Origin: an uncultured Candidatus Poseidoniales archaeon
GTDB lineage: Archaea; Thermoplasmatota; Poseidoniia; Poseidoniales; Thalassarchaeaceae
Assembly (NCBI GenBank): GCA_964401115.1
Contig: CAYNXD010000052.1
Coordinates: 14 to 64,013 of the forward strand
DNA: 64,000 bases
Direction: 5' to 3'
Shown: one piece after another, positions 1 to 64,000 of the stretch
Numbering within the stretch: position 1 is the stretch's first letter
Layout of the letters: the number at the start of each line of letters is the position of its first letter
Translations under genes and position numbers: made by a program
The notes under the pieces: generated by a model
Database searches by the model: none
What the model saw: the letters and a program-made list of their open reading frames with translations, nothing else
Told to the model about the DNA's origin: nothing

Positions 1-2316
1 CCTCGTGGATTAGCTGCACTTCGCAAACTATCCAGCAAAGTTAGAGAAAGTGCACCCTGTCTTATTTTTGTTAATTCTAGAAATGCTGCAGAAACTGTGG
101 CTCAGAGATTATCTAAATTAGATTCGAATCTAAATATAGGGGTTCATCATGGCTCTCTGGCTGCAGAAACGCGACATGAAATGGAGGCAGCGCTTCAGGA
201 TGGGGCCCTTCATGCACTAGTTTGTACATCAAGCCTAGAATTAGGAATTGATATAGGGACAATAAAGCAAGTTCACCAAATTCAATCTCCACGCGCTGTT
301 GATAGATTGCTACAAAGAGTTGGGCGTTCAGAACATATTCTAGGTGGAACTTCTCGTGGAATGCTACTCTGTTGGGAAGTTGATGATATCGCAGAGGGCG
401 CGGTAATTGCTCGGCGTGCTATGGCAAACGAACTGGAAGGAATTGAATGGCGAAGAAAGCCTCTTTCAGTTGTAGCAAATCAATTAGTCTTAACCTCTAT
501 TTCTGAAAAAATAATACCTCTTGATTCAGGTGCCACCCTAATACAACGGGCAACATTATTTACAGAAACTGATGAAAATGAGGTTCTAGAAATATTACGA
601 ATCCTTGACGACAGAAGATTAGTTCGTCTTGTAGAAAAGCCACGTGATACTGATCCATTAACTTGGCCGCCAATATTATGGGAGAAGGCTGCACAGAATT
701 GTTCGGATTTACCTGATAAAAGGCCAACCGTTGAAGAATTCGAAAAAATTACTGACAAGCAGTTGGCAATTTGGTCTAAATCACTGCGAGCATCACTCCC
801 CGATAATCTACAAAATGGTTGGTTCAGTTCCGGTTCTAGAAGTAGAAACTACATGCTAAATCATCTCAGTATGATTGCTGATGAAACTAGGTATTCAGTG
901 AGAGACGCTGTGACCCGTAAGGCACTTGGAAATGTCGATGAAACATTTGTCCTTTCACTCGATTCATCGGGGGGTGAAGAAGATGGAAATCCTAGAAGGT
1001 TCGTAATGGCAGGAAGAACTTGGGAAATTGTAGATGCTGATCCTGAGAAAAGCGAGCTGCTCGTAAGTCCAATCTCAGATCAGAGTTCAGCTCCAGTTTG
1101 GGCTGGTGAATTACCCCCAGTACCCGGAGAAGTAGCCAGAGAAGTGGGGAACCTAAGAAGAGCCATTGCTGACGAGCACGGTTGGATAATTGGAGAACAA
1201 AAAAATGAAGATTGGGGGGCAAAAGTTAACGCCTGGGTTTCTAGATTACCCCCCCAAAAGCCTGTTTCTGATTATCCACTTTCAGAAAATTCGTTGGGAG
1301 CCCTTTCCCAAAGTGTAGCAGAACACTTGGATGCTACTGGTTCAATACCTGATGCAAGATTATTGACTATTGAATCTAGACGTGATGCTTTGGTACTAAA
1401 TTGCTGCCATGGAAGTAAAGTTAACTCTGCCTTGGCTCATTTTATTCAGGCAATGGCTTCGACAATTGATGGGAAAAGTGGTAGAGTAATAGTTGACCCA
1501 TATAGAATTACATTCCAAGTCCCTGCTCTGACTGCAGATGGAATTGTAAAATGGATGACTGACACTCCACCTGAAGCCCTGCGAGATGTAATGTGGATGA
1601 CAATTCCAAACGGTAGGCAACTTAGAGCAAGGTTAGTACAGGTCTGCAAAACCTTTGGAATTCTTCATCGAGGAATTGACCCTCGTAGGGTAAATTTACA
1701 GGGAATTATCAACAGATATCGAGGAACTGTTGTTCTAGATGAAGCGTTGGATAAATTATTCCACGATCGAATGGATGTTGATGGCACCATATCCCTACTA
1801 GAAGCAATTCAAGCAGGAGCTGTGAGAATCGAACAAACTGCCTCGGGAGCGCTTGGGATTTCGCCAAAAAGTGAGCGGGACCTGCTTTTACCTAATTGGT
1901 CTGATGCCGAGGTAAAACTTAGACTTGAAGAGAGATTGATGAATGAAAGAGCTGTTCTAATTTGCCTTGCTTGTCATTCTCGTATGAGGACACGTGTAGC
2001 CATGTATGGAATCAAGCACCATCACTGTGAATGTGGAGGTACAATGTTAGCAGCAGCACGAGAAGGTCTGGAAGAGCGTCTGAGTGAATGGGTTGCATCT
2101 GAAGATAATACTGTTCAATCAAGGATGGAACGAAATGCCCAACTAGTTCGTCAAAGGGGAATAGAGGCTCTAATTTGCCTAATGGCGAGAGGAATCGGAG
2201 AAGAGACTGCTACCCGAATCTTGAGAAAGGTACCAAAAGGAGAACGAGAATTAATGATGCGAATAATCCATGAGGCTGAACTTAATTATGCTAGAACTAG
2301 GCGATTTTGGGGTTAA
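1..2316 (+). CDS. lhr: Lhr-type ATP-dependent helicase (DEAD/DEAH superfamily 2), 5' partial; C-terminal domain with Cys/His zinc-finger
   Basis: Reading frame is open from base 1 (no stop before the listed GTG at 97), so the gene starts upstream of the window. Helicase C-terminal motif HHGSLAAETRHEMEAAL...LVCTSSLELGIDIGTI...LQRVGRSEH (motifs IV-VI). C-terminal CLACHSRMRTRV...HHHCECGG zinc-finger-like cluster. Confidence 0.75.
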   Translation, partial: PRGLAALRKLSSKVRESAPCLIFVNSRNAAETVAQRLSKLDSNLNIGVHHGSLAAETRHEMEAALQDGALHALVCTSSLELGIDIGTIKQVHQIQSPRAVDRLLQRVGRSEHILGGTSRGMLLCWEVDDIAEGAVIARRAMANELEGIEWRRKPLSVVANQLVLTSISEKIIPLDSGATLIQRATLFTETDENEVLEILRILDDRRLVRLVEKPRDTDPLTWPPILWEKAAQNCSDLPDKRPTVEEFEKITDKQLAIWSKSLRASLPDNLQNGWFSSGSRSRNYMLNHLSMIADETRYSVRDAVTRKALGNVDETFVLSLDSSGGEEDGNPRRFVMAGRTWEIVDADPEKSELLVSPISDQSSAPVWAGELPPVPGEVAREVGNLRRAIADEHGWIIGEQKNEDWGAKVNAWVSRLPPQKPVSDYPLSENSLGALSQSVAEHLDATGSIPDARLLTIESRRDALVLNCCHGSKVNSALAHFIQAMASTIDGKSGRVIVDPYRITFQVPALTADGIVKWMTDTPPEALRDVMWMTIPNGRQLRARLVQVCKTFGILHRGIDPRRVNLQGIINRYRGTVVLDEALDKLFHDRMDVDGTISLLEAIQAGAVRIEQTASGALGISPKSERDLLLPNWSDAEVKLRLEERLMNERAVLICLACHSRMRTRVAMYGIKHHHCECGGTMLAAAREGLEERLSEWVASEDNTVQSRMERNAQLVRQRGIEALICLMARGIGEETATRILRKVPKGERELMMRIIHEAELNYARTRRFWG

Positions 2317-2365
2317 TATTGCTACAATAATAGGCATTTCTTTGAACCAACCACCCCTCCCTTAG

Positions 2366-2914
2366 TTGATGTTGGTGGGATTAACCGGCCGTAATGCCTC
2401 AGGGAAAACAACCGTAATCGAGTGGTTCAAATCAAGAGGGTTTGGTGTCAACTCATGTTCAGATTCAATTCGCCACTGGCTACGGTCAAACGAACTTGAG
2501 GTTACTAGAGACAATCTAATCGAGGGGGGTAGAAAACTCAGAGCAATGGGTGGCCCAGGAGTTCTAGCGGAAATGCTACTTGATTTAATTGATGAAGAAA
2601 GTAACCATGCAGTGGATAGTATTCGAACTCCTGCTGAAGTAGAGGCTCTTCGTAAAAGAGATGAGTTCGTATTGTTAGAAATTAGAGCACCTCGAGAACT
2701 CCGTTGGGAACGATTGCTAGAGCGTGGGCGTACTGGCGATGCCGAGACCTTCGAGCAATTTTCTATGCAAGAAGAATCAGAGCTTGTTGCCCATGATGAG
2801 AGTGGTCAAGCCCTAATTGCAACAGGGAAAATGGCTGATGTAGTAATAAACAATAATGGCAATGTCGATGATTTGTACAAACAACTAGAGGACTTTATGG
2901 AAGAATATTCTTGA
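2366..2914 (+). CDS. P-loop nucleotide/nucleoside kinase (dephospho-CoA kinase / archaeal UPF0200-like)
   Basis: Walker A GLTGRNASGKTTV at N-terminus, ~180 aa, overall layout like the CoaE/dNMP kinase family; exact substrate not determinable from sequence. Confidence 0.5.
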   Translation: MMLVGLTGRNASGKTTVIEWFKSRGFGVNSCSDSIRHWLRSNELEVTRDNLIEGGRKLRAMGGPGVLAEMLLDLIDEESNHAVDSIRTPAEVEALRKRDEFVLLEIRAPRELRWERLLERGRTGDAETFEQFSMQEESELVAHDESGQALIATGKMADVVINNNGNVDDLYKQLEDFMEEYS

Positions 2915-2973
2915 TTGACCTTATCTGTTTCAGTAAGGCCTTGGCAGATTTAGTATCTAATCTTTGAATCGAT

Positions 2974-3450
2974 TCAAGATAATCGCATCATCATTGTCAC
3001 AGATTTACTTTCGTGATGAAGTACCCCAATTTCATTGAAACCATTTCTTTCATGAAATCTCAATGAGGCGGGATTCGGTGGTTTCAAACTAACTTCAGCA
3101 GCAATAGGGTAGTTATTTTGTTCAGCATGAGAGATTACCTCTTTGTATAATTTAGTTCCAATTTTACAGTTTCGGTGATTTTCAGATACGGCTATTCTGT
3201 CAACATAGAGGAACTCTTCGTACCTTTTATTGAACCAAGCATAGTTTAGACTTCCATATCTCGTCTTAGGTGGAAGGCAGAGAACAAATCCAACTAATTC
3301 ATTTTCTTCATAAGCTCCTAGTGCAAGTTCAGATATTGAGAGTAAATCTGCAATTTCTTTTTCAGATATTTTCCCTGTTCCCGGTAGCCCTTCTTGATTA
3401 ATTAGCCAAATGGATGGGATGTCATTGTTTTGTAATTCATGTAATTCCAT
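2974..3450 (-). CDS. GNAT family N-acetyltransferase
   Basis: Acetyl-CoA binding signature RIAVSENHRNCKIGTKLYKEV (R/Q-x-x-G-x-G/A type) and overall 158-aa GNAT size. Confidence 0.7.
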   Translation of the reverse strand: MELHELQNNDIPSIWLINQEGLPGTGKISEKEIADLLSISELALGAYEENELVGFVLCLPPKTRYGSLNYAWFNKRYEEFLYVDRIAVSENHRNCKIGTKLYKEVISHAEQNNYPIAAEVSLKPPNPASLRFHERNGFNEIGVLHHESKSVTMMMRLS

Positions 3451-3510
3451 TACGAAGCCTCAAATTGTTTTCCGATATCCTAGGTGCTTTTTCTTCAAGA
3501 CATGCTATGC

Positions 3511-3999
3511 TTACTTCAAATCACCACGTGGATCTTTGGGCCCTTCAGTTGTTTGAACCGTCACACCATGAGATTCAAGGTAGTCTACACCATTTGCACC
3601 ACCAAATCCACCATCTACAACAATTACTTTTGACACACCTGAATGATGGATTAACTTGGCGCACATCATGCATGGCTCGCCAGTGACAATCATCCATGCT
3701 CCTTTTGTGGGTACCCCATTTGCAGCCGCATTACAAATTACGTTCATTTCTGCGTGATGACAACCCACCTCAACGCGTGTTCCAGAAATTACTTGCTCAG
3801 AATCTCTCAAACAAATGTCTCCGCCACACAAATTTCCACCACCCCTAGGGCCACCATTGTATCCATCCATTAGAATTACATTACGTTCAGGATCAACTAA
3901 TAATGAGCCAAATTTTGCTCTAGGGCAGTTACTAGCCTTGGCAAGAGCAAGGCATTGTTCAATGCGGATTCTTAGATGCTTCTCCTTCACCATAACCAC
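3511..3999 (-). CDS. dCMP/cytidine deaminase family zinc-dependent deaminase
   Basis: Zinc-binding motifs HAEMNVI (H-A-E) and PCMMCAKLI (P-C-x-x-C). Confidence 0.8.
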   Translation of the reverse strand: MVMVKEKHLRIRIEQCLALAKASNCPRAKFGSLLVDPERNVILMDGYNGGPRGGGNLCGGDICLRDSEQVISGTRVEVGCHHAEMNVICNAAANGVPTKGAWMIVTGEPCMMCAKLIHHSGVSKVIVVDGGFGGANGVDYLESHGVTVQTTEGPKDPRGDLK

Positions 4000-4040
4000 C
4001 GATATCGTTAGCGTGTCGGGGCTAACATATCATGGTGTCG

Positions 4041-5405
4041 TCAAGTCCAGTATTTTTTTTCTGGAGCTGGGCGCAATACTGTCATAGACTCAACATCATT
4101 CAAACCCATCACTTCAAGTAAATTACCTACAAGATATAGACTACCAAACGCCAATATGGGTTGAGATGGGTCACTTTTAGCAATCTCCAAGGCTCTAGTG
4201 AGTGCATCTTCTGGTAATGGGTGTTGCTCAATTTTTGATAGGACACCCTGCGCTTGTAATTCTGACACAATTTCTGCTGAAGGTATTGCATCCCTACGTC
4301 CCTTTTGAGGTTCTGTAACTATGATATGTTCCACCTGACCTTCTACGATTAATTCAATTAATGGATTTAGAAATTCTACAATATCATTTTGTGGAGTACT
4401 GCCAATAATTATTATTCCCGGAGTTGGATGAATATCACCTTCCATCTGAACTCTCAATTGTTCGCAGACTTTCTCCATTCCAGATGGATTGTGCGCTGCA
4501 TCAAGAAGTATAGGCACACCTTCGTATTCTAACCACTGCATTCGCCCAGGCCATACTGTATGCATTACTGCACTGGAAACCATTTCTTTCGGTTCAGCAT
4601 TTGTCATAGGTGATGAAAAGTATCTAAGTGTTATTGCAGCTAATCTAGCAGCATCCTGTTGAAAGGATGACCAACCATCGAATCCCTCGATATCAGGGAC
4701 TGGGCGATGGCTCTCATCGGCTCTAGTGAATGGCACGGTCATTGCTCGATCATACCTCCACCAACAAGCATTCGCGGGGATCTGTACTGCATCTTCAATG
4801 GCCTTTCTTACAGATGCGTCGTAGTTCCATCTTGCAATGAAAAGGCCCGATGGGCGTGCAATAGCAGCCTTTTCTGCTGCTATTTCTCCCAAAGTTTCAC
4901 CTAAAACATCAGTGTGCTCTAGGGCAATTTCAGTCAAAACACAACAATCTGCTTGACATAAACGAGTTGCATCTAACCTACCACCTAAACCCGTTTCAAT
5001 AACTGCTCTATCGATTCCTGCATCTGCAAAAGCAACCATAGCTACAAGAAAAGTGGCCTCGTAATAGGATGGTAACGTAACTGGTTCAATTTCAGCAGCA
5101 TCTTTTACCTTGGATAAGACTCTATCAAAATTGTCTGAAGAAATTGGAACACCGTCGATTCTAACCCTTTCCTCAACAAAGCAGAGATGTGGTGAAGTGA
5201 ATAAACCACAACTTACTCCTGAGAGGGAAAATGAATTTGAAAGAATTACACAAAGGGAACCTTTACCGTTACTACCTGCAACATGAATACAGGGGAATTT
5301 CATTTGAGGCATTCCCAATCTAGAAAGAAGAATTGAAGTTACTTCCAAGCCCGGGCGCATTCCTAAACTACGCAATCCTTCGAGCCATTCTCTAATTTCG
5401 GTCAC
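4041..5405 (-). CDS. folC: folylpolyglutamate synthase / dihydrofolate synthase (Mur ligase family)
   Basis: P-loop HVAGSNGKGS followed by GLFTSPHL, characteristic of FolC/Mur ligases. Confidence 0.8.
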   Translation of the reverse strand: MTEIREWLEGLRSLGMRPGLEVTSILLSRLGMPQMKFPCIHVAGSNGKGSLCVILSNSFSLSGVSCGLFTSPHLCFVEERVRIDGVPISSDNFDRVLSKVKDAAEIEPVTLPSYYEATFLVAMVAFADAGIDRAVIETGLGGRLDATRLCQADCCVLTEIALEHTDVLGETLGEIAAEKAAIARPSGLFIARWNYDASVRKAIEDAVQIPANACWWRYDRAMTVPFTRADESHRPVPDIEGFDGWSSFQQDAARLAAITLRYFSSPMTNAEPKEMVSSAVMHTVWPGRMQWLEYEGVPILLDAAHNPSGMEKVCEQLRVQMEGDIHPTPGIIIIGSTPQNDIVEFLNPLIELIVEGQVEHIIVTEPQKGRRDAIPSAEIVSELQAQGVLSKIEQHPLPEDALTRALEIAKSDPSQPILAFGSLYLVGNLLEVMGLNDVESMTVLRPAPEKKYWT

Positions 5406-5471
5406 TGATAGCCCCTCTAACTGTCTCTTGGGACCCTCTCTTTCAAATGGGTTTTACGGCTCGCGCCATAC

Positions 5472-7643
5472 ATGACCGGTGAAGGTCGAATGGCTCTGCT
5501 CAAAGATGCGATGGTCGGACAATGGCGTTCGATGGGGGGTATGGCAGGTATGTTCATTGGTACAATTTTGCTTGCAATTTACATTCAACCATTTTGGGAT
5601 CGGCCCGAATCTAGGGCTTTTGGGGAAGCGGGAACAACAAAAGTAGGGTTGATTGGATTAGAGTTTCTTCTTATTCTAATTTTTACTGGTGTGATTATCT
5701 GGCTTGCTAAACGGGGATTGCAGGTAATTATCAAATGGGCAGTGTTAATCATTCTATGGATTTCACTATCTTATTGTCTAATTCCACTATCTTCCTACGC
5801 TCTTGACACCCCCCAACCGACTGTAGAATTCAGAACTGAAGAACATTCCAGCTATGATTTCCACTTTACAGACTTAGATGCTAGTAGTTTCATTGTTGAT
5901 AACCAAACGCACTTGATTAAGTATAGCGAAGCAAGTGGAATTGATAGTGGCGTACAAGCAAACCAAATTTGGTCATGGCCTCTTGATATGGGCAATCAAT
6001 CATTCTCGGCACACCCAATTACTATTGTTGATAATATTGATTCTTACATATATTGTGACCAAGTTCGTTGGGTGAAATTAGATAAAAATGATGGAAGCGT
6101 CATTTCAACTCACGATGTAAATTGTAATGCAGGTTTTTCTACTAGTGAATATGACTGGGGAATAATTGATACTCTGCTTCAAAAAATTGATCCATTCCAC
6201 CCAGATGTTCCAAATCACTCATGGACATACAAACTTCCTGAAGAATTTCTTGGAAAAGATTTCTTGAGAGGTGTTCTACTCAGTGATGAGGAAATGTTGC
6301 TTGTTTCAGATGATTGGGCTGGTATCATCGAAATACCTGATGGACCACACAACCTAGATCGAGGTGATACAGTAAATGTAACTGTAAAGTGGGAAGTAAT
6401 TCCTCCAAATGGAGAGTTATTCTCTACATCAGCATGGGGATATTCGCCTTGGAGTAATCAAAATTGGTTGTCAGAAAACCCACCAAGTGAAAGGCTATTG
6501 ATGCTAGGTACCACAAATGGGGACCTCAATGGCTATCTTTGGGATGGAAATGAAATGGAGGAGGAAGTTCGTATCAAATTCAATGAGAGAGATGCATTTG
6601 ATGCGGAAATACAAGGGATTCTATTAGCCGATGATCAGAGAGATGGTCGTGTAGATTTATGGGTTGCTTCCGGAGGAACAACAAGGATGTTTTCGGGTTG
6701 GACTATGGTTGAGTCTCTAAGTATTGAAGGACCTTTTGATACCGGCCCAATAAACATGGTACTACATACAATAGATGCACCGAATTGGGATGAGTTGGGA
6801 ATAGAAGATGGGGTCCTAACCTCCTATAGCATTAATTCATCTCAGAGTGCAATAATTGCAACTCCAGTCAATGAACCAGCATATATTCTACAAGATTCAA
6901 CAGGATATTGGATACCTATTTACTGGTCACAGATTATTGCGATGATTGCAGCTACCGGGTTGATGGTTGCTCTAACAATTAGGCCTGAATGGTATGTAGT
7001 AAATACTACTGGAATACTCACAGGAGCCGGAGTAATTACAATTATTGGGGTAAGTTTTGTCCCAACTTTGATGATAATTTTCATGGTAATAACCGCATTC
7101 TATGATTGGTATGCGGTTTACAAATCAAAACATATGCTAGATCTGGCTGATACTATGATTGGATTAAAACTCCCCATTCTTTTAGTTGCACCACAAGATA
7201 AAGAATACTCGTTCCTAGAGGAAGGAAATGATACAATGAGTAGGATGGATGATGCACCAGTTGTACTTTCAGAATCTAGCCAAGGCGACTCATCCGAGAT
7301 ATCTGTCGCAGCCCCACCTCCACACATACCAAAGAAAAGTGGAGGGGATGCCCTTTTCATGGGACTTGGAGACGTAATCTTCCCTGGAATGTTGGTAATT
7401 TCAGCTCTAACTTTCTTACCAGGGGATGGAACAATATTAGGAATTAGTGACCCTATGTTTGTTGCAATCGGGACACTAATTGGTGGTTTAATGGGGTATA
7501 CAATTCTAATGAGTTATGTTGCTATGGGGAAACCTCAAGCAGGATTACCACTACTCAATGGAGGTAGTATTCTAGGGTACTTAATTTCCGGAATAATAGC
7601 AGTTGGTTCTGCTGCTATTTCATTTGGAATAACTATTTTTTGA
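5472..7643 (+). CDS. presenilin / signal-peptide-peptidase-like (A22) intramembrane aspartyl protease with large N-terminal ectodomain insertion
   Basis: YD motif in TM (ITAFYDWYAVYKSKHML), long acidic cytoplasmic loop, then GxGD motif FMGLGDVIFPGMLV (SPP-like GLGDIV.PG), then QAGLPLL in the PAL position. N-terminal 3-4 TM helices plus ~330-aa hydrophilic insert. Confidence 0.65.
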   Translation: MTGEGRMALLKDAMVGQWRSMGGMAGMFIGTILLAIYIQPFWDRPESRAFGEAGTTKVGLIGLEFLLILIFTGVIIWLAKRGLQVIIKWAVLIILWISLSYCLIPLSSYALDTPQPTVEFRTEEHSSYDFHFTDLDASSFIVDNQTHLIKYSEASGIDSGVQANQIWSWPLDMGNQSFSAHPITIVDNIDSYIYCDQVRWVKLDKNDGSVISTHDVNCNAGFSTSEYDWGIIDTLLQKIDPFHPDVPNHSWTYKLPEEFLGKDFLRGVLLSDEEMLLVSDDWAGIIEIPDGPHNLDRGDTVNVTVKWEVIPPNGELFSTSAWGYSPWSNQNWLSENPPSERLLMLGTTNGDLNGYLWDGNEMEEEVRIKFNERDAFDAEIQGILLADDQRDGRVDLWVASGGTTRMFSGWTMVESLSIEGPFDTGPINMVLHTIDAPNWDELGIEDGVLTSYSINSSQSAIIATPVNEPAYILQDSTGYWIPIYWSQIIAMIAATGLMVALTIRPEWYVVNTTGILTGAGVITIIGVSFVPTLMIIFMVITAFYDWYAVYKSKHMLDLADTMIGLKLPILLVAPQDKEYSFLEEGNDTMSRMDDAPVVLSESSQGDSSEISVAAPPPHIPKKSGGDALFMGLGDVIFPGMLVISALTFLPGDGTILGISDPMFVAIGTLIGGLMGYTILMSYVAMGKPQAGLPLLNGGSILGYLISGIIAVGSAAISFGITIF

Positions 7644-7686
7644 TAATTGATGATTCAGTAAAAGGGAATAAAGGAGGTGATGGGAA

Positions 7687-8970
7687 ATGTTAGGCATCAA
7701 TATGTTCAGAGAGCACGCAGATATCATCCGTGCTGATCACGATAAACGTGGGCTACCTCATGACCAAATTGAAGAAGTGATTAGTCTAGATAATGATTGG
7801 AAAAAGGCCCGCTACGATGCAGACCAATTAAGAAGAGTAAGAAATAAGGCGGCAAGGGGAATTGCGGATGCAAAGAAGGCTGGAAATGATGAAAAAATGC
7901 GAGACATACTAGCAGAAGTTGCATCCCTTGGAGAGCAAATAGATGCCCTTGGAGTCGATGCAGATAATTTAGAGAGAAGTAGGGATGCATTGAGAATGAA
8001 AATACCGAATATTCTTCACGAAAGTGTTCCTATAGGTGATAATGATGAGGGAAATACCTTACACAGCAAACATGGGAACAAAAGGGACTATACTTTCGAA
8101 CCAAAGACACACAATCAATTAATTGATGAAAACAAATGGGTAGACTTACCAAGAGCTGCTAAGATTGCTGGTAGTCGGTTCTATTTTCTGAAAGGGGATT
8201 TAGCTAGAATGGAATTGGCATTACAACAGTATGCAGTTGATTTCTTGACTGATAGAGGATATACCTTCGTTCAACCACCTGTAATGATGAATCGCACTGC
8301 ATACGAAGGTGTAACCGATTTAGCCGATTTTGAGACCGTCATGTATAATGTTCAACCTGAAGGATTCTACACAATCGCAACCAGCGAGCACCCCCTGACT
8401 GCTATGTTCATGGACGAAGTCATGGAACCATCGATGTTACCAATGAAGATGGTAGGGGTTTCACCGTGTTTCAGAAGAGAAGTTGGAGCACATGGTCAAT
8501 CTGATAAAGGAATATGGCGAGTTCACCAATTCACCAAGATCGAACAAATAATTATCAGCAAACCCGAAGACTCTTGGGAATTACATGAAGAGTTGTTATC
8601 AAATTGCATTGAGTTATGGAACTCACTGGATCTTCATTATGAAGTTGTTAATATCTGTACAGGTGATATGGGCACTGTCGCATCAAAAAAGTATGACTTA
8701 GAGGCATGGTTACCTGGTGTAGGTACCTACAAGGAAGTCGTGTCTTGTTCAAATTGCACCGATTATCAAGCTAATAGACTAAAAATGAGATTTCGTACCT
8801 CTGATGGAAATGAATCTGTTCACACTCTGAATTCTACTGCCGTCGCTACTAGTAGAGCATTGGTGGCAATTATTGAACAGAATCAAACAGAAAATGGAGA
8901 AGTGGAAATTCCTCAGGTATTACAAACCTACATGCAGGGGCAAAAAACATTGCAATCTTGCAATTGGTAA
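7687..8970 (+). CDS. serS: seryl-tRNA synthetase
   Basis: N-terminal coiled-coil arm typical of SerRS; class II motifs FRREVGAHGQSDKGIWRVHQF; SD-like GGAGGTGA 7 nt upstream of ATG. Confidence 0.85.
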   Translation: MLGINMFREHADIIRADHDKRGLPHDQIEEVISLDNDWKKARYDADQLRRVRNKAARGIADAKKAGNDEKMRDILAEVASLGEQIDALGVDADNLERSRDALRMKIPNILHESVPIGDNDEGNTLHSKHGNKRDYTFEPKTHNQLIDENKWVDLPRAAKIAGSRFYFLKGDLARMELALQQYAVDFLTDRGYTFVQPPVMMNRTAYEGVTDLADFETVMYNVQPEGFYTIATSEHPLTAMFMDEVMEPSMLPMKMVGVSPCFRREVGAHGQSDKGIWRVHQFTKIEQIIISKPEDSWELHEELLSNCIELWNSLDLHYEVVNICTGDMGTVASKKYDLEAWLPGVGTYKEVVSCSNCTDYQANRLKMRFRTSDGNESVHTLNSTAVATSRALVAIIEQNQTENGEVEIPQVLQTYMQGQKTLQSCNW

Positions 8971-8987
8971 ATTAATTTTTCAATTGC

Positions 8988-9497
8988 TTATTCTGACTCT
9001 TCTATTTCAATCAAAATTGCTCCCTGATTCACTTGAGTTCCTACCTCGCAGTGAATTGTAGTTACAACCCCATCCACTGGAGAGCAAATTCTATTCTCCA
9101 TTTTCATAGCCTCAAGAATTAGTAGAGTTTGTCCTGCATTAACTGATTCTCCAACTGAAGATAATAGTGATAGAATCTTACCTGGCATTGGTGAGGTTAA
9201 TCCACCTGATTGTTCAAATGTACTTTGTGCGCCAGCTTCCACAACTGATACTCTTGATGTATGTCCGTTGTGATGAATCCACCATACATCGCCAACTTTT
9301 ACGAGAACTATATTTTCATCCCCTTCTCCTCTGTTGAGAGTTATTTCCTCATTTATGCCAGTAGTAGAGATGTTCCACTCTTCTACATTAACTGGCTCTC
9401 CATCAACAGAAACTCGCAAAGCAGTATATCCAACATCTGATTGTACTGCAGCAACCGTCCATTTAGAATCATCTTGATGATTAATGAAATCCTTCAT
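8988..9497 (-). CDS. biotin carboxyl carrier protein (biotinyl domain) of acyl-CoA carboxylase
   Basis: Biotin attachment motif EAMKMEN near C-terminus. Confidence 0.8.
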   Translation of the reverse strand: MKDFINHQDDSKWTVAAVQSDVGYTALRVSVDGEPVNVEEWNISTTGINEEITLNRGEGDENIVLVKVGDVWWIHHNGHTSRVSVVEAGAQSTFEQSGGLTSPMPGKILSLLSSVGESVNAGQTLLILEAMKMENRICSPVDGVVTTIHCEVGTQVNQGAILIEIEESE

Positions 9498-9506
9498 ATT
9501 AACACC

Positions 9507-11048
9507 TCATGGAAAACTACGACTAATTGATAAAAATGGATTATATGGATCAAAAGAATCTGATTGAGAAATTGAATGAGCTGTTAAATGCAGACCTGCT
9601 TTTTCGCCAACCGCTGCTGCAATCACAGCCACCTTTTCATCACCACATGAAGACCATCCGTCGGGCCATTCCCTCTCAATAAAATCGGTGGTTGTTGCAC
9701 CAGATGCAAATTGCGGATTGGTTATCACATCCTTAAGGAATTCAATGTTAGTAGTGACCCCTAGAACTATGAAATCACTCAAGGCACGACGCATTCTTTC
9801 AATTGCGGAATCTCTATCAGATGCATGAACTATCAATTTTGCCAGCATTGGGTCGAATTCAATTCCTGCTTTATCCCCCTCCCTAACACCGGAGTCAAGA
9901 CGAATTCCTGGACCTTCAGGTGGCCTCCAAATTCTCAGCGGGCCCGTTGCAGGCAGGAAACCATTAGCTGCATCCTCGGAGTAAATTCTCGCCTCAATCG
10001 CCCACCCCCTAGGGGTAACTTGCTCTTGAGAAATGCTCAAGGGCAGGCCTGCGGCTATTCTCAATTGCTCTTGAACTAAATCAACTCCTGTAATGAATTC
10101 AGTTACAGGGTGTTCCACCTGTAGCCTAGTATTCATCTCCAGGAAGAAAAATTCATTGCCCGATTGAAGAAATTCAACTGTACCTGCACCGACATAGTTA
10201 ACTGCTCTTGCAGCGCTTATCGCCGCCTCCCCCATAGCATTACGTAATTCAGGAGTTATTGCAACGCTTGGTGCTTCTTCTATTACCTTCTGATGCCTTC
10301 GCTGAATACTACACTCACGCTCAAGAAGGTGTATTGCGCCTCCATGAGTGTCGCAGAGGAGTTGGATCTCAATATGACGCGGCGCAACGATTCTTCTCTC
10401 AATGTATACAGTATCATCACCAAATGAAGACAGTGCTTCTCGCTGTGCTGCGAGATATGATGACTCTAATTGTCCTGGAGAATCGACTTCCCTCATCCCT
10501 TTACCACCCCCTCCTGCAGAGGCCTTTAACAAAACAGGATAACCAATATCACCAGCCAACTGATGAAGTTCATTCACGGTCTCGGAGAGTGAGTTTCCTG
10601 ACGCCAACTCTGCGCCAGGAACGAGAGGCACTTCTGCATCAAGCATTAGACGTCGAGAACGAACTTTATCTCCCATGGAATCTATCGCCTTTGCAGGTGG
10701 CCCTATCCAAATTATGCCATTTGCCCCGACTAATTCAGCAAAATCAGACCTTTCAGAAAGAAATCCGTACCCTGGATGAAGCGCATCTGCACCAGACGAA
10801 ATACATGCATTGATAATCGCAGTATGTGAAAGATAAGTGGATGAAAGATCGGTCCCCTCAAGATGAACTGAATCATCAGCTAAATCTACATGCATTGCAT
10901 CTATATCTGAATCATTGAAAATTGCAACAGTAGCAAGACCCATTTCCTTACATCCTCGAATTATTCGACATGCAATTTCACCCCTGTTAGCAATCAACAC
11001 CTTACTGAACTTGAATGGAGCTTCAGAAATCCATACAGGGAGAGTCAT
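9507..11048 (-). CDS. accC: biotin carboxylase subunit of acyl-CoA carboxylase
   Basis: N-terminal KVLIANRGEIACRIIR, ATP-grasp core, length 513 aa. Confidence 0.85.
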   Translation of the reverse strand: MTLPVWISEAPFKFSKVLIANRGEIACRIIRGCKEMGLATVAIFNDSDIDAMHVDLADDSVHLEGTDLSSTYLSHTAIINACISSGADALHPGYGFLSERSDFAELVGANGIIWIGPPAKAIDSMGDKVRSRRLMLDAEVPLVPGAELASGNSLSETVNELHQLAGDIGYPVLLKASAGGGGKGMREVDSPGQLESSYLAAQREALSSFGDDTVYIERRIVAPRHIEIQLLCDTHGGAIHLLERECSIQRRHQKVIEEAPSVAITPELRNAMGEAAISAARAVNYVGAGTVEFLQSGNEFFFLEMNTRLQVEHPVTEFITGVDLVQEQLRIAAGLPLSISQEQVTPRGWAIEARIYSEDAANGFLPATGPLRIWRPPEGPGIRLDSGVREGDKAGIEFDPMLAKLIVHASDRDSAIERMRRALSDFIVLGVTTNIEFLKDVITNPQFASGATTTDFIEREWPDGWSSCGDEKVAVIAAAVGEKAGLHLTAHSISQSDSFDPYNPFLSISRSFP

Positions 11049-11053
11049 TTATT

Positions 11054-11953
11054 TCACTCCTCATTCCAATTTGGCGAGCGCTTCTCTAGGAACGAGGCAA
11101 GGCCTTCTTGACCCTCTTCAGAACCACGCATCGCGCTTGTCTTGTCAAGAGTCCATGTCCGCAACTCTTCGTCAGTACCGGACCACCTGTCAAATGTGAG
11201 TGTTAGTTTCTTAGCCTCTGCAACCGCCATTGGTCCAGTCGTCAATACTTCATCAATTACCTTTTGGATTTCTCCTTCACTTACAGGGAAGGGCCTGTCA
11301 TCTTCCACCCAATAGGAATTGATGAGACCAACATGCTTTGCCTCAGCCTCACCTATTCGGCCTGCTAACATTGAAAGACGACGAAATTCGGCACTACCAA
11401 CTTTCCTGTAAACGTAAGGCCCAATGACTGCAGGTAAGATACCTAACTTTCCTTCAGACAATGCTATTTTGATATGTTGTCCTGAACCAATAACGTGATC
11501 GAGGCAGGCAATAAGACCAACCCCCCCTCCGAGAGCAACCCCCTGAACCTTGCCTATTGTGAAACATGGGTGGGACCAGAGGCTGCTGAACAACCTATCA
11601 AGTCTTTCCGAATCAGCACGGTTCTCTTCCGGACTCTTTGCACCGGCATCCCGCATCATATTGATGTCCGCGCCTGCACAGAAATGTTTGCCTGCCCCCC
11701 TCAATACTATGACCCTGAAATAAGGTTGTCCAGATGCATCTTTGAGATTTCCACGCTCACCAACTGAACGCTCTCTAGTCCAATCCAATATAGAGATGAT
11801 TTCACTAATGAGTTGAATATTTAGTGCATTATACACATCTTCACGCTTTAGTGTCAAGTGACCAATTGGCCCCTCAATTCTAAGAGAGCAAAGACTCGTT
11901 TCTGGCTTCGAATCTCCAATTGCATAATTTGACATCTCAATTGCTCCTTTCAC
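11054..11953 (-). CDS. enoyl-CoA hydratase/isomerase (crotonase) family, possibly methylglutaconyl-CoA hydratase
   Basis: Crotonase oxyanion-hole motif [17 protein letters not shown]; 4-bp overlap with upstream carboxyltransferase suggests co-translation. Confidence 0.7.
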
Positions 11954-13611
11954 ATTCTGAAAATTCCATATTCTGTATCTGGTAGTGGTGCATTTAATGC
12001 TGCTGAAATACTCAAACCTAACACATCACGTGTATCCCTAGGATCAATGATACCATCATCCCAAATTCTAGCAGTAGCATAGTATGGAGATCCTTCGGTA
12101 TCATATTTTTCAAGAATTGGCCTCTGGAACTCATCCAATTCTTCACCTTCCATAGGTGACTTTCCTTCCCTTGCCCTCTGATCCTGTTTTACAGTAGTCA
12201 AAACACTAGATGCCTGAGGGCCACCCATTACTGAAATTCTAGAGTTCGGCCACATGAATAGGAACCGAGGGTCGTACCCCCTACCACACATAGCATAGTT
12301 CCCGGCACCGTGAGAACCACCGATAATTACTGTGAATTTCGGTACTGGGGCACAAGCTACCGCTGTAACCATCTTTGCACCGTCTTTAGCAATCCCACCT
12401 GCTTCATATTCACTACCTACCATAAATCCAGTAATATTCTGTAAGAAGATTAGTGGGGTTCCTCTCTGACCACATAACTCAACAAAATGTGCTGCCTTCA
12501 ATGCGGATTCACTAAACAGAATTCCATTATTTGCAATGATTCCAACAGGGTATCCATGAATTCTTGCAAATCCACAAACTATTGTTGTCCCGTAACGTGA
12601 CTTGAATTCATGGAAGCGAGAACCATCTACAATCCTTGCTATTACTTCCCTAACATCGTACGGCATACGGTTGTCATTTGGAATAATTCCCAACAATTCT
12701 TCAGAATCATAATGAGGAGGTTCGGGGGTGGTAATATCTAGTGCAACTTTGTATGGAGGCGGGAGGTTCTCGACAATATTTCTTACAATTCTAAGTGCTT
12801 CTTCTTCGTCTTCGGCAAAATGATCTGCAACACCTGACTTAACTGTATGAATCTCTGCACCACCAAGTTCCTCAGCAGTCACCTCTTCCCCTGTTGCAGC
12901 TTTGACCAATGGGGGGCCACCTAGGAAAATTGTACCATTACCCTTCACAATGATTGATTCATCACTCATAGCAGGCACATAAGCACCCCCTGCGGTGCAT
13001 GAACCCAAAACTGCGGATATTTGTGGAATGCCTTTCCCACTCATTACTGCTTGATTGAAGAATATCCTTCCGAAGTGCTCCCTGTCTGGAAAAACTTCAT
13101 CCTGCATAGGTAGGAATGCGCCGCCTGAATCAACCAAATATATGCACGGCAGATGGTTCTGCTCGGCTATTTTCTGAGCCCTGATATGTTTTTTTACAGT
13201 TGTTGGGTAGTAAGACCCCCCTTTGATTGTGGCATCGTTAGCAACAAACATACATTCTCTACCATGGACCATTCCAATCCCTGTAATTACTCCAGCACTA
13301 TGCGCATTCCCATCATAGAGCCCGTTTGCTGCAAGTGTGCTCAACTCAAGAAATGCCGTCCCAGCGTCACAAATGGCAGATATTCTCTCTCTAGCCAACA
13401 TTTTTCCGCGACTGCGGTGGCGCGCAACGTATTTGCCACCGCCACCCTGCTGAACCGTCTCTATTCGGCCCTTCAGCGCTGCAATTAGCGCCTTGTTTTC
13501 CTCTAGATTAGCATCATATTGTTCATCGCCAGAACGCACCGAAGTAGGTAGTCTATCCATGTCGACCCATAGGGTCGAAAACAAACAGGTGCTTGAACGG
13601 TGCGGCTTCAA
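11950..13611 (-). CDS. acyl-CoA carboxylase carboxyltransferase (beta) subunit, methylcrotonyl-/propionyl-CoA carboxylase type
   Basis: N-terminal segment [36 protein letters not shown] matches the carboxyltransferase beta-subunit signature. True start may be the internal Met (MDRLPTS, ~13560). Confidence 0.8.
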
Positions 13612-14933
13612 ACACCCAACATTAGCCTTCCTAAGTCCCTTAAGCCTGGAGCCAAACCAACTGTTAGTAAACCAAGAACAACAAGTAGTCGCAAGTGAGA
13701 TTGTCGTTGTTCAAATCTCCATTCTGCAAAGAATAATACAATTACAAATGCCAAAAACATCTTCACAACTAAAAATCCCCAACCACCTCCGGCACCACTC
13801 TCAGTACCTCCTGCTAATTCCATTACAAAGGCTGAAAGAACATGCTTCTCGGAATATCCGAAAACATCAACCCCCACCCAAGAGGCAAAACCATCTACAA
13901 GTTGTCCATAAACCGCAAGCAAAACTATTGGTGTTGAAAAGGCAGCACTACGAACCAATTTCTCATAATCTTCATGTTCATCGCCCTCAAAACTCTCCCA
14001 CTGCTCTAAAGTTACCCCTTCATCAAGAATTCCTGGGATCTGCCCTTTTTCAGTTAAGAAAGAATATGCTTCCTTTCCACGATGATGTAGCATGGAAACA
14101 AACAAAATTGGAAAGGCAAGGACGACCAATGCCGGCCATAATACCAATTCATCCGTACTGGATTGTATTTCGGCAAATTGTAGCAATTTTGCTGTGACTA
14201 AAAGACATGCACCAATACCAGACAAAAGTATGCTGAGCTCCAACACCCCCCAGTCTGCAATTTTTTGTTTCAAAGTTAAAACATCTGATTCAAATAAGAA
14301 ATAGCAAATTAGTGGAACCATCACAAATAACCCCACATTTTGAGCTGAGGTGAATTCGTAAAACAAAAATAAATGGCTGGAAATAATGATTACTAGAGTG
14401 AGTAATGGAACTAGCAATTTATTTTCCGGGCCTCGACCCCAATTTTTCATTAAATAAACAATAATCCCCGACAACACGATCCAACCTGCTGTTTGAAAAT
14501 GGATTAATGGTGATACAAATAAGGAATCAACATCCGATGGGAAAAGTCGAGCGTCCTCAGCTACTTCCACCAATACTGCCCAAAGTACCCAAGGCAATAA
14601 TGAGTAAAGCATTCTTTCATTGTCCGAAACCCCCAACTCCCGCAACCACGCAGAAAGTGAGACAATGAAAGCAACGAGAAGTATGGAGTAAGCGGCAGTA
14701 TCTACTGGATTGTAACTTGAATCACCACCACCCTCGCCTAGAATTGGCTCTACAAAGTTCAAATCGACTATGTCCCAAATAAACCAAAAGTCCGCATAAA
14801 GACCCAAAAGATATCCAATTCCCGGTAAAGAAAGACCTATACCTATAATTGTAAAAGCCACTAATTCATAATTAGCAAAATTACCGAGTGAATAATTCTT
14901 AGGTGGAGATTCGCCATCGGACATTTCCATCAA
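13608..14933 (-). CDS. polytopic membrane protein of unknown function
   Basis: Multiple hydrophobic segments; no recognisable catalytic motif. Confidence 0.4.
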
Positions 14934-14961
14934 ATCACCAAGGATATTCTAGCTAAAGAAT

Positions 14962-15684
14962 TCACTCCTCTTCACTAGATTCTTCGTCATCCTCTTCATT
15001 TGCTTCACGGAAGGGATGTACATCTCTGAATGTAATTGTTCTAGCACCCACACTATCACGTAGAGAACGAATGAGTTGGAACTTTGCCATACCCCATGAT
15101 TGATCGTATCCTATAAATTCTGGTACTTTAATATCTACATCATCTCCATCAAATGAAACTTCAAAATCATCTGAGCCGGTCGTCATTTTTAGAAGAGTTG
15201 TTACCATTTCTTCCCTATCCTCAACCACCTTAGTGATTCTGTAATTATAACGAAGAGTTTTGCCGGCCAACTCATGGTTGAAATCGATACGAGCACGCCC
15301 AGCACGGAACATCACGAGAGTACCCTTACGATCACCTATTTGCACTGAGCCACCAACTTGAAGATTGTCAGGATCACGTACTTGACGTGCCAATTGCTGC
15401 GGCCCAAAATATTCTACAAGATTTGCATCACGTAATCCGTAACCCTGTTCTGGAGGAATATCGATGTCATAATCTGTATCTACTTCTGCTTCGGCTAAAC
15501 TATCTTCAAAACCTGCAATTAGCCGACCTTCGCCAATAGTGACGCATAATGGTTCGTAATTCCGATCCTCGACATGTGAGTCATTTGACTTGGCAATTTC
15601 CTCACGCGTGGTTTCGATTAAATCTCCAGATTCAGCATCAAACAGGTCGTAATCAATGTAGACAATTGTTCCTTCTTCCATCAT
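14962..15684 (-). CDS. FKBP-type peptidyl-prolyl cis-trans isomerase (SlyD-like long archaeal FKBP) with acidic C-terminal tail
   Basis: VTIGEGRLIAGFEDSLAEAEV and YNYRITKV segments typical of archaeal FKBP with IF insert; DEE-rich C-terminus. Confidence 0.65.
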   Translation of the reverse strand: MMEEGTIVYIDYDLFDAESGDLIETTREEIAKSNDSHVEDRNYEPLCVTIGEGRLIAGFEDSLAEAEVDTDYDIDIPPEQGYGLRDANLVEYFGPQQLARQVRDPDNLQVGGSVQIGDRKGTLVMFRAGRARIDFNHELAGKTLRYNYRITKVVEDREEMVTTLLKMTTGSDDFEVSFDGDDVDIKVPEFIGYDQSWGMAKFQLIRSLRDSVGARTITFRDVHPFREANEEDDEESSEEE

Positions 15685-15758
15685 TTACCACTCCACGCCC
15701 CTACGGGGCGAGCCGCCGACCGACTCTCCCTTTATCAGTGAGCCGGTAATTGTTAGAT

Positions 15759-18320
15759 TTACGTTGAAGGGGTTTTGCTATCCTTTTCCTTTGAGTATGA
15801 AGTAATCCAAATAGTGAATGATGAGAGTATTATCATAAGCCAGCCGGCCCAAACAAGATGACTACCGGGCAAGTGGTATACTGTTAGCCGGACTCTATCA
15901 AGTTCGACATCACCTGAAGACATATCAATTGAATCTGATGCGTTACCTAACTCTTGAGTTTGTGACCAATCAAATATGAATATTGTATCCCCGGTTAATG
16001 ATGAATAACGCGCCACCTCACTTCTTGGGAATCCATTAGAATCATCGAATCTGAGCATGCCTGGATTGACCACTTCAAGCAGATTACCCGCGCCGTCCCT
16101 AACTTCGATTTCCGCACCTAGAAAGCCGTCACCAACTTTGAATCGATCTACGAATGCCTCGTCGCTGGATGATAGCACGGTCCATTCAGTGAAGGTCAAA
16201 TGGAGGCCTTCATGAGATAATTCGTCTCCTTTTACCAGCACTACTTGATGACTAGGATCAGTTCTATCAACTAGAGTTGTTGTGAAGATATGTCCCACTA
16301 GCAGTAACATAATTCCGACATGAGCTGTGTGTGAAAGAGCACTGCGTAACTTAGCATTAGAATAGCCATCAATTGTTTTTCTAGTTAGGTCATATGCTAA
16401 TCTAATTAGAGAAGGTATTGCAACCACAATTAAAGGTAGCATTAGCCAAGCCACATCTCCACGAACAATTATTTCACTGAATTCAGAATTACTATCGCCA
16501 GCCAATGGAATATTGAGAACCGCACCTAAGGTGACACCAAGTAAAATGAATCCAGCTAAGAGGAAAGGTACGAACCTAGGTGGAACTGTTCCTTTCCAAG
16601 AATAAGTTGCAAGTCCTGCAGCCACAATCAGAATTAAGGGGCTACCGAACATCTCATGCATGCCTAATGATGCTCCATCAATGCTAGCCAGCATCAACAT
16701 CCAAGTCAGGGTAAGAAAAATCGCGCCTATGACCACTGGTGTATAGCGAGCAAGACGTAACTGGACTTTTCTAGTAGTAAATTTAGAAAGACGCTCCAAT
16801 AGTGGTTGTTCTTCTTCATCAGAACCCTGAGTTAATACTGGCCAAAGGAATATGAGCATAGCAATCCCTGCAATGCTAACTTCAATTAGGAAGGCATAGG
16901 TAGCCGTTAAAATAATTGTAATCCCAGTAATAGTCCAGACATTATCTGAATCATTTCTCACACTAGCCTTCAATAGCATCACGACACATAGAAGAAAACC
17001 CACCACATAATCCTCAATGAAATATGATAACAACAATATCGCAACCATTGAAAGTGACTTTTGGGTGTTGTCAAATAATTCTGGTAGGGTGTTTTTAGGT
17101 GGCCATAATAATACAATTAATGAGGTAGATGCAAATAATAGGATTGCTGCTGGAGGTAACAACTCTACCCAATTTTTCTCAGAACCCAATAAATCTATGG
17201 AAATGAAGCGGGATAAAGGGATTAATGGAAGCATGAATAAAGAATATTGGCTAATCTTGCGCCATCTTTTTTGATCACCAATATCACTTTGAGCAATTAT
17301 CAACCAAGCAACTGTGATAGATAATATGACAACCAAAGAGGCAAGATAAGTGGTTACTTCAGTACCAGCAATTCCTTGTCCTTGAAGTTCAATTAATCGG
17401 CCAATTGCGGAATCGCTTCTTCCATCTGTCTCATCACCAATAAACGCATGAACTGAAGCCCAAACTCCGTTTGCTCTTGTGACCATTGTCGCATGAATGG
17501 AAAACCAACCAGGAAGGATAGCTAGAGGGACTGCCCATTTTGAGGTGTCTTTAGCAGGATTAACTCGTAAGTGAAGAAGAAGAAGAAGACTGAGCCAAGG
17601 TAAAAGTGATGCCGTCTCGACAGGATCCCAAGCCCAGTACCCCCCCCAATCGAGGACTGTGTATGCCCATAAACCACCTAACCCAATACCAAGAGTACCT
17701 ACTGCAAACGCTGCCCTCGCTGATGGGAGAACATATTCTCGAACTTTCGTTCTCTCAGAAACTCCTTCTGTTAGGATAAATGCCAACGCCTTCAGCGTGA
17801 CTACCATACAAAGTGAATAATACAGAAAAACCAATGGTGGATGAATTACCATTAAATCGGTTTGTAACAAGGGATTCAATTCCCCACCCCAACTACTTTG
17901 TGCAAGCCTAAATGGGCGCATGATTAGCGCCAAAAGAAAGAGAGTTGAAATCACCCCATTGATTATTTTTCCGAATGTAATATCAGTTTCCTCATTTCCT
18001 TTATTTTGGAAAAATAATCCGCACAAGGCTAGAAAACCCGCCCATAGCAATGTGGGTCCTTCTCTACCACCCCATACTGCACTTATCCTATACAGTAGAG
18101 GCATTTCTCCACCACCATACAACCTAACAATATCAAAAGAAGTGGAATCTGATACAAAGAGAAATGTTAGAACAATAAAAGGTTGAATCTGAAGAATTAC
18201 TATGGCACGCTTGAGCCATTTTTTCAAGTCATTTGAAAGCTCCCCCCATGGTATGAAAAGGAATGCTATTGAAGATGCCAACGCAACCCAAAGGACCCAC
18301 TGCATGAAGTGCGCGAACAA
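15759..18320 (-). CDS. ccmF: CcmF-like cytochrome c-type biogenesis / heme-handling protein (WWD domain)
   Basis: WWD motif DWGGYWAWDPVET; >12 predicted TM helices; hydrophilic C-terminal extracytoplasmic domain. Confidence 0.6.
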   Translation of the reverse strand: MFAHFMQWVLWVALASSIAFLFIPWGELSNDLKKWLKRAIVILQIQPFIVLTFLFVSDSTSFDIVRLYGGGEMPLLYRISAVWGGREGPTLLWAGFLALCGLFFQNKGNEETDITFGKIINGVISTLFLLALIMRPFRLAQSSWGGELNPLLQTDLMVIHPPLVFLYYSLCMVVTLKALAFILTEGVSERTKVREYVLPSARAAFAVGTLGIGLGGLWAYTVLDWGGYWAWDPVETASLLPWLSLLLLLHLRVNPAKDTSKWAVPLAILPGWFSIHATMVTRANGVWASVHAFIGDETDGRSDSAIGRLIELQGQGIAGTEVTTYLASLVVILSITVAWLIIAQSDIGDQKRWRKISQYSLFMLPLIPLSRFISIDLLGSEKNWVELLPPAAILLFASTSLIVLLWPPKNTLPELFDNTQKSLSMVAILLLSYFIEDYVVGFLLCVVMLLKASVRNDSDNVWTITGITIILTATYAFLIEVSIAGIAMLIFLWPVLTQGSDEEEQPLLERLSKFTTRKVQLRLARYTPVVIGAIFLTLTWMLMLASIDGASLGMHEMFGSPLILIVAAGLATYSWKGTVPPRFVPFLLAGFILLGVTLGAVLNIPLAGDSNSEFSEIIVRGDVAWLMLPLIVVAIPSLIRLAYDLTRKTIDGYSNAKLRSALSHTAHVGIMLLLVGHIFTTTLVDRTDPSHQVVLVKGDELSHEGLHLTFTEWTVLSSSDEAFVDRFKVGDGFLGAEIEVRDGAGNLLEVVNPGMLRFDDSNGFPRSEVARYSSLTGDTIFIFDWSQTQELGNASDSIDMSSGDVELDRVRLTVYHLPGSHLVWAGWLMIILSSFTIWITSYSKEKDSKTPST

Positions 18321-18369
18321 GGGCTAGGGGATTGGGATTTCGGCGCGAAAATAGGTTGGCGGATTTACT

Positions 18370-19605
18370 TTACCAACCGTAATGTTTGGCGCGGCTATAA
18401 CCAAATGCAAGCATCGCTGGAATTATTCGTTTGAAATAGAGGCTCGGCCTACGAAATAAAAGACGGACCCCCACCATAGCCTTACCTGAAATACCCATTT
18501 CAGACATCTCTTCGGGGAAGCAACCACCCATTGCAGACATGTCATCATCACTGAGTGAATAAAGAGCCGTCTTCCCACGCAATATTTTCTCATAAGGAGG
18601 GAATTCATTCTTCCAGCGAGTATGGTATATCGCTAAATTATCGGCGGAAGTGTCTCCTGATTCAATTGCTTCAGCAGCGGTCTGAGCTGCAAAGGATGCT
18701 GATTTCAATGCTAAATGAGACCCCCCTTCGAATAGAGGAGACGTGAAACCAGCAGCATCACCAACTAACATAATGCCATCAGCGTGAGTTACCTCATGTG
18801 GCCCAGAAATAGGGATTGTACCTCCAAATGCCGGGTTCCCCTTCTCCTTCCATGGGGGGAGAACCTGATCAAGTTCCTTGAAGTCTGTATTGTCAATGAA
18901 CTCGTCTAAGGCCTTCTTAGCCCTAGTTCTGTCCTCGGTAACAAGCCCTACGTTGGCACGTCCATCGCACTTTGGAATCATCCACAAGTACCCCTTCTCG
19001 GCGTACTCTGGCCAAATGTAGAAGTCTAGATATCCATCCGTGGGGACTTGTAGCAGTTCATACTGCATTCCTGCAATTACTTTGGGTCTTGGGTTAAGGT
19101 CAAGTAATTTAGAACACACTCCAGCAACACCCGATGCATCGATGACTATCTTTGTTTCAAATGGAAACATGTCTCCTTTTCCTTCACAACGCCATCCCAT
19201 GAATTTTCCATCAACATCTATTCGTTCCATCCCAGTGAGTTTGTGAGACAGATGGAGTGCCGCACCATTAGCAACGGCTTCTTCTGCAAGCCATTGTTCA
19301 AACAGATGTTTTTCCAACACATAACCTGGCTCACTGAGTTTCTTGGCAGTACCGTCTGGAAATAGAACTCTAATCCCATCAACATGGCGGGAAATCACCT
19401 CATCTGGTAACTCAAGATTCAGATTATTGACCGCTATATCTGAAATGCATTCACCACAATGTACTGGGGTACCTATTTCATCGTGATCTTCGATAATCGC
19501 CACTTTAAGACCACGACGAGCAGCGTGTAGGGCTGCGGAACCGCCACCGGGTCCAGCACCTATGACGAGAACATCGCATTCTGTCGCCCCTGCTTCCATA
19601 ACCAT
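18370..19605 (-). CDS. geranylgeranyl reductase family FAD-dependent oxidoreductase (archaeal lipid saturation)
   Basis: FAD-binding VLVIGAGPGGGSAALHAARRGLKVAIIE and downstream GGR-family layout, 411 aa. Confidence 0.75.
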   Translation of the reverse strand: MVMEAGATECDVLVIGAGPGGGSAALHAARRGLKVAIIEDHDEIGTPVHCGECISDIAVNNLNLELPDEVISRHVDGIRVLFPDGTAKKLSEPGYVLEKHLFEQWLAEEAVANGAALHLSHKLTGMERIDVDGKFMGWRCEGKGDMFPFETKIVIDASGVAGVCSKLLDLNPRPKVIAGMQYELLQVPTDGYLDFYIWPEYAEKGYLWMIPKCDGRANVGLVTEDRTRAKKALDEFIDNTDFKELDQVLPPWKEKGNPAFGGTIPISGPHEVTHADGIMLVGDAAGFTSPLFEGGSHLALKSASFAAQTAAEAIESGDTSADNLAIYHTRWKNEFPPYEKILRGKTALYSLSDDDMSAMGGCFPEEMSEMGISGKAMVGVRLLFRRPSLYFKRIIPAMLAFGYSRAKHYGW

Positions 19606-19676
19606 AGGTGGGACGGGGCCCGCTTCATGAATAACTCGGTTAATTTGAGAACACCGTCTTCCTTGATATTTGATAT

Positions 19677-21740
19677 GTGAGAGCCCTTCGGAGGGGCATG
19701 GGATGGCGGAATCTGCAGCAATTCGTGGCCGCTCTTGAGGACGGCAATGAAGTTCTTAGAATCAAGCGTCCTGTTGATGTCGAATTGGAAGCAGGATGCA
19801 TTGCAGATAGAATTGTCAAAATAGGCGGTAAAGCCGTAATCTTTGAACAGCCAAAGCTCCCAAACGGAGAAATTTCTAAAATTCCGTTGGTGATGAATCT
19901 CTTTGGTAGTCACGATAGGGTCAAATTAGCACTGGGTGTCGAAAGGTTGTCAGAAATAGGAGACCGTTTGGTTGGAATGATGAAGCCTGACGTAAACGCC
20001 ATAGCAAAGAAACCATGGAAAGGTATCTCTCTAGCTAGACAAGGTTTGAGAATGGCGCCAAAGCGTGTCAAGAAAGGCGCTTGTCAAGAAATAGTAATGG
20101 AAACGCCCGATTTGACTACACTACCAATTCCGAAAACATGGCCTAATGATGGGGGGCAATTCATTACCCTTCCACTTGTAATTACAAAGGACCCCGTTTC
20201 AGGAGAACAAAATCTTGGAATGTATCGTTCCCAAATTTATGGCCCGACAGAATGTGGACTACATTGGCAAATGCATAAACATGGTGCTGATCATGCTGAT
20301 TCTAGCAAAGAAAATTCTGAACAAATCCCCGTTGCTATTTGTTTAGGTGGGCCGCCTGAATTAATTTTCAGTGCTATTTCTCCACTTCCAGACAATCTTT
20401 CAGAATTTATGTTTGCTTCATTTCTTGGAAATCAAAGAATACACATGGTGAAAGCCAAGACTCAGGACCTAATGGTACCAGCAGAGGCTGAAATTGTAAT
20501 CGAGGGCTACTGCATCCCTGGTGAAACTAGAACTGAAGGTCCATTTGGCGATCACTTTGGTTTGTATAGTCTCGAAGGGGATTATCCGGTAATGCACGTA
20601 ACTGCCATTACCCATCGTTCTGAACCCATGGTACCAATGACCATTGTAGGATTGCCCCCCATGGAAGATGGATATCTAGGAGAGGGGATTGCTGATGCAT
20701 TCCTGCCAGTATTAAATTTTCAGCACCGTGACGTTGTGGATTTATTTACCCCACTTGGAACAGGATTTCATAACTTAGCAATTATCTCATCAAAACAACG
20801 CTATCCTAGACAAGCACGGAAAACATGTCTAGGGCTTTTGGGGGCCGGGCAGTTAATGTTCTCAAAAATCTCAGTTGCTGTTGATCCAGATCATCCAGTG
20901 AAAGATTTGAATGCACTCCTTGATTCGCTACATGAAAAAGTTGATCCTGCCTCAGATTTAATTTCAATTCCTGGTTTAGTTGCCGATACATTAGATTCAT
21001 CATCCCCTTGGGAAAATGTGCATGACAAACTTCTAATTGATGCAACAACCATACCCATAGCAGATCCTCGTAAAGGTGGTGTTGGGCTCCCACGTGGTAC
21101 TAGTTATGACAGTACTCCTGATTGGAGGAGAGGATTAATTGAAGCGCCAGGAGTTTCAGTTGATTTCTGTGCTAGAGTTAGAGCATTAGATTCTGTCTCT
21201 GAAGTTCTCCAACTCAGACCATCTATGCTAGTAATTACTACTAAAATTGATGATTCGCCCAGCCCAATTACTGGAATGGAAGCAATTCTTGACCCTTCTT
21301 CATGGGCTATTCAAGTTGAGGCAAGTCGGGCGCAGAGACAGAAAATTTTTCAATTGATGAATTCAATTTGGCAATTGGAAGAATCCGAGAACTTAAGATG
21401 GCTATTTATTACTGATGATGATGTAAAACTGCATTCTGCAGGAGTAAATAGAAAACTGCTCTGGCAACTGACTGTAAGATTTGACGTTGGGAGAGATCTC
21501 CACTTTGATTCAGAGAGAAAGAGAATATGTTGGGACGCCACCACCCCTATACCCCACCCAGGGCGCCGCGCATTGGAAGAGGCTGGGCAACAAATTTCTG
21601 CACTTGACCCAATTTATCCAATAAGAAGTTGGCCTGCGCTAACATTACACAACGCAGCCACCCTTACCAAGGTAACCAATATGGCTGGTTATGATGGATA
21701 TGAGCAAAGGGCTTGGGAACCTAATGTCACAAGGTGGTAA
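19677..21740 (+). CDS. UbiD-family (prFMN-dependent) decarboxylase with ~200-aa C-terminal extension
   Basis: N-terminal LRIKRPVDVELEAGCIADRIVKIGGKAVIFEQPK resembles the UbiD signature; protein is 687 aa versus ~490 for canonical UbiD. Confidence 0.6.
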   Translation: MRALRRGMGWRNLQQFVAALEDGNEVLRIKRPVDVELEAGCIADRIVKIGGKAVIFEQPKLPNGEISKIPLVMNLFGSHDRVKLALGVERLSEIGDRLVGMMKPDVNAIAKKPWKGISLARQGLRMAPKRVKKGACQEIVMETPDLTTLPIPKTWPNDGGQFITLPLVITKDPVSGEQNLGMYRSQIYGPTECGLHWQMHKHGADHADSSKENSEQIPVAICLGGPPELIFSAISPLPDNLSEFMFASFLGNQRIHMVKAKTQDLMVPAEAEIVIEGYCIPGETRTEGPFGDHFGLYSLEGDYPVMHVTAITHRSEPMVPMTIVGLPPMEDGYLGEGIADAFLPVLNFQHRDVVDLFTPLGTGFHNLAIISSKQRYPRQARKTCLGLLGAGQLMFSKISVAVDPDHPVKDLNALLDSLHEKVDPASDLISIPGLVADTLDSSSPWENVHDKLLIDATTIPIADPRKGGVGLPRGTSYDSTPDWRRGLIEAPGVSVDFCARVRALDSVSEVLQLRPSMLVITTKIDDSPSPITGMEAILDPSSWAIQVEASRAQRQKIFQLMNSIWQLEESENLRWLFITDDDVKLHSAGVNRKLLWQLTVRFDVGRDLHFDSERKRICWDATTPIPHPGRRALEEAGQQISALDPIYPIRSWPALTLHNAATLTKVTNMAGYDGYEQRAWEPNVTRW

Positions 21741-21741
21741 T

Positions 21742-22680
21742 ATGGGCGTCAAGAAAATACTTGAGTTTGTTAAGATTGAACACACCCTTTTCTCCCTACC
21801 CTTTGTGCTAATTGGATATATCCTTGCCCACAATCAATTCATTGATGATATCCCTGTTAGTGATTTGGGGTGGTTAAGAATGGATTTATTTTGGATTCTA
21901 ATCGCTGCAGTAGGGGCTCGTGGCCTTGCCATGTCTCTAAATCGCATCATTGATCGAGATGTTGATGCTGCCAACCCTAGAACTGCAAACAGACATTTAG
22001 TATCGGGAGATATGTCGATGCAAACTGCTTGGACTCTATCTGCAATATTCCTTGGTATGCTACTTTTGGGTGCTTGGCAACTCAACCAAGTTGCGCTGAT
22101 GATGGCTTGGCTTCCTGTTTTGGTATTCATTATCTACCCATATACAAAACGTTACACTTGGCTATGCCACTTGTGGCTAGGACTATGTCTAGGTCTTGCA
22201 CCAGCTGGAGCGTGGGTTGCTGTGGCAGCAGACGTCCATGGGTGGGCCGCAATTACCGGGATACACGACACATCTACCGACCTGCTTTGGTATCCAACCA
22301 TTTTCTTTATCTCTCTAGGAGTAGCACTATGGATAACCACCTTCGATATCAACTATGCACGTATGGATGTAGAGAGTGATCGAGAAAATGGAATTCATTC
22401 TTTCCCTTCTCGATTCTCAGAGGAAACAACTACTAGAACATCTGTACAACTAACTCTGTTATGGTTCGCATGTTTCGCGATATCTAATCCCATGGATGAA
22501 ATTTGGTTCCTAGGGGCTGCGGGTCTGATGGCAATTGTGAATATAGCTGTCATACTGGGCAGGGAGAAATTTGCTGATTTCCAAACTATACTATTCCGCG
22601 TTTCCATGCTGACTGGATGGATTCTTCTAGTGGCAATTATATTAATGGAACCGGATAAAGGACTAATGCTAGAGGACTGA
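21742..22680 (+). CDS. UbiA-family aromatic/polyprenyl prenyltransferase
   Basis: Motif NRIIDRDVDAANPRTANRHL (NxxxDxxxD) and 8-9 TM helices. Start chosen at the internal Met (MGVKK) that abuts the upstream stop; the listed frame begins at 21691. Confidence 0.7.
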   Translation: MGVKKILEFVKIEHTLFSLPFVLIGYILAHNQFIDDIPVSDLGWLRMDLFWILIAAVGARGLAMSLNRIIDRDVDAANPRTANRHLVSGDMSMQTAWTLSAIFLGMLLLGAWQLNQVALMMAWLPVLVFIIYPYTKRYTWLCHLWLGLCLGLAPAGAWVAVAADVHGWAAITGIHDTSTDLLWYPTIFFISLGVALWITTFDINYARMDVESDRENGIHSFPSRFSEETTTRTSVQLTLLWFACFAISNPMDEIWFLGAAGLMAIVNIAVILGREKFADFQTILFRVSMLTGWILLVAIILMEPDKGLMLED

Positions 22681-22689
22681 GGTGATGAA

Positions 22690-23418
22690 ATGGTGAAATT
22701 AGCAGTAATCACCGGTGGAAGTAGAGGTATTGGAGCCGCCACATCTAGGCGTCTAGCTGCTGAGGGCTACAGACTAATTATCACATATCATACAGATTCT
22801 CAATCTGCTGAAAATGTCATATCAGATGTAAGAGATTTTGGGTGTGATTGTGTCGCAGTAAAAGTAGACTGCTCTGATACTGGCGAGGTGATGATTCTTG
22901 CAGATCACCCATGGGTGCGTGAAGGTGTTGACGCACTGGTATTGAATCATGCAATGTACGAACGAGTGAAGGCCGAGGAGCTGACTCATGAAGCACTTGA
23001 AAAAACAATGAATGTCAATTTTACTGGCTCTTTTTTGGTTTGGAAAGCGCTTTCACCATTCCTTTCGAAATCTGCAGGCATAGTAGTTTTGGGAAGTCAA
23101 TTGGGATTGAAAGGCACAGCAACTGGAGCAGATTATTCTGCCTCAAAAGGTGCCCTGCACGCTTGGGCAAGATCATTGGCAATTGATGTCGCTGAAATAG
23201 GACAGAGAGTAAATGTAATTGCACCAGGAACAATCGATACAGATCTTGTTGCAGAAGATACCCCCATTAAAAGAAACCAGAGAGAATTGGGAATCCCAAT
23301 GAGGAGATTGGGTCAGCCAGAGGAAATTGCCAGTGTAGTTTCATTCCTCTTGTCAGAAGACTCTAGTTACATAACTGGGGCCGTACTACACGTGAATGGT
23401 GGCCTATACCGGCCATAA
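22690..23418 (+). CDS. short-chain dehydrogenase/reductase (FabG-like)
   Basis: TGGSRGIGAA cofactor motif and YSASKGAL catalytic Tyr-x3-Lys. Confidence 0.8.
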   Translation: MVKLAVITGGSRGIGAATSRRLAAEGYRLIITYHTDSQSAENVISDVRDFGCDCVAVKVDCSDTGEVMILADHPWVREGVDALVLNHAMYERVKAEELTHEALEKTMNVNFTGSFLVWKALSPFLSKSAGIVVLGSQLGLKGTATGADYSASKGALHAWARSLAIDVAEIGQRVNVIAPGTIDTDLVAEDTPIKRNQRELGIPMRRLGQPEEIASVVSFLLSEDSSYITGAVLHVNGGLYRP

Positions 23419-23446
23419 TCAAGGACAATGAATTCAAGGGGATTTC

Positions 23447-25846
23447 ATGGCTGATGATACGATTGACCCTTTTGATCTATCCAAAGCGATATCTGGCGCC
23501 GCTATTGGAAGGTTAGACCCCACCATTTCTTGTTTCCGTTTGAACGCCGATTATGCCCCTGCTGGTGACCAAAATCAAGCAATTGAAAAAATAATTTCTC
23601 AATTGCAAAATTCACAAGAACGTGCAGTATTGTTAGGAGTAACAGGTTCAGGTAAAACATTCGCCATGGCCCATGTTATTGAGCAACTAAACATCCCCAC
23701 TCTAATTCTTAGCCATAACAAAACATTAGCTAGGCAATTGTGGCAAGAAATGTCTTCACTTTTTCCAGAAAATGCTGTTGAATATTTCGTTAGTCATTAC
23801 GATTACTATCAACCAGAAGCATACCTCCCTAAACGCGATTTGTACATTGATAAAGAGATGCAAATGAATGAAAGAATCGAGCAAGAAAGATTTGCTACTG
23901 TTGCATCGCTCGTCTCTCGACCCGATGTAATAGCAGTCGGAACCGTTTCATCAATATATGGTTTAAATCCACCAGAAACTTTTCTCAAACAGCATGCAAG
24001 AGTGCATGTTGGTCAAGCTATAGAACCATTGGATTTAGTTAAACAACTTGTTGAACTTCAATACCAAAGAGTGACGGGCGAAATTGGTCGTGGCGAAATA
24101 CGTTGTAGAGGTGAAGTTGTTGATGTTTGGATGCCAAGCAGAGATGATCCACTTAGGATTTGTTTTGACTTTGATGGAATTACTAGAATAGATGTATGTG
24201 AAGCAGTGTCATGGGAAACGATAGACGAATTAGACGAGGCATGGATCCACCCTAAAGAATTCTTTATGACCAGCCCAGAACGATTTCGTCAAGCGATGGA
24301 AGATATTGCATTTGAATTGAGTGAAAGAACACATGTACTCGAAAGTGAAGGAAAGGAAATGGAAGCACATAGATTAGAAACCCGCACAAATTTTGATTTA
24401 GAAATGCTATCTGAAACTGGCCATTGCAAAGCAATAGAAAATTATTCTATGCATTTTGACGGGAGAACATATGGAGAGCGCCCCTTCTGCCTTCTAGATT
24501 TCTTAGCTGCTTCAGCAAAGCAATTTCATGGAGATGAAAAGAAATTCCTTGTCATCATGGATGAAAGCCATGTTACATTACCTCAACTAAAAGGGATGTA
24601 TGCCGGAGATAAAGCTCGTAAAGACTCGTTAATTGAACACGGTTTTAGGCTACCTTCGGCAGCCGATAATAGGCCATTAATCATCAATGAATTTCAGAAA
24701 TTGGTACCTCAGATGATATATGTTTCAGCAACACCGGGTGAGAGAGAACTGCGTCATCTTGCAGAGGTAACTGAACAAGAAATACCTAGGGAATTGTTGC
24801 ATGTTCCAGGCGGTGGTGGAGTATATGAGCCCGAGTTATTGAAACCTAAACGCTCTCCTAGTTTGCTAAATACATTGCAAAAAATCAAGGGGGTTGTGAG
24901 AATGGAAATACGACCCACCGGCTTACTAGACCCAAAACTAGAGGTTCGTCCAACTGAGGGACAAGTTCAAGATTTGCTAGATGAAATCAACGAATGTGTC
25001 AAAAATAATGAGAGGGTTTTGGTTACTGTCCTTACAATTAAATTCGCAGAAGAGGTATCTGAATATTTACAACGTACTGGAGTTAAATCCCATTATTTAC
25101 ACTCAGAAATTGATACCATTGAGAGATCTGAAATTATCAAGGCCTTGCGACTTGGCCATATAGATGTCATCGTAGGAATAAATTTGTTAAGAGAAGGACT
25201 TGATATCCCAGAGGTCTCTCTTGTTGCTATTTTTGATGCTGATAGACAAGGATTTTTGAGGAACGAACGTTCTTTACTGCAAACTATTGGAAGAGCATCA
25301 CGTAATGAAAATGGACGTGTTCTGATGTATGCCGATTCCATTTCAGATGCCATGAAATCTGCGATAACTCAAACAGTTGAAAGACGTGAAAGGCAACAAG
25401 ATTTCAATGTCAAAAATCAAATAACACCAAAAACTATCCAAAAAGCACTCCCAGTTATGGGAATTGAAACCGAACAATTGCTTTCGGGAACTTCTGGAAA
25501 GGGGAGCTCTGGTGGGAAAAGATTCGTTGGTGGTGCTTCAGGACAAATTGGAAAAATTAGAGATGAACTAGACATTGCCAAGAAATTTAATCTCGGGTCA
25601 GATGGTTGGGAATCAATTGATAACACCCTCTCTAGAGTGAGTCAGCCAGCGTGGGCTGAAGTTTCAGAATCCCATCTTTCACCTAATACGAATGATGATC
25701 TCAATACTGAACCAAATGTGGAACTAGATAGATTAGTCGTGAGGCTTCAAAAGGAAATGAAAATAGCTGCAAGCAGACTTGAGTTTGAGAAGGCTGCCCA
25801 ATTGAGAGATCGAATTTTCCAATTGGAAAATGCGGGAATGACCTAA
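23447..25846 (+). CDS. uvrB: excinuclease ABC subunit B
   Basis: GVTGSGKTF Walker A, YDYYQPEAY beta-hairpin region, helicase motifs, C-terminal UVR domain LQKEMKIAASRLEFEKAAQLRDRI; 799 aa, longer than typical. Confidence 0.9.
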   Translation: MADDTIDPFDLSKAISGAAIGRLDPTISCFRLNADYAPAGDQNQAIEKIISQLQNSQERAVLLGVTGSGKTFAMAHVIEQLNIPTLILSHNKTLARQLWQEMSSLFPENAVEYFVSHYDYYQPEAYLPKRDLYIDKEMQMNERIEQERFATVASLVSRPDVIAVGTVSSIYGLNPPETFLKQHARVHVGQAIEPLDLVKQLVELQYQRVTGEIGRGEIRCRGEVVDVWMPSRDDPLRICFDFDGITRIDVCEAVSWETIDELDEAWIHPKEFFMTSPERFRQAMEDIAFELSERTHVLESEGKEMEAHRLETRTNFDLEMLSETGHCKAIENYSMHFDGRTYGERPFCLLDFLAASAKQFHGDEKKFLVIMDESHVTLPQLKGMYAGDKARKDSLIEHGFRLPSAADNRPLIINEFQKLVPQMIYVSATPGERELRHLAEVTEQEIPRELLHVPGGGGVYEPELLKPKRSPSLLNTLQKIKGVVRMEIRPTGLLDPKLEVRPTEGQVQDLLDEINECVKNNERVLVTVLTIKFAEEVSEYLQRTGVKSHYLHSEIDTIERSEIIKALRLGHIDVIVGINLLREGLDIPEVSLVAIFDADRQGFLRNERSLLQTIGRASRNENGRVLMYADSISDAMKSAITQTVERRERQQDFNVKNQITPKTIQKALPVMGIETEQLLSGTSGKGSSGGKRFVGGASGQIGKIRDELDIAKKFNLGSDGWESIDNTLSRVSQPAWAEVSESHLSPNTNDDLNTEPNVELDRLVVRLQKEMKIAASRLEFEKAAQLRDRIFQLENAGMT

Positions 25847-25855
25847 ACTGATTAA

Positions 25856-26776
25856 TTGAAATCTGCGACCCATGTGAGGCAATACATGGGGAAGCGTCTT
25901 GAGATTGTAATAATGACTCGCGGCCCAGAGTTATACAGTACTACTAGATTAGCCGCAGCAACTCGCAGAGCTGGCCATGGAGTAAGTTATCTTAATCCAA
26001 CTAGGTGTACTATTGATCTTTCACCAGATGGCGCAACTGTACTATACAATGGAGAGAAGATTGTTCAACCAATGGACTGCATTGTTCCAAGAATTGGGGC
26101 TTCAATAACTCGTCATGGATTAACAATATTAAGACAGTTCCAAGCTGCTGGCATAACAACACTAAACCACAGTAACGGAATAGGTGCTAGCCGAGACAAA
26201 TTAAGAGCATTACAACGGTTTGCATCATCTGAATTACCAATTCCAAGAACTGCTTACGCTAGAGGCGCTGCCGATTTACACCATTGTATAGAGACGGTTG
26301 GTGGCACCCCTGTTGTTCTAAAATTATTAGAGGGCACCCAAGGAGTTGGGGTAATGCGTTGTGACACTGTTGCGAGTGCTGAATCTGTGATTGATGTATT
26401 GGCTAGATTGCATCAACCAATTATTGTTCAGGAATACATTGCTGAATCAAAAGGTTCCGACATCAGAGCTATTGTAGTTGGTGATAAAGTAGTTGCTGCT
26501 ATGCGCAGAACCGGAAAAAGTGAAGATTTTCGAAGTAATATCCACAGAGGGGGGACTGGCGAGAAGGTCGAGTTAGAGCCGGAAATAGAAAAAATCTGTA
26601 TCGATGCTTGTAAAGTTCTTCGACTACGGTTTGCAGGAGTGGATTTATTGGAGTCTAATCGTGGCCCACTACTAATGGAGGTTAATTCATCCCCTGGCCT
26701 AGAGGGGATTGAAAGGGCAACTGGAGTAGATATCGCAAATGAAGTGATTACTGAAATTGAACGGATGTGTTCCTGA
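25856..26776 (+). CDS. RimK-like ATP-grasp alpha-L-glutamate ligase
   Basis: RimK-like N-terminal RLEIVIMTRGPELYSTTRL and ATP-grasp core; possible alternative start at 25886 (MGKRLEIV). Confidence 0.6.
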   Translation: MKSATHVRQYMGKRLEIVIMTRGPELYSTTRLAAATRRAGHGVSYLNPTRCTIDLSPDGATVLYNGEKIVQPMDCIVPRIGASITRHGLTILRQFQAAGITTLNHSNGIGASRDKLRALQRFASSELPIPRTAYARGAADLHHCIETVGGTPVVLKLLEGTQGVGVMRCDTVASAESVIDVLARLHQPIIVQEYIAESKGSDIRAIVVGDKVVAAMRRTGKSEDFRSNIHRGGTGEKVELEPEIEKICIDACKVLRLRFAGVDLLESNRGPLLMEVNSSPGLEGIERATGVDIANEVITEIERMCS

Positions 26777-26815
26777 CCGTTGCTTTCATGATTAATTGGC
26801 TATTCGGGTGTAATC

Positions 26816-27817
26816 ATGGTAGAGCCGAACGACTTCGATCTTCCCGTGGAAGATTACAAATTCTCTAGCATAACTAGCCCATCTACTCTGATAGACCAAA
26901 TGGCAAAGGCCGGTGGATTCACTGCAACGAAACTAGCCACCGCTAGAGACGTACTGATTTCAATGTTTAAAGGACTAGACGATTCCAATAATTCGAACGA
27001 GAAAAACAGTCACCTAAATTGGCTATCTTTTCCAGCTTGTCTTTGCGCAACTGGGACTAGAGGATTCTTTGTTGAATCTATAAAAAGAAGTCGATTTAAC
27101 GTAATTGTAACAACGTGTGGAACGCTTGATCATGATATTGCCCGAACTTTTAGAGACTACTACCACGGAGCATTTGAACTCGATGACATTGAGCTTGGAG
27201 AAGACGGATTGAACCGGCTTGGAAATGTAATTGTGCCCAACGCAAGTTATGGTGATATCATAGAAGAAATCTTGATGCCAATGCTACAAGAAATTGATGA
27301 GGAGCGGAGAAAAGAAAATCCAGAAAATCCTTGGGCTGGTTTTGGTAGTGTGGAACTTTGTTGGGCAATTGGTGACAGAATAGAAAATGAAAATAGCCTA
27401 CTACACTGGGCAGCTAGGAATCGAATACCAATTGTAATCCCTGGTATTTACGATGGTTCTGTAGGGGCACAACTATTCATGCATCGACAAAGAGCTGGTG
27501 ATTTTAATTTGGATCTTCTAGCAGATCAGCAACTACTCTCAGACATGGTTTGGACTGCAGATTCTTCACACGCGTTGATGATTGGTGGAGGGATTTCGAA
27601 ACATCATGTCATTTGGTGGAATCAGTATCGTGGTGGGTTAGATTCTGCAGTACAAATCACTACAGCACCCGAGCATGATGGTTCGTTATCTGGGGCCCGG
27701 TTACGCGAAGCAATTAGTTGGGGGAAAGTTCGAGCTGACGCAGCCCAAATTGTAGTTGAAGGAGATGCTTCCTTGCTGTTACCACTGTTAGGTGCTAGCC
27801 TCTTTGCAGAGGAATAA
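26816..27817 (+). CDS. dys: deoxyhypusine synthase
   Basis: C-terminal GARLREAISWGKVR matches the conserved DHS EAVSWGKI segment; GGGISKHH region; length 333 aa. Confidence 0.7.
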   Translation: MVEPNDFDLPVEDYKFSSITSPSTLIDQMAKAGGFTATKLATARDVLISMFKGLDDSNNSNEKNSHLNWLSFPACLCATGTRGFFVESIKRSRFNVIVTTCGTLDHDIARTFRDYYHGAFELDDIELGEDGLNRLGNVIVPNASYGDIIEEILMPMLQEIDEERRKENPENPWAGFGSVELCWAIGDRIENENSLLHWAARNRIPIVIPGIYDGSVGAQLFMHRQRAGDFNLDLLADQQLLSDMVWTADSSHALMIGGGISKHHVIWWNQYRGGLDSAVQITTAPEHDGSLSGARLREAISWGKVRADAAQIVVEGDASLLLPLLGASLFAEE

Positions 27818-27832
27818 ACCTACTAAATAGCA

Positions 27833-28522
27833 CTACGGTAATTGATGAGCAATGCTTTCCATCAAACCGATTCTAAATGGAACCACAGGGTGCCATCCGT
27901 TTAATCCAGCCTTTTGGCAAGCGGTATGAAGTGGGCCAAGGTTAGGCCTAGGTGGTGAAACTATTGGCTCGATATTAGGTTCAAAAATTTTCAAATTATC
28001 TAATTGAAAAGTCTTTGATTCCGCTGCTTTCACTCTTTTGAAAAGCATCTCTAATTCACTTGACATCGCTTCATGGCTCCAGCAACGCCTGCCACTAACA
28101 TCAATCACGCCATTCGGTAGATTAGCAAATAACACCGAAATCATATCTACTACATCGCGGACATGAATCCAGTACCTTGCATCACCTTGAGGTCTTTCCC
28201 CAATAGGGTTATTCAACCACAAAATTTGGTGTTCTATTTCCTTTGGCCCCCACCCCCCAGAACCACTAGGAATGTACAAGTCATGCAACACCAATTCACA
28301 ATGAACCTCACAAGGGTATGGATTACTTGTTGAGGGGCGGTTTACTAATTCACATTCTACTGCTGGACCTGAATGCCAGCAGACGATGTGGACGCCATCG
28401 GGCGAATCTGTATTGATTTCTATTCTCTCAAGTCTCTCTTTTAATGACAAAAAGAAACCATCTTCTTCTCCTTGAAGGGTTACCATATTTGGCATCGTCC
28501 CACCTCCCATGTACTTTGACAT
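27833..28522 (-). CDS. NAD-dependent epimerase/dehydratase-like protein lacking the N-terminal Rossmann motif (possibly degenerate)
   Basis: Segment GDARYWIHVRDVVDMI resembles the RDFIHVDDVV segment of extended SDR epimerases; no GxxGxxG upstream; tightly packed between neighbours. Confidence 0.4.
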   Translation of the reverse strand: MSKYMGGGTMPNMVTLQGEEDGFFLSLKERLERIEINTDSPDGVHIVCWHSGPAVECELVNRPSTSNPYPCEVHCELVLHDLYIPSGSGGWGPKEIEHQILWLNNPIGERPQGDARYWIHVRDVVDMISVLFANLPNGVIDVSGRRCWSHEAMSSELEMLFKRVKAAESKTFQLDNLKIFEPNIEPIVSPPRPNLGPLHTACQKAGLNGWHPVVPFRIGLMESIAHQLP

Positions 28523-28536
28523 ATTAATTTACAATA

Positions 28537-30084
28537 TTATTGAGGATTTGGACCCCTACGTTCAGGAGAACCCATGTAGCCCACAGTATATTCAATCAAA
28601 CAACACCTAACTAAGTCAATTACCAAATCTATCTCATCGGAAGTTATACCAAAATGAGGTGTGAAACGTAGTGCATTCTTTCCTCCATGAATTACTCCTA
28701 ATCCATTCAATCTGCACCACTCTTCAACACAAACAAAGCCAAATTCATTCGCTGGAGCCACAACTGGTAGAGTTTTGGGGTCCAGTTCTATGCAGAGAAG
28801 TAAACCTGAACCCTGAACTAAAGTGATTTCATTAGGGAATTCTTTCTGTAATTTTTCAAGCTTTGAGAGAAATTCTTCACCTTTTCCAATAATGTTAGCA
28901 CGTAATTCAGGGGTTACCTTGCTGAGTACTTCTATTGCTGTTTCAAGCGCCCGAGGGTTAGTAGTCATGGTATTCCCATAAATTCCAACAACATACAATT
29001 CCGCAGCACGTTCTGATAATCCTACAACAGAAAGTGGATATTGTCCTGCATTGAGTGCTTTTGACCAAGTCTCTAAGTCAGGTACATCGGCGGATTGAAA
29101 TCCAGGATAATCAACAATTGAAAGGCACCCTTTACCACGAAACCCAGCCTGTATGGAATCAACTAACAGCATACTTCCATGTTCAGAAGTTAACCGTCTC
29201 GCTTCATCATAAAATGCTCGAGTTACAGATTGACCAGGAGACCCTTCCCCTTGTACTGGCTCTATGGCGACTAATTCAATGAAAAAGTTCTCTTCCTCTG
29301 CTCTTGAAAATGCCGACTGCAAATCTCCAACATTGTTGGGTTCAACGATAATGATGTTATCACGCTCACGGAAAGTTGCAAGATTATCTATGTATCCCTT
29401 TTTACAAGAATCTGAGATTGATGCTGGTCGTTGTGTTCTTCCATGAAATCCTTGCTTAAGCGCAATTATCTTTATCGGTTTTCCTTCATGACGGCCACCT
29501 GGACCAGTCATATTATTGGAATTTACATCAGCAATTCGCATACCTAATGTTACTGATTCAGATCCACTATTTACGCAAATGAATTTTGAAAAAGGGCAAG
29601 CACCGCGAGAATGGCCGACCTCCCTACGCAATGCATCTGCTAACTTTTTCTGGCTAAATGAAGCCGTCATCACATTTGCCATTACCCAATTTTTTGACAT
29701 TGCATTAATTACATTATCAGGACCATGTCCGCTTCCAAGCATCCCGTACCCTCCATTGTCGTGCAGAACTGCCCCGTGAGAAGTGATTATCCAAGGGCCA
29801 CGAGCAGCTATTGCAACATATGGATTAACGGTTGCAGCTGGATAGAAATTAATGAAATCAGATTGTAATGTTCGAATTAGTTCTGATTCATCCATCATTA
29901 ATAATTCAGGACCTAACTGCGCTGAATATTCTTTATGATTTTTTGATGCTTCTGAAATGGCGTCTACTAGATTCTGATCTGATGCTACAAAACGAGTGAT
30001 AACTACGTCCATTAAACCAATGGTTTGTCGTGGCCCTGAATTCATCCGAATTTCAAATAACAAATCCAACAACGGGTCTTGCAT
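28537..30084 (-). CDS. class III pyridoxal-phosphate-dependent aminotransferase with N-terminal extension
   Basis: GFHGRT motif and LLVDSIQAGFRGKG (cf. DEVQTGFGRTG) typical of class III aminotransferases; 515 aa. Confidence 0.65.
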   Translation of the reverse strand: MQDPLLDLLFEIRMNSGPRQTIGLMDVVITRFVASDQNLVDAISEASKNHKEYSAQLGPELLMMDESELIRTLQSDFINFYPAATVNPYVAIAARGPWIITSHGAVLHDNGGYGMLGSGHGPDNVINAMSKNWVMANVMTASFSQKKLADALRREVGHSRGACPFSKFICVNSGSESVTLGMRIADVNSNNMTGPGGRHEGKPIKIIALKQGFHGRTQRPASISDSCKKGYIDNLATFRERDNIIIVEPNNVGDLQSAFSRAEEENFFIELVAIEPVQGEGSPGQSVTRAFYDEARRLTSEHGSMLLVDSIQAGFRGKGCLSIVDYPGFQSADVPDLETWSKALNAGQYPLSVVGLSERAAELYVVGIYGNTMTTNPRALETAIEVLSKVTPELRANIIGKGEEFLSKLEKLQKEFPNEITLVQGSGLLLCIELDPKTLPVVAPANEFGFVCVEEWCRLNGLGVIHGGKNALRFTPHFGITSDEIDLVIDLVRCCLIEYTVGYMGSPERRGPNPQ

Positions 30085-30641
30085 ATCTTCGGGAGGAGGA
30101 ATACACTCATCAATTTATGCCGTAACTACGCCTGTATTTTTGTTTCCAAAACAAGGCCCTAATCACAGAATAAATCAATTGAAAAATTAAATTTTCAATT
30201 GGAATATTATCATATCTATCTGTATATCAATCATCAATCCATAAAGATCTGATTGTTGAGTTAGCTGAATAATTCCAGCGAGAATATTTTAAGTTGTAAA
30301 ATAAGGATATATGAACAAATTGTAATCGAAAAAGATTGTTCGGCGAAATTCAAACTGTAATCTAAATATTATCCGTCATTCCAATTGAAATGTAATTACG
30401 GATAATCTGAGAAATTTAGATTTATATTGAAACATAATTCATATCTGGCGTTTGATTTCAATTGAAAAACGATTATTTTAGTAATTCCATATTTTTCACC
30501 ATGCAATTGAATAATCAGCGATTATCCGTCTTTTTCAATTGAACTTTAACACATTGAATTTTACATATAGTTAATATACTGACTTGTGACGTAGTCCGAT
30601 GACCGAGTTATGGGATGCACGGGAATAGAGAGGGATAAAAA
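30085..30641. promoter_or_regulatory. 555-bp AT-rich divergent intergenic region with six CAATTG palindromes and two composite ATTATCCGTC-N4/5-CAATTG elements plus an inverted CGGATAAT arm
   Basis: CAATTG at 30176, 30196, 30382, 30459, 30504, 30536; ATTATCCGTC at 30368-30377 and 30521-30530; CGGATAAT at 30399-30406. Largest non-coding stretch in the window. Confidence 0.6.
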
Positions 30642-31253
30642 ATGGCAGATGATTCATTCATGATACAAGAGTTACTACAGCGCGAGGTGTTCGTTAAACA
30701 AACGCGCGTAGGTGTGATAGTAGGGGAGAGATTTCACCCCAACGAAGAACGAGTACAATCTCTGAGGCTACAAGTAGATTCAGAAATAGCTGACGAGTTC
30801 ATGAGAAAACCGGCCGAATTTGCGCCTTTGTCAAAAGAACTCCTGCACAGTATTCAAGCTGATGGAACTATCAAATTATCAAAATCTATGCGTGAGTTGC
30901 AACGCAGGTGGCGCAACACTGTCAGAATAGATGAGAAGTTATACGCACCAGATGAGTTACTAGATCGGGCAGTACTCGACACCCAAGGAGAAGATCTTGG
31001 GGAGGTTGTTGGCTTGGTGAAAATTAAGAGGACTTATCGAGGGATTGAAGTCAAAGCAAGATCAATGCTCCGACGAAGATATCGTTTGGAAAATGAAACA
31101 ATCAATATTCCAGTTCAGTTTCTCGCGAGAACTAGCCCACGCCTTGATGAGATAATCCTCTCACGGACGTTTGAGAAGTTAATGGGGCTACCATCATACT
31201 TGAAATTAAATTCTGGTGAAATACTAGAAGATGATTTTGAAGAAGAAGAATGA
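30642..31253 (+). CDS. hypothetical protein, possibly tandem PRC-barrel-like, acidic C-terminus
   Basis: Two segments with PRC-barrel-like pattern (VGVIVGERF...; DTQGEDLGEVVGLVKI); weak assignment. Confidence 0.3.
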   Translation: MADDSFMIQELLQREVFVKQTRVGVIVGERFHPNEERVQSLRLQVDSEIADEFMRKPAEFAPLSKELLHSIQADGTIKLSKSMRELQRRWRNTVRIDEKLYAPDELLDRAVLDTQGEDLGEVVGLVKIKRTYRGIEVKARSMLRRRYRLENETINIPVQFLARTSPRLDEIILSRTFEKLMGLPSYLKLNSGEILEDDFEEEE

Positions 31254-31305
31254 GACTCTCAATCGGAATCGTTTAATCCACCCCCTCGGTGGCGTTGCTC
31301 GCTCT

Positions 31306-31380
31306 GGGCGTGTAGCTTAGCTTGGTTGGAGCACCCGGCTGATAACCGGGGGGCCACCGGTTCAAATCCGGTCTCGCCCA
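31306..31380 (+). tRNA. tRNA-Ile (anticodon GAU)
   Basis: Cloverleaf folds manually: anticodon stem CCCGG/CCGGG with loop CTGATAA, T-arm ACCGG-TTCAAAT-CCGGT, acceptor GGGCGTG/CTCGCCC with one U-U mismatch at 6:67; CCA not encoded. Confidence 0.7.
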
Positions 31381-31465
31381 CTTGAGTATATATCTCATAG
31401 TTCGAATGAATAAAAGATGAGCAAATCAAGCACCATGCATAGCAATTGACTCGTAAAAGACATGA

Positions 31466-32446
31466 ATGGGGTCTCTCTCCGACAGTACGGGGAGAAGACC
31501 GTTGCCAGTAGTATCAGGGAGTATTGATGGTGATTTGGCTACTTCACTAGCCAGGGAATTAGATTGGGACCACCATGCACTTGTTGCTAGGCGCTTTCCG
31601 GACTCTGAAGCATACGTCCGCGTCCCTGTAGATAGTATCGATGCTGTTAGATCAGAACCCGTGATTATAGTTGCTACCACATTCCCAGATGAAGGAATTG
31701 TAGAGGCCCTGTTGATGCTCGAAGCCATTCACGATGTTAGATCTGGTAATCTTCAGAATCTGAAAGGTGAAGGTCCCGAGAAACTTGATGATGTAGGCCC
31801 TGGAATTTTCCTCGCCATCCCTTACTTTGGATATAGCAGGCAAGATAAACGGTTTCAGAAAGGCGAAGTTGTGTCTGCATCACTCATTGTGAGATTACTA
31901 GCGCGCCATATTGACGGCTTAATTGTCTTAGATTTACATGCGCCTTCTGTTTTAGATGACCTAGAAAAACCTGTAGAATTCGTTAGTGCAATGCCAGAGG
32001 TTGCTGAACATTTGAAGTCAAATGTAAATCCTGATTTTATCCTCAGCCCAGATAAAGGCGCCATAGATAGAGCATCCCATGTAGCCAATTTAATTAATTG
32101 CAAATTCTCCTATTTGGAGAAAACAAGAATTGATGCGCATACAATTGAGCACAAACCTAAGGATTTGGATGTTAAGGGCGCAGTAGTAGCTATTGTTGAT
32201 GACATGATTAGCACAGGTGGAACAATCTGTAAGGCCAGTGATGCTTTACTAAGCCAAGGTGCGAAGGAAGTTCACGCTGCTTGTACGCACGGACTTTTCA
32301 CTGGTGGAGCGATTACTCGTCTTGACGAACATGTCAGCGGCGTCCATGCGACAGATTCTATCGCAAGTAACCCGCGCGCTCTGGTATCCTCTGCTCCTGC
32401 TCTTGCTAGAGGTGTCAAAAACCTCCTAAAGATGCTAAATCTTTGA
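31466..32446 (+). CDS. prs: ribose-phosphate pyrophosphokinase (PRPP synthetase)
   Basis: PRPP-binding loop VAIVDDMISTGGTI and overall Prs layout. Confidence 0.8.
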   Translation: MGSLSDSTGRRPLPVVSGSIDGDLATSLARELDWDHHALVARRFPDSEAYVRVPVDSIDAVRSEPVIIVATTFPDEGIVEALLMLEAIHDVRSGNLQNLKGEGPEKLDDVGPGIFLAIPYFGYSRQDKRFQKGEVVSASLIVRLLARHIDGLIVLDLHAPSVLDDLEKPVEFVSAMPEVAEHLKSNVNPDFILSPDKGAIDRASHVANLINCKFSYLEKTRIDAHTIEHKPKDLDVKGAVVAIVDDMISTGGTICKASDALLSQGAKEVHAACTHGLFTGGAITRLDEHVSGVHATDSIASNPRALVSSAPALARGVKNLLKMLNL

Positions 32447-32535
32447 GTTCTGGGGCTTAATCGCTAGGTTAATCAATCCGGTGCGTTTATACAGACCACG
32501 CCCTCGCCGTGACACCTACAGGAGGATATAATCCT

Positions 32536-32916
32536 ATGAGCGTACATGTTGATTTTGAGACACCTGCTGATGTGCAGGAGAAAGTCTATGAGTTTGTGAA
32601 AAAGATTGGAAAGGATGGAAGTGGTCGTTTCAAGAAAGGAATGAATGAGGTCATCAAGGTTTGTGAGCGAGGTGCTGCAAAACTAGTAGTGATGGCTGAA
32701 AATGTTAATCCTGGTGAGATGATGATGCCAATTCCTCTCATCTGTAAAGAGCGTGGGATTCCCTATATCTATGTGGAAGATCAAGGTTACCTTGGTGATG
32801 CTGCAGGATTACCAGAGGGAAGACCCACTTCCGCAATCGCCATCACCGAATTAGAGGGATCTGCTGATGATTTTAATGGCATATTGGAATCCGCAAATAA
32901 ACTAGCGGAAAACTGA
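32536..32916 (+). CDS. rpl7ae: 50S ribosomal protein L7Ae
   Basis: KGMNEVIKVCERGAAKLVVMAENVNPGEMMMPIPLICKERGIPYIYV matches the L7Ae/L30e family; the listed frame begins at 32509, start chosen at the internal Met. Confidence 0.85.
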   Translation: MSVHVDFETPADVQEKVYEFVKKIGKDGSGRFKKGMNEVIKVCERGAAKLVVMAENVNPGEMMMPIPLICKERGIPYIYVEDQGYLGDAAGLPEGRPTSAIAITELEGSADDFNGILESANKLAEN

Positions 32917-32927
32917 GGTGATTTGAA

Positions 32928-33143
32928 GTGACTGACGGTTGGCCAGCAGAGGTCGTTGAAATTGTCGGCCGCACAGGTATGACTGGTGAAGCCACACAGG
33001 TGAAGGTTCGTGTTAATGATGCCCCTAATCCTAGAGATGTTGGACGAATTATAACAAGAAATGTTCTCGGCCCAATTAGAATAGGTGACATCCTAATGTT
33101 GAAAGATACAGGCCGTGAAGCACGGAAGTTAGGGGGTCGCTGA
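32928..33143 (+). CDS. rps28e: 30S ribosomal protein S28e
   Basis: [21 protein letters not shown]...[17 protein letters not shown] is the S28e signature. Confidence 0.9.
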
Positions 33144-33144
33144 A

Positions 33145-33336
33145 ATGCCTGAGCGTAGAGTTTGTTCATTCAGTGGCGAGGAAATTGAGCCAGGTACTGG
33201 AATGATGTTTGTTCGAAAAGATGGTACTGTTCTTTGGTTTAAGAATAGTAAAGCACGCAAAAATATGGTAAATCTGAAGAGAAATGCACGCAAAGTAAAG
33301 TGGACTCGACACTATGTCAAGGGCGGCATTCAGTAA
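33145..33336 (+). CDS. rpl24e: 50S ribosomal protein L24e
   Basis: [28 protein letters not shown] matches L24e, although the second Cys pair of the zinc ribbon is replaced. Confidence 0.8.
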
Positions 33337-33403
33337 TCATCTGAGTTTTATCGGAGCGTTTTGCTTAAACAGGAGTGGCTTCACGGCCGCTTCAGTGAGA
33401 TGC

Positions 33404-33850
33404 ATGCAGACGACTTTCGTAATGGTGAAACCTGATGGAGTTCAAAGAGGATTAGTTGGAGAAATCATAAACCGTTTTGAGGAGAAAGGTCTCCGTTTAG
33501 TTGGTTTGAAACAACTTATCCCATCACAGGAGCTGGCTGCTAGCCATTATTCCGTACATTCTGAACGTCCTTTTTATGATAGCCTACTAAAATTCATCAC
33601 ATCAGGCCCTGTTGTTGCTATGGCTTGGAGCGGCATTGATGCTATTGCTGTTGCAAGGAACATCATTGGGCCAACTAACGGCAGAGAGGCAAATCCTGGC
33701 ACCATCCGTGGAGATTATGCTATGGATATAGGCCATAACATAATTCATGGTAGTGATGCCGAGGAAACCGCTGAGTACGAACTAGGACTATGGTTTCCCG
33801 ATGGATTAGTTGAATGGATTCGTTCTTCAGAAGATTGGATTTACGAGTGA
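33404..33850 (+). CDS. ndk: nucleoside diphosphate kinase
   Basis: [19 protein letters not shown] and active-site NIIHGSD. The long listed frame (from 33314) overlaps L24e; start chosen at the internal Met, giving ~149 aa. Confidence 0.85.
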
Positions 33851-33899
33851 GAATCTATAAAATTTGAGAATTAGAATAATCAAGGAGAAGGTGGCATGC

Positions 33900-35705
33900 A
33901 TGACAGAACAGAGACAACCAATCGTAGCTGTTCTCGGACATGTTGACCACGGCAAAACTAGTCTGCTTGATCATATCCGCTCACTAGGCATCGAAAAACA
34001 GTCATCAATTATGGCTAGGGAAGCGGGCGGGATTACTCAACACATAGGAGCTACCGAAGTCCCAGCAGAAATTCTCAACCAACTATGTTCTCCATTAATG
34101 GGTGGCAAGAACTTCGATTCTCCTGGATTACTGTTTATAGACACCCCAGGCCACCATTCTTTCTCCACGTTAAGAACACGTGGAGGTTCATTAGCAGATA
34201 TTGCCATACTTGTGATTGATTTAATTGATGGATGCAAACCACAAACCCTTGAATCATTGCGAATCCTACGACAAGCTAAGACTCCTTTTGTTGTAGCTTG
34301 TAATAAGGTTGATAGAATCCATGGTTGGAAATCTGAAAATGGTCGTTCAATGGCAAAATCCATGAAGAGTCAAAGTAAAGATACTATTGCTCTTTTTGAA
34401 CAAAAATATTGGCAACTAGTAGGACAATTCGCTGAACATTCATTTAATTTGGAAAGATACGACCAAATTTCCGATTTTACGAAAAGCATCGCTATGGTTC
34501 CTTGCTCTGCAAAGGAAGGGGAGGGGGTTCAAGATTTACTGACTGTAACGATTGGGCTTGCCGAGAAATTTCTTGCTGAACAATTGGGGGATATTGGTGG
34601 TGAAGCCGAAGCAACTGTTTTAGAAATGAAAGAGGAGAGGGGTCTTGGAAAGACTCTAGACATTATCCTACATAGAGGGACCCTAAACAAAGGAGATGAA
34701 ATTGCTGTCGCCACACCAAATGGCCCTTTGGTTACTAGAATTAAAGGGATGTTCTCTCCGAGAGGTATGTCAGAAATGAGAGATGCTGGCGATAGATGGG
34801 ATTCTGTCGACTCTGTTACTGCTGCTGCTGGTTTAAAATTGAGCGCCCCTGATATAGAAGAAATACTTGCAGGAACTACCCTAAGAGGAATTGCTAATCA
34901 AGAAGAAAAAAATAGAATCGTGGCATTAACTGAGGAAGAATGCAATATTTCTATTGATCTGGATGAGGAAGGAGTCGCAATCAAGGCAGACACCTTGGGC
35001 GGCCTAGAGGCATTGGCATTTGAATTACGAAATATGAAGGACTCTACAGGAGAGTCAAGAGAAATTAACATTCGTTCAGCGACAATTGGGCATATCACTA
35101 GAAAGGATATCAGATCTGCAGCTGTTTCTGAAAACCCCTATGAAAGAATAATTTTGTCATTCAGTTCAGGCATACTTCCTGAAGCCCAATCAGAACTTGA
35201 AAAAGATGATTGTGAAGTAGTACATATTGGCTCTGACATCATCTACCATATTCTTGACGGATACGAAGAATGGATAGAAGACACAAAAAAGAAAATGGAA
35301 GAAGAAAGTCGAGAAAATGTCATTCATCCCGGAAGAATTTTGATTCTAGCAGACCATATTTTCCGGCGTTCTGGCCCAGCAGTTGTTGGAGTCAGGGTGC
35401 TAGGGGGCAGAGTTCAGGTTGGACAACGACTTCTAACCATTCAAGGCGAAAGGGCTGGAAGAATCAAGTCAATACGCGATGGCGATCATGTTTTGACCGA
35501 GGCAAAACAAGGGGACGAGTTGGCTATTGCAATTGAAGGTGTTACCATTGGGCGTGGTGTCGATGAAGAGGATGTGCTTTTAGTAGATGTACCAAAGTCT
35601 CATGTGAGAAAATTGCGAAAACTGAATATTTCTCCAATTGAAGAGGAAATACTAGGTGAAATAATCGCTATTCATCGTCGTGATGACCACTTTTGGGGAA
35701 GATAA
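33900..35705 (+). CDS. infB: translation initiation factor aIF5B (IF2 homolog)
   Basis: G-domain VAVLGHVDHGKTSLLD, DTPGH, NKVD motifs; ~600 aa. Confidence 0.85.
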   Translation: MTEQRQPIVAVLGHVDHGKTSLLDHIRSLGIEKQSSIMAREAGGITQHIGATEVPAEILNQLCSPLMGGKNFDSPGLLFIDTPGHHSFSTLRTRGGSLADIAILVIDLIDGCKPQTLESLRILRQAKTPFVVACNKVDRIHGWKSENGRSMAKSMKSQSKDTIALFEQKYWQLVGQFAEHSFNLERYDQISDFTKSIAMVPCSAKEGEGVQDLLTVTIGLAEKFLAEQLGDIGGEAEATVLEMKEERGLGKTLDIILHRGTLNKGDEIAVATPNGPLVTRIKGMFSPRGMSEMRDAGDRWDSVDSVTAAAGLKLSAPDIEEILAGTTLRGIANQEEKNRIVALTEEECNISIDLDEEGVAIKADTLGGLEALAFELRNMKDSTGESREINIRSATIGHITRKDIRSAAVSENPYERIILSFSSGILPEAQSELEKDDCEVVHIGSDIIYHILDGYEEWIEDTKKKMEEESRENVIHPGRILILADHIFRRSGPAVVGVRVLGGRVQVGQRLLTIQGERAGRIKSIRDGDHVLTEAKQGDELAIAIEGVTIGRGVDEEDVLLVDVPKSHVRKLRKLNISPIEEEILGEIIAIHRRDDHFWGR

Positions 35706-35789
35706 TGAGTGAATTATCTATGACTGATAAACCCCCAACCCTTTAGTATGAATCGGGTCGGTCGGCAACTGTAGAGCGGAGAGTTCACC

Positions 35790-36782
35790 ATGCAAACGAC
35801 AATGGGAGGGGACGGAAGGACTCGTGATTTGATTGCTACAGTCAGTGCAATTTCAAATGGTTTGATGAATGAAGTATCAAAAGTCATCATTGGAAAACAA
35901 GAAAATTTGAGGAAAGTAAGCATTGGAATTCTATCAAACGGAAACATGTTGCTGGAGGATTTCCCCGGTCTAGCAAAGACCCTGCTAGCCAACACTTTTG
36001 CTAGAGCGCTGGGGTGTAAATTCAAGCGTGTTCAATTTACCCCTGACTTGCTACCTTCCGATATTATGGGGACCTATATGTATGACCAAAAGGCTGGAGA
36101 ATTCAAACTTCGACCAGGACCTCTTTTCTCCAATATTCTACTTGCTGATGAAATAAATCGTGCTCCTCCAAAGACTCAAGCTGCTCTGCTTGAGGCTATG
36201 GAAGAAAAACAAGTTACAATTGAAGGTATTACTCACAAGTTACCGGCGCCGTTCGTGGTGCTTGCAACACAGAACCCAATTGAGCAAGAAGGTACCTATC
36301 CACTACCTGAAGCACAAATGGACCGATTCCTGATGAAGATGTCGATGGGGTATCCTGATCGCTCAGAAGAAAAGGCTATCCTTGCTCGAAGGAAGTTACG
36401 AGGGAAGGATGACCATGATGTGCAGCAAATTACATCGCCCAAGAAAGTAGTCGCTATGCAGAAGGCTCTAGAGACAGTACATATTGATCCAGCAATTCTT
36501 TCCTATATCGTTGAAGTCGTTCAGCGCACTCGTGAAGATCATAGAGTAATCACTGGAGCATCACCTCGTGCAAGCCAGTCATTGTTCAAGACTGGGCGAG
36601 CCTCAGCAGCAATTGATGGCCGAGATTATGTAATTCCAGATGACATTAAAGGTGTGGCTATACAGATTATCAGCCATAGAATTGTACTCAAGCCTGAAGC
36701 TAAGATACGAGGTATTACAGGAATGCACATTACTAGGAAAATCCTCTCAGAGGTACCTGTTCCAGTAATACAAACCGCTTGA
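35790..36782 (+). CDS. MoxR-like AAA+ ATPase
   Basis: Walker A/B region and conserved MoxR (AAA_3) segment GLAKTLLANTFARALGCKFKRVQFTPDLLPSDIMGT. Confidence 0.8.
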   Translation: MQTTMGGDGRTRDLIATVSAISNGLMNEVSKVIIGKQENLRKVSIGILSNGNMLLEDFPGLAKTLLANTFARALGCKFKRVQFTPDLLPSDIMGTYMYDQKAGEFKLRPGPLFSNILLADEINRAPPKTQAALLEAMEEKQVTIEGITHKLPAPFVVLATQNPIEQEGTYPLPEAQMDRFLMKMSMGYPDRSEEKAILARRKLRGKDDHDVQQITSPKKVVAMQKALETVHIDPAILSYIVEVVQRTREDHRVITGASPRASQSLFKTGRASAAIDGRDYVIPDDIKGVAIQIISHRIVLKPEAKIRGITGMHITRKILSEVPVPVIQTA

Positions 36783-36882
36783 TTCCAACGGCGTTATAGC
36801 ACCGCTCATTGGAGCACAAATTATCGCGGTACTGATTAAGGTTCAAAGCAGAGGCGACATTCACGAGAGGTGGCGGACTGGT

Positions 36883-37887
36883 ATGGACCCGTACAAAATG
36901 GTAATTTCATGCACCAACCAAAAGGGTGGATGTGCAAAAACTACCACTGCAGTTAACGTGGCCACTGCATTGGCAGAAGGTGATCCCTCAAGGGGCATTG
37001 AACCTTCCAAAGTACTGCTGGTTGATCTGGATCCACAAGGGAGTGCATCAACCTCATTTGGAATAAACAAAAGCAAACTAGAACGTACCGTGTATGATTT
37101 ACTGATGAACGACCTAGGTGAAGAATTACCAATTATCAAAGATTATCTAATAGGGCCAGAAATAATTACAGATTCAATGAGAGAAACTTGGATGAAGGCA
37201 AATGATGGAAAGAAACTCTCTAAGGCAAGGAAAAAATCATTGAAAGTTGAAAACCTGTGGCTTCTACCATCAAACATCCAATTATCAGGGGCTGAAATCG
37301 AATTAGCTACCAGAATTGGACGAGAAACTAGATTGAAAGAAGGTCTAGCATCTGCAATAAACGAGTTCGACTATATCATTATCGACACACCTCCGAGTTT
37401 GGGGTTGCTGACTATCAACGCACTAGCTGCATCTAATTGGGTTATGATTCCAGTTCAGACCGAATGGTATGCATTGGAGGGGATGAGTCAATTGATTAAT
37501 TCAATAAAGTTGGTTCAGATGAGAATAAACCCTAATCTCAAATTATTCGGTATCGCTTTGACGATGTATCAGCTGAGGAATAATCTAAGCAAAATAGTTT
37601 CCAAAGAAGTACGTGGATCAGCTTTCCATAAGGAAGTCTTTAGCACCATGATCCCTAGAAATTCTGACATCGCAGAAGCACCAATGGAAGGTGCTCCGGT
37701 CGTTTTGTTAAAAAAAGGAAATAGAACAAATAAAGGATCTCAAGCCTATTGGTCATTAGCCAAAGAAGTTTCTGATAGAGTAAAGAAAATGAGACATAAG
37801 TATGGAGTTTATGAAAAAAATCATTTAAAAATCCACAAATTAAACCAATCTAACGAAGACGATGCTTTGTCCGAACAACTAGAATAA
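36883..37887 (+). CDS. ParA/Soj-family partition ATPase (deviant Walker A) with internal insertion
   Basis: Deviant Walker A NQKGGCAKTTTAVNVATALA, LLVDLDPQGSAS, IIIDTPPSLG; ~50-aa insert relative to canonical Soj. Confidence 0.75.
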   Translation: MDPYKMVISCTNQKGGCAKTTTAVNVATALAEGDPSRGIEPSKVLLVDLDPQGSASTSFGINKSKLERTVYDLLMNDLGEELPIIKDYLIGPEIITDSMRETWMKANDGKKLSKARKKSLKVENLWLLPSNIQLSGAEIELATRIGRETRLKEGLASAINEFDYIIIDTPPSLGLLTINALAASNWVMIPVQTEWYALEGMSQLINSIKLVQMRINPNLKLFGIALTMYQLRNNLSKIVSKEVRGSAFHKEVFSTMIPRNSDIAEAPMEGAPVVLLKKGNRTNKGSQAYWSLAKEVSDRVKKMRHKYGVYEKNHLKIHKLNQSNEDDALSEQLE

Positions 37888-37900
37888 TCATACTAATGAG

Positions 37901-38203
37901 TTGTCAACTCACCGTCAAACTTCTATAGATGTCCTAAACCAACAGGGTTTAGGTGAGTTAATGGGTTCTCCAGATATGACATCAGTTAGTGTGAGTTTTG
38001 AAGTACGAAGGCAGTTAAATTCTATGCGGGCATTAGAAAATTACCAAAGCGTAGATGATCTTCTTCAACATCTTTTGAAGACCTATAGATTGAATAAACT
38101 CAACAGAGACAGTGAATCTCTTCAGGATTCCTTGAAATCGTTAAATGACGTGGATGTTAATGTTCTAATCTCTAAACTCGACCTATCGCCCTTCAAGGAG
38201 TGA
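37901..38203 (+). CDS. small ribbon-helix-helix (CopG/Arc-like) protein, candidate ParA partner
   Basis: Predicted beta-strand VSVSFEV followed by two helices (RRQLNSMRAL; SVDDLLQHLL); immediately downstream of parA and overlapping the next small ORF by 4 nt. Confidence 0.4.
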   Translation: MSTHRQTSIDVLNQQGLGELMGSPDMTSVSVSFEVRRQLNSMRALENYQSVDDLLQHLLKTYRLNKLNRDSESLQDSLKSLNDVDVNVLISKLDLSPFKE

Positions 38204-38460
38204 ATCAAATGAAGGGACAAGCGCCGTCATACTGGATTACTGCTGAGAACCTCGTTCGTGGCTTATTTGATGACATGAGTGATGAGCAGACCCTACTCAA
38301 ATTAGCATCTTGTAACGTAATAGAATTGCATGCGGGGAATAAAGTTTGGAATTCTTTTCTGTGGTTGCTTGTCAACCATATGAAGAGAGAAGGCGTACCT
38401 ATTCTTTCTGGTAAAGATTTGGGCGATTTACGAAGTCGCCTACCGATAGTTTTCCATTGA
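38200..38460 (+). CDS. hypothetical small protein (GTG start) co-transcribed with ParA/RHH pair
   Basis: Overlapping stop/start with the upstream ORF; no recognisable motif. Confidence 0.3.
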   Translation: MNQMKGQAPSYWITAENLVRGLFDDMSDEQTLLKLASCNVIELHAGNKVWNSFLWLLVNHMKREGVPILSGKDLGDLRSRLPIVFH

Positions 38461-38463
38461 AAA

Positions 38464-41022
38464 TTATTCTTTGTTATTGGCTTCCCACCACTGATGTCCG
38501 TAGTATACCCATTGCTCCATAGTCCAACCCATGGGCAACCCCCCTTCTGGTAGTTCAGGTGCCCCAGCTGGTAATTCGGTTGTAGTTGTCGCTGGTGTTG
38601 GTTGTTCCTCTACGGCAATGGGTTCTGGTTCTGGTTCTGGTTCAGGGGCTGTTGGGGATGATCCCTCGGTCAATCTCTGGATTAAGTCTGCCTTCTTACC
38701 AGATACTGGAAGACCTGCAGCCTTCAGTTGCTCTTTGAGTTGGGCCACTGTCATTGATTCGAAATCTGGAGTCCCGGAGTCAGGAACTACCGAACCATCA
38801 TCACTTTCTTCGAAGGAACTAGCATCGGGAACGACGCTAGGTTTGGATGCGGTATCATCATCAATATCCCAAAGTTGGTCTTCAGTAACACCATCACCTA
38901 GTTTTTCACCTTCCCATCCTTTCTCATCAGTAATACCACCTCGTGATTCGAATTCTTCACCCTCTTCCCATGCTTGCAATTCTTTTGTGGCATCCTGATG
39001 AGTATATTGTGCATCTGTGGCTCGCTTCGACACTGAAGTTCTTATCAGTCCAATTAATCCCCACATCGCAAGAATACCTGCAATAAGAGCAATACCAATT
39101 CCTCCACCATAAATTAGAAAATCTTTGATTAATTTATTCCTTTTTTCACTAGAAGATAACTCGCTATTGTCATTGTTGCTATCATCTAGTACATATTCTA
39201 CTTCACAATTATTGATATCATCTGAATATTTGTTACAATATTGATCTAACGTCCATACAGAAGGGTCGAGATCGTCCCAATCAGCATTATCTCCAACTCC
39301 GTCCCTGTCACTATCCACCCATTCAGATTTATTTGATGACCAATCCTGAGGTGGGTTTTCTGTTCTTTCACCACTATCTTCATACCCATCGCCATCTGAA
39401 TCAATACAACCAAATCTCTGAATTGTGACATACTTGTTCTGCTCAAAATCAAAGACAATCCCTCTAGTGCTATTGCCCCATTCATTAGGGCACCAATCTG
39501 GATTATTTCCATTCAGATTGTCACCATAGTTGTCATCATCTGTATCACACCATTGTGTATCATCTTGGGGATATTTGTCTGGGCCATTTGGATTAATTTC
39601 GGTGCATGGTATTTCGCCTTGTCTTGGGTTACTATATCCATCGCTATCTGAATCTGGACAGCCATTCCGGTCCTTGTTCGAATTACCAGGTGAATCTACA
39701 CAATCGTCAGGATTGGTACCATTGGGATTGTCCCCCAATCCATCACCATCACTGTCAGACCATTGTGATGAATCATTCGGGAAAGTATCGCCATCATAGC
39801 CGAGTGTATTATCGCCGTAGCCGTCACCATCACTGTCAATATACTGGTCCGCATTATTAGGGAAGGCATCTCCGTTTGTACCTCCGGGATTATCGCCCTT
39901 GCCATCGCCATCCGAATCTAGCCATTGACTAGGATCTTCGGGGAACCTATCTGGATTATTACCATTGGAATTGTCACCATATCCATCGCCGTCTTGATCT
40001 GTCTGTTGAGTTGAATCATGAGGAAAAGCATCAACTACATCTACTACTCCATCACCATCATTATCTGTATCAAACATCAAAATATCTGATTTGTCTGAGA
40101 ATGATGCTAGAACAAAGAATGAAGACCCTAGCCCTGACTTAATTCCAACTACATCGCCAAGTGAAGAGAACGACTCAATTTCTGACAAACTGCTACCATT
40201 GAGTATTGTCAAGTGGCCGTTGTGTGCTCCAACTAACAAATCACCGTTATCAGATTGTATTACTGTACGAATAATTCCTCCAGTTGAAAGTGTAATATCA
40301 CCAGTTTTTTGCCAATCTGTCGTAGAATATTTCAGTATTTGGCCGTCAACTGATGTTGCCAATAGGCTAGCCCCGTCATCGATAAGATATAGGCCTGAAA
40401 CCTCACCTTGAATATGCATCAAATCAGTATTTTTTGTCCCATTGCTTCCATAAGAGACACGGACAATTGAGTCCCTACCACCAGTAATAACAGAGCCATC
40501 TGAAAGACAAATTATGTTTGTGAGTTTAATTGAATGTTGTTGGGTGGTGACTTGAGATTCTGTTGTATCTTCAAACTTCATTGCAAAACCATATGCTCTA
40601 TCACTAACCCAAAGTTCCCCTTGACTACCCCAACTAACTGCATCAACACCACTTGAAACTGGAATAGTGTATAACATTGAATGGAGTTCAGTAGAAATTA
40701 CTCTTACCCCATTATCAGTACTCAGTGCCAAGCGATGTTGGACATTATCGATAGCCCCACTATTTATTGCAACACCAAGAGAGAGGTTCCATACTTTAGT
40801 TAATGCCCCACTCGCCTCAAAATCATAAGCTGCTATTTCTCCTGTGTTATTTGCAATTATTGTTAGCCCATCGTAGGATTCCCACCACCCCAACGTACTA
40901 TCCTCAAATTCAGTAATTGAGCCAGCGTTACCAAGGCTAGAAGCGGATGCAGGAGTTGATGCCATTAATGGTAATAAAATCGCAAGAATCAAAATTATAG
41001 TCAGTCCAAACTGGCGACGCAT
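38464..41022 (-). CDS. type-I membrane surface protein: signal peptide, beta-propeller-like domain, thrombospondin type-3 calcium-binding repeats, single TM, cytoplasmic acidic tail with SAP/HeH motif
   Basis: N-terminal signal MRRQFGLTIILILAILLPLMASTPASA; >10 DxDxDGxGD repeats (DSDGDGYGDN etc.); TM LIYGGGIGIALIAGILAMWGLIGLI followed by R/K; cytoplasmic MTVAQLKEQLKAAGLPVSGKKADLIQRL matches SAP/Rho-N HeH consensus; PEPEPEPEP linker and Trp-rich C-terminus. Confidence 0.7.
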   Translation of the reverse strand: MRRQFGLTIILILAILLPLMASTPASASSLGNAGSITEFEDSTLGWWESYDGLTIIANNTGEIAAYDFEASGALTKVWNLSLGVAINSGAIDNVQHRLALSTDNGVRVISTELHSMLYTIPVSSGVDAVSWGSQGELWVSDRAYGFAMKFEDTTESQVTTQQHSIKLTNIICLSDGSVITGGRDSIVRVSYGSNGTKNTDLMHIQGEVSGLYLIDDGASLLATSVDGQILKYSTTDWQKTGDITLSTGGIIRTVIQSDNGDLLVGAHNGHLTILNGSSLSEIESFSSLGDVVGIKSGLGSSFFVLASFSDKSDILMFDTDNDGDGVVDVVDAFPHDSTQQTDQDGDGYGDNSNGNNPDRFPEDPSQWLDSDGDGKGDNPGGTNGDAFPNNADQYIDSDGDGYGDNTLGYDGDTFPNDSSQWSDSDGDGLGDNPNGTNPDDCVDSPGNSNKDRNGCPDSDSDGYSNPRQGEIPCTEINPNGPDKYPQDDTQWCDTDDDNYGDNLNGNNPDWCPNEWGNSTRGIVFDFEQNKYVTIQRFGCIDSDGDGYEDSGERTENPPQDWSSNKSEWVDSDRDGVGDNADWDDLDPSVWTLDQYCNKYSDDINNCEVEYVLDDSNNDNSELSSSEKRNKLIKDFLIYGGGIGIALIAGILAMWGLIGLIRTSVSKRATDAQYTHQDATKELQAWEEGEEFESRGGITDEKGWEGEKLGDGVTEDQLWDIDDDTASKPSVVPDASSFEESDDGSVVPDSGTPDFESMTVAQLKEQLKAAGLPVSGKKADLIQRLTEGSSPTAPEPEPEPEPIAVEEQPTPATTTTELPAGAPELPEGGLPMGWTMEQWVYYGHQWWEANNKE

Positions 41023-41104
41023 AGAACCTTGAAACGTGTTTTACCTTTCAATGCGGCGATTACCCGATTATCCAAGAAATTGGCAATCTGATACCATTTT
41101 TGAC

Positions 41105-43657
41105 TCATTCTTCCTCTTGTTCTTCTGACTCAACCGGGGTAAGAGTTGGCGTAACTGGAGTTAATTTTGCAACCTCTGATGGAGTCAGTATCTTACCACT
41201 GGTTTGTACAGGGCGCAAGGTAGCCGCTTCGCCTGTTTTAGGTTGTAATACCGGCCTGCTAACTGGTTTTAGAACATCTACTTTAGGTGATGCAGTGTCT
41301 TGTTTTGGACTTCTATCTAAATCTAGAATTGACGACTCCTCGTCTCTGATTAATCGTCCGCCACCTGGTGGCCCACGCTTTGGTTTATCAAGTGATGGCG
41401 CATCTTCTTGTGGAGGAGTCCTAACTAAGGCACCTCCACCTGGTGGCCCTCTAGATACCTTTTCTAGTATTGATGATGTGTCTTCTTCATCATCCCAATC
41501 ATCCTCTTCGACAATCTCAGGTGTTGTTGAAGGCAACTCCCCTCCAAGAGGTTTATGATCGACTATTTCACCTTGAGACGAAATCTCTTCCTTAGCAATA
41601 TCACTTAGAGACCGCTCGGGTTTATCAGGTGCGGCATCAATCTTGACTGGTGGCCTTACTGGAGATAGTCTGTCTGCTGAGGTAGAACCTATTGTAGGCC
41701 TAGGAATTGATGTTGCTGGCGTCACATCTTGCTTTTGACCGATAGGCGCACGGGCTGGAGCCAAACGCCCACCACCTTCGGGCTTGAGTGGTGTGCGTGT
41801 TTGAGCAGGGGCGCCCGTACCTAAACGAGCGGCGCTGGGTTGCCCCAGACGAGCGCCACCAAGTAAGCCACCGGCATCCCCTCCGGTTGCTGTCTCAGGC
41901 ATCTGTCCTTGAGCACCTTGTAATGCACCAATCCATCGCTCCCTTCGGGCGAGGACACCATCTTGAGACTCAAGATTTTCAACCTCTTCTTCCATCTGCT
42001 TGAGTCGAACTTCTTCTTCCAAATCTTCCTCGGATACTAGATTTCGTTCAAGTTGCCCTCTAATTTTCTCTTCGGCGACTTGCTTAAATTCTTCAGAACG
42101 TTGTTCTAGTGTGGCTAGACGCTCACGAATCTCTGTTCTCTTGACTGAAAGTTGCGCTTCAATTTCTGCCCTAATCTCTGCTTCCCTTCTTCGGACTTCA
42201 ATTAGTGCCTTGTTACGCATGATTTCTTCTCTCTTTGCCAATTGTCTCTCTAATTGATCTGTGACCTCATCTTCCTTACGGCTACGGAATTCCCTCAAAC
42301 GGGCCTCCATTTCAACTTCAAGTTCCATAGAAGTTTCCTGCTTTAACAAATCGAGTGATGTTTCTTGAGAAATTTTCTCATTTCTCACACGAGCATCAAT
42401 CTCAGCCATGATTTGACGTTGGACCGCTGTTTCTTTTGCTCTAAACTCCTGCTCCAATTGATCAATCCACTCTTGTTTTCGAGATTCAAATGAAGATGAC
42501 AGTTGCTCCCGTAATTCAATTTCTCTATCATGTCGGAATCTAGATAATCTGCTAGAAATTTCTGACTCGCGTGTCCTGCGATAAGCCTCAAAATCATTTG
42601 ACATTTGAACATCTAGATTATCTTCAATTTCAAGACTCAAGGCGTGCTCAATTTCATCGATTGACTGGCTGAAAGTCAAATCATACTTCTCACGCAGACG
42701 CTGTTTCCGTTCAGCTATGCGTTCCCCATATTGTTTCTGGAGTTCTGTCAAAATCGATGACCTTACTTCGTCCCTCTTTCTGGCCACAGCTAACTCAAGA
42801 TCCTGTTGCATTCTCTCTTCAAGTTTTTCAGTTTCAGATGTTAGCCTCTGTTCAAGTTCATCCTGGAGATCCTTTGCAATCTCTTCTTCAAGACGATGTG
42901 CCCTGTGTTCATATTCGCTCCTCAAACGAGCTTCACGTGCGCGCAGGCGTCCGCGCAGTTGCTGCTCTAGACGCCGTCGAATTCCATCACGCAACTGTAT
43001 TTCTCTTTCAGCAAGACGTGCTTGTTGTTCAGATTCTATAGTTTCAGATTGAATTTCCTCTTCAGATTTGAGTTGATTTTCCATTTCATCCTTCAATTCT
43101 GATTCAAGATTACTCAATTGTTCTTGAAGGGCTTGATTGGCCTCGATTTCCATCTTCTCTTGAAGGAAGGCGCGCCGACGTTCGAACTCTTGATCCATTT
43201 CATCAGAGAGTTGAGTTTGAATTTGGTCTCTACTTGCTGAAAGACGACGTTCTCTTTCCACTTCCAGTTGTTCTTTGAGGGATATCTCCTCCCTCTCTAA
43301 TCGCATATCTAATTCTTCACGAAGTATCTCTTCTTCTCTGCCGAGAGTTTCTTTCTCAAGTCTGGAAAGTTCTGATTCCATCTCCTCTCTCATTTCCGAT
43401 TCTAGATTTGTGAGAATTGATTCGTGCTCTAATTGCAGAGCCCTACCCATTGCACCTTTTGCAGTGCTGATTCTTTCAGCCTGCTCTTTAATCCTGAGTC
43501 TGCGCTCTCTTGTAAGATTTCTACGAAGTGATTCTTCTTCGTTTAGATTTGCAGAAATCTGACCTGCCCTATCTGCTGACGGAGATCCTGACCCTGTAAT
43601 TTGATGGCGTAATTCTGCGAGTGATTGATTGTCGCCAGCAACTACACTCTTCTTCAA
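41105..43657 (-). CDS. 850-aa Glu/Arg/Leu-rich long coiled-coil protein with Pro/Gly-rich C-terminal tail containing RGPPGGG repeats
   Basis: ~600 residues of uninterrupted E/R/L/Q heptad-like sequence without Walker or catalytic motifs; C-terminal low-complexity tail with two RGPPGGG copies; no TM. Confidence 0.6.
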   Translation of the reverse strand: MKKSVVAGDNQSLAELRHQITGSGSPSADRAGQISANLNEEESLRRNLTRERRLRIKEQAERISTAKGAMGRALQLEHESILTNLESEMREEMESELSRLEKETLGREEEILREELDMRLEREEISLKEQLEVERERRLSASRDQIQTQLSDEMDQEFERRRAFLQEKMEIEANQALQEQLSNLESELKDEMENQLKSEEEIQSETIESEQQARLAEREIQLRDGIRRRLEQQLRGRLRAREARLRSEYEHRAHRLEEEIAKDLQDELEQRLTSETEKLEERMQQDLELAVARKRDEVRSSILTELQKQYGERIAERKQRLREKYDLTFSQSIDEIEHALSLEIEDNLDVQMSNDFEAYRRTRESEISSRLSRFRHDREIELREQLSSSFESRKQEWIDQLEQEFRAKETAVQRQIMAEIDARVRNEKISQETSLDLLKQETSMELEVEMEARLREFRSRKEDEVTDQLERQLAKREEIMRNKALIEVRRREAEIRAEIEAQLSVKRTEIRERLATLEQRSEEFKQVAEEKIRGQLERNLVSEEDLEEEVRLKQMEEEVENLESQDGVLARRERWIGALQGAQGQMPETATGGDAGGLLGGARLGQPSAARLGTGAPAQTRTPLKPEGGGRLAPARAPIGQKQDVTPATSIPRPTIGSTSADRLSPVRPPVKIDAAPDKPERSLSDIAKEEISSQGEIVDHKPLGGELPSTTPEIVEEDDWDDEEDTSSILEKVSRGPPGGGALVRTPPQEDAPSLDKPKRGPPGGGRLIRDEESSILDLDRSPKQDTASPKVDVLKPVSRPVLQPKTGEAATLRPVQTSGKILTPSEVAKLTPVTPTLTPVESEEQEEE

Positions 43658-43835
43658 TTCTGCTAATTTCGATTCTGTCTCAGTCAGGGTCCCATCCCCT
43701 TGGAGCGCATCGCTCCTATTTCGTTACTGCAACTCTCTTCCTATTTGAGTGGGCAGGGTGGCATTATCCGTCAAACGTCCATTATTACACCCCTAGGGTG
43801 ATTCCCCAGAACTCTAGTTTGAAAGATGATATAAA

Positions 43836-44252
43836 TCAAAATGTAACTTTGAATGACTCTTCGCAGGCAGGGCATGAAATTTCTCTTGAACCCGGCCTTG
43901 GCCTTAGTCTAAGCCTACGTTCGCAAGCAGGGCATGATATCTCTACCTTAACCACCTTCGAAATTATTGTAAATTGATTTGCACAGGATGAACAAGCCAC
44001 TTTCGCAGGTCGATCATCAACCCCAGATACCAATACTTTGGAACAAGATGGGCAAGCAACTCTCTCTTCAGCCCATTCTTTTCTAGTTTCTTCATGCTCA
44101 ATGCGTGACACTGCGCCACATAATGTACAGGTCTTTTCGCCGAGACCTAGGGGTAGCAATCCATCGCAATTTGGACAATTAATTAGAGGGGGCGCTATTG
44201 TTGATTCAACTTCCAATGATTCTGGCGCATCGCCTATGCCATCATCACTCAA
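43836..44252 (-). CDS. multi-zinc-ribbon protein (four CxxC...CxxC modules)
   Basis: CPNCDG...CTLCGA; CPSCSK...CSSCAN; ISCPACERRL; ISCPACEESF; the last two modules are a recent tandem duplication visible at nucleotide level (43855-43945). Confidence 0.55.
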   Translation of the reverse strand: MSDDGIGDAPESLEVESTIAPPLINCPNCDGLLPLGLGEKTCTLCGAVSRIEHEETRKEWAEERVACPSCSKVLVSGVDDRPAKVACSSCANQFTIISKVVKVEISCPACERRLRLRPRPGSREISCPACEESFKVTF

Positions 44253-44261
44253 TTTAACACC

Positions 44262-44741
44262 TCATTTCCTTGATTTACCAATTACTAGAATACCACTTGG
44301 AGTGAATGTGAATGGTAAATCTAGTTCTACACCCCACTCATCTGCAGCAGATTCTAACATCTTTTTTGCTGCTATTGCATCCCTAGCTGAACCTGGAATT
44401 TCTATCCAATGAACATTTGCTCCTTTTCTGATAAGTGAAGCAACCTCATCCGGGAAATCACCCAAATCTGGCTGAGATGTACTTTCCTTATCTTCAAGAT
44501 TAATTGGACCCGTAAGTCGCCACCAACGTGCCCTACCCTGATCTCTATGATTCTCAACAATGCCTGCCTTTGTCAATTGTTGTAAATGATGATAAAGATG
44601 ATATCTAGTTACATTCAGTGCCTCTTGAATTTGAACTGTTGATTTTTCTTCCACATCTTGTAATGTTTCAACTATACCCCTTCTCGTCTCGTGAGCCAAG
44701 GCTACTTGACGAGGGTCTCCACGAATCTTTGCCATTGCCAT
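44262..44741 (-). CDS. ArsR-like winged helix-turn-helix transcriptional regulator with C-terminal unknown domain
   Basis: RRGIVETLQDVEEKSTVQIQEALNVTRYHLYHHLQQLTKAGIV is a typical ArsR/SmtB-type wHTH; located directly downstream of a metal ATPase. Confidence 0.65.
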   Translation of the reverse strand: MAMAKIRGDPRQVALAHETRRGIVETLQDVEEKSTVQIQEALNVTRYHLYHHLQQLTKAGIVENHRDQGRARWWRLTGPINLEDKESTSQPDLGDFPDEVASLIRKGANVHWIEIPGSARDAIAAKKMLESAADEWGVELDLPFTFTPSGILVIGKSRK

Positions 44742-44793
44742 TCCTCCGGTTGTTACATTTCAATCTGTACTATGCTATAACAAGTTGCTTCAA

Positions 44794-47502
44794 TTAACTA
44801 CTTCCAATCATTACTGACTTAAGAGTCTTCCAAGAATCGATAAAATCTTCACCAAGTTGTTTGAATAAGGAACTCAACAAACCGAAACGGCTCATTCCTT
44901 GATCAGCTAACCAAATCCCATTTAGGAGAATTATCAAAGCGCTGGCTTCGTGTATAAAGACACCCAATGTTAGACTAGAATGCCATTGATCAACAACTGA
45001 AATAACTAACAAAATAGTAACCAAAAACGAAATTAGAAGATTAATTTGGACTATTTTTTTAGCTCTTCTTGAAAGTCTGATTAGACGTGAAAGGATTTGT
45101 GGGTCTTGGCTAGGTATCAATACATCAGCAGCCTCTAGATTAACGCTTTCACCACTTCCAACTGCTACCCCTACATCCGCAGAAGCCAGTGCCGCAGCAT
45201 CGTTGAAGCCATCTCCAGCCATCATTGTGCAAAGCGCCTGACTACGCCTTTGCACCCATATCGCTTTCCCATCTGGATCTATTTCTCCACGGCAAAACTT
45301 GGATTCAATACCCAACACATCTCCCAAAGACTCTACTGCATTTTGAGAATCTCCTGAAAGTAATTCTACCGATACGCCCATATCTTTCAAATCTGATACT
45401 AGATTTGTCGCACCATTCCGTAAATCGTCATTATTGAATACGAATAAAGCGATTGCTGTTTTGCTTTTTGAAAGTAAGGATATACCAAATCCATTGTTAC
45501 GAGCATCTTCAGCCGCTTTAGCAAGGGGTTTGGGAATTGTTACCCCTTCATCTAGTAACCAATTTTCAGTGCCGAACCTGACTTTTGACCTGCCAACTTT
45601 ACCACTAACTCCAGCAACTTCGTCAGAAATTGAAAGTACCTTAGTAGGTATCGCGCCTTGACTATCAGCAGCCACTAAAATAGTAGCAGCATAGGGGTGA
45701 TTACTACGTTGTTCTAATCCCGATGCTAAAGAAAGTGCATCTTCCATTCCTGTGCCGTCAGACAAAACTACTGAATCTAGGCAAGGTTGGCCACTTGTCA
45801 GAGTCCCAGTCTTATCTAAGAGAGCCAAATCGACTCTCGCAGTTCGTTCAAGCACGTCCCCGCCACGAGCGATGATACCGTAATGTGCAGCATTTGAAAG
45901 CGCAGCAGCGTGAGGGATTGGGGCGGCCAAAAGTAAAGCGCATGGACAAGCAACTACCCATAACAACAACATCATCATGACATCCCCTAACAAAATGCCT
46001 GCTAACCCACCTCCAATTATCACAGTGGGAACCCAAAATTTGGTGAAATTTTCTACAGATGATTGTAAGCGAGGTGGTTGGTCACGATAAGTATGAACTC
46101 TTTCAATTAATCCCGATAACTTGGTATCTTCTCCAACTGCTGAAACTTCTATGATTACTGGACCGCGGATTAAAACGAGGCCCGCTTCAACAAAATTGCC
46201 AATTTCTACTCTTATAGGGGTACTTTCTCCAGTCATTGGGGCTCTATCTATCTGCCCTAATCCTTCAACAATGAACCCATCAACTGGAATTAATTCCCCA
46301 CTCCTAACTTCAACAATATCACCAATTTGAACTATATCAATTGGTACCTTAATAGGCTCAGGATGGGATGGGGAAAGAGATGAAATTGGTGATTGGCTTA
46401 TGCTGAATGTAGTAGATGATACATCGAGTTTATTGGGTTCTTGAGAAGATATTACGCGCGCTTGTTGGGGCAAACGATCGAGCCCCCCTTGCATCGCATC
46501 TCTTGCTCTAAGTAGAGCAGATGATTCAAGATGCCCGCTTATTGATTCAAGTAAAACCACCATTAATGCTTCAGGCCAATGTTGAAGAATAGCTGCACCG
46601 ATTACTGCCATTGTTGTCAAAATTTGGAACCCCAATACTCTATTCCGAATACTTGCAACGGCTTCTCTGAACATCCTAAAGCCACCAACAATAACACCTG
46701 AGAATCCTAATAGAGTAATTAGAGCAAGTGGAGCTGCTGCTGCTTGAAGAATCATAACCACTGGAAGAATAAATAGGGCAAGTGATGCTCCAATCAGGCG
46801 CTGATCAGATATCGATAAACCTGGAGCCACACCCTCAATTAGTTTAAGTTCAGTTCCAGTAATCCTCTCCAATGATAGTTTTAATTCATTACGCGAAAAG
46901 GCATCTAGGGATTCTGGGGTTTGTATAAGTATTTGAGAACCATTAAATTTAACATCAAGAATTCCTATTGTAGATTGGATTAATCTCTTGATGGCTTTTT
47001 TATCACATCTTTGTCTTTCCAATACTGATTCTAGTTTCACACCTTGAATCCTCATCCACGGCAGATCTGGCTCATATCCCAAACTACAGAGAACGTGATT
47101 TACTTTATACAAATCACCTTTACCCAAGTCAACGCTTACCCGTACAACACCTTCGGCATGAGAAATTCGAGAAGAAGTCACGCCCAAATTCTTGTTAATC
47201 GCCGAGGTGGCTTTCATTGCACAATCTGGGCAATCCATACCAGTTATTGGCCAGTCAAAATCATGAATCCCATCCGTGACAATTTCCGCCTCAAAGTACC
47301 CCTCATCAATTATTGGAGATTTGCTTTTTTGAGGTTTTTTTGAAGTAGAGGTATTTGCAATTACTGAGAGGGGGGATGTTTCTTCTTCATCGGCACAACA
47401 ATCAGCAGTTGCGCATGCATCTTCAACTTCTTCTACAACGGATGTGTCCTTTGAATCATCCAGAAAGATGAATTCATTTGATTCATCATCCCTCTTGCGC
47501 AT
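44794..47502 (-). CDS. heavy-metal translocating P1B-type ATPase with N-terminal metal-binding domain
   Basis: HMA motif GMDCPDC, TGES, CPC (VVACPCALLLAAP), DKTGTLT, HP (SNHPYA) motifs. Confidence 0.85.
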   Translation of the reverse strand: MRKRDDESNEFIFLDDSKDTSVVEEVEDACATADCCADEEETSPLSVIANTSTSKKPQKSKSPIIDEGYFEAEIVTDGIHDFDWPITGMDCPDCAMKATSAINKNLGVTSSRISHAEGVVRVSVDLGKGDLYKVNHVLCSLGYEPDLPWMRIQGVKLESVLERQRCDKKAIKRLIQSTIGILDVKFNGSQILIQTPESLDAFSRNELKLSLERITGTELKLIEGVAPGLSISDQRLIGASLALFILPVVMILQAAAAPLALITLLGFSGVIVGGFRMFREAVASIRNRVLGFQILTTMAVIGAAILQHWPEALMVVLLESISGHLESSALLRARDAMQGGLDRLPQQARVISSQEPNKLDVSSTTFSISQSPISSLSPSHPEPIKVPIDIVQIGDIVEVRSGELIPVDGFIVEGLGQIDRAPMTGESTPIRVEIGNFVEAGLVLIRGPVIIEVSAVGEDTKLSGLIERVHTYRDQPPRLQSSVENFTKFWVPTVIIGGGLAGILLGDVMMMLLLWVVACPCALLLAAPIPHAAALSNAAHYGIIARGGDVLERTARVDLALLDKTGTLTSGQPCLDSVVLSDGTGMEDALSLASGLEQRSNHPYAATILVAADSQGAIPTKVLSISDEVAGVSGKVGRSKVRFGTENWLLDEGVTIPKPLAKAAEDARNNGFGISLLSKSKTAIALFVFNNDDLRNGATNLVSDLKDMGVSVELLSGDSQNAVESLGDVLGIESKFCRGEIDPDGKAIWVQRRSQALCTMMAGDGFNDAAALASADVGVAVGSGESVNLEAADVLIPSQDPQILSRLIRLSRRAKKIVQINLLISFLVTILLVISVVDQWHSSLTLGVFIHEASALIILLNGIWLADQGMSRFGLLSSLFKQLGEDFIDSWKTLKSVMIGSS

Positions 47503-47642
47503 AATTTGACCTATTGCATAACCTGTTTGAATGTGACTGTCAAACGTGATTGCAATGAGGTTTTAATTTATCAATTGGAAAAACGATTTTTATATTGGAA
47601 AATTGAAAATATTCATTCATGATTTTACATTGACCGGATTAG

Positions 47643-47727
47643 TGGTGCAGGGGGCAGGATTCGAACCTGCGAAGCGCTAAGCAGTGGATCTTGAGCCCAC
47701 CCCCTTTGACCACTCGGGTACCCCTGC
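47643..47727 (-). tRNA. tRNA-Leu (anticodon CAA) with long variable arm; CCA encoded
   Basis: Reverse complement gives GCAGGGG-TA-CCC-GAGTGGTCAAA-GGG-G-GTGGG-CTCAAGA-TCCAC-(13-nt variable arm)-GCAGG-TTCGAAT-CCTGC-CCCCTGC-A-CCA; perfect 7-bp acceptor stem. Confidence 0.8.
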
Positions 47728-47755
47728 GATACTATTGGCTATACGCTACCCTTTG

Positions 47756-50700
47756 TCATTCTTCCTCATACAATGACGGTGTTGAAGTAATCACTTCGGG
47801 AGGGGGGCCTGCCCATTCAGGCCAATTATCCAGGCCCCAAGGTGGTGGTGGAGGCGTTTCTTCTATTTCCTCTTCATCATCTTCATCCCAATCCTCCTCA
47901 ACACGTTTTGAAATAGCAATTGCCATCACCATTACTGAAATGATTAAAATCAAAAATCCAAAGGCCATTGGAGTATTTATCGATGATAAAAAGGCCTCAC
48001 CTGTGGTTTGTTCTCGCACTAAACCAACAGGTACACTAGTCAAATTATTAGGATTATTATTTAGTACGATATAAAGTTGTAAATCACCAGCACTCCATGC
48101 CTCTACATTGAATGTGAATAGCGCGTGCTGCTGCGGCAATAATGAGATGTTTGTCTCATTAATAGTGATGTATCGGCCCCCATCGCCACTAGATTGCCAA
48201 GTCCACAAACCTACATTCGTCACACCCATATCATTACCTTCATTGTAAACTCGGCCATTGATAGTAAAAATCGTGTCCAGTGTTGGTTGATATGGATTTA
48301 CAGTCAAATCTGAAATAATAGGGTGGAAATAAATGACCCGCAGTTGTGGCATTCTTGGGTCATCTTCACTACCCACTCCAACGAATGAATGACCTGCTAA
48401 GTCTCTACCCTCTACCCACACTACCAAACTATCCCCGGGACTTAGTAACGTGTGATTAATATCGAAATCTATCCGAGTAGAATATGTCCAAATTCCATCA
48501 ATATTCGTTGCTAACGGTAGTTCGGCAACACCATGCATATCTAGAATTTCTACCCCATGCCTTCGGAAGGACCAATGCAAATTTAATGAATTATGATCCA
48601 TTCCACCAACTTCATGAATTTGAATTGTGACCAATTGCTGCGACATTTGATTAGAATTGATTGAACTCAAAGTAGCATTTGGAAAAGCAACTACTGGTGC
48701 GATGGAATCAATTACTAAATCTAGATTCATTGAACTAATTGGGACCGTCGAAACCCCTCCAGACAGCGTAGCAGTCACTTTTGCAACCCCATCATTCCAA
48801 CGAAACTGTGGAACTTGCGTTGTTGTTGTGAATATATGACCCGCACTGAGTTCTACGTCCCAAATCTCTGGTTCGTTTTGGCTATCATCCATACTAATGG
48901 TAACAACCCATTCCCCATCCAGTGTTACATTTTCTTGATTAGCCATATGAATCAGCCGACCTGAGAAATTGAAGCGGTCATCAGGTTGCAAATAGAGTGT
49001 TTGCTCTACTAAACCAACACCCGGAGGGGTGAGATCAAATGCCTGATCAAGAACTAAACCAGCCCTACCATCTGTTGTCCAAGCAAGATGGTTCAAAGTG
49101 CCACCCCCTAGCTCCAATAATTGACCATGTTCAACAATAGAAATACTCGGTGCTTGTGGAGTCAAATTCCATGATTGAGGGGCATCCGCCCCTATACGAA
49201 ATTGAATTGCCACATTGTACGAACCGCCTGCAAGTTCTGAGATCGTTACTCCAAGTGGAATTATTGGTGATGCTTCATTTACAGCAATTTCACCAGATAA
49301 CGGAGTAATCCAAATATCACCAAGAGGGTCCCCGGTTGCGAGATTTACGGAAATGTTGTCAAGTGAGATGATTCCATTACCATCTGATAATGAGAACGAA
49401 ATTTCATGTGTAGTCCCCACAAGCAGATTATCACCCCACCTATCTATTCGAATAGAGGGTAGTGAGAGTATTGTAGGGAGGTCCGCTTGCGTGGTGATCG
49501 TTGCCATATCATTATCTAAACCGGGTCCACCACCTTGCTCAACCGGATGGCCCGCTAAATCAGTCCCCGTCACATACAGAGATACCCTGCCCATCTCTCC
49601 ATTTCCAATTAAATCGATTGCAGGGAAATCTACTCTTACAGTACCCTGTGCCTTCATAGGAGTAATTTGTCTAGAAATTGAGTATTCCCAATCATCAGCC
49701 TCAGAGTCGCCATCGACATCATCAATCCCTTCCCTCCAAACACGGAGTTCCAATGGCCCTCCAAACGATTCGGTTTCAGTGACTTCTACAGAAATTGGTA
49801 ACAAACGATCTTCTGGCCAAACGTTTCCATCTGCTAATCTAACACCACTAGGGGTATGTACCATCAACGGAGATAGAATTGGTGGATTGGAATCTATCAT
49901 CAAAGTCACTGGCGTTCTATCTTTTGTTTCATCTGTTGCACCATTTAGAGAAACGCCGCTAGGACCTGGCCTAAGTATCCATGATGTTAGGTTAATTTCA
50001 CCACTGTTTTCATTGAGAGTTACTGTTGCATTCCAGTATCCATCTTCGCCACTCAAAGCTGCAACTTGGTAATCAGAAGATGCCCCCTCAATTTGAATTG
50101 TGACCAAGAAATTATCATTTGATGGCCGCATATTTGAATCTTCAAAACGGACCGTGCCCGATACTTTAACCAAAGAACCGGAGGCTATCTCAAATGGATA
50201 AGATGGAGATTGACGAGTAGAAAGAAGACGATTGTCAGCACCCCTGACTTCCCAAGAATCTATCTCCATGTCATTTTCAACCGCTTTGGAAACCGTTCCA
50301 ATTCTGACATTATCAGCAGGTAAATGTTCCCCATTAATCCCCCATGATTCTGCTGAGATATCTATCCAGTCAACATCATCCCAGCCCCATTCAGTTTGTA
50401 ATTCCCACTTAATTCGCCAGCCATTATCAATTTGCATAACTGAACTAGCTGTAGAATTTATTGAGATTTGGCCACCACCCCCATATTGGTAGAATACCCC
50501 CCCAGAATCTAGATTTTCTGCTTCAAAGGTGATCAAGAAACCTTCTTGGGTTAGGAGTGAAAGATTTGCGCGCACAAGTTCATCTGCTGAAAACAAATGT
50601 GTGTGCTCTGTAGTTATGATTGTCTTCCTATCAGGTAACCAAGTCTGGGGAACTGATACGACTTCATTGACGATTAGTGGTTCGTGCTCTACACCGCCCC

Positions 50701-53700
50701 ACAAAGAGACACCACCTGCTTCAGCAGTCACCGTTACCGGGATTTCATGCATACCATTTACTGCTGATGTAGAATTCATTGACGAAGAAATTGTTTGGCC
50801 GAGATTAGATATGTTCTCCTTCAAAATATAATTGATTCCGTAAATTATAATCTGTGTTGGGCCAGTTGAATCTAAGGAAATTGGAACTTGTTTCCAATCT
50901 CTTGAATCATTAGGCCATTGATTGGCAGCCAAATTGTTGATTGATTGAATTACTCCTGAATTAAGAGGGACCATTAATCCAATATCATTGGGTAACGTTT
51001 GTTGATTCAGAAGTAATGAACCACCAATTGAAAGGTTTAGAATCACAGATTGTTGATTGGTTTGAACCCCAACCAGACCCCCTGTAACAATTGCCCCCTC
51101 TGGAATTAGAAGGTGCGCGGGGTTCTGATTATTAGATTGGATATCTACTGTTGCCGCCCTTGAATTGGAATTCATCAGAGAATCCTGCCAACCTAGTTGG
51201 CCACGCCCATCATTTCCTTCAGAAAATGCCCATTCTATTGAGCCATCATTTCCAACATCAACAGAGACATTCAGCCCTGGTTGTAATAATCTCCCTTTGA
51301 CTTGGAGTGACTGTAGCCATGCTCCTGGTTGCAAGTTAATCTGAATTCTGTATGCAGTTAGTGGAGTGTTTCTCTGCACTGTTACGTTGCTCAATGCTCC
51401 ACTGTAAAATGGGACATCCCTCTCGTCTAGAAGTGTAACGATGGTTCCCAAACCGTAACCAGAGATATCGAAGGAACGTATTGGATTGTTGCCATAAATA
51501 AGTGGCCCTAAAATTGAACTTGTGGATAAACTAGGGTTCGTCAAATTACCAGATGATTTATTCAACTCTAATGATGGAGATACCGTCCAACCGTTAGTTG
51601 CATCTCTAGCTGAAAAAATGCCAACTGCACCAAGATATAATCCGTGAATCGTGGGTGTTAGTTGAGGGATGTCTGTGCCCATTTCTAATTTTATTCTCAT
51701 CTTAGAATCAAGCGCACCCGGTAATGGAATTACAGGGAAGCTTAGATTTTCCATCCCTGGTGCAACGGAACCATTTTCGTACAACAAAGTACAACGTATC
51801 CATGTCCCGTTTGGAACTGTTGCATCTACGTCGATTGCCCCCATACTACCCCTATTCGTGTCAATTGGATCGGATATCCAAGTACCATGCTCTTCAAACC
51901 AATCAACATAGAGACCTACGTCATCAAGATACCAACCGTCTGATTCCAAGAACTGATCTGTAAAGAATGAAAATCTAAGGCGAATACCTTGACCACTAAA
52001 TTGGGTTACATCTGCTTGTTTGGTTTCCCATGATTTGTTAACACCCGTACCTCTTTGACCATTACATGTGGGTACTGAATTGCTGCCATCAAAAGCCCAT
52101 AAATTGTATATCTCTGAGTATGGATTCATGGTTTGCCTAGAATCATAGAAATTTGGTTCATTAGCACCGTAAGGAATCCAATTGCGTCCGTCATCATTGG
52201 AAATGTACAGCACCCCCCCATCCCAATACTGCTCAGCACAAACAAATTGTTTGAAGGAAATTCTAGCATGACTATTTGCAGGAACGTTAAATGTTGGAGA
52301 GATTAGATGTGTCCAAGTGTCTGGACGATACAATCCCCCGAATTCAATTCCAGCATAATGCGAACCGTTCGCAGGAGCATCTGGGCCGTAATTCCATGTG
52401 TTATTATGTGAGCGGAATTCCCAACCTTCTCCCCTAATAGTATCTATTCTCCACCCTTCTGGTAAAAGTGGGGCATCTTCAAATGAATCTACTTGAAAAC
52501 TCGGTCCATTGATTCCGTAAAAAGGTAAATATTGCCACTCGTCATATCCATTCCCAATACTTCCATGGTATGCATTGCCATCATTAATATCTGAGAAATT
52601 TAGGTTTAGGTGAGTTGTCTGATTACCAGCTGTTCCAGAAGTCACGATTACATCATCTATGAACAACCCTTCAGGTGGGTTCATCGTTAATCCGCCATAA
52701 CCAGTTCCGGGAAAATTGTCGGTCTCAATATTTACCCTCAAGAATACTGATGAGTTCCCTGCTAGTGTTTGAGGAAGTGGATGAGAGAGGTGTCTCCAAC
52801 CATTTGAATCATCTACATATCTCACCCCACCGATAACAACTCCGAATCCAGGCATATCTGCAGAGAATGAATTCCAAGTGAAATTATTGATAGACCATTC
52901 CCATCGGAAATTGTCATAAATGTCCCCTTCCATGTCAAAATCTGCAGCATAATCTAACATTATTGGACCACTTGCATTTGAAAGATTAACTTCGAATGAA
53001 AGAAATGAAGAGGAGCCATCAAAATAAGGGCCGGTCAAATTACCATGAAACCATGCACCTGCATCAGCACCAGAATTTGTTAGATTTAGATTATCTATAA
53101 ACCAACCAGGGCGCTGTACCGTTGAGTTCAAATCAGTCCAAGCAACAAAACGGAAGCGAACTGTACTAGCATTTGCAATTCCTGGATAATTGTCGAGATG
53201 GAAAACTGCCTGTTGCCAGCCTGTTGCATTGGGTGAAGCCCACACTTCAAAATTTGAGCCCCCACTGCCATTGGGTGATGGGGCCGCTGAATTTATTCGA
53301 TTGTTGTATCCTCCTTCTGGAGTGATGTAACTCCATGATTGGCCTCCATCAGTACTCATCTCAACCCAAACCCCATCAGCATTACCTGAACCAATTGAAG
53401 GAGTATACATGTGATGCCAATGTGAAAATGTTAGATTGAAACCGTTAATGACTGGTGGAACGTAAAAATCTGGTGAATCTATCCAAGTGTGGACTCCATT
53501 GGGCAATGACTGATCTGCCATTGTGGCAATTATGTAGCGGCCGGTTACAGCACCAATAGGGATTAAACCCCCGCTAGATTCTCTTGCAGAACCATTCAAT
53601 TGACCAGGGATTCCGAGCATATCACTTACTTCCCAGACCCCTGGCGTACCCCCTGTGGTCCAATCTTGCAAAGTACGTGTTAGAGATTCAAAATCATTGA

Positions 53701-54115
53701 TTCTACCTACTGAATGATTCGAATCTAAACTCAATGCACCATCAAAAAATTCAGTTGTTGTAGAATTCCATAAACCCCAACTAAAATTCAGTTTGCCTTG
53801 TGCCCCTTCTTCCCAAACAATACCAGTACCTAAATCTGAATTACTTGCTTCACCAACTTCAAGCCAAGCATCCAAAATTGTTTCACCCTCTGGTATTGAA
53901 AAACCTGTTATTGTAGTATTCCCCCCATTACCACCCAGGTCTGCTACGATTGGCCCTGACCAATTAGATAGAGTAGATGAAGCAAAAGGTGTCATAGGTG
54001 TTAGAATGAAAATTAAGACGATGAAAAATGAGCGCCTCGACATCGAATTACGCAACATAGGTCTGCCTCCGCACAATCCTGTGTGCCCTTTCTTGGTTTG
54101 AATGCTATCCAACAA
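47756..54115 (-). CDS. giant (2119 aa) secreted, C-terminally TM-anchored surface protein with Asp-box/BNR repeats and many N-glycosylation sequons; candidate S-layer/adhesin
   Basis: Signal-like N-terminus RRSFFIVLIFILTPMTPFASS; Asp-box motifs MSTDGGQSWSY and SNDDGRNW; abundant NxS/T; C-terminal TM AFGFLILIISVMVMAIAI then KR and acidic/Pro/Trp tail. Confidence 0.6.
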   Translation of the reverse strand: MLDSIQTKKGHTGLCGGRPMLRNSMSRRSFFIVLIFILTPMTPFASSTLSNWSGPIVADLGGNGGNTTITGFSIPEGETILDAWLEVGEASNSDLGTGIVWEEGAQGKLNFSWGLWNSTTTEFFDGALSLDSNHSVGRINDFESLTRTLQDWTTGGTPGVWEVSDMLGIPGQLNGSARESSGGLIPIGAVTGRYIIATMADQSLPNGVHTWIDSPDFYVPPVINGFNLTFSHWHHMYTPSIGSGNADGVWVEMSTDGGQSWSYITPEGGYNNRINSAAPSPNGSGGSNFEVWASPNATGWQQAVFHLDNYPGIANASTVRFRFVAWTDLNSTVQRPGWFIDNLNLTNSGADAGAWFHGNLTGPYFDGSSSFLSFEVNLSNASGPIMLDYAADFDMEGDIYDNFRWEWSINNFTWNSFSADMPGFGVVIGGVRYVDDSNGWRHLSHPLPQTLAGNSSVFLRVNIETDNFPGTGYGGLTMNPPEGLFIDDVIVTSGTAGNQTTHLNLNFSDINDGNAYHGSIGNGYDEWQYLPFYGINGPSFQVDSFEDAPLLPEGWRIDTIRGEGWEFRSHNNTWNYGPDAPANGSHYAGIEFGGLYRPDTWTHLISPTFNVPANSHARISFKQFVCAEQYWDGGVLYISNDDGRNWIPYGANEPNFYDSRQTMNPYSEIYNLWAFDGSNSVPTCNGQRGTGVNKSWETKQADVTQFSGQGIRLRFSFFTDQFLESDGWYLDDVGLYVDWFEEHGTWISDPIDTNRGSMGAIDVDATVPNGTWIRCTLLYENGSVAPGMENLSFPVIPLPGALDSKMRIKLEMGTDIPQLTPTIHGLYLGAVGIFSARDATNGWTVSPSLELNKSSGNLTNPSLSTSSILGPLIYGNNPIRSFDISGYGLGTIVTLLDERDVPFYSGALSNVTVQRNTPLTAYRIQINLQPGAWLQSLQVKGRLLQPGLNVSVDVGNDGSIEWAFSEGNDGRGQLGWQDSLMNSNSRAATVDIQSNNQNPAHLLIPEGAIVTGGLVGVQTNQQSVILNLSIGGSLLLNQQTLPNDIGLMVPLNSGVIQSINNLAANQWPNDSRDWKQVPISLDSTGPTQIIIYGINYILKENISNLGQTISSSMNSTSAVNGMHEIPVTVTAEAGGVSLWGGVEHEPLIVNEVVSVPQTWLPDRKTIITTEHTHLFSADELVRANLSLLTQEGFLITFEAENLDSGGVFYQYGGGGQISINSTASSVMQIDNGWRIKWELQTEWGWDDVDWIDISAESWGINGEHLPADNVRIGTVSKAVENDMEIDSWEVRGADNRLLSTRQSPSYPFEIASGSLVKVSGTVRFEDSNMRPSNDNFLVTIQIEGASSDYQVAALSGEDGYWNATVTLNENSGEINLTSWILRPGPSGVSLNGATDETKDRTPVTLMIDSNPPILSPLMVHTPSGVRLADGNVWPEDRLLPISVEVTETESFGGPLELRVWREGIDDVDGDSEADDWEYSISRQITPMKAQGTVRVDFPAIDLIGNGEMGRVSLYVTGTDLAGHPVEQGGGPGLDNDMATITTQADLPTILSLPSIRIDRWGDNLLVGTTHEISFSLSDGNGIISLDNISVNLATGDPLGDIWITPLSGEIAVNEASPIIPLGVTISELAGGSYNVAIQFRIGADAPQSWNLTPQAPSISIVEHGQLLELGGGTLNHLAWTTDGRAGLVLDQAFDLTPPGVGLVEQTLYLQPDDRFNFSGRLIHMANQENVTLDGEWVVTISMDDSQNEPEIWDVELSAGHIFTTTTQVPQFRWNDGVAKVTATLSGGVSTVPISSMNLDLVIDSIAPVVAFPNATLSSINSNQMSQQLVTIQIHEVGGMDHNSLNLHWSFRRHGVEILDMHGVAELPLATNIDGIWTYSTRIDFDINHTLLSPGDSLVVWVEGRDLAGHSFVGVGSEDDPRMPQLRVIYFHPIISDLTVNPYQPTLDTIFTINGRVYNEGNDMGVTNVGLWTWQSSGDGGRYITINETNISLLPQQHALFTFNVEAWSAGDLQLYIVLNNNPNNLTSVPVGLVREQTTGEAFLSSINTPMAFGFLILIISVMVMAIAISKRVEEDWDEDDEEEIEETPPPPPWGLDNWPEWAGPPPEVITSTPSLYEEE

Positions 54116-54199
54116 CGGGCGAACTATTCGTCATAAACAAAGAATCGAAGTGAAGCATTCTTAGGATGTCCATTAGCAGGGGGGTTCCGGGCGACCTAA

Positions 54200-55126
54200 A
54201 TGGAGAGTGAGGCGGGTGATATCACGCGGGTTAGTGCTGCACAATTGCAAGCCATTGAAAACCAACTTTTCAGTTTAGTTAGGCAACAAGCAAAGCGCAA
54301 TCACCCAATTGAATTGCCACGCCCAGACTTTTGGACTCAAGTCTCAGTCCTACTTACCAGCATAGATACTGAACTTGCTGAAATTGGGAAAAATGAAGGT
54401 TGGAGTGTTAAGGCGGTCAATCTAAGCAGAAGACAAGGAAATGTCAGAAGAGCTGTTGCAGATCTCACACAACATCGACTAACATCATTTGTTAGGCACG
54501 CTTCAGCAGATAATCTGACTTTGGCACCTCTAGGTGATGCTCTAGGTGAAACAAAAAAGAATCTTGCACCACTTGATTGGCAGAGACATGATGTCTCGGA
54601 AAGAGCTTTTTACGAAGGATTGAATGAATTGATTGAGAAATATAAGCACCAAGTTTCATGGAATGTATTGCAGCAAGGACTTCTTGCAGAAGTAGAGAAT
54701 ACTCCTACAGTTAAGCCAGGAACTACTCAATTGGACTCATTTGTGGAACAAGATGGGGGTCTAACTGGACAAGGGCCACCTAAAATTAAGGTTGAAGAAT
54801 CCGAGAAGCCCCCGTATGACGATCCTGATGAAGATGAAGAAGATAGGATTGCTAGAATGAGCGCCTACCCTACATCAGGAATGTTGGCAAATGATCTTCC
54901 TTCCAATTCAGCGAGTGAAAGTACAACTACTTCTAGTGAAGAAAATGATGAACAAACTCAGAACAAGGATTTGATTCGAATCAAAATATTACAAGATCTC
55001 CCTGAGCCAATTATTGATGCTGAAGGAAATGAATTGGAATTGATGTCAGGAGATATTGAATTCTGCGATTCAGACTATGCTTCTGGACTAATTGCTGCAG
55101 GATTAGCAGAAAAGGCAAGCCTCTGA
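54200..55126 (+). CDS. GINS-like replication protein (Gins51-type A and B domains separated by long acidic/Ser-Thr linker), tentative
   Basis: N-terminal helical segment with LPRPDFWTQV (cf. GINS A-domain LPEDFYERV) and C-terminal IRIKILQDLPEPIIDAEGNELELMSGDIEFCDSDYASGLIAAGLAE resembling Gins51 B-domain; recalled from family knowledge, not searched. Confidence 0.4.
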   Translation: MESEAGDITRVSAAQLQAIENQLFSLVRQQAKRNHPIELPRPDFWTQVSVLLTSIDTELAEIGKNEGWSVKAVNLSRRQGNVRRAVADLTQHRLTSFVRHASADNLTLAPLGDALGETKKNLAPLDWQRHDVSERAFYEGLNELIEKYKHQVSWNVLQQGLLAEVENTPTVKPGTTQLDSFVEQDGGLTGQGPPKIKVEESEKPPYDDPDEDEEDRIARMSAYPTSGMLANDLPSNSASESTTTSSEENDEQTQNKDLIRIKILQDLPEPIIDAEGNELELMSGDIEFCDSDYASGLIAAGLAEKASL

Positions 55127-55156
55127 TTGAAAACAATCAATCATTAAGATTTGATT

Positions 55157-55489
55157 CTAAGTTACATTTCGTAATGTAATTTCAATCGTTACTGTATCAG
55201 GTATTTCCAACCCATGTACGACTCTTTGTAGCACAGCTTCGTCCTTAGCAGAATTAATCTCCAACTCAATTAGGCGCTTGTGTACTCTCATCTCCCAGTG
55301 GTCCCAAGTTTCACAACCCTCACCATCTGGACTTTTTCGGCACGGAACTACAAGACGTCGTGTAGGTAGAGGGATTGGACCCCTCATCGATACACCAGTC
55401 TGTTCTGAAATATTCTTAATTCCACTACAGAGTGAGTCAACATGCTCGTGATTTAGCCCTGTGACTTTGATAGCAGTGATGCTTGCCAT
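55157..55489 (-). CDS. rps10: 30S ribosomal protein S10
   Basis: TGVSMRGPIPLPTRRLVV...EMRVHKRLIELE is the S10 signature; immediately downstream of EF-1alpha as in most archaea. Confidence 0.85.
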   Translation of the reverse strand: MASITAIKVTGLNHEHVDSLCSGIKNISEQTGVSMRGPIPLPTRRLVVPCRKSPDGEGCETWDHWEMRVHKRLIELEINSAKDEAVLQRVVHGLEIPDTVTIEITLRNVT

Positions 55490-55530
55490 GAGGATACCCA
55501 ACCTGAATTGTTATCCTTTGCTATTTGCAA

Positions 55531-56820
55531 TCACTTCTTCTCAATCTTCATGCACACGCCGGCGGCCACGGTCTTACCCATGTCACGGATAGCGAATCGA
55601 GATAGTTCAGGGAACGTATCTGCCTGCTCAATCGCCATTGGCTTAGTTGGTGCAAAGCGAACTAGACATGCATCTCCGGTTACTAGGAAGTCAGGGTTAG
55701 CTGTCTTCTCACCTTTGGCTGTCTTCTCTAGCAACTCAGCAAAACGAACTGCAACTTGAGCTGTATGTGCGTGGAATACTGGTGTGTATCCAGCACCAAT
55801 CGCCTTTGGAATATCCATCAATTGAATTTGACCAATGAAGGTCTCGTCGTGACGAACATACATTGGAGGGTTGTCGGTGTAACCGGCAACGGCACCACGG
55901 CGAATATCAGTAGCTGATAGCCCACGAACGTTGAATCCAACGTTGTCACCTGGCTCTGCACGATCTACAACAGTGTGGTGCATCTCGATTGACTTAACTT
56001 CAGCAGACTCCTCGCTCGGATTGAACTGAACTGTCTTTCCTGAGTGTAGAATTCCAGTCTCAACCTTACCGACTGGAACTGTACCAATTCCGCCAATCTT
56101 GTATACGTCCTGAATAGGCAATCGTAGTGGTTTATCAACTGGCTTTGGAGGCATCTGAACTGCATCAATTGCTTCAAAGAGGGTCTTTCCACTATACCAA
56201 GACATGTTTTCAGTCTTGTTGAAGATGTTGTCTCCAGCAAGAGAACTGCCTGCAATGAAGGTAACCTTTGAAGGGTCAAATCCTGCCATCTTAAGCAAGT
56301 TACTTACTTCCTCAACAACCTCGTTGTAGCGCTTTTCTGAGTAATCTACACCAGAAATATCCATCTTATTGACATTAACGATTAGTTCCTTAACACCCAA
56401 TACACGAGCTAGGAAAGTGTGCTCCTTAGTCTGAGCATTTACACCATCGTTAGCTGCGACACAAAGAACTGCTGCGTCTGCTTGGCTAGTACCTGTAATC
56501 ATGTTCTTGACGAAATCTCGGTGACCTGGCGCATCAATGACGGTGAAGTAATAGTTAGGAGTGTAGAACTCCTTGTGAGCAACATCGATAGTAATTCCAC
56601 GTTCTCTCTCTTCCTTCAATCCATCCATTACGTAGGCGAATCCGAATCCTGCCTTTCCTCTCTCAGCTGCTTCCTTCTCGAACTTCTCAATTACGTGAGG
56701 TTCGATGTGTCCGCTGTCTAGCATTAAACGACCTACTGTGGTCGATTTGCCGTGGTCTACGTGACCTACGAACACGATATTCAGGTGCGGCTTACTCTTA
56801 TCTTCCCATTGTGAACTCAT
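55531..56820 (-). CDS. tuf: translation elongation factor aEF-1alpha
   Basis: KPHLNIVFVGHVDHGKSTTVGRLM G-domain; start set at ATG 56820 preceded by AGGAGTG (longer listed frame has non-conserved extension). Confidence 0.9.
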   Translation of the reverse strand: MSSQWEDKSKPHLNIVFVGHVDHGKSTTVGRLMLDSGHIEPHVIEKFEKEAAERGKAGFGFAYVMDGLKEERERGITIDVAHKEFYTPNYYFTVIDAPGHRDFVKNMITGTSQADAAVLCVAANDGVNAQTKEHTFLARVLGVKELIVNVNKMDISGVDYSEKRYNEVVEEVSNLLKMAGFDPSKVTFIAGSSLAGDNIFNKTENMSWYSGKTLFEAIDAVQMPPKPVDKPLRLPIQDVYKIGGIGTVPVGKVETGILHSGKTVQFNPSEESAEVKSIEMHHTVVDRAEPGDNVGFNVRGLSATDIRRGAVAGYTDNPPMYVRHDETFIGQIQLMDIPKAIGAGYTPVFHAHTAQVAVRFAELLEKTAKGEKTANPDFLVTGDACLVRFAPTKPMAIEQADTFPELSRFAIRDMGKTVAAGVCMKIEKK

Positions 56821-56932
56821 GGTTATACACTCCTTTGAGTGACTCGGCGAACGACCCCCCCTATTTGAACTACACGCCACCTAACGACCGTAAAAAGAGG
56901 TGTGAAAACGCATAACTGAAAGCCAAATCGCC

Positions 56933-58093
56933 TCATTTATACTTGAGTACAATCTGTAATTCAAGTATTTCTGCGTTGTGTTGTTCAGTATTGAAAACCT
57001 GTACCATCCATTGGCCATCCAAATAGGTGCGGAAATCCCCTGTGCCTGAAGTCATTGTAACACAGTAGTTGTCATCTGAACAATCTGAGTCGGTTTGTTG
57101 CTCATCTGAATTAGCACTGCTGTTACGTACCTCCTCGTCAGTTTGATTGTAGAAATATAGATCCATCCTGTTATCAAGTGGAATACCAAACCCAGCACCG
57201 GGGTCCTCTTTAGGATAGACAAGCCTCGCTTTGAATTGGTTCAACTTGAGCGAATTATCGAGATCATAAATTAGCGGTGCAGTGAATTCTTCCCGGGGAT
57301 TGTCTGCTGAATTATTGCGACCAATCTCAATATCACTCCATTTTGCTCGAGCGTTTACATACACCCATGTATCCTCAGAAGATGTTAATCCTTGATCATC
57401 AGTTACAGTCAATTGAATCTTCCATTCACCAGGAGATACATCCCATTGGTAAGTCTCCCCAGTTGCATCAACATCGTTTGTCTTGTCACCGTCACCATCT
57501 TCGTCTACGTTGATATTTAGATCCCATTTCCAACTGACTATCCAAGATTCTGCGCTTCCTGATTCGCTCTCGGTAGCATCTAGTGAAACAGTAGTTGATG
57601 GGTCCCAATCTCTTTCAGATTCATCCATCGCATCATCACAAATCCAAACGAGAATGTAAGTCCCTGAAGCTGGTGGCGGGTTGTCATCACAATCATCAGC
57701 CTTAGACGTGGCTATGGCCGCTGTAGGCTCTGCAGCATCTTCTGAAAATATCTTCAGAGTCTGTTCTTTTTTGGTCTCAAACTCGCCATCTGATACTGAA
57801 AGAACTACTGTGAAATCACCATCAGTATTGTATGTGTGTGAAGTTGTAAGTCCCGAGGCAGTGTTGGTATCTCCGAAATTCCAAGAATAGGTTAGAGAAT
57901 CACCTTCTGCGTCCGATGAACCTGTCGCATCAAAGTGAAGCAACATACCTACTTTGAGAGTGCCACTTTCCTGTATTGAAAAGGTCGCAGTAGGTGCAGA
58001 ATTTGAGTTAAATGTCTCTAGGCAGCCTGGTGAAATTAGCACGAAAACAAGTAGCATCACAAGAGCCGAGGGGCGCGTAATCAGTCTCTTCAT
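56933..58093 (-). CDS. secreted PKD-domain protein, possible lipoprotein
   Basis: PKD signature HFDATGSSDAEGDSLTYSWNFGDTNTASGLTTSHTYNTDGDFTVVLSVSDG; N-terminal signal with SPGC lipobox-like site. Confidence 0.65.
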   Translation of the reverse strand: MKRLITRPSALVMLLVFVLISPGCLETFNSNSAPTATFSIQESGTLKVGMLLHFDATGSSDAEGDSLTYSWNFGDTNTASGLTTSHTYNTDGDFTVVLSVSDGEFETKKEQTLKIFSEDAAEPTAAIATSKADDCDDNPPPASGTYILVWICDDAMDESERDWDPSTTVSLDATESESGSAESWIVSWKWDLNINVDEDGDGDKTNDVDATGETYQWDVSPGEWKIQLTVTDDQGLTSSEDTWVYVNARAKWSDIEIGRNNSADNPREEFTAPLIYDLDNSLKLNQFKARLVYPKEDPGAGFGIPLDNRMDLYFYNQTDEEVRNSSANSDEQQTDSDCSDDNYCVTMTSGTGDFRTYLDGQWMVQVFNTEQHNAEILELQIVLKYK

Positions 58094-58174
58094 GTCCTAC
58101 GACCACACATCGGTCTGTCATCAACCATTCGGCTAATTGGAAGGAAAGAATTGGTTTCTTTCGCCCGAAAATTA

Positions 58175-60877
58175 TCAGAAAGAGAAGAGAGTCGCCTGCC
58201 GATTTCCTTTGATGAGATCATCAGCTGACCAACCGAATGCTTCTGTAATTCTACCTAATGCTGTGGCTAATCTTTTGATATAGAATTCTGGATCATAATC
58301 TGTTTGAACTTCTCCAGTTTCATCTTCTAGCCATGCTGTAATTCCCATCGGACTTTTACTTGCATCAGTAACCAACCAGCCAACCTTCATTCCGGGAGTG
58401 AAAGCCAAACCAGCTGCTATTCGTTGCTTAGCCGCCCTAACATTAACCAATCTATCTGGGTTAGCATATACCGAAGTAAAATCAATTTCACCATTATTAC
58501 CTACCTTACCTTTGCACGATTTACTGATTACAAGATCCCTCGGACTTACATCTCCATTCCTGACTCTCTTGATTAAATCAATACAATGTTGCACTGCTTG
58601 GTCAGATTCACCACCAAGAATCATCTCAAAAAGTTGGGTCATAACATCGGTTAGTATGGTGAAAGAATCTGTTCTGCGCACCTCATAACCACGAATGAGT
58701 AATTTGGATTCTGGCCAAACCATCTGCCCAACATATCTTTTCTTTGCTCCATGGCTGAAAAATGATGAAAGTCCTGTTTCAAATTCAAGTTCAGCACCTT
58801 CTTTTGTGAAACGTTCAGCAATCTCTTGTCCGAATTTAACTAAGTCGTTAACTACTTCGTTCCAAGATTCCAAATCATCACCTTCCGTTGGCTCTTTGTC
58901 AGGCACCCCTTCCTTCACAGGCGCTTGAACAAAGACACTGTCAGTATCACTATACACTACGTGATGGTTTTCCTCTTCGAGTTGTTTAATGATGCTCTTA
59001 ATGTTAGAACGTGCCCAGGCTGTAATTGATGAACCAAGGTCTTCATGAGTAAAACGATAAAATTTGGAAGCGAATACGCCATAGAAAGAATTCATCAGAA
59101 TCTTCACCGCAAATTGCATTTCATAATGAAATTGTTCTGATGCGACATCACCTGATTCTTGAGCCTCTTTGAGAGCCGATTTATGGTGCGTCCTCAAATC
59201 CATTAAATCCTCTAACAAACGTGGAACTAAACCACGTCGTGTTTCTGCTGGAAGATACTTAGCACCATGAGGCGACTCGTGGAAACCGTCTTTTGGAACC
59301 TCGTCAGGTCTTGCCTTCTCATCTATTCTAGTTGTATAACATATGTTATTGGAAATCATAATTGCAGGATACATGGATTTGAAATCTAATACAGCAATCC
59401 AACGATGTACTCCTGCTTCCACCTCATGCACATATCCACCAACAATTTGGTCTCCACCACCGCCCCTATTAGTTCTTGGAACTGCAACATTCTCCCTATC
59501 CGCAAGTCGAATTACAAGACTATCAATCCACTGAGAAGTTGTTCCAGAAATTGCAATCTCCAGAGGCACCGCTGCTACCGAAGCCAAAGCCTCCTTACGT
59601 TTAACTGCTGAAATCTTTTTCAATATTCTAAGTGGAAGAATTGTATCTTGAACACAATATTTCATTACTACATCTGGACGTTCTGCCCATTCTTTGTCCA
59701 TCTTTGAAGCATCGACATCCATCTTGTGTAAATCCTCATCATCTGGCCAAAGTAGTCTGCACACATACTTCAGCGTCTCACGCTTTGGGCGTAACACCAT
59801 TCTTGCTTGCCACCAAGCATCTAGAACACAGCGACCATAGATGCGCCAAGTTCTGCGATTTGTCTCTCTGCCAGGAATTAATCTATCTCCTTCAGATTCG
59901 ATGATTGGAACTCTACCCCATCCAAACATATCAGCTGAAGCCGAAAAATCTCCTCTTTTGGCAAGCGCTCTAGCACGCATTTGTATTCTTGGTAAATCGA
60001 AGTTGTCAATATTGTATCCAGTAATTATGTCGGGATCTTTTTCTCTAACCAACCGAGAAATCCCTGAGAGAATGTCTGTTTCACTTCCTTTGAACTCGTA
60101 AATCTCTTCCCGCTCACCTTGTTGAATTACTACTGCAGCACAGAGAATTGTCTCTTCGACAATAGATGTCTCAAGATCAAATGACATCATTACAAATGGA
60201 GTTGGAAATGGTTCGCTTCTCTCAATATTAGAATAATCGCAAGTCACTATCAAATCAACCGGATACAGGCCAGAGCCACCTGCGGTTTTGATTCTCTGAG
60301 CCGCATCCATCCGGGATGATTCTCCTTTGTACGACTCTGGTAATTCTGCAAGCAATTCGGATGGCGCACCTTCTCCCGCCCACAATACTTCACAATCACT
60401 ACTGATATGTGGGCCAATGTCATTGTCCAAGAAAAGACGATTTACAAATGGGATATCGGCATTAGTTAGTTCCCAATCCTTCTCCAATTTATTCCGTATT
60501 TGATGACTGGTTCCTGTCATCATCCACGGCCTCTTAATTTCAACCTTCCAATGAGGTTTTACTCCAAGGCGAGACCACTTGTCAACTGGTTCGTGAATCT
60601 TTGTTACTCCCTTAATTGAACTGACTTGTTTTAGTAATGATTGCGCGTCTTGATTACCATTCGGCCTACCTGGTTGGCTAATCTCAAACCAAGGCTTCAT
60701 TCCTGATACAATGATTAGGACTGAATGACCCTCTCTCGCCCTGCACCACAACTCAATTACGGTATCGGAACGAGTTGGCGAGTCCATGATATACGAGGCT
60801 TGAACAACGCAACTCTGGACATTTGTTGTTGTCATTCGTTTCACCTCACTGCGGCCGTGTCCAATCAACCCTCGCAA
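58175..60877 (-). CDS. polB: family B DNA polymerase
   Basis: Exo I FDLET, motif A DFKSMYPAIM, motif B KILMNSFYG, motif C YSDTDSVFV. Confidence 0.9.
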   Translation of the reverse strand: MRGLIGHGRSEVKRMTTTNVQSCVVQASYIMDSPTRSDTVIELWCRAREGHSVLIIVSGMKPWFEISQPGRPNGNQDAQSLLKQVSSIKGVTKIHEPVDKWSRLGVKPHWKVEIKRPWMMTGTSHQIRNKLEKDWELTNADIPFVNRLFLDNDIGPHISSDCEVLWAGEGAPSELLAELPESYKGESSRMDAAQRIKTAGGSGLYPVDLIVTCDYSNIERSEPFPTPFVMMSFDLETSIVEETILCAAVVIQQGEREEIYEFKGSETDILSGISRLVREKDPDIITGYNIDNFDLPRIQMRARALAKRGDFSASADMFGWGRVPIIESEGDRLIPGRETNRRTWRIYGRCVLDAWWQARMVLRPKRETLKYVCRLLWPDDEDLHKMDVDASKMDKEWAERPDVVMKYCVQDTILPLRILKKISAVKRKEALASVAAVPLEIAISGTTSQWIDSLVIRLADRENVAVPRTNRGGGGDQIVGGYVHEVEAGVHRWIAVLDFKSMYPAIMISNNICYTTRIDEKARPDEVPKDGFHESPHGAKYLPAETRRGLVPRLLEDLMDLRTHHKSALKEAQESGDVASEQFHYEMQFAVKILMNSFYGVFASKFYRFTHEDLGSSITAWARSNIKSIIKQLEEENHHVVYSDTDSVFVQAPVKEGVPDKEPTEGDDLESWNEVVNDLVKFGQEIAERFTKEGAELEFETGLSSFFSHGAKKRYVGQMVWPESKLLIRGYEVRRTDSFTILTDVMTQLFEMILGGESDQAVQHCIDLIKRVRNGDVSPRDLVISKSCKGKVGNNGEIDFTSVYANPDRLVNVRAAKQRIAAGLAFTPGMKVGWLVTDASKSPMGITAWLEDETGEVQTDYDPEFYIKRLATALGRITEAFGWSADDLIKGNRQATLFSF

Positions 60878-60960
60878 TGCGGGAAGGGGTAACGGTTGAT
60901 AACCGAGGCCTCCTCTTGCGGGTTGACTGGACTAGCACGGTTCCGAGGGGGTGAGAGAAA

Positions 60961-62004
60961 ATGAGTGAGGATGTGTCAATTGATTGGGACTCCCTGACCT
61001 TCAGTTTTACACCAACCGACATGATGTATCGGGCAACCTGTAAACTAGGAGAAGAATGGCAGCCTGGGGAAATGATCCCTTACGGAGACATCACTATTTC
61101 GCCAGCTGCAGGAGTTCTAAATTACGGACAGGGATTATTTGAGGGAATGAAAGCTCAGAGAAGTGTTAACGGCGGAATTGTTCTATTCAGGCCTGAAAGA
61201 AATGCCATGAGGATGACTGATGGTGCCCGAAGGCTTGGTATGCCGGAAGTGCCAGTTGAAATGTTTCTAGATGCCGTTAATCAAGTAGTTGCGGCAAACG
61301 CTCGATGGGTCCCCCCAACTGGAAAGGGCGCTCTATACGTAAGACCAGTGCTCTGGGGTACTGGCGCCATTCTTGGTGTTGCTCCAGCACCAGAATATGT
61401 ATTCATGGTCTATGTTTGTCCTGTTGGGCCGTACTTCAAAGGGGGAATGCATCCTATTGCCCTCAAAGTCTCAGATGATCATCACCGTGCGGCGCCTGGC
61501 GGTTCAGGAGCAGTGAAGGCTATCGGGAACTATGCACCTGGAATGATGCCTAGCAAGAATGCAAAGAAGGATGGTTTCGCTGAAATTATTTATCTTGATT
61601 CGACGGAACATCGCTACATCGAAGAAGTAGGTGCTGCAAATTTCTTTTGTGTCAAAGATGGCGTCATATATACTCCGGAATTAACCGGAACAATACTACC
61701 AGGTATTACCCGAGCGAGCATCATAGAATTAGCTCGTAATAGAGGATATGACGTGATTGAAGAAAAGGTGGATATCAAATTCGTGCTTGAGGCTGACGAG
61801 TGTTTCTGTGCTGGTACTGCTGCAGTAATTTCACCAATTGGAGCAATATGTCAAGGAGATATATGCACTAGTTATTGCAATAACCAAGTTGGACCAGTAA
61901 CTCAGGAATTATATGACTCACTAACCTCAATTCAAACTCAAGCATCAACAGATGAATTTGGTTGGATAAAGGCCGTCCCGGTGCCTGAAATTACAGTTGA
62001 ATGA
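60961..62004 (+). CDS. ilvE: branched-chain amino acid aminotransferase (fold type IV)
   Basis: Fold-IV layout, EEVGAANFFCVKDG segment, 347 aa. Confidence 0.7.
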   Translation: MSEDVSIDWDSLTFSFTPTDMMYRATCKLGEEWQPGEMIPYGDITISPAAGVLNYGQGLFEGMKAQRSVNGGIVLFRPERNAMRMTDGARRLGMPEVPVEMFLDAVNQVVAANARWVPPTGKGALYVRPVLWGTGAILGVAPAPEYVFMVYVCPVGPYFKGGMHPIALKVSDDHHRAAPGGSGAVKAIGNYAPGMMPSKNAKKDGFAEIIYLDSTEHRYIEEVGAANFFCVKDGVIYTPELTGTILPGITRASIIELARNRGYDVIEEKVDIKFVLEADECFCAGTAAVISPIGAICQGDICTSYCNNQVGPVTQELYDSLTSIQTQASTDEFGWIKAVPVPEITVE

Positions 62005-62011
62005 AGTTGTA

Positions 62012-63319
62012 TCAATCTTCTGAATCGAATCTATCAAGGGTTGTACTCATAGCAGAAAGTTCATCTCGAATACGATCCTTGTCTTTGGAACTCAGAGATG
62101 TATCTGCAAGTTTCTTTTCCAAATTTTCAACGCTAGACTTCAGCGTGTCTCTTTCCTCAAGATAGAAATCCTCATCCTTAGACATCTGAGCACGTGCTTT
62201 CTTCTGACTAGCTCGCTTACGTTTCTTAGATGTTTCAGAACGATTTGCTGGTGACTCCTGAAGTTCTACTGAAGTAGGGAACGGAATTTCAATTCCTTCC
62301 TCATCAAACCGCTCAAAAACTCTCTGAAGAATCCAATCACGAGCGGGCCACTGGTCTGCATAATTATCAATCCATGCAAAAATTCTGAAAATTATTGAAT
62401 ACTGTCCAAGATCATTCATCAAAACCCGTGGGCTAGGATTATCCACTGTGTAGGGGCATTCCTTAGCCACATCAACAAGTACCTGTTTCACATGTGGAGG
62501 TTCTTCTCCATAAGAAACCCCTACGTCTATGAGAAGATTGATTCTACGTGGTTGCCCATCGCCACCACCTCGTGCCATGTTACGAATCTTATTCTGAACC
62601 AATGTGTTGTTAGGAATTACAACCAATTCTTCAGAATGAGTAAGAATCTTTGTTGATAGGATACCTGTCGATACTACTCTACCCTCAGTACCATCAACCT
62701 CAATACGATCACCTACATCGAACGGGCTATCCATGGCTAACATAAATGAGTTGAGAATATTACCAATCGTATGCTGTAGTGAGAGACCGATTATTAATGA
62801 AAATAGAGCGAAGGATGCTGCAATACCAGCCATCTCAATTTCAAGACCAATTAGAATGGAGTAAATACCTACGAACCACACAATCATTCTCGCAAAGATG
62901 CTAATGAAGTGATTTCCGCCAGTGACTGATACCCCTTGATTATCTGATTTTATCCAAGTCATTAATGGAGGAGTAATTACCTTAATCGAACTACTTAACA
63001 TACTAGTGAATATTAGAATAAATACGGAATTTATGAAAGGAAATATTGAATCAAGAAGTTCTGGGGAAAGCCAAGCTAGAGAGACGTTGAAACAAATTAC
63101 GAGAATGAATAACATCGACCGTGGTTCTAAAGCGCTATACAGATCGTTATCCCAACCAATCTCAGTATCATTAACAAAATCACTTAATTTCTTGAACAGA
63201 AAATATTTGATGATGGCTAGGAACATCAAGCTAGTTCCAACACAGAAGCCTATTTTCCCTAATGTTGGTAATGTTTCAAGCCAATCAATGAATTGTGTTA
63301 TCTCTTCAGGTATTTCCAT
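62012..63319 (-). CDS. MscS-family mechanosensitive channel with C-terminal extension
   Basis: MscS domain FDVGDRIEVDGTEGRVVSTGILSTKILTHSEELVVIPNNTL preceded by TM helices. Confidence 0.75.
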   Translation of the reverse strand: MEIPEEITQFIDWLETLPTLGKIGFCVGTSLMFLAIIKYFLFKKLSDFVNDTEIGWDNDLYSALEPRSMLFILVICFNVSLAWLSPELLDSIFPFINSVFILIFTSMLSSSIKVITPPLMTWIKSDNQGVSVTGGNHFISIFARMIVWFVGIYSILIGLEIEMAGIAASFALFSLIIGLSLQHTIGNILNSFMLAMDSPFDVGDRIEVDGTEGRVVSTGILSTKILTHSEELVVIPNNTLVQNKIRNMARGGGDGQPRRINLLIDVGVSYGEEPPHVKQVLVDVAKECPYTVDNPSPRVLMNDLGQYSIIFRIFAWIDNYADQWPARDWILQRVFERFDEEGIEIPFPTSVELQESPANRSETSKKRKRASQKKARAQMSKDEDFYLEERDTLKSSVENLEKKLADTSLSSKDKDRIRDELSAMSTTLDRFDSED

Positions 63320-63329
63320 TTATTTCACC

Positions 63330-64000
63330 TCAATTTTTCAATAATTCTCGAGCTTGATCGAAAACCTTCTCTCTAGACAGACGCCCAGGGAAATATCCAA
63401 TCGCTTCGTCAATCTGATTTTCTATTTCTGGAGTAACTTTCGATAATTGCTTCAACGTGAAAATTCCAGCATCGTTCAACTTACCTTGTAAGACTGGGCC
63501 GATTCCTTTGATCTTCGTGAGGTCATCTTTTTCCGAGGCGGTTGCGGTCCCTATGGTATCAAAATCAACCTTATTGGCAGCGGCGGCATTTAATGCATTA
63601 ATTTCAGCTTCCTTAGCAGCCAATTGTGCATCTAACTCAGCTAATTTGGCCTTCTTCTCTGAGATGGTTGCATCTTCATCTGATCCATAAATCTCATTAT
63701 ATTCCTCTTCCTTATTTTTGACTGATTGTTTTTTCAATTCATCATCTTCATCATCAAAAGCATCGTCGATTTCAAAGACCACAAATTGTTCATCTCGCTC
63801 ATCGTCGCTACGACGATATAGAAGAGCGAATATCAAAAGAAGCATTAACAGAAGAATACAGCAACTCCAAATGCTGAATATATTGAGATTCTCTGAATTC
63901 TCAATTATATCTTCTTCATTTTCTCCGTCACCACTTATTTCGGCTTTTGGATCTAGGATATCGCAAACTCCGTTGTCATCATCATCAACAGGAACATCTT
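63330..64000 (-). CDS. single-pass membrane protein, 5' partial, with acidic juxtamembrane segment, short coiled coil and C-terminal helix-hairpin-helix motif
   Basis: Frame stays open upstream of the listed Met to the window edge; TM IFSIWSCCILLLMLLLIFALLY followed by RR and an acidic run; HhH LTKIKGIGPVLQGKLNDAGIFTLKQL. Confidence 0.5.
   Translation of the reverse strand, partial: DVPVDDDDNGVCDILDPKAEISGDGENEEDIIENSENLNIFSIWSCCILLLMLLLIFALLYRRSDDERDEQFVVFEIDDAFDDEDDELKKQSVKNKEEEYNEIYGSDEDATISEKKAKLAELDAQLAAKEAEINALNAAAANKVDFDTIGTATASEKDDLTKIKGIGPVLQGKLNDAGIFTLKQLSKVTPEIENQIDEAIGYFPGRLSREKVFDQARELLKN

What the first reader, a model, noticed from the sequence alone, without database searches (positions are those of the whole stretch)
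38464..38760. SAP/HeH (Rho-N-like) DNA-binding motif on the cytoplasmic tail of a surface protein
The segment MTVAQLKEQLKAAGLPVSGKKADLIQRL fits the SAP consensus (L-x2-L-K-V-x-E-L-K-x2-L-x2-x-G-L-x3-G-x-K-x2-L-I-x-R-L) almost perfectly. It lies after a TM helix that is followed by basic residues, which favours a cytoplasmic location. Membrane-anchored HeH proteins are the hallmark of eukaryotic inner-nuclear-membrane chromatin tethers and are very unusual in archaea. A PEPEPEPEP spacer and a Trp-rich C-terminus follow.
Basis: seen in the sequence. Interest (0 to 1): 0.65.

Follow-up and report, generated by a model that had tools for sequence, protein, structure and literature searches.

The report
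SAP domain on archaeal envelope-protein tail
A marine archaeon (Poseidoniales) has a real SAP nucleic-acid-binding module in the cytoplasmic tail of a conserved cell-surface protein, but it is a sporadic add-on shared with two of the organism's ribosomal proteins, not a relative of the eukaryotic nuclear-membrane chromatin tethers.

Summary
The ORF at 38464..41022 (-), 852 aa, contains a bona fide SAP domain at aa 753-786 (Pfam 49.8 bits against a cut-off of 23.9). AlphaFold2 models it as helix-loop-helix at pLDDT 84-92. Its best PDB relatives are the Tho1, MKL1 and Ku70 SAP domains.

The protein has a signal peptide, a 7-blade beta-propeller, nine Ca-type DxDxDG repeats, one TM helix and a 192-aa acidic, mostly disordered tail. 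Charge counts across 90 family members place the tail in the cytoplasm.

The domain is SAP, not LEM/HeH or Rho_N, and nothing else resembles inner-nuclear-membrane proteins.

The host protein is a single-copy, syntenic family across Poseidoniales. Only 10 of about 92 close relatives carry SAP, in three separate terminal clades, and none of about 41 GTDB species representatives does. Within its clade the SAP is under purifying selection (dN/dS 0.10, against 0.19-0.26 for the flanking linkers).

Its closest relatives (22-25 of 28 residues) are SAP-plus-acidic-linker modules fused to Poseidoniales ribosomal proteins eL32 and eS1.

Best reading: a lineage-specific, selected, sequence-independent nucleic-acid anchor under the membrane. 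Whether it binds DNA or RNA is unresolved. I class it as a new variant of a known kind, of moderate interest.

The parts
38464..41022 (-). Whole gene, 852 aa plus stop: a type I envelope protein of Poseidoniales with a SAP-bearing cytoplasmic tail
   Evidence: ORF list. 3214 homologues, with named ones from Thalassarchaeaceae, Poseidoniales and MGII. Purifying selection in every region.
40939..41022 (-). Signal peptide (aa 1-28, MRR + hydrophobic core + ASA|S)
   Evidence: Hydropathy peak at aa 3-23. AF2 helix at aa 2-20 followed by a low-confidence linker.
40066..40935 (-). Extracellular 7-blade WD40-like beta-propeller (aa 30-319)
   Evidence: AF2 pLDDT 85-96. Foldseek against PDB finds WDR5, RACK1 and similar with target TM-score about 0.8 and E about 1e-15. 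Pfam beta-propeller hits are all below their cut-offs.
39223..40065 (-). Thrombospondin-type-3-like Ca-binding repeat region (aa 320-600) with 9 DxDxD[GN] motifs and conserved Cys pairs
   Evidence: Motif count. Invariant D/G/C columns in a 56-sequence alignment. AF2 pLDDT above 90. Sources name relatives as thrombospondin type 3 repeat proteins.
39043..39120 (-). Single transmembrane helix (aa 635-660)
   Evidence: Hydropathy 2.1-2.5. AF2 continuous helix at aa 625-665.
38887..39042 (-). Conserved juxtamembrane cytoplasmic motif (aa 661-712; RTSVSKRATDAQYTHQDATKEL..RGGI..KGWE)
   Evidence: Invariant G695, G696 and W703. dN/dS 0.047. No Pfam family.
38767..38886 (-). Acidic disordered linker 1 (aa 713-752)
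   Evidence: pLDDT below 50. dN/dS 0.19. Not alignable across clades.
38665..38766 (-). SAP domain (aa 753-786; core MTVAQLK..LIQRL at 38671-38754)
   Evidence: Pfam SAP 49.8-53.6 bits. PDB sequence hits to MKL1, Tho1 and Ku70 SAP. AF2 helices at aa 759-768 and 777-787 with pLDDT 84-92. Foldseek top hits are SAP domains. dN/dS 0.10.
38563..38664 (-). Pro/Glu-rich linker 2 with the PEPEPEPEP spacer (aa 787-820)
   Evidence: pLDDT below 50. dN/dS 0.26. The number of PE units differs between the window and its 100%-identical database cluster P0001.
38467..38562 (-). Family-invariant Trp-rich C-terminal motif (aa 821-852; APxLPxGGLPxGWTMEQWxYYGxQWW)
   Evidence: Invariant P825, G828, L829, P830, G832, W833, Q837, W838, Y841, G842 and W845. 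Present in 92 of 120 hits. AF2 helix at aa 835-848, pLDDT 74-81. No Pfam or PDB match.
41105..43657 (-). Context only: upstream co-directional gene for an 850-aa E/R/L-rich coiled-coil protein with a Pro/Gly-rich C-terminus. It is always the neighbour of this family. A functional link is not shown.
   Evidence: Translation. No Pfam family. No hydrophobic segment. Same neighbour in L001, L002 and L003.
36883..38460 (+). Context only: convergent Soj/ParA-type ATPase (36883-37887) followed by two small ORFs (37901-38203, 38200-38460). The synteny is conserved order-wide. A functional link is not shown.
   Evidence: Pfam AAA_31, CbiA and MipZ. PDB hits to ParA and Soj at E down to 2e-57 and to Sulfolobus SegA 7dut at 2e-14. 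The small ORFs have no match. Synteny.

Best explanation
The gene encodes a type I envelope protein found across the Poseidoniales. From N- to C-terminus it has a signal peptide, an extracellular WD40-like propeller, thrombospondin-type-3-like Ca repeats, one TM helix, and a long acidic, disordered cytoplasmic tail. The invariant parts of the tail are a juxtamembrane motif and a Trp-rich C-terminal motif.

In the lineage of this window (a Thalassarchaeaceae-like clade) and in two other small clades, a 35-aa SAP module has been inserted into the variable linker of that tail. The module belongs to a pool of 'SAP + acidic linker' modules resident in Poseidoniales genomes, where they are fused to ribosomal proteins eL32 (N-terminus) and eS1/S3Ae (C-terminus).

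Proposed mechanism: the SAP hangs on a flexible leash of about 90 residues under the membrane. It gives the tail a weak, sequence-independent affinity for duplex nucleic acid, most likely nucleoid DNA. This holds nucleic acid at the inner face of the envelope, or conversely couples this surface protein to the nucleoid. It is an accessory function, not the core function of the family.

Shown: domain identity, fold, topology indicators, patchy distribution, purifying selection, and kinship with the ribosomal-protein SAPs. Inferred: nucleic-acid binding, the identity of the ligand (DNA rather than RNA), and the direction of module transfer.
For: - Domain identity: Pfam 49.8-53.6 bits against a cut-off of 23.9. 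A profile search of the PDB returns almost only SAP domains: MKL1 1.1e-9, Tho1 2.6e-8, Ku70 4.4e-8, pTAC3, SAF-A-like and SARNP.
- Fold: AF2 pLDDT 84-92 with two helices separated by an 8-residue loop. Foldseek ranks Tho1, E1B-AP5, Hcc-1 and MKL1 first, with the DNA-bound SAPs of DEK, FAN1 and Ku70 in the list.
- Conserved positions: the V, L, K, V-S-G, K, L and R positions of the SAP core are invariant in all 15 Poseidoniales SAPs aligned.
- Cytoplasmic location: signal peptide plus one TM helix; positive-inside counts over 90 relatives; 9 Cys outside and 0 in the tail.
- Accessory, inserted module: an NJ tree of the ectodomain puts the SAP-bearing proteins in three terminal clades nested among SAP-less orthologues. 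None of about 41 full-length orthologues in GTDB species genomes has it. Synteny is the same with and without SAP.
- Selection: dN/dS is 0.10 in SAP against 0.19 and 0.26 in the two flanking linkers, with synonymous sites near saturation.
- Kinship: the window SAP shares 24-25 of 28 core residues with eL32-linked SAPs and 22-24 of 28 with eS1-linked SAPs. It shares only 18-21 of 28 with the tail SAPs of the other two clades. SAP-acidic-eL32 is one continuous ORF in 56 of 56 informative metagenome contigs. eS1-acidic-SAP proteins are continuous, and one carries the same PDFESMTV lead-in as the window.
- Literature: the Ku70 SAP raises DNA affinity and aids loading onto DNA (PMC11936186).
Against: - No binding experiment exists. 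SAP domains also bind RNA (3'hExo appears; Tho1 and SARNP from my own knowledge) and proteins (MANF/CDNF SAP-like domain with BiP).
- The domain is net neutral (5 K/R, 5 D/E) and sits in a tail with 42 acidic residues out of 192, pI 4.1. That tail would repel or compete with nucleic acid.
- The nearest relatives are on ribosomal proteins, which points towards RNA or the ribosome as much as towards DNA.
- About 90% of orthologues do without the module, so any tethering role is dispensable.
- Three independent gains cannot be told apart from one gain with many losses. The direction of transfer between ribosomal proteins and the tail cannot be settled with 28 residues.
Confidence: 0.45

Rival explanations
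1. RNA or ribosome anchor. The SAP binds structured RNA (rRNA or mRNA) or a ribosomal surface, as its closest relatives on eL32 and eS1 may do. The tail would then recruit ribosomes or mRNA to the membrane next to this protein, for example for local co-translational insertion.
For: The nearest relatives of the tail SAP are modules fused to eL32 and eS1. SAP folds that contact RNA appear in the fold search (3'hExo with histone mRNA stem-loop). The gene lies in a translation-rich neighbourhood with aIF5B and L24e/S28e/L7Ae, though that is only synteny.
Against: In eL32 and eS1 the SAP sits at the end of a 40-100-residue polyacidic linker. That geometry suggests reaching away from the rRNA surface rather than docking on it. 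The best sequence and fold matches are DNA-binding SAPs. There is no direct evidence for either ligand.
Confidence: 0.2
2. Protein-protein adaptor. The SAP-like helix-loop-helix recruits a cytoplasmic protein (a chaperone, a segregation factor or the neighbouring coiled-coil protein) rather than nucleic acid.
For: SAP-like domains of MANF/CDNF bind the BiP nucleotide-binding domain, and the PIAS1 SAP region binds p53. Both appear in the fold hits. The domain is charge-neutral in an acidic context. A coiled-coil protein and a ParA ATPase are conserved neighbours.
Against: MANF and CDNF rank below the classical SAPs and have lower probability. The neighbours are equally conserved in the roughly 90% of lineages that lack the SAP, so they cannot be SAP-specific partners. 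The consensus positions (LK, SGKK, RL) are invariant; I take these to be the nucleic-acid-contacting positions from my own knowledge.
Confidence: 0.12
3. Neutral passenger. A small, autonomously folding module was duplicated into a tolerant disordered linker and has no function there.
For: Sporadic distribution. The insertion lies in the fastest-evolving, low-confidence part of the tail. The linker also tolerates changes in PE-repeat length.
Against: Among five orthologues whose synonymous sites are near saturation (pS about 0.6), SAP keeps dN/dS 0.10. That is lower than the propeller (0.155) and roughly half or less of the adjacent linkers. The core is nearly identical from 71% to 100% overall identity. 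The same module has been retained in three separate clades.
Confidence: 0.1
4. Membrane-bound one-component regulator (ToxR/CadC-like, or released by intramembrane proteolysis). The ectodomain senses a ligand and the cytoplasmic SAP acts on specific promoters.
For: The architecture pairs an extracellular ligand-binding-type domain with one TM helix and a cytoplasmic DNA-binding-type domain.
Against: SAP domains are not known to be sequence-specific operators (my own knowledge). Most orthologues lack the module but keep the rest of the tail. No site-2-protease or regulator partner is in the conserved neighbourhood.
Confidence: 0.05
5. The tail is extracellular, and the SAP-like segment acts outside the cell, for example on extracellular DNA.
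For: In the window protein alone the charge bias across the TM helix is weak: 4 K/R before it and 3 after.
Against: An N-terminal signal peptide plus a single further TM helix forces the C-terminus inside. Over 90 relatives the flank after the helix is strongly positive and the flank before it is acidic. Cys pairs and Ca-type repeats are all N-terminal to the helix, and the tail has no Cys.
Confidence: 0.03

Closest known systems
Eukaryotic SAP domains (Pfam PF02037; Tho1, MKL1/myocardin, Ku70, SAF-A/E1B-AP5, SARNP/Hcc-1, PIAS/SIZ1, DEK, FAN1, plastid pTAC3)
   Same: The sequence profile matches above the curated threshold. The two-helix fold with an extended loop is the same, and the conserved L-K / G-L / S-G-K-K / L-I-x-R-L positions are present. 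Identity to Tho1 and MKL1 is 40-42% over about 40 residues.
   Different: The host is an archaeon and the carrier is a single-pass envelope protein. The module sits in the middle of a polyacidic disordered tail rather than in a nuclear protein.
Inner-nuclear-membrane LEM/HeH proteins (Heh1/Src1, Heh2, MAN1, LEM2, LAP2, emerin)
   Same: The concept is shared: a helix-extension-helix module held at a membrane face that looks onto the genome. The general fold class is the same.
   Different: Pfam HeH is below threshold and there is no LEM match. Emerin LEM ranks only 31st in the fold search. There is no MSC domain. The protein has one TM helix plus a signal peptide rather than two TM helices. The nucleic-acid module is C-terminal to the membrane span. 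It has a large extracellular domain. The SAP is present in only about 10% of orthologues. There is no evidence of common descent beyond the fold.
Poseidoniales ribosomal proteins eL32 (N-terminal SAP + acidic linker) and eS1/S3Ae (acidic linker + C-terminal SAP), seen here
   Same: 22-25 of 28 identical core residues. The D-[YF]-E-S-M-T-V lead-in is shared, and both are associated with long acidic linkers.
   Different: The carriers are soluble ribosomal proteins. There the module is terminal, whereas in the envelope protein it is internal to the tail.
Prokaryotic and plastid membrane-nucleoid tethers (for example B. subtilis Noc and RacA-DivIVA, the ToxR/CadC class, and chloroplast PEND/MFP1); named from my own knowledge, not tested here
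   Same: The proposed logic is the same: a DNA-binding module held at the cytoplasmic or stromal face of a membrane.
   Different: The DNA-binding folds are different (ParB-like, wHTH, bZIP-like). None uses SAP on the tail of a propeller/TSP3 surface protein. Those systems have demonstrated DNA binding; this one does not.
Rho N-terminal domain (Rho_N, PF07498)
   Same: A related helix-extended-helix fold class that occurs in prokaryotes.
   Different: There is no Pfam Rho_N hit even at E<=10 on the tail. No Rho chain appears in the PDB sequence searches. Rho ranks 40th with probability 0.28 in the fold search.

Membership tests
SAP domain (PF02037) | Profile match above Pfam's gathering score | tested here: met
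   49.8 bits on the whole protein and 53.6 bits on the tail, against 23.9; profile positions 1-34 of 37.
SAP domain (PF02037) | Two amphipathic helices separated by an extended loop with a conserved Gly | tested here: met
   AF2 helices at aa 759-768 and 777-787, loop AAGLPVSG, pLDDT 84-92. Foldseek match to Tho1 SAP with rmsd 2.6 A over 43 columns, probability 1.00 but E=0.044.
SAP domain (PF02037) | Binds DNA or RNA | not testable with these tools
   Needs EMSA or anisotropy with the recombinant domain.
LEM/HeH inner-nuclear-membrane proteins (Heh1/2, MAN1, LEM2) | HeH/LEM-type domain above threshold (PF12949 or the Pfam LEM model) | tested here: not met
   HeH scores 15.7 and 20.0 bits against a cut-off of 28.9. 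LEM is not reported at E<=10.
LEM/HeH inner-nuclear-membrane proteins (Heh1/2, MAN1, LEM2) | MSC (MAN1-Src1 C-terminal) domain and two TM segments, with the N-terminal HeH facing the genome | tested here: not met
   No MSC hit. The protein has a signal peptide plus one TM helix, and the SAP is C-terminal to the TM helix.
Rho_N (PF07498) | Profile match or structural best match to the Rho N-terminal subdomain | tested here: not met
   Absent from the Pfam output at E<=10. Rho chains rank 40 and 45 with probability 0.28 or less.
Poseidoniales propeller-TSP3 envelope protein family (unnamed) | Full-length collinear homology, the same domain order, and the invariant C-terminal LPxGWTxxQWxxYG motif | tested here: met
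   33-87% identity over 91-100% of the length to the ~750-880-aa family proteins among the 120 listed. Invariant columns. The motif is in 92 of 120 hits.
Poseidoniales propeller-TSP3 envelope protein family (unnamed) | Conserved genomic position: downstream of the ~880-aa coiled-coil gene, convergent with two small ORFs, ParA and MoxR | tested here: met
   The window has the same order as L001, L002 and L003.
Thrombospondin type 3 repeat proteins (PF02412) | Pfam TSP_3 match, or DxDxDGxxDxxD calcium-binding repeats | tested here: inconclusive
   No PF02412 hit at E<=1 for this protein. There are 9 DxDxD[GN] motifs with invariant Asp/Gly columns, and relatives are annotated PF02412 or TSP3.
WD40-like beta-propeller | Seven-bladed propeller fold | tested here: met
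   Foldseek against WDR5 and RACK1 gives target TM-score 0.78-0.82 and E about 1e-15. Pfam propeller families are all below their cut-offs, so membership holds at fold level only.

The most novel reading that the evidence does not exclude
Poseidoniales may use one common 'SAP on an acidic leash' tag to attach several machines to the same nucleic-acid scaffold. Ribosomes would attach through eL32 and eS1, and in some lineages an envelope adhesin-like protein would attach through its tail. In those lineages this would physically couple nucleoid, ribosomes and cell envelope, giving a prokaryotic, convergently evolved counterpart of membrane-chromatin tethering (a hard-wired form of transertion).
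Probability: 0.15. Interest if true: 0.75.

Novelty: new variant of a known kind. Interest (0 to 1): 0.45.

Why it matters
SAP is mainly a eukaryotic nuclear module. Here it is a resident, reused module of an abundant but uncultured marine archaeal order. It is fused to two ribosomal proteins and, in a few lineages, to the cytoplasmic tail of a conserved surface protein.

If the tail SAP binds DNA, it would be a simple, testable example of envelope-nucleoid coupling in archaea, which has hardly been explored. It would also show that membrane-anchored helix-extension-helix tethers can arise by domain shuffling outside eukaryotes.

If it binds RNA or ribosomes, it would point to localised translation at the envelope.

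Either way, the result cautions against reading the architecture as an evolutionary precursor of inner-nuclear-membrane HeH proteins. The evidence favours convergence, and the function is dispensable.

Tried and rejected
1. LEM/HeH or Rho_N identity. Rejected on Pfam scores and fold ranking.

2. Extracellular tail. Rejected by the signal peptide plus one TM helix and by family-wide charge counts.

3. Programmed TAG read-through between a small SAP ORF and L32e. Two assemblies (L004, L090) suggested it. I rejected it because 56 of 56 informative metagenome contigs have one continuous SAP-acidic-L32e ORF. The two TAGs are single-base differences from GAG or TAY at that position.

4. A search with a 45-aa SAP query returned only 37 short fragments. 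It led to the ribosomal-protein context but gave no census.

5. A profile search of 1.84 billion representatives gave 14,584 hits. The top 150 are dominated by multi-SAP repeat proteins without taxonomy. A few combine SAP repeats with TM helices (P0231, P0185, P0281), but their origin could not be established.

6. Literature searches for SAP in Poseidoniales or archaeal membranes, for SAP with L32e, and for SAP with ribosomal proteins in Thermoplasmatota found nothing relevant.

7. The two small ORFs after ParA have no Pfam or PDB sequence match. A SegB-like ribbon-helix-helix reading remains my own untested impression.

8. The family-invariant C-terminal Trp-rich motif and the juxtamembrane motif match no Pfam or PDB entry. 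Their function stays unexplained.

9. The overlapping 155-aa plus-strand ORF at 38531..38998 is treated as a shadow of the conserved minus-strand gene.
Full report
**1. What is at the coordinates**

The finding's span (38464-38760) is the 3' end of a minus-strand ORF, 38464..41022, of 852 aa. The quoted peptide MTVAQLKEQLKAAGLPVSGKKADLIQRL is aa 757-784 (window 38671-38754).

Pfam SAP (PF02037) matches aa 753-786 with E=2.4e-13 and 49.8 bits on the whole protein. On the tail alone it gives 1.5e-14 and 53.6 bits. The curated cut-off is 23.9 bits. A SAP HMM built from the Poseidoniales SAP segments found here hits no other place in the six-frame translation of the window.

The TM helix followed by RTSVSKR, the PEPEPEPEP spacer and the Trp-rich end are all present.

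**2. Which helix-extension-helix family**

- Pfam HeH (PF12949) reaches only 15.7 and 20.0 bits, below its cut-off of 28.9.
- LEM and Rho_N are not reported even at E<=10 on the tail.
- Sequence searches of the PDB return SAP domains almost exclusively. With the single sequence: MKL1 2.8e-6 and Tho1 2.7e-5. With a 10-sequence tail profile: MKL1 1.1e-9, Tho1 2.6e-8, Ku70 4.4e-8, then pTAC3, E1B-AP5, Hcc-1 and SIZ1.
- AlphaFold2 on a 56-sequence alignment folds aa 750-790 as helix 759-768, an 8-residue loop, and helix 777-787, at pLDDT 84-92.
- Foldseek with a tail-only model ranks Tho1, E1B-AP5, Hcc-1 and MKL1 first. The SAPs of 3'hExo, DEK, FAN1 and Ku70 follow. Emerin LEM is 31st and Rho is 40th. 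All E-values are above 0.01, as expected for a 35-residue domain, so this is a ranking and not an independent proof.

**3. The carrier protein and its topology**

The AF2 model and hydropathy analysis give this layout:

| Region | Residues | Notes |
|---|---|---|
| Signal peptide | 1-28 | MRR + hydrophobic core + ASA\|S |
| Beta-propeller | 30-319 | pLDDT about 90; Foldseek to WDR5/RACK1, target TM-score about 0.8 |
| Ca-type repeat region | 320-600 | pLDDT above 90; nine DxDxD[GN] motifs; invariant Cys pairs |
| TM helix | 635-660 | single span |
| Cytoplasmic tail | 661-852 | 192 aa; below pLDDT 50 except the SAP and the last ~35 residues |

A signal peptide followed by one TM helix puts the tail in the cytoplasm. 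In the window protein alone the charge bias is weak (4 K/R before the helix, 3 after). Over 90 relatives it is clear: K+R 5.0 after against 1.7 before, and D+E 1.1 against 4.5. All nine Cys lie in the ectodomain.

The tail is very acidic (42 D/E in 192 aa, pI 4.1), and the SAP itself is net neutral.

**4. Organism, family and neighbourhood**

The homologues are from Marine Group II archaea. Source names include Candidatus Thalassarchaeaceae, Poseidoniales and Poseidoniaceae. Rinke et al. (PMC6461757) note widespread thrombospondin-type genes in this order and link them to adhesion.

The ~800-aa family is collinear over its full length. It has invariant tail residues at G695, G696 and W703, and in the C-terminal P-x2-GLP-x-GW-x3-QW-x2-YG-x2-W motif.

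It always sits in the same place. It is downstream of a ~880-aa coiled-coil protein, and convergent with two ~80-aa ORFs, a Soj/ParA ATPase, a MoxR ATPase, aIF5B, NDK, and L24e/S28e/L7Ae. This order holds whether or not the SAP is present. The gene therefore looks like a single-copy orthologue in a core region. A functional link to ParA or to the coiled-coil protein is not shown.

**5. The SAP is a sporadic insertion**

Among the 120 best hits, 92 carry the family's C-terminal motif and only 10 carry the SAP. In an NJ tree of the ectodomain these 10 form three separate terminal clades, each nested among SAP-less orthologues: P0001-6 with the window, P0025-26, and P0069-70. None of about 41 full-length orthologues from GTDB species-representative genomes has a SAP.

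SAP-less sisters keep the juxtamembrane motif, an acidic linker, a PE-rich stretch and the C-terminal motif. The SAP is a clean block of about 45 residues in the unalignable linker.

**6. It is nevertheless maintained**

I compared five clade-i orthologues (71-100% protein identity) whose synonymous sites are near saturation (pS about 0.6). The dN/dS values are:

| Region | dN/dS |
|---|---|
| SAP | 0.10 |
| Flanking linker 1 | 0.19 |
| Flanking linker 2 | 0.26 |
| Beta-propeller | 0.155 |
| TSP3 region | 0.044 |
| TM helix + juxtamembrane motif | 0.047 |

This argues against a neutral passenger. The sample is small and the method simple (Nei-Gojobori).

**7. Where the module comes from**

Searching with the SAP segment returned short proteins that are 70-84% identical to it. 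Their contigs show they are parts of ribosomal-protein genes.

- One type lies between L6 and L32e in the spc operon. A scan of metagenome contigs shows that SAP, acidic linker and L32e form one continuous ORF in 56 of 56 informative contigs.
- The other type is the C-terminus of S3Ae/eS1. It is confirmed as continuous proteins carrying PF01015 plus PF02037, for example P0398, P0365 and P0414.

The window's SAP shares 24-25 of 28 core residues with the eL32 modules and 22-24 with the eS1 modules. It shares only 18-21 with the tail SAPs of the other two clades. One eS1 protein has the same PDFESMTV lead-in.

The simplest reading is a Poseidoniales-internal pool of 'SAP + acidic linker' modules from which the tail acquired copies, perhaps more than once. 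Twenty-eight residues cannot prove either the direction or the number of events.

**8. Mechanism**

Shown:
- A folded SAP on a ~90-residue disordered leash at the cytoplasmic face of a surface protein.
- It is under selection.
- It is related to modules on ribosomal proteins.

Inferred:
- It binds duplex nucleic acid without sequence specificity, as SAP domains generally do. The Ku70 SAP raises DNA affinity and aids loading (PMC11936186), and the DEK, FAN1 and Ku70 SAPs are seen on DNA in the fold hits.
- I commit to nucleoid DNA as the most likely ligand (0.45).
- RNA or the ribosome is the main rival (0.2), because of the ribosomal-protein kinship.
- One point tips me towards an off-ribosome ligand such as DNA. 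In eL32 and eS1 the SAP sits at the end of long polyacidic linkers, which suggests projection away from the rRNA surface. This is weak reasoning.
- Protein binding, a neutral passenger, a ToxR-like regulator and an extracellular tail are less likely, for the reasons given under the rival explanations.

About 90% of orthologues lack the SAP, so whatever it does is an accessory to the family's core tail function. That core function presumably resides in the invariant juxtamembrane and Trp-rich motifs and remains unknown.

**9. Comparison with known systems**

- It is a member of the SAP domain family (tested and met).
- It is not a member of the LEM/HeH inner-nuclear-membrane family (HeH/LEM and MSC features tested and not met; reversed topology).
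- It is not Rho_N.
- It may work like a membrane-genome tether, but by convergence. Poseidoniales are not close to the eukaryotic stem, and the trait is patchy within the order.
- Metagenomes contain other proteins that combine SAP repeats with TM helices (P0231, P0185, P0281). The combination is therefore rare but not unique. Their origin is unknown.

**10. Verdict**

This is a new variant of a known kind: a SAP module in a new carrier and cellular position.

Interest is moderate (0.45). The architecture is unusual and testable, and the ribosomal-protein SAP fusions add weight. Against that, the module is sporadic and dispensable, and its ligand is unproven.

Noticed in passing
L097-L176 (metagenome contigs), e.g. 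L097 ~330-1014; also L004 3779-4429, L005 6001-6234: In Poseidoniales, ribosomal protein L32e (eL32) carries an N-terminal SAP domain plus a 40-100-residue polyacidic linker, as one continuous ORF. This holds in 56 of 56 informative contigs. The gene lies between L6 and L19e in the spc operon. I found no mention of this in the paper library.
   Followed up: yes
P0398, P0365, P0414 (proteins); L092 1826-2569, L093 859-1602: Ribosomal protein S3Ae (eS1) of many Poseidoniales carries an acidic linker plus a C-terminal SAP domain. About 20 of 97 hits have PF01015 plus PF02037. Other lineages appear to lack it (e.g. P0324, 242 aa).
   Followed up: partly
L004 4010-4012 and L090 1723-1725: Two assemblies have an in-frame TAG between the SAP-acidic part and the L32e part, with no canonical start codon after it. 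Other contigs have GAG or TAY at that position. This is most likely an assembly or sequence error or a rare nonsense allele, not conserved recoding.
   Followed up: yes
window 38467-38562 and 38887-39042; alignment A1: The truly invariant parts of the tail are a juxtamembrane motif (DAQYxHQDAT..RGGI..KxW) and the C-terminal PPLPxGGLPxGWTMEQWxWYGxxW motif. Neither matches any Pfam or PDB entry. Their partner and function are unknown.
   Followed up: partly
P0053, P0060, P0071, P0074 and similar (1350-1490-aa TSP3 proteins): Other large Poseidoniales TSP3 surface proteins also end in a TM helix followed by different Trp/Tyr-rich cytoplasmic C-termini (for example GYEWLKDESGIDWYRAADSGDEWAKFES and QQWEENGVHWSRDANGALSYYDAQSGAWVAYQ). 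Aromatic-rich cytoplasmic tails may be a common theme for surface proteins of this order.
   Followed up: no
window 41105-43657 (-): An 850-aa protein consists of about 560 residues of E/R/L/Q-rich predicted coiled coil, then a Pro/Gly-rich disordered C-terminus with repeated RGPPGGGxLxR motifs. It has no Pfam family and no hydrophobic segment. It is always immediately upstream of the envelope-protein gene across the order.
   Followed up: partly
window 36883-38460 (+): A Soj/ParA-type ATPase (best PDB hits are a ParA family protein and Thermus Soj; Sulfolobus SegA at 2e-14) is followed by two conserved ~80-100-aa ORFs with no database match. The first (37901-38203) looks to me like a possible ribbon-helix-helix, which would suggest a SegAB-like partition locus. 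This was not tested.
   Followed up: partly
window ~38620-38646 (PEPEPEPEP) compared with P0001: The database cluster that is otherwise 100% identical (P0001, 854 aa) has one more PE unit and a P-to-S change next to it. This is microsatellite-like length variation in the spacer between near-identical genomes.
   Followed up: no
P0231 (L094 612-1076), P0185, P0281: Metagenomic proteins of unknown origin combine tandem SAP repeats with C-terminal TM helices, for example a 154-aa protein with 2 SAP and 2 TM seen in 8 cluster members. Membrane-anchored SAP proteins therefore exist outside this family.
   Followed up: partly
window 47756-54115 (-): A 2119-aa ORF lies upstream in the same conserved neighbourhood. 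Its counterparts in L001 and L003 carry hits to the InhA-like MAM domain (faint in L001, unmarked in L003). It is probably another giant surface protein.
   Followed up: no

What the first reader, a model, noticed from the sequence alone, without database searches (positions are those of the whole stretch)
41105..43657. Trichohyalin-like Glu/Arg coiled-coil protein in an archaeon
About 600 residues of continuous E/R/L/Q-rich heptad sequence have no nucleotide-binding motif, so this is not an SMC/Rad50 protein. The sequence ends in a Pro/Gly-rich tail with two RGPPGGG repeats. Such proteins are candidate filament or scaffold formers. The placement directly upstream of a membrane protein with an acidic cytoplasmic tail suggests an electrostatic partnership.
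Basis: seen in the sequence. Interest (0 to 1): 0.55.

Follow-up and report, generated by a model that had tools for sequence, protein, structure and literature searches.

The report
Archaeal rod protein with 19-residue repeats
This gene encodes a long helical rod protein found only in the abundant, uncultured Marine Group II ocean archaea; its hydrophobic stripe repeats every 3.8 residues rather than the usual 3.5, which predicts an unusual right-handed coiled coil, and it is always paired with a membrane protein, making it a candidate for an undescribed archaeal cell-cortex scaffold.

Summary
ORF 41105-43657 (-) encodes an 850-aa protein with a 40-aa head, a ~500-residue continuous helix and a 270-aa disordered Pro/Gly tail.

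The rod is not heptad-based. Residues 41-420 are 20 in-phase 19-residue repeats with hydrophobic period 3.80 (19/5, "nonadecad"). The 3.5 signal is at background. All 21 aligned homologues behave the same way, and rod length is fixed at 534-535 aa.

The family matches no Pfam, NCBIfam or PDB entry. It is confined to Poseidoniales (Marine Group II): at least 277 species genomes, and only three full-length clusters among 1.84 billion representative proteins.

The downstream type-I membrane protein is adjacent in 64 of 65 loci. An electrostatic partnership is unlikely, because both proteins are strongly acidic (-50 and -31). RGPPGGG is lineage-specific. The conserved tail motif is a repeated (A/T)LxPV.

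The partner ends in an invariant Trp-rich cytoplasmic module, which also tags subtilases, PKD proteins and other surface proteins elsewhere.

Best reading: a right-handed coiled-coil cortical scaffold coupled to surface-protein tails. The anatomy is shown; oligomerisation and binding are inferred.

The parts
41105..43657 (-). Whole CDS of the rod protein (850 aa plus stop). TTG start; the homologues' 'MS.SES' start aligns about 10 codons upstream, where the window has CTG.
43538..43657 (-). Head, residues 1-40. Predicted disordered, with a small conserved motif (L13, L16, R17, T21).
42398..43537 (-). Nonadecad rod, residues 41-420. Twenty in-phase 19-residue repeats with hydrophobic positions 4, (8), 11, 15 and 19 (spacing 4-3-4-4-4) and period 3.80. 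Consensus: E-x-R/E-L-x-x-R-(E/L)-E/D-x-L-R-x-x-L-E/R-x-E-L. Sequence super-repeat of 38/76 residues.
   Evidence: continuous helix
42038..42397 (-). C-terminal rod block, residues 421-540. Still helical and the most conserved part (column identity 0.7-0.9), including KREEIMRNKALIEVRRRE..IRAEIEAQLG.KR.EIR.RL. The periodicity changes to a weak ~3.72.
41918..42037 (-). Acidic end of the rod and linker, residues 541-580, with invariant W575 (K-R-x-x-W-[LMI]-x-[AS]-[IL]).
41108..41917 (-). Disordered Pro/Gly-rich tail, residues 581-850 (pLDDT < 45). Five L.PV motifs begin at residues 664, 796, 814, 832 and 839, and the C-terminus is acidic (EEQEEE).
41432..41452 (-). RGPPGGG copy 1 (residues 736-742). 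A lineage-specific motif.
41357..41377 (-). RGPPGGG copy 2 (residues 761-767).
38464..41022 (-). Co-conserved partner gene, an 852-aa type-I membrane protein: signal peptide, beta-propeller, Asp-rich DxDxDGxGD Ca-type repeats, one TM, acidic cytoplasmic tail.
39037..39117 (-). Partner transmembrane segment (residues 636-662).
38665..38766 (-). SAP domain inserted in the partner's cytoplasmic tail (residues 753-786). Present in only 3 of 65 other partners.
38467..38568 (-). Invariant Trp-rich C-terminal module of the partner (P.LP..GLP.GWT..QW.[WY]YG..W). The same module tags other surface proteins elsewhere: three shown in Poseidoniales contigs, 56 more in marine metagenome loci.

Best explanation
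The gene encodes a structural rod protein specific to Marine Group II archaea (Poseidoniales).

Shown:
- It has a short head, one uninterrupted alpha-helix of about 500 residues (roughly 75-80 nm if extended) and a long disordered tail carrying several (A/T)LxPV motifs.
- The first 380 rod residues are 20 in-register 19-residue repeats. Their narrow hydrophobic seam recurs every 3.80 residues.
- Rod length is invariant across the order.
- The gene always sits immediately upstream of a type-I surface protein. That protein's cytoplasmic tail ends in a Trp-rich module, and the same module is found on other surface proteins.

Inferred:
- A seam at 3.80 residues per turn cannot stay on one face of a straight helix. 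The rod must therefore wind right-handedly around a partner helix, most simply a second copy, giving a nonadecad (19/5) right-handed coiled coil with a pitch near 12 nm.
- The highly conserved C-terminal rod block is the likely site of higher-order assembly or partner docking.
- The rod lies under the membrane as a cortical scaffold. It is coupled to the cytoplasmic tails of surface proteins, possibly through its multivalent Pro-containing tail motifs binding the aromatic Trp-rich module.
For: - The gene is real and under selection. There are 70 homologue clusters and 277 species genomes in GTDB, with all 80 listed titles Poseidoniales or MGII. About 100 alignment columns are invariant at ~40 % identity.
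- Periodicity. The peak is at 3.795-3.80 with power 31.2 in the window protein and 49.8 for family-averaged hydrophobicity. Harmonics fall at 19/9, 19/3 and 19/6. Shuffles reach at most 11.9, and power at 3.5 is <= 2.6 in all 21 homologues.
- The phase is coherent over residues ~40-420.
- The distant relative P0185 has the same period.
- Controls: tropomyosin gives 3.503, and the next-best of the 37 window ORFs reaches only 10.7.
- Sequence autocorrelation peaks at multiples of 19 (38, 76, 152, 133, 190, 114...), the one off-lattice lag among the top seven being 156; 38 and 76 are strongest.
- Continuous helix. AF2 gives helices 34-249 and 331-539 in the full-length model. The fragment 200-380 alone folds as one helix with pLDDT 93.7.
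- Rod length is 534-535 aa in all 21 homologues.
- The literature defines 19/5 = 3.8 as a right-handed coiled-coil periodicity (PMC8016460). It gives 3.63 residues per turn for the free helix and describes 15/4 as already as right-handed as heptads are left-handed (PMC4786415).
- Gene pairing. The partner is adjacent on the same strand in 64 of 65 loci, with gaps of 38-82 bp or a 4-bp overlap.
- The partner's module is invariant in 64 distinct partners.
- The module sits after the TM of subtilases, PKD, Ig-like and arylsulfotransferase-like proteins.
- L.P[VI] occurs in 66 of 67 tails at about 3 copies each; TL.PV occurs in 42 of 67 tails versus 1 of 67 when shuffled.
Against: - No oligomer was modelled or measured, so 'coiled coil' rests on sequence periodicity plus a monomer helix prediction.
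- A period of 3.80 is more strongly right-handed than the pentadecads (15/4) that the papers read here cite as solved strongly right-handed examples, so such a rope may be strained.
- Core positions 8 and 11 are only 36-57 % hydrophobic.
- The whole block is syntenic across the order (P-type ATPase, ArsR, Zn-ribbon, the pair, ParA operon, MoxR, aIF5B). Adjacency alone therefore discriminates poorly.
- Nothing here shows direct contact between the rod protein and the partner, or between the tail motifs and the Trp module.
- 56 of 80 module-bearing loci have no rod gene nearby.
- Both proteins are acidic.
- There are no expression or localisation data.
Confidence: 0.45

Rival explanations
1. It is a chromosome-segregation or polarity scaffold that works with the adjacent Soj/ParA-type operon. 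This would parallel Streptomyces Scy, a long non-heptad coiled-coil protein that recruits and regulates ParA. The membrane partner would anchor it, and through its SAP domain in some lineages would touch DNA.
For: - A ParA operon (36883-38460, ParA plus two small ORFs) lies convergent and immediately next to the pair in essentially all loci.
- The ATPase is Soj/ParA type, with PDB hits at 2e-57 and 1e-43.
- A SAP domain sits in the partner's cytoplasmic tail in the window (E 2.4e-13) and again in L046.
- Scy-ParA interplay is documented (PMC3718342), and Scy and FilP are non-heptad dimers (PMC9858780).
Against: - The ParA operon is on the opposite strand. It is part of a larger block that is syntenic across the whole order, so adjacency may be historical.
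- SAP is present in only 3 of 65 partners.
- The rod protein has no DNA-binding domain and is net -50.
- The partner's Trp module is shared with exo-enzymes that have no obvious link to DNA.
Confidence: 0.15
2. It is a non-polymerising tether or molecular ruler. A single coiled-coil rod of fixed ~80-nm length would hold its disordered, motif-bearing tail at a set distance from an anchor point, in the manner of golgin- or EEA1-type tethers or length-setting ruler proteins, rather than forming a lattice or filament.
For: - Rod length is strictly invariant at 534-535 aa in 21 homologues at ~40 % identity.
- The two ends differ: a conserved head motif and C-terminal block versus a long tail of short linear motifs.
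Against: - Invariant rod length is equally typical of filament-forming rods such as intermediate filaments (general knowledge).
- No cargo or second anchor is identifiable.
- Cells of this clade are thought to be small, so an 80-nm spacer would span a sizeable fraction of the cell (my own inference; cell size was not checked here).
Confidence: 0.15
3. It is the first reader's model: a trichohyalin-like Glu/Arg-rich heptad coiled coil or a charged single alpha-helix that pairs electrostatically with the acidic tail of the membrane protein.
For: The composition is E/R/L/Q-rich. AF2 predicts a monomeric long helix with high confidence, as it also does for single alpha-helices.
Against: - There is no heptad signal.
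- A conserved one-residue-wide hydrophobic seam occupies about 26 % of positions. By general knowledge, charged single alpha-helices lack such a seam.
- Opposite-charge i,i+3/4 pairs are not enriched (118 vs 106 +/- 8).
- Both proteins are net acidic.
- No sequence relationship to any known family was found.
Confidence: 0.07
4. The 3.8-periodic helix does not self-associate. Instead it wraps right-handedly around a different elongated partner, either another protein's helix or a cytoskeletal or nucleoprotein filament, acting as a filament-binding strap in the way tropomyosin or nebulin bind actin.
For: The long-range phase coherence and the 38/76-residue sequence super-repeat are what a periodic ligand would select for. 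The fixed length fits a strap measured against a partner.
Against: - No candidate partner filament gene is linked.
- There is no significant charge or surface periodicity at 19, 38 or 76 residues.
- The narrow leucine seam is typical of helix-helix cores.
Confidence: 0.1

Closest known systems
Scy / FilP (Streptomyces intermediate-filament-like, coiled-coil-rich cytoskeletal proteins)
   Same: Prokaryotic head-rod-tail proteins whose very long rods are built from a regular non-heptad repeat and form dimers. They are cytoskeletal or scaffolding proteins, and Scy interacts with ParA (PMC9858780, PMC3718342).
   Different: - Scy and FilP use hendecad-based repeats (about 3.64-3.67, nearly untwisted) with Ala-rich cores, and carry a DivIVA-like N-terminal motif.
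- This protein has 19/5 = 3.80 with a Leu/Ile core and no DivIVA or Filament Pfam hit.
- There is no detectable homology.
- It is archaeal and restricted to one order.
Right-handed coiled coils with non-heptad periodicity (tetrabrachion stalk 11/3; YadA/SadA stalk segments 15/4)
   Same: Hydrophobic periodicity above 3.63 implies right-handed supercoiling. 19/5 is the next member of the 7+4n series named in the literature (PMC8016460, PMC4786415).
   Different: - In the papers read here, the solved right-handed examples are extracellular stalks: the tetrabrachion stalk and trimeric autotransporter adhesins.
- Strongly right-handed segments are described there as short or transitional.
- Here the 3.80 periodicity runs unbroken for 380 residues in a cytoplasmic protein, with a narrow, dimer-like seam.
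- I found no paper describing a long natural nonadecad array.
Eukaryotic intermediate filaments / lamins
   Same: Tripartite head-rod-tail plan, strictly conserved rod length, the highest conservation at the rod end, a disordered tail, and a submembrane location via membrane-protein partners (analogy only; general knowledge).
   Different: The geometry is not heptad-based, there is no Filament domain, no stutter/linker pattern, and no homology.
Trichohyalin and ER/K single alpha-helices
   Same: Very high Glu/Arg content and a long uninterrupted helix.
   Different: This protein has a conserved hydrophobic seam, shows no i,i+4 salt-bridge enrichment, and lacks an S100/EF-hand head.
Proline-motif recognition modules (WW, GYF, SH3): compared only with the partner's Trp-rich module
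   Same: A short aromatic-rich module beginning LP.GW, next to a protein whose tail is full of Pro-containing short motifs.
   Different: Pfam detects no WW or any other family even at E <= 10. The module is only about 25-30 residues and lacks the WW loop. Binding has not been tested.

Membership tests
Canonical (heptad) coiled coil | Hydrophobic periodicity of 3.5 (a/d positions) | tested here: not met
   Power at 3.5 is 2.6 in the window protein and 0.1-2.6 across all 21 homologues. Tropomyosin, used as a control with the same script, gives 3.503.
Non-heptad right-handed coiled coil (nonadecad, 19/5) | Hydrophobic periodicity of 3.80 with 4-3-4-4-4 spacing, sustained and in phase | tested here: met
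   The peak is at 3.795-3.802, with power 31-50 against a shuffle maximum of 11.9. Harmonics fall at k/19. The phase is coherent over residues 40-420.
Non-heptad right-handed coiled coil (nonadecad, 19/5) | Continuous alpha-helix over the periodic region | tested here: met
   AF2 gives helices 34-249 and 331-539. The fragment 200-380 alone folds as a single helix with pLDDT 93.7.
Non-heptad right-handed coiled coil (nonadecad, 19/5) | Two or more helices packed in a supercoiled bundle (knobs-into-holes or x-layers) | not testable with these tools
   Only single-chain prediction was available, and no coordinates are exposed.
SMC / Rad50 | Walker A/B ATPase head halves flanking the coiled coil; hinge or zinc hook (CxxC) | tested here: not met
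   No G....GK[ST] motif and no Cys at all. No Pfam or NCBIfam hit.
Charged single alpha-helix (ER/K; trichohyalin-type) | Dense i,i+3/4 opposite-charge pairs and no hydrophobic seam | tested here: not met
   118 opposite-charge pairs against 106 +/- 8 in shuffles. A conserved seam is present.
Bacterial IF-like / CCRP proteins (crescentin, FilP, Scy) | Sequence or profile similarity (Filament or DivIVA-like motifs) | tested here: not met
   No Pfam hit at E <= 0.1. The exhaustive profile search found only clade-internal hits.
Bacterial IF-like / CCRP proteins (crescentin, FilP, Scy) | Nucleotide-independent self-assembly into filaments | not testable with these tools
   This requires purified protein and EM.
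WW domain (partner's C-terminal module) | Match to the WW profile (two Trp about 20-22 residues apart, three-stranded sheet) | tested here: not met
   No Pfam family for seven module sequences even at E <= 10.
SAP domain (partner tail) | Match to PF02037 above the gathering score | tested here: met
   49.8 bits against a cut-off of 23.9, E 2.4e-13. It is present in only 3 of 65 orthologous partners, so it is not a feature of the system.

The most novel reading that the evidence does not exclude
Marine Group II archaea possess a previously unrecognised cortical cytoskeleton. An ~80-nm right-handed nonadecad coiled-coil rod, the longest natural array of this periodicity that I could find, would act as a hub. 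Its multivalent (A/T)LxPV tail motifs would capture a dedicated Trp-rich cytoplasmic tag carried by many type-I surface proteins (subtilases, PKD proteins and others). This would organise the cell's extracellular protein-degrading machinery from the inside.
Probability: 0.2. Interest if true: 0.85.

Novelty: new variant of a known kind. Interest (0 to 1): 0.66.

Why it matters
Marine Group II archaea are among the most abundant planktonic archaea in the surface ocean (general knowledge). They have no cultured representative, and I found nothing on their cell biology in the searched literature.

An order-wide, single-locus structural protein with no relatives elsewhere is a concrete handle on how these cells are built.

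For structural biology, a 380-residue unbroken 19/5 array would be a natural test case near the right-handed end of the coiled-coil periodicities named in the literature. It could be studied directly with recombinant fragments.

The side discovery may be equally useful. A short Trp-rich cytoplasmic tag is shared by subtilases, PKD proteins and other surface proteins. This suggests a common sorting or anchoring system for the exo-enzymes thought to underlie this clade's protein-degrading lifestyle (general knowledge).

Tried and rejected
- **Heptad and hendecad registers.** No signal at 3.5 or 3.67.
- **Single-alpha-helix signature.** Salt-bridge enrichment is not significant.
- **Hairpin or antiparallel fold-back.** The low-confidence stretch 250-330 in the full AF2 model suggested this. 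It was rejected because the fragment 200-380 folds as one helix at pLDDT 93.7 and the 19-mer phase runs straight through the stretch.
- **Surface charge periodicity at 19, 38 or 76 residues matching the predicted supercoil pitch.** Not significant (power <= 3.7, shuffle 95th percentile 6.5). The numerical coincidence between 76 residues and one supercoil turn was therefore dropped.
- **Remote homology.**
  - Pfam, NCBIfam and a PDB profile search gave nothing.
  - Foldseek against the PDB gave nothing.
  - The exhaustive profile search gave only clade-internal hits.
- **WW-domain identity of the partner's module.** No Pfam support.
- **SAP domain as a system feature.** It is sporadic, in 3 of 65 partners.
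- **A second copy of the Trp module in the window or in the loci around the rod gene.** None found.
- **Literature.** Searches on nonadecads, Poseidoniales coiled coils and archaeal IF-like proteins found no description of this family.
- **Split gene calls between the TM and the module (L090, L092, L093).** Not interpreted, because I selected short hits, which biases towards split calls.
Full report
**1. The observation**

The ORF exists exactly as given: 41105-43657 on the minus strand, 850 aa, TTG start. Residues 41-590 are 21.6 % Glu, 14.2 % Arg, 11.8 % Leu and 8.4 % Gln. The last 260 residues are 13.5 % Pro and 10.4 % Gly. Two exact RGPPGGG copies lie at residues 736-742 and 761-767. There is no Walker A motif and no cysteine. 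Pfam and NCBIfam give no hit.

The next gene on the same strand (38464-41022, 82 bp away) encodes an 852-aa protein. It has a signal peptide, weak beta-propeller matches, Asp-rich DxDxDGxGD repeats, one TM segment (residues 636-662) and a 185-residue cytoplasmic tail of net charge -31. These parts of the description are confirmed.

**2. What is wrong in the description: the periodicity**

I ran a Fourier analysis of hydrophobic residues (LIVMFYW) over residues 41-575.
- Power at the heptad period 3.5 is 2.6, which is background.
- A very sharp peak lies at 3.795 with power 31.2. The maximum over 300 shuffles is 11.9.
- Further peaks lie at 2.112, 6.33 and 3.17, which are exactly 19/9, 19/3 and 19/6.
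- The same script gives 3.503 for tropomyosin.
- Among the 37 ORFs of at least 200 aa in the window, the next-best peak is 10.7.

Written in rows of 19, the sequence shows vertical hydrophobic columns at positions 4, (8), 11, 15 and 19, with occupancies 0.68, 0.36, 0.57, 0.79 and 0.50. Position 1 is never hydrophobic. The spacing is 4-3-4-4-4. The phase of the 19/5 wave is coherent from residue ~40 to ~420, which is 20 consecutive repeats. It then drifts through the C-terminal block, where only a weak ~3.72 periodicity remains.

BLOSUM autocorrelation peaks at multiples of 19 (one off-lattice lag, 156, is among the top seven), most strongly at 38 and 76, so this is a true tandem-repeat array. 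Opposite-charge i,i+3/4 pairs are not enriched (118 vs 106 +/- 8). That argues against a charged single alpha-helix.

**3. Secondary structure**

AF2 on the full protein with a 21-sequence alignment gives helices 34-249 and 331-539 (pLDDT 80-93). The tail is disordered (pLDDT < 45). The stretch 250-330 is low-confidence.

That stretch carries the strongest 19-mer signal, so I folded residues 200-380 alone with the family sub-alignment. The result is one uninterrupted helix with mean pLDDT 93.7. The rod is therefore predicted as a single continuous helix of about 500 residues, roughly 75-80 nm long, and not a hairpin.

**4. Conservation and distribution**

- The word-indexed search returned 70 clusters, with E-values from 0 to 5.5e-63. 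All are unannotated.
- An alignment of 21 homologues at 39-84 % identity has about 100 invariant columns. All of them show the 3.80 periodicity. The rod is 534-535 residues in every one, so there are essentially no indels.
- The most conserved part is the C-terminal rod block, residues 421-533 (column identity 0.7-0.9). It includes KREEIMRNKALIEVRRRE..IRAEIEAQLG.KR.EIR.RL.
- A scan of one genome per GTDB species confirmed 277 genomes encoding a relative. All 80 listed titles are Poseidoniales, Marine Group II, Thalassarchaeaceae, Poseidoniaceae or their NCBI umbrella names. The closest are Thalassarchaeaceae-type MAGs at 89-91 % identity.
- An exhaustive HMMER profile search of 1.84 billion representative proteins gave only 157 hits. 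Three are full-length 50 %-identity clusters. Most of the others are short and many start at their own residue 1 in register with the query, which I read as fragments from short contigs.
- One distant 348-aa relative (P0185, E 4e-7) also has period 3.80.
- A profile search of PDB sequences and Foldseek on the model found nothing.

The family is thus an order-restricted orphan.

**5. The tail**

RG[PS]PP occurs in only 15 of 67 tails. The conserved feature is a repeated (A/T)-L-x-P-V motif.
- L.P[VI] is present in 66 of 67 tails, with 201 copies in total.
- TL.PV is present in 42 of 67 tails, against 1 of 67 when the tails are shuffled.
- The window protein has five copies, beginning at residues 664, 796, 814, 832 and 839.

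**6. The neighbour**

In four distant homologues the rod gene is followed on the same strand by an 800-840-aa gene. The gap is 38-81 bp, or a 4-bp overlap in L006. Across the loci with enough downstream sequence, the partner is adjacent in 64 of 65. In the exception, L060, it simply lies further downstream on the same strand.

The partners are orthologous at 33-37 % identity. They share the signal peptide, propeller, Asp repeats, TM, acidic tail and an invariant C-terminal module, P.LP..GLP.GWT..QW.[WY]YG..W.

Three caveats apply.
- The whole block is syntenic in the order: P-type ATPase, ArsR, Zn-ribbon, the pair, then a convergent ParA operon, MoxR and aIF5B. Adjacency alone is therefore weak evidence. 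The tightness and co-orientation of the pair, which survive local insertions elsewhere in the block such as a CDP-alcohol phosphatidyltransferase gene, are the stronger point.
- The rod protein is net -50 and the partner tail net -31. The proposed global electrostatic attraction is not supported. Only a few conserved basic 19-mers exist.
- The SAP domain in the window's partner tail (E 2.4e-13) is a sporadic insertion. It occurs in only 3 of 65 other partners, in what look like two separate groups of loci.

**7. The Trp-rich module is a portable tag**

A profile of the module found 330 proteins. The listed hits are all short or partial, and every named one is Poseidoniales, Thermoplasmatota or 'Euryarchaeota'.

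Three short hits on long contigs turned out to be the C-termini of other type-I surface proteins, none next to a rod gene. One of them is a 1118-aa PKD protein. Housekeeping proteins on two of these contigs are named Poseidoniales or Poseidoniaceae, and on the third Thermoplasmatota.

I classified the best 80.
- 9 are the rod-adjacent partner.
- 3 more have the partner's ectodomain, with the rod gene out of view.
- 12 have too little upstream sequence to classify.
- 56 carry the module at or near the end of other ORFs of 830-1654 aa.

In eight of the ten representatives examined a TM lies 59-135 residues before the module, with a net-negative linker (-2 to -23); no TM was detected by my simple scan in the other two; N-terminal hydrophobic segments consistent with signal peptides are visible in most. 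Their ectodomains include Peptidase_S8 + CARDB, arylsulfotransferase-like, PKD and Ig-like domains, and some have no Pfam match. Pfam does not recognise the module; there is no WW hit even at E <= 10.

**8. Mechanism**

Shown: the anatomy, the periodicity, the conservation, the gene pairing and the shared tag.

Established knowledge:
- Periodicities above that value force right-handed supercoiling.
- 15/4 is already as right-handed as heptads are left-handed (PMC4786415).
- 19/5 = 3.8 is named the nonadecad (PMC8016460).

Inference:
- A narrow Leu/Ile seam at 3.80 must wind right-handedly around a partner helix. The calculated twist is about 4.4 degrees per residue, giving a pitch near 12 nm.
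- The simplest case is a homodimeric right-handed rope.
- The tripartite plan, the invariant rod length and the hyper-conserved rod end resemble filament-forming rods.
- The operon partner and the shared cytoplasmic tag suggest that the rod lies under the membrane and couples to surface-protein tails.
- Whether the (A/T)LxPV tail motifs bind the aromatic module is a specific, untested hypothesis.

**9. Rivals**

- *A ParA-linked polarity or segregation scaffold.* The model is Scy, a non-heptad coiled-coil protein that interacts with ParA (PMC3718342, PMC9858780). The neighbouring ATPase is Soj/ParA type. However, the operon is convergent and the SAP domain is sporadic.
- *A non-polymerising tether or ruler.*
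- *A strap wrapped around a heterologous filament.* No surface periodicity was detected.

**10. Novelty**

Coiled-coil-rich scaffold proteins are a known kind. What is unusual here:
- a 380-residue unbroken 19/5 array;
- the absence of any relative outside one archaeal order;
- the link to a clade-specific cytoplasmic tag on surface enzymes.

I found no description of any of this in the searchable literature. I rate it a new variant of a known kind, interest 0.66.

Noticed in passing
window 38467-38568 (-); also L090:7001-7123, L092:6001-6204, L093:6001-6213 and L099-L172: A ~30-residue Trp-rich cytoplasmic C-terminal module (P.LP..GLP.GWT..QW.[WY]YG..W) is shared by many unrelated type-I surface proteins. 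These include subtilases with CARDB, PKD, Ig-like and arylsulfotransferase-like proteins. Three cases are in long archaeal contigs (two with Poseidoniales/Poseidoniaceae-named housekeeping proteins, one Thermoplasmatota); the rest are marine metagenome loci. 56 of 80 module loci are not next to the rod gene. Pfam does not recognise the module.
   Followed up: partly
window 36883-38460 (+): A three-gene operon lies convergent with the pair and is conserved in essentially all loci. It consists of a Soj/ParA-type ATPase (334 aa; PDB hits 2e-57 and 1e-43) followed by two small ORFs of 100 and 86 aa that overlap by 4 nt and have no family or solved relative. It may be a SegAB-like chromosome partition module.
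   Followed up: partly
window 38665-38766 (-); L008, L011, L046: A SAP (putative DNA-binding) domain is inserted in the cytoplasmic tail of the membrane partner. It occurs in the window's close relatives and again in a more distant locus (L046), but is absent from 62 of 65 partners.
   Followed up: yes
window 43836-44252 (-): A 138-aa protein made of several CxxC zinc-ribbon units lies upstream of the rod gene on the same strand in nearly all loci, just after an ArsR-type regulator and a P-type metal ATPase. In some lineages a CDP-alcohol phosphatidyltransferase gene is inserted between it and the rod gene.
   Followed up: partly
L090:5103-7123 and L091:95-1383: Two independent assemblies, one long-read polished and one short-read Logan, show the same frame break between the TM segment and the Trp-rich module of a surface protein. 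L092 and L093 show similar breaks. This may be selection bias, because I picked short hits, or a real frameshift site. It is unexplained.
   Followed up: no
window 47756-54115 (-): A 2119-aa ORF with an InhA-like MAM domain and a reelin-subrepeat-like match, probably a giant surface protein. Its C-terminus lacks the Trp-rich module.
   Followed up: no
window 41100-41558 (+), 42717-43052 (+), 43275-43562 (+) and others: Several 70-150-aa ORFs lie antisense to the rod gene. They are Ser/Arg-rich shadow ORFs of the repetitive GAA/GAG-rich coding strand and are very unlikely to be genes.
   Followed up: no
P0004 (homologue, 1085 aa) and P0095 (365 aa): In one lineage the Gly-Pro motif is expanded to at least three (K/R)GPPGGGKMVR copies. 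A 365-aa protein shares the N-terminal half of the rod with the same 3.8 periodicity and then diverges; it could be a short paralogue or a chimeric call.
   Followed up: no
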